Source: a virus
Lineage: Duplodnaviria > Caudoviricetes
Strand: one strand, 5' to 3'
IMG/VR virus record: IMGVR_UViG_3300030372_002743
Location: 1 to 24,265 of that record
DNA length: 24,265 nucleotides
Part shown: positions 1-24,265 of the stretch, piece after piece
How positions within the stretch are numbered: position 1 is the stretch's first letter
Layout: every line of letters starts with the position of its first letter
Notes under the pieces: generated by a model
The model's database searches: none
The model's input: the letters and a program-made list of their open reading frames with translations, nothing else
Told to the model about the DNA's origin: nothing
Translations under genes and position numbers: made by a program

Positions 1-76
1 ACATAACGATATCGTTGTCAAAATTAGATATTTAGGTATTGATAACAGTTTAAGTTCAAACTAAAACCAAAAAACT

Positions 77-268
77 ATGTTTATATTTTATTGTAAAAAA
101 TGCAAAACAGAAAAAAAATTAGAAAAAGCAATTTTGCAAATTGTTGAATCAAAAGTTGTAACAAAAAATAGTGAGTGTGATAGTTGTGGTGATTACATGA
201 TAGAGGTGCAAAAAAAATTTAGTGTGCCTTATTTGATTAGAACTGAGCCAACACTTACTAAAAAATAA
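77..268 (+). CDS. small zinc-ribbon protein (two CxxC pairs)
   Basis: 63 aa with CKKC and CDSC; A-rich leader; TAATG overlap with terminase small subunit. Confidence 0.65.
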   Translation: MFIFYCKKCKTEKKLEKAILQIVESKVVTKNSECDSCGDYMIEVQKKFSVPYLIRTEPTLTKK

Positions 269-744
269 TGGCTAGAGGAAGAAAAAAAACCCCTACTGTA
301 TTAAAAGAAATGCAAGGAACAGCAAGAGCTGATAGGTTAGTAGTTAATGAAATGACCGCTGATCTTGTTTTACAATTGCCAGAGCCACCTGAATTACTAT
401 CTGAAATTGGTGTTATTGAATGGTATAAAATAACAAGTCAATTATTTAATTTAAAAATGTTACATCATGTTGACTTAAGTTTAATTTTAGCTTATTGTAA
501 TGAGATGGCTACTTACATAGAATGTGAAACTGAATTAAAAAAATCTGGACGGGTTGATACTTTTAAAAATACTAATGGTGATATTGTTAGAACTCAAGCT
601 AAGCCATTTGTAAAAATGAAAAATGATGCTTTGAATAATGCTTTAAAACTTGCGGCAAACTTTGGAATTACTCCAGTTGCTAGAGCAAACATATCAGCAC
701 CAGTAACAAATAACAATACACAAATAAACAATTACTTTGAGTAA
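268..744 (+). CDS. terS: terminase small subunit, P27 family
   Basis: N-terminal GRKKTPT..K...GT and C-terminal FGITPVAR motifs; directly upstream of large subunit. Confidence 0.92.
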   Translation: MARGRKKTPTVLKEMQGTARADRLVVNEMTADLVLQLPEPPELLSEIGVIEWYKITSQLFNLKMLHHVDLSLILAYCNEMATYIECETELKKSGRVDTFKNTNGDIVRTQAKPFVKMKNDALNNALKLAANFGITPVARANISAPVTNNNTQINNYFE

Positions 745-2281
745 ATATTACTTTGATAAAAAAGCCGCAGAAAAAGCAATAGGTTTTATTGAAACTTTTG
801 TAACTCATACAAAAGGTGAGCTTACTGGTCAGCCTTTGAAACTTGAAAAATGGCAAAGTAAAATTGTTGGTGACATATTTGGCTGGAAAAATAAAAAAAC
901 ATATCTAAGAAAATATAGAACTGTATTTATTGAAGTGCCAAGAAAGAATGGTAAATCAACCTTATGTGCTGCTATTGGATTGTATATGTTATTTGCAGAC
1001 GAAGAAAGAGGGAGTGAAATTTATAGTGCAGCTGGTGATAGAAGTCAAGCTGGTATTGTTTTTGAAATAGCAAAAGGTATGTTACAACAAAACGCAGAAC
1101 TTTCTCAAAGAGGAAAAGCATATAGAAATTCTATTGTTAATGGAACAAAGGGAAATTTTTATCAAGCTATAAGTTCAGATTCTAAAACAAAACATGGCTT
1201 TAATGCTAACTGCATAATCTTTGACGAATTGCACACACAGCCTAATCGTTTACTTTTTGACACCTTGACGACATCAACTGGATCAAGAAGGCAGCCATTG
1301 ACAATTGCAATTACAACAGCTGGTTATGATAAGCAATCAATATGTTATGAGATATATATATACGCAAAAAAAGTTTTAGAAGGGACAATAAAAGATGAAA
1401 GTTTTTATTCAGTTATATATGAAGCTGATGCTGATGACGATATTACTTTGGAATCTACATGGAAAAAAGCAAATCCAAATTATGGTGTTAGTTTGAAAAA
1501 AGAATATATGCAAAGAGAAAGTCAAAGAGCTGTTGATGTTCCCTCATATCAAAACACATTTAGAAGGTTAATGTTAAATCAATGGACTGATTCACATAGT
1601 GCATGGTTAACATCTGGCGAATGGAATGCTTGTTGTCAAGAATTTGATTATAGTAAACTAGAAAATTGTGAGGCTTGGGGCGGTTTAGATTTAGCCTCTA
1701 CGAGGGACTTAACTGCATTTGTATTATTATTTAATGTAGATGGTAAGTTTGTTTTTATTCCTTACATATTTATACCAGAAGAAAATGCAAAAAAAAGAAG
1801 TGAAAGAGATGGTGTAGATTATGTTGCATGGCTTAGAGATGGTCATGTTTATGGAACAAGTGGTGATGTTGCTGATTATAGTTTTATAAGAGCAAAGATA
1901 AATGAGCTGTCAAAAAAATATAGAATACAATCTATATGTTATGACAGATGGGGTGCTTCACAATTAATTGTAGATTTACAAAATGATGGTGCTACTTTAG
2001 ACCCATTTGGTCAAGGATTTGTTAGCATGAGTATGCCGACAAAAACCCTTGAAGCTGAAATACTTGCTAAAAATATTATTCACAATAATAATCCATGCAT
2101 GAATTGGTGCATGAGCAATGTAGCTTTGCAAGAAGACCCAGCTGGTAACATTAAAGTTGCAAAAAATAAATCAAAAGAGAAAGTTGACCCAGTAGTTGCT
2201 TTAGTAATGGCTTTAGGTTGTCATCTAACAACAGAGAGTAGTGATAGCGTTTATGATGAAAGAGATATTTTAGTATTATAA
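737..2281 (+). CDS. terL: terminase large subunit (HK97/cos-type)
   Basis: Walker A PRKNGKS, Walker B IIFDELH, ITTAG coupling motif, nuclease GLDLAS and KVDPVVALVMA. Confidence 0.97.
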   Translation: MSKYYFDKKAAEKAIGFIETFVTHTKGELTGQPLKLEKWQSKIVGDIFGWKNKKTYLRKYRTVFIEVPRKNGKSTLCAAIGLYMLFADEERGSEIYSAAGDRSQAGIVFEIAKGMLQQNAELSQRGKAYRNSIVNGTKGNFYQAISSDSKTKHGFNANCIIFDELHTQPNRLLFDTLTTSTGSRRQPLTIAITTAGYDKQSICYEIYIYAKKVLEGTIKDESFYSVIYEADADDDITLESTWKKANPNYGVSLKKEYMQRESQRAVDVPSYQNTFRRLMLNQWTDSHSAWLTSGEWNACCQEFDYSKLENCEAWGGLDLASTRDLTAFVLLFNVDGKFVFIPYIFIPEENAKKRSERDGVDYVAWLRDGHVYGTSGDVADYSFIRAKINELSKKYRIQSICYDRWGASQLIVDLQNDGATLDPFGQGFVSMSMPTKTLEAEILAKNIIHNNNPCMNWCMSNVALQEDPAGNIKVAKNKSKEKVDPVVALVMALGCHLTTESSDSVYDERDILVL

Positions 2282-2359
2282 AAATGTTAAAAAATAATAG
2301 TTAGTTTGTTTTTTTAAAAAAAAATTGCATTGTATTATTGTGAAAATAATTATTTCACA

Positions 2360-3538
2360 TTGACTTTACTAGAGAGAATAACTAACGTATTCATCCCAGC
2401 TAAAACACAAAAAAGAGATTTATCTCTTAACACTATATTTCCTGATGCTAATGTTTTTGATACTGACAAGGCTTTAACACTTACTGCTGTTTGGTGTGCA
2501 ATAAGATTATTAGCTGAATCTGTTTCATCACTACCTATTTCTGTTTACACAAAACAAGCAAATGGTGATAAATTAGAAGATACTAAAAGCCCAATTTACA
2601 AACTTGTAAAATTTAAACCAAACTATTATCAAAATAAAATAACTTTTTTTGAGTTTATTATGCTTAGTATTTGTACTGAGGGAAATAGTTATGTGCAAAT
2701 AGTTAGAAACAATTCTGGAACTCCAGTTCAATTAATATGTTTAAGCCCAAGTGATGTAACTGTTGTTGTAAATAACAATGAGCTTTTTTATCAAATAGAT
2801 GGTGGTGCTGTTTTAGATTCATCTGATGTTTTGCATTTTAAAACAATAACTGATGATGGTGTTACTGGATTAAGCCCAATAGATCAATGTGCAAAGGCAT
2901 TAAACTGGGGTGTTAGTTTAGAAGAGTTTGGTGCAACATTCTTTTCTAATGGTGCAAAGCCAAGTTCTATTTTACAAACTGATAGAGCATTAAGTGATAC
3001 AGCATTACAAAGATTAAAAAGTAGTTTTAACAATAACTATGCAAAACTAAAAAATAGTAATTCAACTATTGTGTTAGAGGAAGGATTAACATTTAAACCT
3101 ATTTCAATAAGCCCAGAACAAGCACAGTTTTTAAGTTCAAGACAATTTAGCATTGAGGAAGTGGCTCGTATTTTTAATGTGCCACCTCACATGCTGAAAG
3201 ATTTAAGCAAATCAAGTTTTAATAATATTGAAATGCAATCTCAAGAATATTTGACGTACACACTCATGCCTTATATAAATAAAATCGAAGCTGAGATGAA
3301 TCTTAAACTATTTAGAACTAATGAGTTGGGTAAAACATTTGTTGAGTTTAATGTAAATGGGTTATTAAGAGGTGATGTAAAATCAAGAACAGAGGCATAT
3401 AAAACAGCAATAACAAATGGTTATATGTCAATAAACGAAGTAAGACAAAAAGAAAACATGAACTCTATTGAGGGGGGTGATAAACATTTTATGCAAATGA
3501 ATATGACTACAATAGAAAAAGTAGGAGAGGATGCCTAG
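2360..3538 (+). CDS. portal protein, HK97 family
   Basis: AVWCAIRLLAESVSSLP, GLSPI, FFSNGAKPS, EEVARIFNVPPHML, LLRGD, SINEVR motifs. Start uncertain: in-frame TTG at 2360 (MTLLERI) preferred over TTG at 2330. Confidence 0.95.
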   Translation: MTLLERITNVFIPAKTQKRDLSLNTIFPDANVFDTDKALTLTAVWCAIRLLAESVSSLPISVYTKQANGDKLEDTKSPIYKLVKFKPNYYQNKITFFEFIMLSICTEGNSYVQIVRNNSGTPVQLICLSPSDVTVVVNNNELFYQIDGGAVLDSSDVLHFKTITDDGVTGLSPIDQCAKALNWGVSLEEFGATFFSNGAKPSSILQTDRALSDTALQRLKSSFNNNYAKLKNSNSTIVLEEGLTFKPISISPEQAQFLSSRQFSIEEVARIFNVPPHMLKDLSKSSFNNIEMQSQEYLTYTLMPYINKIEAEMNLKLFRTNELGKTFVEFNVNGLLRGDVKSRTEAYKTAITNGYMSINEVRQKENMNSIEGGDKHFMQMNMTTIEKVGEDA

Positions 3539-4622
3539 CATTCAATGCGATAATGGCAAATGGAAATGGGGTGAAAATGGCTCTTGCATTTATGATTCTA
3601 AAAAAGAATCTGATGACGCTAATAGTGATTACAGAGCAATAAGTGATATTGACTTTACACCTACGCAAGGCATGATTGATGAGGCTAAAAAAGGAAAAGA
3701 ATGGCGTGAAGAGTTTGGAAGAGGTGGAACTGAGGTTGGATTAAAAACAGCCAATATGATTATTAGTAACACTTTGACAGCCGATAGAGTGACAAGAATG
3801 TATAGCTATTTAAAAAGGCATGAAGTAGATAAACAAGGTGAAGGATTTAGCCCAGACGAAGATGGATTTCCAAGTGCTGGTAGGATAGCATGGGCTTTGT
3901 GGTCTGGGGACGAAGGTGTTAAGTGGTCAGAAAGAAAAAGAAATGAAATAATTGCAGAGGAAGAAAAAGATGAAAGAAATTTAAAAAATTATAATCAAAT
4001 GGAAAAAAGAATATTTAATATAGAAACAAGAGTTGATTCAACTGAGGATGGTAGAGATTTAGTTGTTGGTCATGCTAGTGTTTATGATTCAAGGTCAAAT
4101 AATCTTGGTGGCTTTTATGAATTTATAGAAAGAGGAGCTTTTAATGAAGAACTAATTTCTAACTCTGATGTTAGAGCTTTAATTAATCATGACCCAAATT
4201 TAATTCTTGCAAGAAACACATCTGGAACTTTAAATCTAACAGCTGATGAAAGAGGCTTAAAATATGAATTTGAAATGCCAGAAACATCTTATGGTAAAGA
4301 TTTAGCTATCTCAATGAAGCGTGGGGATATTACTCAAAGCTCATTTGCTTTTACAGTTGCTGAGGATGACTGGTCAACTGATGCTGATGGTAACAACATT
4401 AGAACAATAAAAAAGATTGATAGGCTATACGATGTTTCTCCGGTCACATACCCAGCTTACAACATGGCTGAATCTGATTTAGTTGTTGCTAAAAGAGGTC
4501 TAAAAGAATATCAAGAAAGTTTAGTTGAGGAAACTAAAGAAGAAATTATTGAAGAAAAAGAAAACAATTTAGTGAGAAATTCTCTTATCTCATTAAATAT
4601 TGAATTAAAAAAGAGAAAATAA
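3531..4622 (+). CDS. prohead protease (HK97/S78 type) with ~155-aa N-terminal extension
   Basis: C-terminal half has GHASVYD, LINHD (His), RGDITQSSFAF (Ser), LYDVSPVTYPAY; lies between portal and capsid. Confidence 0.93.
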   Translation: MPSIQCDNGKWKWGENGSCIYDSKKESDDANSDYRAISDIDFTPTQGMIDEAKKGKEWREEFGRGGTEVGLKTANMIISNTLTADRVTRMYSYLKRHEVDKQGEGFSPDEDGFPSAGRIAWALWSGDEGVKWSERKRNEIIAEEEKDERNLKNYNQMEKRIFNIETRVDSTEDGRDLVVGHASVYDSRSNNLGGFYEFIERGAFNEELISNSDVRALINHDPNLILARNTSGTLNLTADERGLKYEFEMPETSYGKDLAISMKRGDITQSSFAFTVAEDDWSTDADGNNIRTIKKIDRLYDVSPVTYPAYNMAESDLVVAKRGLKEYQESLVEETKEEIIEEKENNLVRNSLISLNIELKKRK

Positions 4623-4639
4623 AATTAAAAAATTATAAA

Positions 4640-5857
4640 ATGAAAACATCAATTATTTTAAAAGAGGAAAGATCAGACATTATTTCTCAGTTGGAAAACA
4701 TTAAAGATGTTGCTACAACTGAGGAAAGAGATTTGACCTCTGACGAAAACAGTCAAGTTGATGGGTTATTAACAGAAGTTGATAATCTTGATTCTAAGAT
4801 TGAAAGAGCTGAAAAAATGGAAACTATCAAGCGTAATGCTGCTGTTGTTTCTGGAGTTACAAGTACAAAAGTAGAAAAAGAAGTAAGAGATTACTCTTTT
4901 CAAGATGCTTTAGCACAAGCTGCAAATGGCAGAATAGAAGGACTTGTCAAAGAAATGGACCAAGAAGCTAGAAATGAATCTAGATATACTGGTCAATCTT
5001 ACAAAGGAATTGGTATTCCTTCAAGCATATTAACTAGAGCTGCTGTTGGAACTGCTGCTGGAAATGCAACTCAAGTAATGGCATGGACTGACCAATTAGA
5101 AGCAAACTTAGTAATGGCATCTGCTGGAGCTAATTTTTATTCTGGAGTTAACAATATGAAATTCCCAGTATTTTCATCTATTAATTCTGGATTCGTTGCT
5201 GAAACTGGAGGCTCTGCTCCGGCGGCTAATGGAACTGCAACATCATTAACATTAAGCCCAAAGAAATGTATTTCTATTGTAAATGTATCTGCTGAAGCTA
5301 TTGCTCAAAATGCATCTATTGAAGCTGCATTAAGAAGAAACATGGCACAATCAGTTGCTGCAACTATGGAATCAGCATTTTTAGCTACCTCTGATGTTTC
5401 TAATGCACCAACATCTTTACTTGCTGATGCAACATCTGTTGCAACATCTGCAATTTCTGTGGCTAACGTTGAGAAAATGGAAACTGATGCATTAGCTGCT
5501 GACGTTAATTTAGAAGGAGCAAGAATGGCTTACATTATGAATCCAGCTGCTTATGCTGATGTAAAAAACTTAGCTCAAGTTGCTTCTGTTTCTGCATTGT
5601 ATGATCATGCTGATAAGAGATTAAATGGATATTTTTCATTTATAACATCAAACCTAAATTCTGGTGGAACAGCTTCTAAAACTGCGGCTTTATTTGGTGA
5701 CTTTTCTAAAGTTCACATTGCTCAGTTTGGTGGTTTAGATGTAATTTATGACATTTACTCTGGTGCTGGAACTGGTGAGCCAAGATATGTACTAACATCT
5801 CTTGTTGATGCTGGAGCAGTACAAGCAAGTACTTTCCAAAGTAACGTAGAGGCTTAG
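4640..5857 (+). CDS. major capsid protein, HK97 fold
   Basis: 405 aa; N-terminal coiled-coil delta-like domain; LTLSPKK, YIMNP, LFGDFS motifs; position; followed by terminator. Confidence 0.93.
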   Translation: MKTSIILKEERSDIISQLENIKDVATTEERDLTSDENSQVDGLLTEVDNLDSKIERAEKMETIKRNAAVVSGVTSTKVEKEVRDYSFQDALAQAANGRIEGLVKEMDQEARNESRYTGQSYKGIGIPSSILTRAAVGTAAGNATQVMAWTDQLEANLVMASAGANFYSGVNNMKFPVFSSINSGFVAETGGSAPAANGTATSLTLSPKKCISIVNVSAEAIAQNASIEAALRRNMAQSVAATMESAFLATSDVSNAPTSLLADATSVATSAISVANVEKMETDALAADVNLEGARMAYIMNPAAYADVKNLAQVASVSALYDHADKRLNGYFSFITSNLNSGGTASKTAALFGDFSKVHIAQFGGLDVIYDIYSGAGTGEPRYVLTSLVDAGAVQASTFQSNVEA

Positions 5858-5874
5858 TATTAATACTTAATTTT

Positions 5875-5911
5875 AAAAAGGGGTGGTGGACTTACCATCA
5901 TCCCTTTTTTT
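5875..5911 (+). terminator. intrinsic terminator after capsid gene
   Basis: AAAAA-GGGGTGGTGG-ACTTA-CCATCATCCC-TTTTTTT; 10-bp stem with two G:U pairs and a U tract. Confidence 0.85.
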
Positions 5912-5924
5912 ATAACTAAATAAT

Positions 5925-6503
5925 ATGAAAACATATCAAGTAATAACAGCGGCAAGTACATTTCCAGTAAGTTTAACAGAGGCTAAAAGTCATTTAAAAG
6001 TTGATACAAGTGCTGATGATACTTATATTGAATCTATTATAAAAGCTGCAACTCAATTAACTGAAGAGTACACAAATAGATTTTTTATAAATACAGTAAT
6101 TCAACAATATGCTAGTAGTTTTGCTGAATTACAAACTTTATTTAAAAGTAAAGTTAATTCAGTTGATAGTGTTTTATATTACGATAGTGATAATAGCTTA
6201 CAAACATTAAGTGCTAGTGTTTATGATACTCAATTAAATTATGAGCCATCACAAATACAATTAGCTGATGGGCAAAGTTTTCCAAGCATAACAAAAAGAA
6301 ATGATGCTGTTAGAGTAAGATACACAGTTGGTTATGGAAGTTCAGCTAGTGATGTTCCAGAAATTATAAAACAAGCTATTCTTTTGACAATTGGAAATTT
6401 TTATCAAAATAGAGCAAGTGTAATAACTGGTAAAACTGCAACTGAATTGCCAATGAATGTTAAATGGTTGCTTGATACTTATAAAGTACAAATAGTAGGA
6501 TGA
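5925..6503 (+). CDS. head-tail connector (gp6 / phiE125 gp8-like)
   Basis: PVSLTEAKSHLKVD, YTVGYG, VPEIIKQAILLTIGNFYQNR motifs. Confidence 0.9.
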   Translation: MKTYQVITAASTFPVSLTEAKSHLKVDTSADDTYIESIIKAATQLTEEYTNRFFINTVIQQYASSFAELQTLFKSKVNSVDSVLYYDSDNSLQTLSASVYDTQLNYEPSQIQLADGQSFPSITKRNDAVRVRYTVGYGSSASDVPEIIKQAILLTIGNFYQNRASVITGKTATELPMNVKWLLDTYKVQIVG

Positions 6504-6826
6504 CAATAGGCGAATTAGATAGAAGAGTTGAAATACACAATGTTAGCACCTCAGCTAATAGCTATGGTGAACTAACAAGAAGTTACTCTTTATTTCGTAC
6601 AGTTTGGGCTGCAATAGAATGGAAAGGCGGGAGTGAAGGTGTTGATCAATCAGAAAAAATAACTGGAATGACTAAGTTGCATATTTATATTAGAAACTTA
6701 GATATGAGCAATTTGTCTTTGCAATCAAGATTAACTTATGAAAGCAAGTATTACTTTCCTAAAGTAATTAATCAAATAGATGGTAGAACTGCATTTTTAG
6801 AAATAATTTGTGAAAATAAAGATTAA
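6500..6826 (+). CDS. head closure / head-tail adaptor (SPP1 gp16-like)
   Basis: IGELDRRVEI, TVWAAI, terminal LEIIC; size and position. Confidence 0.88.
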   Translation: MTIGELDRRVEIHNVSTSANSYGELTRSYSLFRTVWAAIEWKGGSEGVDQSEKITGMTKLHIYIRNLDMSNLSLQSRLTYESKYYFPKVINQIDGRTAFLEIICENKD

Positions 6827-7383
6827 TGGCTTTATACGAAAACAATAATAGTATCAAAATGTTTGGCGTTAAAGAATTAAATGATATGTTTAATGATGTG
6901 CCAAAGCAAATAAATAAAGATGCTTTATGGTCACATTTTTTTAACAAAATATCTAAGCCTTTAAGAGATAAGGCAAAACAAAAAGCTGATGCTATTTCAG
7001 CAAAGAGTAAAAATGGAACTGGTCAATTAGGAAAAAGTATTGGTTTTTTTAGAACAAGAGCAAGTAAAAAATTTAAAGGAGGCTATGTTGGACCAAGAGT
7101 AAAAGGTAGATTTGCAAAAAAAACAGAAGGTTATAAAGGAAGTAATAAAAAGAAAATGTATTCTTTAAGTGGTTTTTATGGAGCATGGATTGAATATGGA
7201 AAAGAAGTTAAGTTTGGCGGCAAAGGATTTGGAAAAAAAAGCCAACCTTTTATGCAACCAGCTTTTGCAGAAACAAAAAATATTATGATGAATAGAGCAA
7301 TGAAAGACGCAGAAGAAGTTGTTGCAAGAGCAATAAAAAGGCATGAAAAAAGATTGCAAAAATATGGTAAATATGGATATTAA
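6826..7383 (+). CDS. HK97 gp10-like neck/tail completion protein
   Basis: TGQLGKSI, WIEYG, QPFMQPAF motifs; basic protein. Confidence 0.82.
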   Translation: MALYENNNSIKMFGVKELNDMFNDVPKQINKDALWSHFFNKISKPLRDKAKQKADAISAKSKNGTGQLGKSIGFFRTRASKKFKGGYVGPRVKGRFAKKTEGYKGSNKKKMYSLSGFYGAWIEYGKEVKFGGKGFGKKSQPFMQPAFAETKNIMMNRAMKDAEEVVARAIKRHEKRLQKYGKYGY

Positions 7384-7386
7384 AAA

Positions 7387-7803
7387 ATGCAAATAGGAAA
7401 ATCAATATATAATATTTTATATAATGGAGGTAGCGGTGATGTTTTTGACTTAGTAGGAACAAGAATATTTCCTAATGTCGCACCACAAACAACACAATTT
7501 CCTTTTATAATTTATGATGTAACTGGTGTGCAGCCTAATGATACAAAAGATGGGACATCAACATTAGATACAAATAGTGTTATGATTTCTTGTTATAGTG
7601 AAACTTATTCACAAGCATCTGATTTAGCTCAAAAAGTTAGAGTTGCAATGGATAGAATTAATGAAGGAACTTATGGAGGCGAACAAATACAATCAAGTCA
7701 ATTTCAAAGTTACAATGATATTTTTGACGATACTAGCGGTGATGCTGGAATTTATAGAAAGGCTTTAGATTTTGAGATTAGACAAATTAATCCAACAAGT
7801 TAA
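7387..7803 (+). CDS. tail terminator / completion protein (DUF3168-like)
   Basis: LVGTRIFP, FPFIIY, TYSQASDLAQKVRVAM; upstream of tail tube. Confidence 0.82.
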   Translation: MQIGKSIYNILYNGGSGDVFDLVGTRIFPNVAPQTTQFPFIIYDVTGVQPNDTKDGTSTLDTNSVMISCYSETYSQASDLAQKVRVAMDRINEGTYGGEQIQSSQFQSYNDIFDDTSGDAGIYRKALDFEIRQINPTS

Positions 7804-7814
7804 ATAAATAAATT

Positions 7815-7985
7815 ATGAAAATAAAATTAAGTAAAAATTGGAGGCATTCTGGTCAAGTAATAATGGCTGGAACTGAAATAGAAATAAAAAATGAAGAAAC
7901 TATTGCTTTTTTAAAAGATAATGGTTACTTAAAAGAAAAAAAAGAAAAAAAGGCAAAAAAAAAAATTGCCGAAGAAAATAATTAA
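7815..7985 (+). CDS. small hypothetical protein, 56 aa (not in ORF track)
   Basis: Hand translation MKIKLSKNWRHSGQVIMAGTEIEIKNEETIAFLKDNGYLKEKKEKKAKKKIAEENN; fills the gap and has an A-rich leader. Confidence 0.75.
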   Translation: MKIKLSKNWRHSGQVIMAGTEIEIKNEETIAFLKDNGYLKEKKEKKAKKKIAEENN

Positions 7986-8007
7986 TTAATATAAAAAATA
8001 AAAAGAA

Positions 8008-8439
8008 ATGGCTATTTTAAATGGAACTGAATTGAAAGTTTATAGTGCTGGGACAACTAATCTTGTTGCCTTTGCTCAAAACTGTACTCTGAATGTAAAT
8101 CATTCACCAAGAGAAATTACAAACAAAGAAAGTGGTGGATTTAAAGAAATCTTAGAAGGATTAAGAGATTTCTCTATTGATGTTGATGGTGCTTATGCTT
8201 GGACTAATGCAGCTGGTGCTGCTTTAACAAATGGAGTAGATGATACTTTAGAAACTAATGTTTTAAATGCAAGACAAGCTGTAACATTTATATTTGGTGA
8301 TACTACAACAACATCTGATGTAAGTTATTCTGGAAGTGGTTTTATCACATCTGTAAGTTTTACTGGTGGAACTGAAGACACAGCTACTTATAGTTTGACA
8401 ATAGAGGGTACTGGTGTTTTAACTCAAGCAATACAATAA
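8008..8439 (+). CDS. major tail tube protein (TP901-1-like)
   Basis: EITNKESGGFKEILEGLRDFSI, YSGSGFITS, ATYSLTIEGTG motifs. Confidence 0.9.
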   Translation: MAILNGTELKVYSAGTTNLVAFAQNCTLNVNHSPREITNKESGGFKEILEGLRDFSIDVDGAYAWTNAAGAALTNGVDDTLETNVLNARQAVTFIFGDTTTTSDVSYSGSGFITSVSFTGGTEDTATYSLTIEGTGVLTQAIQ

Positions 8440-8442
8440 CAA

Positions 8443-8509
8443 TTTAGGTGAAGAGCTTTGATACTTTTGTTTAGTATCATTGCTCTGATCCTTACTAAAC
8501 TAAACAAAA
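8443..8509 (+). promoter_or_regulatory. structured RNA leader (hairpin / possible pseudoknot) before tail chaperone
   Basis: AGAGC-TT-TGATACT-(TTTGTTT)-AGTATCA-TT-GCTCT at 8452-8486; 8465-8475 is complementary to 8499-8509. Confidence 0.55.
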
Positions 8510-8835
8510 TGAATTATACTTTTATAGAAATAAATAAAAAAAAATTACCTATTAAATTTGGTTTTAATGCTTTGCGTAAATACAGCTCAAAAACAAATAC
8601 TAAGTTACAAGATTTAGATAAACTTGGTGTTGACATGACTTTAGATAATGCTTTAACTCTTATTTATTGTGGCATTGAGGATGGTTATAGAGCATCAAAG
8701 CAAGAATGCAAATTAACAGTTGATGATTTAGCTGATTTAATAGATGGTGATTTTGATAGTATTGGTAAAGCTATGGAAATTTTAGCTGAACAAATGGGAG
8801 GTAGAAACGAAAAAAAGCCGAAAGCCAAGAAGTAA
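8509..8835 (+). CDS. tail assembly chaperone (gpG-like)
   Basis: Between tail tube and tape measure; LPIKFGFNAL; ATG at 8509 preferred over TTG at 8458. Confidence 0.85.
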   Translation: MNYTFIEINKKKLPIKFGFNALRKYSSKTNTKLQDLDKLGVDMTLDNALTLIYCGIEDGYRASKQECKLTVDDLADLIDGDFDSIGKAMEILAEQMGGRNEKKPKAKK

Positions 8836-9164
8836 ATAAAAAACTTTCTTGGCGTGATTTAGAAAAAATTGCTTTCGGTTATTTAGGTATGGGAGTACAT
8901 GAATTTTATAACTACTTACCTAAACATTTTTGGAACAAGTTAGATGGCTTTTATGAGCTTGAAAACATAAGAGAAAAAGGAAGATGGGAAAGAACAAGAT
9001 GGCAAACAACTTTATTGCTAAATATACAAATAGCAAAAGGTAAAAAGTTAAAGCCAACTGATTTGATTAAATTTGACTGGGACAAAAAAGAAACAGAAGT
9101 AGATTATAAAAAACTAAAAGCAAAAGCGGAGTTTATTAAAAAAATGAGTGAGCATGGCAAATAA
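8805..9164 (+). CDS. tail chaperone frameshift extension (gpT-like; fusion ~218 aa from 8509)
   Basis: Frame is open from TAG at 8802-8804 to 9164 and reads KAESQEVNKKLSWRDLEKIAFGYLG upstream of the ATG at 8889. Confidence 0.82.
   Translation, partial: KRKKAESQEVNKKLSWRDLEKIAFGYLGMGVHEFYNYLPKHFWNKLDGFYELENIREKGRWERTRWQTTLLLNIQIAKGKKLKPTDLIKFDWDKKETEVDYKKLKAKAEFIKKMSEHGK
8811..8880 (+). promoter_or_regulatory. -1 programmed frameshift signal (A AAA AAG plus downstream stems)
   Basis: Heptamer 8811-8817 in correct phase; 6-nt spacer; stem 8824-8831/8846-8853; -1 frame open 8805-9164. Confidence 0.85.
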
Positions 9165-10887
9165 AAGTATAGGATTATTAACTATTGCGTTTGGAGCTGA
9201 TTTAAGAGGCTTTGACAAAGCAATGAAAAAGGCTCAAAGAAGTATCAAAAAATTTGGTACATCTATGCAGCGAACTGGTCAAAATTTAACAAGAAACTTA
9301 ACATTGCCATTAGCTGCATTTGCAGCCGCATCTGTTAAGGCATTTGATACTCAAGCTAAAGCTGAAACTAAATTGCTAACAGCATTAAAAGGGCGTGAGG
9401 ATATTCAAAAAAGATTAATTGCTCAAGCAAAAGAGTTACAAACTAAAACATTATTTGGTGATGAGGAAACAATAGCGGCTCAAGCTATGTTAGCAACAAT
9501 GGGATTAGAGGAAGATGCTATTATGAGGCTTATTCCTTTAGTGCAAGACATGGCAACTGCAAAAGGAATGGATTTAGTACAAGCCGCAGATTTAGTTGCA
9601 AAATCGGTAGGTAGTTCAACAAACGCATTAAGTAGGTATGGAATAACAATAACTGGTGCGGTAGGTAGTCAAGAAAGATTAAACACAGCAACTGAGGCTT
9701 TAAATAGAGCATTTGGTGGTCAAGCTGAGGCAATTTCTAAAGTAGGTGCTGGATCATTAGTACAATTAAAAAATCAATTTGGTGATTTGATGGAAGAAAT
9801 TGGTGAAAAGCTAATGCCATTAATTTTAAAATTTGCTAATAAACTTAAAGATATTGTTGTTGCTTTTACAAGTTTAGATGACAATACTAAAAATGTTATT
9901 GTGACAATAGGTATTTTACTTGGAGCTTTAGGTCCATTATTATTAATAGTAGGTAAATTAACAATTGCCTTTGCTGCATTATTTAGCCCAAGTGGAGCAA
10001 TATTAGTTGGAATCTTAGCATTAGCGGCTGCATTTGTATATTTAACAGATAATTATGAGGCTTTTAAGGAAAGATTATCTGATTGGACATGGTGGAGAAA
10101 TGCTTTAATAGAAGCAGCTGCGGATTTTGTTGATATATTAGGGGGTAGATTAGGAGGTGCATTTGGCATATCTGATTCAATAAGAGAGTTAAAAGTAGAT
10201 TCTAAAGATTATATACATGAATTTGGGACTTTCGCTGATGCAATAAAAAACAAAGCAGAAGATTTAAGTGATGTATTTAAAAATATTGGTAAAAGTTTTG
10301 GCATAAGTAGTGTAGGTGTTAGTAACAGTAATGATAATGGTAAAATCCCTTTTTTAAGTGCAATAAATCCACAAAAATTTATTGGACCATTAAATCAAGT
10401 TGGTAAAACAATAACAGAGCTTACACAAAAACAAAAAGAGTTTAATGCTGCTATGTCTATGTTTGAAAATATTATGTCAAGTGCAATGACAAGTGCTGCT
10501 TATAGCACAAATGGTTTTTTTAAAGGATTTATAGATAATATAAAACAATCTATAAAACAATTATTAGTTCAATTAGCTGTTTCTTTAGTTATTAAATCTT
10601 TATTTGGTTTTGATGTTACTAAATACAAAACAGCTTTTGAAGCTGCTAAAGCTGGTGTTTTAGGATTAGCAAATGGGGGATTAGTAACTGGTCCAACAAT
10701 GGCTTTAGTTGGTGAAGGAGCTGGAACAACTGCAAGTAATCCAGAAGTAGTTGCTCCATTAGATAAATTAAAAGGAATGCTTAATAATAAAGGAACACAA
10801 CAAGTTGAGGTTTATGGTCGTATAAGTGGAAATGATATTTTTATTAGCAATCAAAAAGGAGGAATTAACAGATTAAGATCAGTTTAA
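9154..10887 (+). CDS. tail tape measure protein
   Basis: Ala/Leu/Lys-rich helical protein, LTLPLAAFAAASVKAF, LKNQFGDLMEEIG, hydrophobic stretch, C-terminal LANGGLVTGPT...GEG...PEVVAPLDKL; start 9148 (GTG) or 9154 (ATG). Confidence 0.92.
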   Translation: MANKSIGLLTIAFGADLRGFDKAMKKAQRSIKKFGTSMQRTGQNLTRNLTLPLAAFAAASVKAFDTQAKAETKLLTALKGREDIQKRLIAQAKELQTKTLFGDEETIAAQAMLATMGLEEDAIMRLIPLVQDMATAKGMDLVQAADLVAKSVGSSTNALSRYGITITGAVGSQERLNTATEALNRAFGGQAEAISKVGAGSLVQLKNQFGDLMEEIGEKLMPLILKFANKLKDIVVAFTSLDDNTKNVIVTIGILLGALGPLLLIVGKLTIAFAALFSPSGAILVGILALAAAFVYLTDNYEAFKERLSDWTWWRNALIEAAADFVDILGGRLGGAFGISDSIRELKVDSKDYIHEFGTFADAIKNKAEDLSDVFKNIGKSFGISSVGVSNSNDNGKIPFLSAINPQKFIGPLNQVGKTITELTQKQKEFNAAMSMFENIMSSAMTSAAYSTNGFFKGFIDNIKQSIKQLLVQLAVSLVIKSLFGFDVTKYKTAFEAAKAGVLGLANGGLVTGPTMALVGEGAGTTASNPEVVAPLDKLKGMLNNKGTQQVEVYGRISGNDIFISNQKGGINRLRSV

Positions 10888-10890
10888 TTT

Positions 10891-13800
10891 ATGGCTTTAG
10901 CAAAACAGTTTTATTCTAGCTTTAAGAGTTACAATGGCTGGGAATACTATCTAGAAATATGGGTAGAAAGTTATTCAGGTAGTGCCTCAGAAATATCTTT
11001 AGGAGTATCAGGACCAGTTATAACTTATGGAACTGATCAACAAGATAGATTTAGCCCAATTTTATCTAGTAAACTAGAGTTGCCTTTTATGGTAACTAAT
11101 ACTACTGAAGATGCTTTTATAAAAAACATTAGAGAGCAATTTAATGAAAGAGATGTTTATATTCACTTATATAGAGCTAATTCTAGTGATTATAGTTCAG
11201 TAGCTCCATTATGGTCAGGTTATGTTTTAATGGATTTGAGTGCATCTCCTGATTTATATTATCCTTATCCAGTTACATTAACTGCAATTGATGGTTTAGC
11301 ATTATTAAAAGAAATTGATTTTGTACAATCTGGAACAGCTGGAAGTTATAGTGATTCTGATATGTATTCTAGCAATGGAAGGTTTACTTATTGGATTAAA
11401 GAAATATTATTAAAAACTGGAGCTTCAACAACTACACAAGGATCAACACAAGATTATAAATTTACTACTGCTATAAATTGGTTTAATAGTGTAATGCCTA
11501 CTATAACACAATCTACTGATCCATTTTATCAAACTAAGTGTGGAACTAAAATGTTTTTTAGTAAAGATTCTGATGGTAATTTTACTGTTGTTAATTCTTA
11601 TGATGTTTTACTAAATTTATTAAAACATTGGGGTGCTAGAATTATATATTGGAAACATATATTTTATATTGTTCAAATTCAAGAATACAACACAGCAGAA
11701 TCTGGAACTTATGCAAATCCTGACAACATAAATACTAGAACTTATACTAAAACTGGTGCTTTTGATAGTTCTTCTGATAATTTAGGTGATTCATATTGGA
11801 CAAGATATAATTTATTAATTGATGATGTAACTGGAGGAATACAAAAATTAGCTGGAAGTCAATTTAATTATTTACCTCAATTAAAAAGAACACAAGCTAA
11901 CTTTTTAGATTATGGGAATAAAAATTATTTTGGAGGTATTCCATTTGATTTAACTACTGGAGAAACTGATGTAATTTTACAAAGTACATTTGAAGATGTT
12001 AGTTCTGATGGTGCTATGCTTTTAATTATACCTTTGGATGTAACAATAGTTCAACAATATAATGGCTCACTTGATTTAAGAATATTTTTTAGATTATTTA
12101 TTACTGATGGTGCTACAACTTATTACTTACGTTATGACGCAACAAATACTCCAAATTATTATTGGGAAAGTAGCACAACTGTTAACTTAAATAATAATCA
12201 AACTAGATGGTATAGCAAATTAGATAATTTAATAGGAACTCAAACAAAAATTGGTTTTCATGAATTGATAGAATTTAAAGATTCTGGAGGCTCTGCACTT
12301 AATTTAAGTGGTGAATGGAAAGCCTATATTGACATTGATAATTGGGTGCAAAATATTGCAAGTAGTTTTTATTTCTATGCGTCTGTAAGTGGTACGGGTG
12401 GGCAAAGTACTAAAGTATATGTACCATCTTTGACAACTGTTTATTATACAAATACACTAAATTCTAATTATCAAACTACTATAAATACAGTTGTATTAGG
12501 AACAACAAATTCACAAATTACTGGGATTAACACTTATCCAAATAATAATATAATTAGTTACCAAACATCTTTAAATATAAATCCATTTGAAGGTAAATTT
12601 TTAATTGTTAACACAAGTGCAAGTGGAGCTATTTATGGAAGTCAAGTAATGATAACTCCATTAACTACAACAAGTGATGTTGAGGTTGTTGATTTTGGTG
12701 ATTTAATATGGGGTGATACATTATTTGCAAGTTCTGAAGGTAGTTTAAAAGTTTGGAATGGAAGTGCTTTTGTCAAATCAAATGTGACTGGAACATGGGG
12801 GTTAGGCTCAACAAGTGGCTCTAATAGTTTTACAGAAATGCTATTAAGTGAATATTTGTTTGGACAAACAAAAGTTGTAGAAAGTCCCTCAATGCAATTA
12901 GTAATAGGTGAAACAAATAAAAATCAAAATGATGGAAGTGGCTCTAGACCAAATTATGTAAATCCAATAGGTAGATTAAAAGGATATAGTGCTACTGGTA
13001 CAACTCCTTATTATATATTTAAAAGCGGCTCATTTCATTTACTAAGAGATGAAATTGATTATGAAGGTTATCAAATTATAAGAAACACAGAAACAGTAAC
13101 AAAAACAGATAACATTATTATTGGTCCAGATGTGCTACAAGATAAAACAAATAAGATAAGTCAAAAAACTCCTGTCTCAAATACTTTAGCTGCAAAACTT
13201 ACTCAAAATAGTTTTATCTCTACTATATCATCAACTAAAAGTGCTTATGGAAATGACATTGCTGTTAATGGTATTTTTGCTAGTGATTCTAGTTGGACAA
13301 AAGGAACTGGTTGGAGCATAGCAAGTAATAAAGCATCTTTTTCACCAACTGGCTCTACAAGTGATATTAAACAAGATACTTTAACAAACGCATTAACATA
13401 TAAAATAACACTATCTGTTTCTGTTAGTGCTGGAGGTTTATCTGTAAAAGCTGGTAGTTCTGGAAATGAAACTGTTTTAAGTACATCTGGAACTTATGAT
13501 ATTTTTTCAACTTGTTCTGGCTCAACTGATGTAATTTTTGAAGCAAGTGCAGCTTTTGAAGGTTATATAGAAAAAGTAGTTGTAAAACAACAAGTGCCGA
13601 TTACTAGCATAAATATTAATGCTATTGGTGCTGCGGTGTTTAAAGCTAATGATGTATTAAATATTGCAAATTTTGATAGTAATGAAATAAATGAATTTAC
13701 AGTCAGCTCAGATCAAGGAGCAAGTGATACTAGTATTGCTGTAACAAGTAAACTAATAACAGAGGATATACCTGAAGGCTCAATTATACTTATAAATCAA

Positions 13801-16800
13801 AATGACTTAGCTGCACAATACCAAAACAAAACAAAAGGAACAGTTGCTGGATTTACTATTGATGCTGATGGTATTGCAAAAGGTGGTGTTGAAATAACTG
13901 GTTGGCTTGATAGTGATACAATGAGTGGTGCTACTGCAAATAATGTTCCAACAGCCGAAAGTGTAAAAGCCTATGTAGATGCCCAAGTTGGAAGTTCAGA
14001 TACATTACAAGAGGTTACTGATAATGGAAATACAACAACTAACAGTATAATGATTGGTAGTTCATCAAGTCCAAGTCAAAAATTAGAAGTTGAAGGAGGA
14101 AGGATTAAAATTTCATCATCTGGGACACAACAATTATTGTTTGGAACTGATGCAACTATTGAATTTGGCTCTGATAGCAATATTCAAGTAAGAAGAACAT
14201 CTTCAGATTTACAATTTAAAACTGGAGGCTCAGAAAAAATGCGTCTTACATCTGATGGTGATTTGGCTATTGGTCGGACTACTGCAAGTGAAAAGTTAGA
14301 TGTTCAAGGTAACATAATATTAAGAGGAACAAACAATCTAACAATAGGTTCAACAAGTTCTGGTGGTGATTTTAGTTTGTCAAGTGGCATAAGGGGTTAC
14401 AAATTTGCAAACAACAATGGTGATTTATTGACTTTGTCTTCTGATGGAAATTTAACAATAACTGGCTCTGGAAGTTTTCAAGGTCAAGTAACAATACCAG
14501 CTACTCCAGTTGCCTCAACAGATGCTGCAAGTAAAAGTTACGTTGATGCTCAAGTTGGAAGTTCAGATACGCTTGAAGAAGTTACAGCAAATGGAAATAG
14601 TACCTCTTATGGAATATCATTTACAAGTACAAATTTTAGTGTTGGTCAAGCTAAAATAGGATTAAAAGCTTCAAATAACCTAGTTTATCTAAGAGGTGGA
14701 AGTGGTGGATTATTTTTACAGAATGGGGATGGAACTGCTGCACATTTATTAAATAGTTCTGGAAATCAAATTTTTGAGGTAGGTAGTTCAGAAAAAATGC
14801 GTCTTACATCTAGCGGAAATATTGGTATAAATACGTCTAACCCAGATAAACTTTTAGAAATTTTTAATGGTGATTTAAAAATTGGTGATAATTCAAATAG
14901 TGCAAGAAGAATATTTTTTGAAAGAAATACTTTAGACATAGGAAGTTTAGGAACAAATAATTCTGCTTTAACATTAAAAGCTTTAGACAATAATGATATA
15001 TCATTGGAAGACGATTCTGGAAATGGGTTAATTGTAAAAAATGGCGGTAACGTACTTATTGGAACAACAACTGATGATGGCTCAAATAAACTGCAAGTTA
15101 ATGGAGGTGCTAAAATTAGTGATACTAATGGCTCGGCTTTCATAAGTGGTGGTAATATAAATTTAACTGATTCTGGTGGAGGAACTATGTTGATTTTTGA
15201 TTCTTCTAGTGGTGATGGCGTTGTTAGATGGGAAGATGGTAATACCCAAAAATGGGATATGGGAAGAGATAATACCGATAATAGTTGGGCATTATCTAAC
15301 ACAACTGGTTTAGGAAGTAGTAATGTTTTAACTTTTGCACACTCAACAGGTAATGCAACATTTAGCGGTCAAGTAACTGGAACAACTGCAAGATTTAATG
15401 GGAGTACAACTGATTGTTTGACTATTGCTTCAAGTTCAGGTGCTTCATATGGTTTAAAAATATTTAACAATTCTAATACAGATACATCAAGTATAATAAA
15501 TCATTATTCTGGCTCTTTAGTTTTTGGGACAAGTAACACAGAAAGAATGAGAATTTCAGATTCAGGAAATCTACTTTTGGGAACAACAACTGATAGTAGT
15601 GAAAAGCTACAAGTTGCTGGTAATTTATTATTGAAAAACACATCTAATACAAACTTATTATTAAGAAATGCTGGTGGCTCTAATAATGCTTTAATTTTCT
15701 GGCAAAAATCAACTGGGGCTGATGAATGGTATTTTGGTCAAACTAATGAAAATGACGATATTAAAATATATAATTATGACAATGACTCATTTCATGTTAT
15801 ATTTAGAAAAAGTGGCAACACAGAATTTCCAGATAACGCAAAGATAGGTATTGGTAGTGATAATGATTTACAGTTTTATCATGACGGCTCTGATAGTTAT
15901 ATAAGGGCATATAACAATGATTTAATAATCATGCAAGACACTGCTGACAAAGATATTATATTTAAGGCAGACGATGGTAGTGGTGGTCAAGAAACATATT
16001 TCTTTTTAGATGGTAGCGCTAGCGGTGGAAATCCAGTAACAATATTTCCAGATAGTAGCACGTTAAGGTTTGGTACTGGTGGAGACTTGCAATTATATCA
16101 CGATGGAGCAAATAGTTATGTAGCACAAACTGGAACTGGTGATTTGTACATAAGAAATACAACTGACGACAAAGATATAATACTTCAGTCAGATGACAAC
16201 AGTGGAGGTGTTACAGCTTACATTACTTTAGATGGTAGTCAAGGTTTTACAACAGTGCAAAAGAATATTCGTTTTAACGATAGTGTAAGAGCTGATTTTG
16301 GAACTGGAAGTGACCTTAGAATAGAGCATGACGGTGATCATGCTTATTTAGCTAATCTTACAGGTGATTATTATTTTGAGCAAAAAGCAGATGATAAAGA
16401 TATAATATTTACTTGCGACAACGGATCAGGAGGAACTACATCCTATCTTCGTTTAGACGGAAGCCAAACAACTGTAAACGTATATAAAAACTTATTAATA
16501 AATACTACAACTGATGCTGGTGTTCCTTTATACGTTAATGGAGTTATTAGAGCTGTTGGTGGTGGAATACAAGCTGCACAAGATTATGGATTTACGTTAA
16601 ATGACGAAGCTGGAAATAATAGGTATGGATTAAAATTTGGGGCGGCTGGAACAGTAGGTGGCTCTAATTTATTAATGCTAACTAATAGAAGTTTACATTC
16701 TGCAACTGGTGGAGGTATGGTAACTATTGGAGGAAATAATTCAACATCTGGTGTTAGTGAAGTAGAAATCGCAAGGTTTGATCCAAGAGTTGCCGCAACA

Positions 16801-16983
16801 AGTGGAAATCAAAAGAAAGTAACTTTAGATGCTGTATTAGAATTAACACAACAAACTGCTCCAGCAAATCCAGCTACTGGAAAATCAATTATTTGGATGG
16901 ATTCATCGGACGGAGCAATTAAAGTAAAAATAAATTATGGGGGAACAGTAGTCACTAGAACTATTGCCCTATTTAGTGACTAA
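10891..16983 (+). CDS. large tail-tip / tail-fibre (receptor-binding) protein, 2030 aa
   Basis: Directly after tape measure; Ser/Thr/Gly-rich; fibre-type repeats (KAYVDAQ, EKMRLTSxGN, DLQxYHDG). Confidence 0.85.
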   Translation: MALAKQFYSSFKSYNGWEYYLEIWVESYSGSASEISLGVSGPVITYGTDQQDRFSPILSSKLELPFMVTNTTEDAFIKNIREQFNERDVYIHLYRANSSDYSSVAPLWSGYVLMDLSASPDLYYPYPVTLTAIDGLALLKEIDFVQSGTAGSYSDSDMYSSNGRFTYWIKEILLKTGASTTTQGSTQDYKFTTAINWFNSVMPTITQSTDPFYQTKCGTKMFFSKDSDGNFTVVNSYDVLLNLLKHWGARIIYWKHIFYIVQIQEYNTAESGTYANPDNINTRTYTKTGAFDSSSDNLGDSYWTRYNLLIDDVTGGIQKLAGSQFNYLPQLKRTQANFLDYGNKNYFGGIPFDLTTGETDVILQSTFEDVSSDGAMLLIIPLDVTIVQQYNGSLDLRIFFRLFITDGATTYYLRYDATNTPNYYWESSTTVNLNNNQTRWYSKLDNLIGTQTKIGFHELIEFKDSGGSALNLSGEWKAYIDIDNWVQNIASSFYFYASVSGTGGQSTKVYVPSLTTVYYTNTLNSNYQTTINTVVLGTTNSQITGINTYPNNNIISYQTSLNINPFEGKFLIVNTSASGAIYGSQVMITPLTTTSDVEVVDFGDLIWGDTLFASSEGSLKVWNGSAFVKSNVTGTWGLGSTSGSNSFTEMLLSEYLFGQTKVVESPSMQLVIGETNKNQNDGSGSRPNYVNPIGRLKGYSATGTTPYYIFKSGSFHLLRDEIDYEGYQIIRNTETVTKTDNIIIGPDVLQDKTNKISQKTPVSNTLAAKLTQNSFISTISSTKSAYGNDIAVNGIFASDSSWTKGTGWSIASNKASFSPTGSTSDIKQDTLTNALTYKITLSVSVSAGGLSVKAGSSGNETVLSTSGTYDIFSTCSGSTDVIFEASAAFEGYIEKVVVKQQVPITSININAIGAAVFKANDVLNIANFDSNEINEFTVSSDQGASDTSIAVTSKLITEDIPEGSIILINQNDLAAQYQNKTKGTVAGFTIDADGIAKGGVEITGWLDSDTMSGATANNVPTAESVKAYVDAQVGSSDTLQEVTDNGNTTTNSIMIGSSSSPSQKLEVEGGRIKISSSGTQQLLFGTDATIEFGSDSNIQVRRTSSDLQFKTGGSEKMRLTSDGDLAIGRTTASEKLDVQGNIILRGTNNLTIGSTSSGGDFSLSSGIRGYKFANNNGDLLTLSSDGNLTITGSGSFQGQVTIPATPVASTDAASKSYVDAQVGSSDTLEEVTANGNSTSYGISFTSTNFSVGQAKIGLKASNNLVYLRGGSGGLFLQNGDGTAAHLLNSSGNQIFEVGSSEKMRLTSSGNIGINTSNPDKLLEIFNGDLKIGDNSNSARRIFFERNTLDIGSLGTNNSALTLKALDNNDISLEDDSGNGLIVKNGGNVLIGTTTDDGSNKLQVNGGAKISDTNGSAFISGGNINLTDSGGGTMLIFDSSSGDGVVRWEDGNTQKWDMGRDNTDNSWALSNTTGLGSSNVLTFAHSTGNATFSGQVTGTTARFNGSTTDCLTIASSSGASYGLKIFNNSNTDTSSIINHYSGSLVFGTSNTERMRISDSGNLLLGTTTDSSEKLQVAGNLLLKNTSNTNLLLRNAGGSNNALIFWQKSTGADEWYFGQTNENDDIKIYNYDNDSFHVIFRKSGNTEFPDNAKIGIGSDNDLQFYHDGSDSYIRAYNNDLIIMQDTADKDIIFKADDGSGGQETYFFLDGSASGGNPVTIFPDSSTLRFGTGGDLQLYHDGANSYVAQTGTGDLYIRNTTDDKDIILQSDDNSGGVTAYITLDGSQGFTTVQKNIRFNDSVRADFGTGSDLRIEHDGDHAYLANLTGDYYFEQKADDKDIIFTCDNGSGGTTSYLRLDGSQTTVNVYKNLLINTTTDAGVPLYVNGVIRAVGGGIQAAQDYGFTLNDEAGNNRYGLKFGAAGTVGGSNLLMLTNRSLHSATGGGMVTIGGNNSTSGVSEVEIARFDPRVAATSGNQKKVTLDAVLELTQQTAPANPATGKSIIWMDSSDGAIKVKINYGGTVVTRTIALFSD
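13960..15080 (+). repeat. degenerate duplicated ~190-aa fibre module
   Basis: Exact DNA repeats CAAGTTGGAAGTTCAGATAC (13984-14003, 14551-14570) and TCAGAAAAAATGCGTCTTACATCT (14230-14253, 14788-14811); module edges approximate. Confidence 0.75.
15832..16464 (+). repeat. three tandem ~75-aa repeats in fibre C-terminal region
   Basis: Units start at ~15832, 16051, 16279; consensus G..DL..(Y/E)HDG..(S/A)Y......D......DKDII...D..SGG...Y..LDGS. Confidence 0.85.
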
Positions 16984-17001
16984 CAATTAAAATAAAAAAA
17001 A

Positions 17002-17346
17002 ATGAAATATAATTGGATAATAAGTAGCATGGATAGTAAAATCCATGAAGAAGGGCTTGATGATGTGGTGATAACAGTTCACTGGAGGCGTTCAGCTGAA
17101 ACAGATGACTATAATCCAGAAACAGAAACTGGTTACTATGCTGATATTTATGGTGCTTTAACAGTTGGACCAGCTGACCCAGCAACATTTATACCTTATA
17201 ATGATTTAACACAAAGTGATGTTGAAGGTTGGTTAAATGAAATGACTGAGCCTACACCATCTGAAATGGATGCACAATTAGCTGAAAATATTGAACTGCA
17301 AAAAAACCCAGTTGAGGAAACTTTGCCTTTGCCTTGGACAGAATAA
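17002..17346 (+). CDS. acidic fibre-associated hypothetical protein
   Basis: 114 aa, VVITVHWR, FIPYNDLTQSDVEGW, C-terminal PLPW; position after fibre suggests a fibre chaperone. Confidence 0.6.
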   Translation: MKYNWIISSMDSKIHEEGLDDVVITVHWRRSAETDDYNPETETGYYADIYGALTVGPADPATFIPYNDLTQSDVEGWLNEMTEPTPSEMDAQLAENIELQKNPVEETLPLPWTE

Positions 17347-17507
17347 TGAAAGGCGAGGTTAAAGATACAATAGAGATTTTAGCGGCTAATGGAACAGCAA
17401 TAGGTTTTAGTATAACAGATTGTAACGAATATTTAACTTTTGTATCACTTGTTTTAGCAATTAGCATATCTTTTTATAAGATATATTATTGGAATTTTAA
17501 AAAATAA
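17346..17507 (+). CDS. small membrane protein, holin/antiholin candidate, 53 aa (not in ORF track)
   Basis: MKGEVKDTIEILAANGTAIGFSITDCNEYLTFVSLVLAISISFYKIYYWNFKK; TAATG coupling; hydrophobic helix with basic tail. Confidence 0.7.
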   Translation: MKGEVKDTIEILAANGTAIGFSITDCNEYLTFVSLVLAISISFYKIYYWNFKK

Positions 17508-17894
17508 ATGACGTTTTTTAAAAAATTATTTAATTCTGGTGAATTGGTAAAAGAAGTTGGTGATGTTGTAGATAATTTAACTACAACTAATGAAGAAAAA
17601 TTAGAAGCTAAAAAAAAACTAAAGGAAGTTGTTTTAGATTATGAAAAAACAATGCAAGTTGAGGTTAGTGAGAGGTGGCGGCTTGATATGCAAAGTGATT
17701 CATGGTTAAGTAAAAACATTAGACCAATGGTTTTAATATTTTTATGCGTTTCAACTGTTTTATTGATATTTATAGATGCTGGTTTTTATAGTTTTAGTGT
17801 TGATCAGTCATGGATAGATTTATTAAAAGTTGTTTTAATGACTTGCATTGGTGCTTATTTTGGTGGACGTTCATTTGAAAAAACAAAAAAATGA
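17508..17894 (+). CDS. holin (GTA 3TM-holin-like)
   Basis: RW..DMQSDSWLSKNIRP, two hydrophobic segments, GAYFGGRSFEK. Confidence 0.8.
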   Translation: MTFFKKLFNSGELVKEVGDVVDNLTTTNEEKLEAKKKLKEVVLDYEKTMQVEVSERWRLDMQSDSWLSKNIRPMVLIFLCVSTVLLIFIDAGFYSFSVDQSWIDLLKVVLMTCIGAYFGGRSFEKTKK

Positions 17895-18067
17895 AAAAAG
17901 ATAAATTATATGACCCAGAAAAAACTAATAGTTTAGTAATGCAATTTGGCAATATTGTTAAGGAATTAAAAAAAAGGTATGAATACCCAAGACGCATTGA
18001 TAAGCGAACTAAAAAGTATAGCAATCAAAGACCACATAATGGTGAAATAGGTAAATATAATGGCTAA
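17891..18067 (+). CDS. small basic hypothetical protein, 58 aa (not in ORF track)
   Basis: ATGA overlap with holin; MKKDKLYDPEKTNSLVMQFG...GKYNG. Confidence 0.55.
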   Translation: MKKDKLYDPEKTNSLVMQFGNIVKELKKRYEYPRRIDKRTKKYSNQRPHNGEIGKYNG

Positions 18068-18191
18068 AAAAAGAAAACTAAACAGCAAAAATCCTAAGTA
18101 TAAAAAAGAAGAAAAGAAAATTTTATATAAAAAAGTTTTTGTTAAAGAAGTAAAAGGTTGCAAAATCTATAATTGTTATGAAATACTTTAA
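18060..18191 (+). CDS. small Lys-rich hypothetical protein, 43 aa (not in ORF track)
   Basis: MAKKRKLNSKNPKYKKEEKKILYKKVFVKEVKGCKIYNCYEIL; overlaps both neighbours, completing gapless tiling. Confidence 0.6.
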   Translation: MAKKRKLNSKNPKYKKEEKKILYKKVFVKEVKGCKIYNCYEIL

Positions 18192-18540
18192 ACTAAGAGA
18201 ATTTGCTTGTAATTGTTGTGGTAAAAGTAAAATAAATAGAACATTTTTAAAAGTTTTGAATGCAGCAAGAGGCTACTCAAAAAATGAAGATGGCTCAGAT
18301 ATACCTTTTATTATTACAAGTGGTTACAGATGCGAAAATCACCCTGAATCGGTTAAAAATTTAAAAAGTTCACATATAAAAGGTTTAGCAGCTGATATTT
18401 TAGTTAAGAATAGTAGGGAAAGAGCTGTAATATTAGGGGCTTTAATGAATGCTGGTTTTAGTAGGTTTGGAATAGGTCACAACTTTATCCATGTTGACTT
18501 AGACGAAGATAAAATACAAGGTGTAATTTGGACTTATTAA
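18178..18540 (+). CDS. endolysin, zinc peptidase M15A family
   Basis: EFACNCCG, ITSGYRC, SSHIKGLAAD, FIHVD motifs; next to holins. Confidence 0.9.
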   Translation: MKYFKLREFACNCCGKSKINRTFLKVLNAARGYSKNEDGSDIPFIITSGYRCENHPESVKNLKSSHIKGLAADILVKNSRERAVILGALMNAGFSRFGIGHNFIHVDLDEDKIQGVIWTY

Positions 18541-19767
18541 ATGGAATCCAAGTATTTAGAATATTTAGATGAAATAATAGAACATTTTTGGAATGGCAAT
18601 GGTTATCAAGCTATTGCTAAACATCTTATTGAAAAATATAATTTAAACGTTAAAAAAGAAACTCTTAGGCATAGGATAAAAGATATTATACAATATGAGA
18701 TAGCTGACAAAGAAGTTATTGAAGAAAACTTAAAATTAGCTAAAAAAAGCCAAAAACAAGCTGACCTTAATAGAATAAAAAACAAATCATTTAGAGAGCA
18801 TTCTAGGCTTGAAAATGCTTTAGTTGAATACAATAAGGCTTTGATTGATATTCTTAAAACAGAGAGCCTTAAAACAACAATAAAACAGCATAAATCAAAA
18901 GGTAAACAAGCTATCATTGTTCAAATAGCCGATACACACTTTAACGAGTTAGTTGACTTAAAAAATAATAAATATGATTTTGAGGTTGCATCTAAAAGGT
19001 TGCAAAAGTTTGCACATCACATAAAAGAATATGCTAGTTTTTATAATGTTAATGAAATATTAATTGCAATAACTGGTGATTTGTTAAACTCAGATAGAAG
19101 GCTTGACGAAAAACTTGCAATGAGTACAAATAGAGCTAAAGCTACTTTTTTAGGTGTTCATTTATTAAAACATTTTATTTTAGATTTAAATAGCATTGCT
19201 AATGTAAGTGTTGGTTGTGTTTCTGGAAATGAATCAAGAGCTTATGAGTTGGGCTGGGTTGATATTGTTGCAACTGATAATTATGATTTTACAATATTTG
19301 AAATACTTAGAATGTTGTTGCCAGATATTAATTTTATTACATCTGGAGGATTAGAATTGGTTGTTGAGGTTAATGGGCATAAATGCCTAATAATTCATGG
19401 GCATCAACTCGGTAACATGCAAAATGATAAAATTGCTAAAGTTATTAGTAAATATGCAAGAAATGGAATAATATTAGATTTTATGATTTGTGGTCATTTA
19501 CATGAAACTAAGATTACAGATATGTTTGCAAGGTCAAGTTCATTAGTAGGGGCTAATGCTTATAGTGAAAATGCTTTATTATTAAGCTCTAAGGCGGCAC
19601 AAAACATATATATTATGAAAGATAATGAAAGGCATGATATAAGAATTGATTTGCAACACACTAAAGGATTTAAAGGCTATGCAATAAATAAAGAACTATC
19701 AGCTTATAATGCTAAAAGTTTAGATAAAACACATAAAAAACAAACAGTTTTTAAAATTGTTATATAA
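18541..19767 (+). CDS. calcineurin-like metallophosphoesterase with N-terminal helical/coiled-coil region
   Basis: ADTH, TGDLLN, SGNE, HGH, GHLH motifs in canonical order. Confidence 0.82.
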   Translation: MESKYLEYLDEIIEHFWNGNGYQAIAKHLIEKYNLNVKKETLRHRIKDIIQYEIADKEVIEENLKLAKKSQKQADLNRIKNKSFREHSRLENALVEYNKALIDILKTESLKTTIKQHKSKGKQAIIVQIADTHFNELVDLKNNKYDFEVASKRLQKFAHHIKEYASFYNVNEILIAITGDLLNSDRRLDEKLAMSTNRAKATFLGVHLLKHFILDLNSIANVSVGCVSGNESRAYELGWVDIVATDNYDFTIFEILRMLLPDINFITSGGLELVVEVNGHKCLIIHGHQLGNMQNDKIAKVISKYARNGIILDFMICGHLHETKITDMFARSSSLVGANAYSENALLLSSKAAQNIYIMKDNERHDIRIDLQHTKGFKGYAINKELSAYNAKSLDKTHKKQTVFKIVI

Positions 19768-19773
19768 TTTTTA

Positions 19774-19781
19774 TATATTTG
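19774..19781 (+). promoter_or_regulatory. Bacteroidota-type -7 promoter box (TAnnTTTG)
   Basis: TATATTTG, exact consensus match, intergenic; -33 box not clear. Confidence 0.55.
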
Positions 19782-19784
19782 GCT

Positions 19785-19858
19785 GTTTTTTTAAGTTTGA
19801 CAGTAATAGTTTTTGTAATATTTGTTTGAAAAAGGCTCTCGCATGAGGGTCTTTTTTT
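19785..19858 (+). ncRNA. candidate ~70-nt antisense small RNA
   Basis: Bounded by promoter box and terminator; no ORF; 19816-19829 is the exact reverse complement of 19947-19960. Confidence 0.5.
19829..19858 (+). terminator. intrinsic terminator (end of late operon and/or sRNA)
   Basis: AAAAA-GGCTCTC-GCAT-GAGGGTC-TTTTTTT; G:U pairs favour the + strand. Confidence 0.8.
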
Positions 19859-19933
19859 ATTTATATATATCTAGTAAATTAAAATAAATGTAAAGTTTTT
19901 TACAATTTATGCTATTTATGTTAAAAAGTATTA

Positions 19934-19941
19934 TATCTTTG
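19934..19941 (+). promoter_or_regulatory. Bacteroidota-type -7 promoter box for early operon
   Basis: TATCTTTG, 35 nt upstream of the ATG at 19976, just after a terminator. Confidence 0.7.
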
Positions 19942-19975
19942 TACAATCAAACAAATATTATTAAAAGAATATATT

Positions 19976-20197
19976 ATGAAAATAGAAATTAGAGATTTAG
20001 AAAACTATAAAAATTATTTAGACATTCTAAAAGAATTAAATTTAGATTATTCGGATAATGTGTCAAATAGATATGAATATGCTAAAAAATATGAACAAAA
20101 CGAACACTTAGTTTTTAAAGTAGATAAATCTGAATTTATAGATTGTTTAGAAATTTACGAAATTAATTCTGAAAAATATTATTATAAAATTTCTTAA
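19976..20197 (+). CDS. hypothetical protein (first early gene)
   Basis: 73 aa, very AT-rich, follows promoter. Confidence 0.65.
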   Translation: MKIEIRDLENYKNYLDILKELNLDYSDNVSNRYEYAKKYEQNEHLVFKVDKSEFIDCLEIYEINSEKYYYKIS

Positions 20198-20199
20198 TT

Positions 20200-20418
20200 A
20201 TGAAACAGCACATTGTAAAACATAAACAAAATAAGAAAGAGTATTTACTAAACTCAGTTGAATTAGATAAGTTTTTTAAAATGCAAGATATAGAAAACTA
20301 TACAATAAAAGATAAATTAACAGCTCAAGAAATATTAGGTAACGTTATTGCATTTATAACAGTTGCAATTGGATCAATAGGTTTACTAATGTTAGGAGCT
20401 ATAATGGATAAACTATAA
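20200..20418 (+). CDS. small protein with C-terminal transmembrane helix
   Basis: ILGNVIAFITVAIGSIGLLMLGAIM. Confidence 0.7.
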   Translation: MKQHIVKHKQNKKEYLLNSVELDKFFKMQDIENYTIKDKLTAQEILGNVIAFITVAIGSIGLLMLGAIMDKL

Positions 20419-20948
20419 TGGAAAAATTAATTAGTTACTATCCCAATGGGATTATGTTAAAAAAAGGCATAAATAATTATCCTGAAAAATATATAGATTT
20501 TAATGATTTAATAAAAATTATGAAATCTGATAATTTAAAAATTCAAATAAATAATTTAAGAAAATTTGAATATAAAAGTTGTGATTATAATTATTACAAA
20601 AAACGCTTACCAGTTGTTTTATTTAATAAGTTTAAATATAATTTAAATGATGGTATTTTACAAGAAAATTTTATAAAGCCATTTGATGTAGATTTTATAG
20701 ATAATAGTAAATTACAAATTAAAATATTTAAAGAACAAATAAAAAAAGAATCAATATTTGTAATTGACAGCCCAAGTGGAAAAGGTATAAAGTTTTTTAT
20801 TAAAAAATTATTTAACACTCTTGATCCTTATTTATATTATGAAAAATATAAAGAATTATGTAGGTTATATGAAAAAAAATATAATATAAGATTGGATTAT
20901 GCACAAGGTAGAATTAAACAACCATTTTTTTTAACTTATATAAATTAA
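20418..20948 (+). CDS. BT4734/VirE N-terminal-like (AEP primase-type) domain protein
   Basis: KKRLP, FDVD (DxD), SPSGKGIK, D..QGR motifs. Confidence 0.7.
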   Translation: MEKLISYYPNGIMLKKGINNYPEKYIDFNDLIKIMKSDNLKIQINNLRKFEYKSCDYNYYKKRLPVVLFNKFKYNLNDGILQENFIKPFDVDFIDNSKLQIKIFKEQIKKESIFVIDSPSGKGIKFFIKKLFNTLDPYLYYEKYKELCRLYEKKYNIRLDYAQGRIKQPFFLTYIN

Positions 20949-20949
20949 C

Positions 20950-21324
20950 ATGACAAAAAAAGAACTAGCTAAAATCTATAAAGATTACAATTTAAGTAAA
21001 GATGATATTTATCAAGATAGAAGAGGTTTTGTAATAATAACAAGGTCTGGAATTGAAAAAATACAATTTGACCAAAACATTAAAATAGAATATGATGTAA
21101 TTAAATGTGACAAAGACAATGTAGTAATAAAAGCTACAAGTTATTTACAAGATCAAGATGACTGGCTTAAGCAAATAGAAACATTTGGTAGTGCTACTGA
21201 CAAAAATTGCATACAACATTTTAAAGTTGAAATAGCTGAAAAAAGAGCTAAGGCAAGATGTATTGTTCAAACAATAGGCTTTACTAACACATATTCAGAA
21301 GATGAATTAAAACATCAGCCATAA
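20950..21324 (+). CDS. conserved-looking phage protein, possible Rad52/Sak-like annealing protein
   Basis: IITRSGIEKI, ETFGSA, AEKRAKAR, YSEDE; fold call is tentative. Confidence 0.45.
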   Translation: MTKKELAKIYKDYNLSKDDIYQDRRGFVIITRSGIEKIQFDQNIKIEYDVIKCDKDNVVIKATSYLQDQDDWLKQIETFGSATDKNCIQHFKVEIAEKRAKARCIVQTIGFTNTYSEDELKHQP

Positions 21325-21716
21325 TGATTACAAGAGATAAAATAATTAGTCATGCTTTAAACATAAGTTGTAAAATTTATAACGCTGATAAAAATTATGT
21401 TATTAGTAACAATAATAGATTTTCTACAACAATAAAAGCAAAAAGAATGTTTATTTATTATTTATATGAATTTATGGAAATTAAGCACAATGGTATGAAA
21501 AAATACATTAAAGACATAAATCATGCATCAAGCATTCATCATGTAAATAAATTTAAGTTTGAAAAAGATAATTACAATGACGTTAAAAAATGTTTTAGTG
21601 AATTTATGACAGAAATGCGAAGATTTAACGTTTATGGTGGCGGTTTTTATGAAAAAAGAAAAGAAATTAAAAAATTATTAGAAGAACTAAACAAAGTAAA
21701 AAATGAAAAAAATTAA
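21324..21716 (+). CDS. DnaA C-terminal-like HTH protein
   Basis: AKRMFIYYL...INHASSIHHVNK resembles DnaA domain IV (AR..amYL...dHtTvih). Confidence 0.55.
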   Translation: MITRDKIISHALNISCKIYNADKNYVISNNNRFSTTIKAKRMFIYYLYEFMEIKHNGMKKYIKDINHASSIHHVNKFKFEKDNYNDVKKCFSEFMTEMRRFNVYGGGFYEKRKEIKKLLEELNKVKNEKN

Positions 21717-21981
21717 CATTACTAAAGATCAAGTTAAAACTCAAAGAGAGGCTATAATGTGGCATCTAAAAACTTATGGTAAAATAACAAGCTGGGAGGC
21801 AATTAAAGAATATGGTGCAACTAGGCTTTCTGACATTATATTTAGGTTAAAAAATGAGGGTTATAATATTAAAACAAATCTAGTAAAAAAAGAAAATAGG
21901 TTTGGAAATATTACAACAATTGCTAAATATGAATATTCTATGCCAACTTATTATGAACAAGAACAAATTATTTGGGGATGA
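21703..21981 (+). CDS. winged HTH protein (HTH_39-like)
   Basis: TQ..IMWHL...GKITSWEA...YGATRLSDIIFRLK..GYNI. Confidence 0.8.
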   Translation: MKKINITKDQVKTQREAIMWHLKTYGKITSWEAIKEYGATRLSDIIFRLKNEGYNIKTNLVKKENRFGNITTIAKYEYSMPTYYEQEQIIWG

Positions 21982-22622
21982 AGATACTAAATTTATATGC
22001 TTGTCTTGGTGGAAACAGATTTAAGTGGAATGAAGTTAAAGAAGATATACAAGTTACAGCTGTTGAACTTGATCCAGAATGTGCAAGATTATATCAAGAA
22101 AGATTTCCTAATGACAAAGTTATAATTGGTGATGCACATCAATACTTATTAGATCATTACAAAGAATTTGATTTTATTTGGAGTAGTCCACCATGTCCAA
22201 CTCACAGTAGAATTAATATTTCTATGAAAACTAAACATAAAATGCGTTATCCAGCTATGGAGTTATACCAAGAAATTATTTTTTTAGATACTTTTTTTAA
22301 TGGAAAATACTGTGTTGAAAATGTTATACCATATTATGATCCATTAATTTCAGCAAAAAAAAGAGGAAGGCATTTATATTGGACAAATTTTAATTTGCCA
22401 AATAAATTAAGTAATAAAAAAAATCCAGATTTTACAAGAATAAAAAATCATATAAAAGTTATGTCAAATTATCACAATTACGATTTTAATAAATATAATG
22501 GTAAACAACCAAAAAGTAAAATGGCAAACAATCTTGTTTTTTATGAAGATGGTAAAATAATATTTGAAACTATGTTAGGTATAATAAAAAAGGAAAACAC
22601 AAATCAAACAGAATTATTTTGA
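21978..22622 (+). CDS. DNA cytosine-C5 methyltransferase, compact
   Basis: Motif I LNLYACLGG, II AVELD, IV SPPC, VI ENV, VIII RGR; ATG at 21978 (ATGA overlap). Confidence 0.88.
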   Translation: MKILNLYACLGGNRFKWNEVKEDIQVTAVELDPECARLYQERFPNDKVIIGDAHQYLLDHYKEFDFIWSSPPCPTHSRINISMKTKHKMRYPAMELYQEIIFLDTFFNGKYCVENVIPYYDPLISAKKRGRHLYWTNFNLPNKLSNKKNPDFTRIKNHIKVMSNYHNYDFNKYNGKQPKSKMANNLVFYEDGKIIFETMLGIIKKENTNQTELF

Positions 22623-23287
22623 TGGACATAGTTAGAGTAATAAAAAGCAAAGATTACACTACTATTTGTAATCGTATTTTCAAAGATAAAAGATTGTCTT
22701 TAAAAGCTAAAGGATTGTTAGCTATGTTACTAAGTTTTAGTGATAATTGGAATTTATCAATAAAAGGATTAGAAGCTATTTTAAAAGAAGGTAGAACAAG
22801 CCTTAGATCAACAATGAGTGAATTAATTAAATTAGGTTATGTTGAAAGACAACAAATTAGAAAAGATAATAAATTTATTGGCGTTGATTATATAGTTTTT
22901 GAATCACCGAAGTCACAAAACCTGACATCACAAAACCTGACATCACAAAACAGCCCACAAGTAAGTAATAATATAATAAATAATCAACTTAATAAAGATA
23001 ACAGTAAAAATCAATTTTTTATTGAGGTTATGGCTTTTAAAAATTACAATAAAGAATTATTAATTGAATTTTTTGAATATTGGTCTGAGCCAACAAAAAA
23101 AGGTGTTTTAAAAAAAGATACAATGAAAACATGGTCAACATCAAGAAGGCTTAAAACATGGGCTAAAAATGAATCAAAATGGGCTTTAAACAGCGTTGGC
23201 ATAAGCAAAGTTGATAAGCATTTACAATCACACAATGAAGCAATGCAAATATTAAAACAAATACAAGAAAATGATAAAAAAAATTAG
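22622..23287 (+). CDS. phage replication initiator (N-terminal HTH)
   Basis: YTTICN.IFKD.RLSLKAKGLL..LLS, ELIKLGY; internal tandem repeats; C-terminal EFFEYW...W...RRLKTW. Confidence 0.82.
   Translation: MDIVRVIKSKDYTTICNRIFKDKRLSLKAKGLLAMLLSFSDNWNLSIKGLEAILKEGRTSLRSTMSELIKLGYVERQQIRKDNKFIGVDYIVFESPKSQNLTSQNLTSQNSPQVSNNIINNQLNKDNSKNQFFIEVMAFKNYNKELLIEFFEYWSEPTKKGVLKKDTMKTWSTSRRLKTWAKNESKWALNSVGISKVDKHLQSHNEAMQILKQIQENDKKN
22907..23023. repeat. iterons plus AT-rich tract: probable replication origin
   Basis: TCACAAAACCTGACA x2 (22913-22942) plus TCACAAAAC (22943-22951), then an AT-rich run at 22961-23023. Confidence 0.72.
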
Positions 23288-23624
23288 TGAAGCCGAGCTA
23301 ACAAAAATGTGCGTTGAATTATTATCAAAAACATATCTTGATCTTGGTCAACACAATATAGATGCTAAAACAAAAGTTTTAATGGCTCAAAGTTTAGCAA
23401 CAGATTTAAAAAAATCATTTTCAAATTTATTGTGGCTTGATGTAAAACAAGCATTTTGGAATGGTGTCCGCAATACAGAGGATTTTAGTATTAATGCTAA
23501 AACATATTATAAGTGGATAAAATTATGGAGAAATATTATTTGGAATAATGAAGGTGTTGCAGACCACCAAAAAGATAAACGTCTTGCATATAGAAGTGAA
23601 ACTAAATTAATAACTAATAAATAA
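23271..23624 (+). CDS. hypothetical protein, possible helicase loader
   Basis: 117 aa overlapping the initiator; function inferred from position only. Confidence 0.5.
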   Translation: MIKKISEAELTKMCVELLSKTYLDLGQHNIDAKTKVLMAQSLATDLKKSFSNLLWLDVKQAFWNGVRNTEDFSINAKTYYKWIKLWRNIIWNNEGVADHQKDKRLAYRSETKLITNK

Positions 23625-23630
23625 ATAAAA

Positions 23631-23873
23631 ATGGCAAAACCAACTAATTTAAATGAAGATGAATTAAAATCATTACAAGAAAATGTAAGCAAACTTAATC
23701 AAGTACATATTGAACTAGGGAGGCTTGAAAACCAAAAGCATAAAATTTTACATCAAGTAAATGAAATAGAATCTTTGTTTGATGAATTTCAAAAACAATT
23801 AGAAGATAAATATGGCAAAGTAAGTATAAACATAGAAAATGGAGAACTATCTGAAATAGAAGAAAATGAATGA
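23631..23873 (+). CDS. acidic coiled-coil hypothetical protein
   Basis: 80 aa heptad pattern ending LEDKYGKVSINIENGE. Confidence 0.7.
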   Translation: MAKPTNLNEDELKSLQENVSKLNQVHIELGRLENQKHKILHQVNEIESLFDEFQKQLEDKYGKVSINIENGELSEIEENE

Positions 23874-24153
23874 AAATGATGACATTTTAATAGCTGAGGA
23901 CTGGTGGTTAAAACCTTCTTTGTTACCTACAAATGTTTGGAGTTATGACAAGGGTAAAAATGGTGGTTATGTTGCTGACTTTGCTAGTGTAGGTAGAGAT
24001 TTGCGATTAATAGGCACAAAAAAACAAATAACAGAATGGTGGCGTAAAACTGGTGTTGAGGTTAAAGATATTTGGGATGCTGAACTTACTGAGCAACATA
24101 AAGAGCTATATGAAAGAAATTGTAAACAAGTAGTTGTAATAAGATTAATTTAA
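23866..24153 (+). CDS. hypothetical protein
   Basis: 95 aa, Trp-rich, overlaps both neighbours. Confidence 0.7.
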   Translation: MNENDDILIAEDWWLKPSLLPTNVWSYDKGKNGGYVADFASVGRDLRLIGTKKQITEWWRKTGVEVKDIWDAELTEQHKELYERNCKQVVVIRLI

Positions 24154-24265
24154 TGAAAACAGAAAGATATTTAAATAGTGTTATTGAATTATTAGATGTA
24201 ATGTCTATTGAATTAAAAGAAAAAGAAAAAAATTGTGTAGATGGTAGAATGTTAATTAGAATAGG
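24153..24265 (+). CDS. hypothetical protein, truncated by window end
   Basis: TAATG coupling; MKTERYLNSVIELLDVMSIELKEKEK... open to the end. Confidence 0.6.
   Translation, partial: MKTERYLNSVIELLDVMSIELKEKEKNCVDGRMLIRI

Follow-up and report, generated by a model that had tools for sequence, protein, structure and literature searches.

A candidate small RNA complementary to early-operon leaders at the late/early junction of a tailed-phage family

Genome, relatives and layout of the junction

The window, meaning the whole 24,265-nt stretch of viral DNA that was analysed (IMG/VR record IMGVR_UViG_3300030372_002743), covers most of a small tailed-phage genome whose recognisable genes all lie on one strand. 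Gene order runs from terminase to tail, holin, endolysin and a phosphoesterase/exonuclease-like gene ending at 19767, after which an early block encodes a methylase and a replication initiator. The 2030-aa tail protein at 10891-16983 had no PHROG match. An open frame spans both ends of the window, and the possibility that the window is a complete circle was considered and rejected because relatives are longer by about 2 kb. Four relatives checked (L243-L246) carry this extra DNA at the right end, where, on translations judged by eye, it appears to finish with an HNH-like gene. The last open frame of the window (24153-24265) is unlike what these four carry at that place, and we take the genes that continue after it in them to be NinB-like, VRR-NUC and HNH. 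Most of these relatives begin some 270 nt ahead of the small terminase gene, and this shared start point together with the right end suggests fixed genome ends.

No similar DNA was found among cultured phages; the best protein matches there had 44-45 % identity and came from other hosts. GTDB held no close relative, prophages included, and its single distant match was 28 % over part of the protein. A Bacteroidota host is likely, as judged from promoter and leader style only (TAnnTTTG boxes; A-rich, G-poor leaders). Passages of PMC6847099 describe, for Bacteroidota, a TAnnTTTG-type -7 box lying 4-5 nt from the start site and translation initiation driven by upstream adenines. The junction and the early block contain the following features.

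18541-19767, plus strand: last gene before the junction, encoding a 408-aa metallophosphoesterase/exonuclease-like protein (phrog_284, E 3e-59; Metallophos_2 match weak, below cut-off)
19774-19781, plus strand: P1, a Bacteroidota-type -7 box with a predicted start at 19786 or 19787
19786-19859, plus strand: predicted RNA of about 74 nt, with a weakly structured U-rich 5' part and a terminator hairpin
19786-19797, plus strand: 5' seed module, without a partner in the window's own first leader
19792-19799, plus strand: an extra TAnnTTTG inside the unit
19803-19808, plus strand: minor seed, paired in the co-fold with 19972-19977, including the AU of the start codon
19810-19829, plus strand: main seed, 20 nt at 90 % against 19947-19966 and exact over 19816-19829
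19828-19859, plus strand: intrinsic-terminator-like hairpin (hairpin proper 19828-19857) and U tract
19899-19924, no strand assigned: dyad over the upstream part of P2
19934-19941, plus strand: P2, the early-operon -7 box, after an AT-rich tract, with a predicted start at 19946 or 19947
19946-19978, plus strand: the predicted target, comprising the A-rich leader of the first early gene and its start codon
19976-20197, plus strand: first early gene, 73 aa, a hypervariable slot
20200-20418, plus strand: early gene conserved within the near clade, encoding 72 aa that include a hydrophobic stretch at the C terminus
21703-21981, plus strand: gene for a winged-helix protein (HTH_39, E 8e-13)

Relatives were collected with the 408-aa gene (18541-19767) as anchor, in two sets that sample overlapping populations. 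In the first, 56 of 80 viral loci were used (59-96 % identity); six of these end too early and L048 has no leader, leaving 49, which with the window make 50. Two P1 calls in this set were placed by hand. The second set began with 80 metagenome loci, of which 64 were parsed and 50 remained without exact duplicates, the 16 dropped loci being four contig ends, five without a P2 call and seven without an ATG call. Absence of P1 was never a reason for dropping a junction in either set, and the total was 100 junctions, the window and 99 relatives. Viewed by eye, L057-L080 (45-50 % identity) did not have an apparent junction layout of this kind. Scanning viral contigs for an exact 17-nt sequence gave 61 matches, and by eye the unit was seen only in L123, which is on the same contig as L004. 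Neither scanning for the P2 pattern nor searching with the second early gene added contigs to those already collected.

The order of P1 box, U-rich stretch, hairpin with U tail, spacer, P2 box and A-rich leader was kept across the 100 junctions. TAnnTTTG alone is uninformative, with 41 occurrences in the window and 48 expected. A P1 box (TAnn[TA]TTG) began 0-11 nt from the stop codon, counted from its first base, in 96 of 100 junctions versus 3 of 682 other stops; the P1 call fell on that codon in 30 junctions and 8-11 nt later in 70. The extra TAnnTTTG at 19792-19799, which the initial annotation did not list, was present in 6 of 100 junctions and is probably incidental. The hairpin at 19828-19859 was the only plus-strand terminator-like match between 17000 and 24265, and a hairpin with a U-rich tail was found in all 51 first-set junctions having sequence there. 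Hairpin energies ranged from -7 to -21 kcal/mol across the 100 junctions. Longer terminator hairpins were observed in L030-L036, L038, L040, L042, L043, L046 and L056, with an A-run and then GGGG on the loop side, the GGGG run being Shine-Dalgarno-like.

Between terminator and P2, a CTAG (19871-19874 in the window) recurred in 57 of 100 junctions. The dyad over P2 was found in 59 of 100. Its arms are 13-14 nt apart in 47 of these and 3-4 nt apart in 10, a difference of one helical turn; it is a possible protein-binding site, with the HTH_39 protein and a host factor as candidates. A dif-like site was considered for this dyad and rejected, as its spacing varies. In L048, L186, L197 and L221 an ATG follows the P2 box by 4 nt, and the first gene may be leaderless; these four were left out of the pairing counts.

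The RNA predicted from this layout has a median length of about 77 nt across the family (range 60-94). Its fold z of about -3 is largely due to the hairpin; the 5' part has a median unpaired probability of 0.59 and is scarcely more conserved than the adjoining spacer (0.86 versus 0.82). RNAalifold gave no consensus structure on 19 aligned units, probably because the stems are out of register. A plus-strand ATG of any kind, looked at for a small peptide, was present within the unit in 27 of 100 junctions. No Rfam model matched in the window or in 15 related loci, so the RNA is not assigned to any Rfam family.

Complementarity to early leaders

The boxes, the hairpin and a 14-nt complement had been described in the initial annotation, and their coordinates agree with the sequence (terminator 19828-19857 here, previously 19829-19858). 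Positions 19816-19829 are the exact reverse complement of 19947-19960, and nowhere else on the 24-kb plus strand does the U-rich stretch have a complement of 14, 13 or 12 nt. A box-to-start spacing of 4-5 nt puts the start of the early transcript at 19946-19947, so that the seed meets its first bases, and the looser pairing noted across the AUG was present in the co-fold. Interactions were scored with RNAduplex and opening costs in place of IntaRNA. The window duplex is A-U rich and modest, at -9.5 kcal/mol after opening costs; on the same basis, pairing of the main seed with the leader ranked second of 890 seeded bins genome-wide, one coding site being better, and the early leader was the best match among 33 start regions in the window. 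A chance probability under 1 % had been estimated for the 14-mer, and shuffling bore this out: when the U-rich stretch was shuffled 3000 times and set against the unshuffled downstream spacer, a helix of at least 14 arose 10 times. Under a wide null, in which the helix could form anywhere in the 223-nt spacer and palindromes were included, 111 of 1000 shuffles contained such a helix, and the window's genome alone is therefore weak evidence.

The exact 14-mer did not prove to be a conserved element. Among seven genomes with the same seed allele it was exact only in the window, and the word association gave p 0.27; L016 keeps 13 bp with one G-U, the other five have 8-11 bp with their own leader, and the four new genomes among the seven had a mean z of +0.48. 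Complementary words and their registers differed by lineage, with 13 bp across the AUG in L001 and L003, 14 bp in L017 (5' seed), 11 bp in L012, L034 and L053, and 10 bp in L041. The 5' seed module of the window has a 12-14 bp complement in the leaders of L015, L017 and L019, with a word association of 13/30 versus 1/70, and the anti-start word C[AG]TA[AG] occurred in 33 of 100 junctions versus 4.0 expected, both sets of counts ignoring relatedness. The window is a favourable case of RNA/leader pairing.

The proposed covariation of the RNA segment with the early leader was borne out across lineages, where own pairs beat both shuffles and permuted leaders. In the first set the own pair was better than dinucleotide shuffles in 45 of 50 junctions (p <=0.05 in 19), and all 17 hand-made groups were negative. 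This was replicated in the second set, with 43 of 50 better than dinucleotide shuffles and p <=0.05 in 14. When clusters were drawn from the anchor gene alone and represented by one member each, the own leader beat permuted leaders at four thresholds (9-49 clusters; median p up to 0.001). Mismatches were G-U rather than A-C at a ratio of 68:15, compared with 49:42 in shuffles under a strand-neutral alignment, and none of 100 shuffles was as extreme. The excess stayed with one member per cluster at three of four thresholds and faded at 9 clusters (median p 0.05). This indicates plus-strand RNA pairing rather than a DNA repeat; pairing was also better on the plus than on the minus strand in 67 of 100 junctions.

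Over the whole family, early leaders consist of 63 % A and 1 % G. The leader makes up a hypervariable cassette together with the first early gene, which belongs to 60 different families across the 100 junctions; even at an anchor identity of at least 97 %, pairs had the same start in 6 % of cases. The 73-aa product in the window had no PHROG or Pfam match, and no usable result came from the protein atlas for either of the first two early proteins. In some relatives the 72-aa gene (20200-20418) is the first gene, and the predicted RNA pairs across its AUG in L001-L003. Matches in the top 5 % were obtained for 19 of 50 first early starts, 33 of 306 later early starts (18/125 and 15/181) and 3 of 151 late starts; 26 of 50 first leaders were outside the top 5 %, and in several genomes (L007, L008, L029, L031) a later early start was in the top 5 % where the first leader was not. 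The A-rich first late leader was tried as a second target and rejected, with a mean z of -0.11 and 5 of 16 rows negative; the 16 rows include L047, whose ORF was called wrongly, and a gene call was lacking in 6 of 21 loci. The winged-helix protein is a candidate protein regulator, and its message, with a start region in the top 2 % of windows, is a candidate weak second RNA target. A 130-aa early protein (21324-21716), to our eye presumably resembling the DnaA C-terminal helix-turn-helix, had no DnaA-type match in Pfam.

Proposed mode of action and alternative explanations

The reading we favour, to which we give a probability of about 0.6, is that an RNA of about 75 nt would pair in trans with early leaders and start codons and lower their translation, as a delayed brake on the early phase. 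P1 and P2 would both be read by the host primary sigma factor from the onset of infection. A stable RNA would then build up and cover the leader adenines or the start codon of early messages in the infected cell; the covered adenines would be those that Bacteroidota ribosomes use instead of a Shine-Dalgarno sequence, and initiation would fall. Because the early genes abut or overlap, a block at the first start would spread by polarity and damp the whole early operon. The outcome would be delayed restraint of early expression in a phage without sign of integration. Two or three seeds per RNA could let coverage persist despite frequent swaps of the leader-plus-first-gene cassette within a population, and the 3' end of the late mRNA, which carries the same seeds, could enlarge the RNA pool late in infection.

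Of the trans-acting RNA put forward in the initial annotation, the same-strand promoter-to-terminator unit and the leader complementarity are retained, and the exact 14-mer as a conserved element is not. The accompanying idea of a switch that replaces a CI repressor found no support. No tyrosine integrase (PF00589) was found in 28 related records, HTH_3 matched in 1 of the 28, and a winged-helix protein is encoded. A missing CI is what would be expected of a phage without integration in any case, and its absence had been judged on a window missing about 2 kb of the genome end. The dyad over P2 and the winged-helix protein leave room for protein control, so the argument from a missing repressor weighs little. 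The phage may have a non-integrated carrier state.

RNA/leader fit was specific across sub-lineages (0 of 5000 permutations), whereas within populations (at least 95 %) the own leader fitted no better than those of kin (p 0.60, n 60). Maintenance of seed complementarity through sequence change, with G-U tolerated, was thus seen between lineages and not within populations. Together this indicates an RNA matched to the leader pool of its population. The same pattern would be expected if the RNA acted mainly against co-infecting kin, blocking the early leaders of incoming relatives in an already infected cell, with leader swapping as their escape; the window RNA pairs with its own leader, which ranks third of 99, to the same degree as with those of L164 and L161, and the variety of first-gene families also fits. 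We nevertheless regard this as unlikely, since near-identical RNAs within a cluster leave the own-versus-kin comparison little power, self-regulation with frequent cassette exchange predicts the same result, and an RNA matching both self and kin cannot discriminate between them. A combined form, in which a multi-seed RNA, tuned to the pool of exchangeable leader-plus-first-gene cassettes among kin, is a population-level lock that would time the phage's own early phase and silence co-infecting relatives, with cassette swapping as an arms race between RNA and leader in a phage that lacks an integrase and a CI-like repressor, is speculative and unlikely.

The stretch could instead work only as the 3' end of the late mRNA, or in cis, with read-through RNA folding the seed onto the leader and staying untranslated. 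Read-through RNA forms the same helix intramolecularly in the predicted fold (-42.4 kcal/mol), the genes are on one strand, and no TAnnTTTG box precedes the first late gene. Neither variant, however, requires the dedicated P1 box, which is present in 96 of 100 junctions and persists where it has shifted off the stop codon, and we consider both quite unlikely. A trans-acting RNA might also target host messages, or sponge a U-rich-binding protein (bS1 or RbpB-like), its fit to the phage then reflecting a start style shared by Bacteroidota. The RNA does resemble a sequence complementary to A-rich start contexts in general, and RbpB is described in part of PMC11697453 as binding RNAs of such layout. 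This is very unlikely, as the matching was lineage-specific and passed over the late starts in the same genomes, which are just as A-rich.

Arms that flank a terminator and a promoter are the anatomy of an invertible promoter, and the two arms here flank the terminator and P2. An inverted repeat acting at the DNA level without an RNA role, whether as an invertible promoter or with arms kept alike by template switching, is nonetheless largely refuted and hardly credible, given the G-U excess over A-C, the better pairing of the plus strand and the register shifts between relatives. Conserved DNA repeats and both orientations were not found among the junctions (an inverted-like pattern occurred in 1 of 100, that one with a forward P2), and a recombinase, sought as the tyrosine type, was found in 0 of 28 records. 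Chance, through a U-rich terminator leader lying beside an A-rich 5' UTR, would account for a 14-bp helix somewhere in 11 % of shuffled spacers and for the weak pairing of many relatives, but it is opposed by the shuffle, cross-lineage, strand and late-gene controls and is likewise highly improbable.

Relation to known RNAs and significance

FopS of Bacteroides thetaiotaomicron, as described in sections of PMC11697453, has a single-stranded 5' seed and an intrinsic terminator, is transcribed from a primary-sigma promoter and blocks the start of the first gene of a polycistron; one FopS sequence lies in a phage. The candidate RNA shares with FopS, as there described, the phylum of its inferred host and a predicted single-stranded 5' part with terminator behind a putative primary-sigma promoter. 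Pairing at the start region, by which FopS blocks initiation, is predicted for it and is supported by the covariation. It differs in being single copy, whereas those sections give FopS 12-15 paralogs and one conserved R1, while the phage seeds vary by lineage and have as predicted targets the phage's own early genes 120 nt away. The FopS/GibS family model, which includes the R1 seed, had no match at the junction down to E 10 and none in 15 related loci.

The c4 RNA is processed and structured. Parts of PMC12197685 describe c4 of P1/P7 as phage-encoded, 77 nt long and acting in trans on phage mRNA, and the candidate resembles it in being phage-encoded, in its similar size and in having a phage mRNA as predicted target. 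In that source, however, c4 targets an antirepressor mRNA in temperate phages, and no antirepressor was recognised, nor an integrase found, in the window; the c4 Rfam family model had no match in the window or in 15 related loci. From the same parts of PMC12197685, sar RNA of P22 is 68-69 nt long, pairs with phage mRNA and blocks translation initiation, but it has one fixed target (ant) in a temperate phage, whereas the RNA predicted here has several seeds and a swappable target cassette. P4 CI RNA, in the portion of PMC4825925 that concerns it, is processed from a primary transcript and pairs with flanking seqA and seqC, causing premature termination in lysogens. The likeness lies in an RNA encoded beside its target that would restrain the phage's own replication operon by pairing. 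In contrast to CI as so described, the phage unit lies upstream of the promoter of its target, with a box and a terminator of its own, and its predicted target is a start region; target sites on both sides were not found, the only long complement being downstream of the terminator, behind the second box.

If real, this would be a non-integrating phage family that controls its early operon by an RNA exploiting the Shine-Dalgarno-free, adenine-based initiation of Bacteroidota. Table 1 of the 2025 review PMC12197685 contains no sRNA of a Bacteroidota phage (38 further sRNAs are in a supplementary list outside that table), and a literature search whose coverage left out most subscription journals listed no title on an RNA of this kind from a phage of Bacteroidota. 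The 100 RNA/leader pairs provided by nature could serve as a panel of matched and mismatched combinations for a reporter in Flavobacterium johnsoniae, and a portable 75-nt repressor, if the reading is true, would be a useful tool in Bacteroidota.

At the other end of the window, before the first late gene, a short motif with an internal inverted repeat was observed at 47-68 and was kept in most relatives inspected, including distant ones; it is a candidate late promoter or packaging signal.
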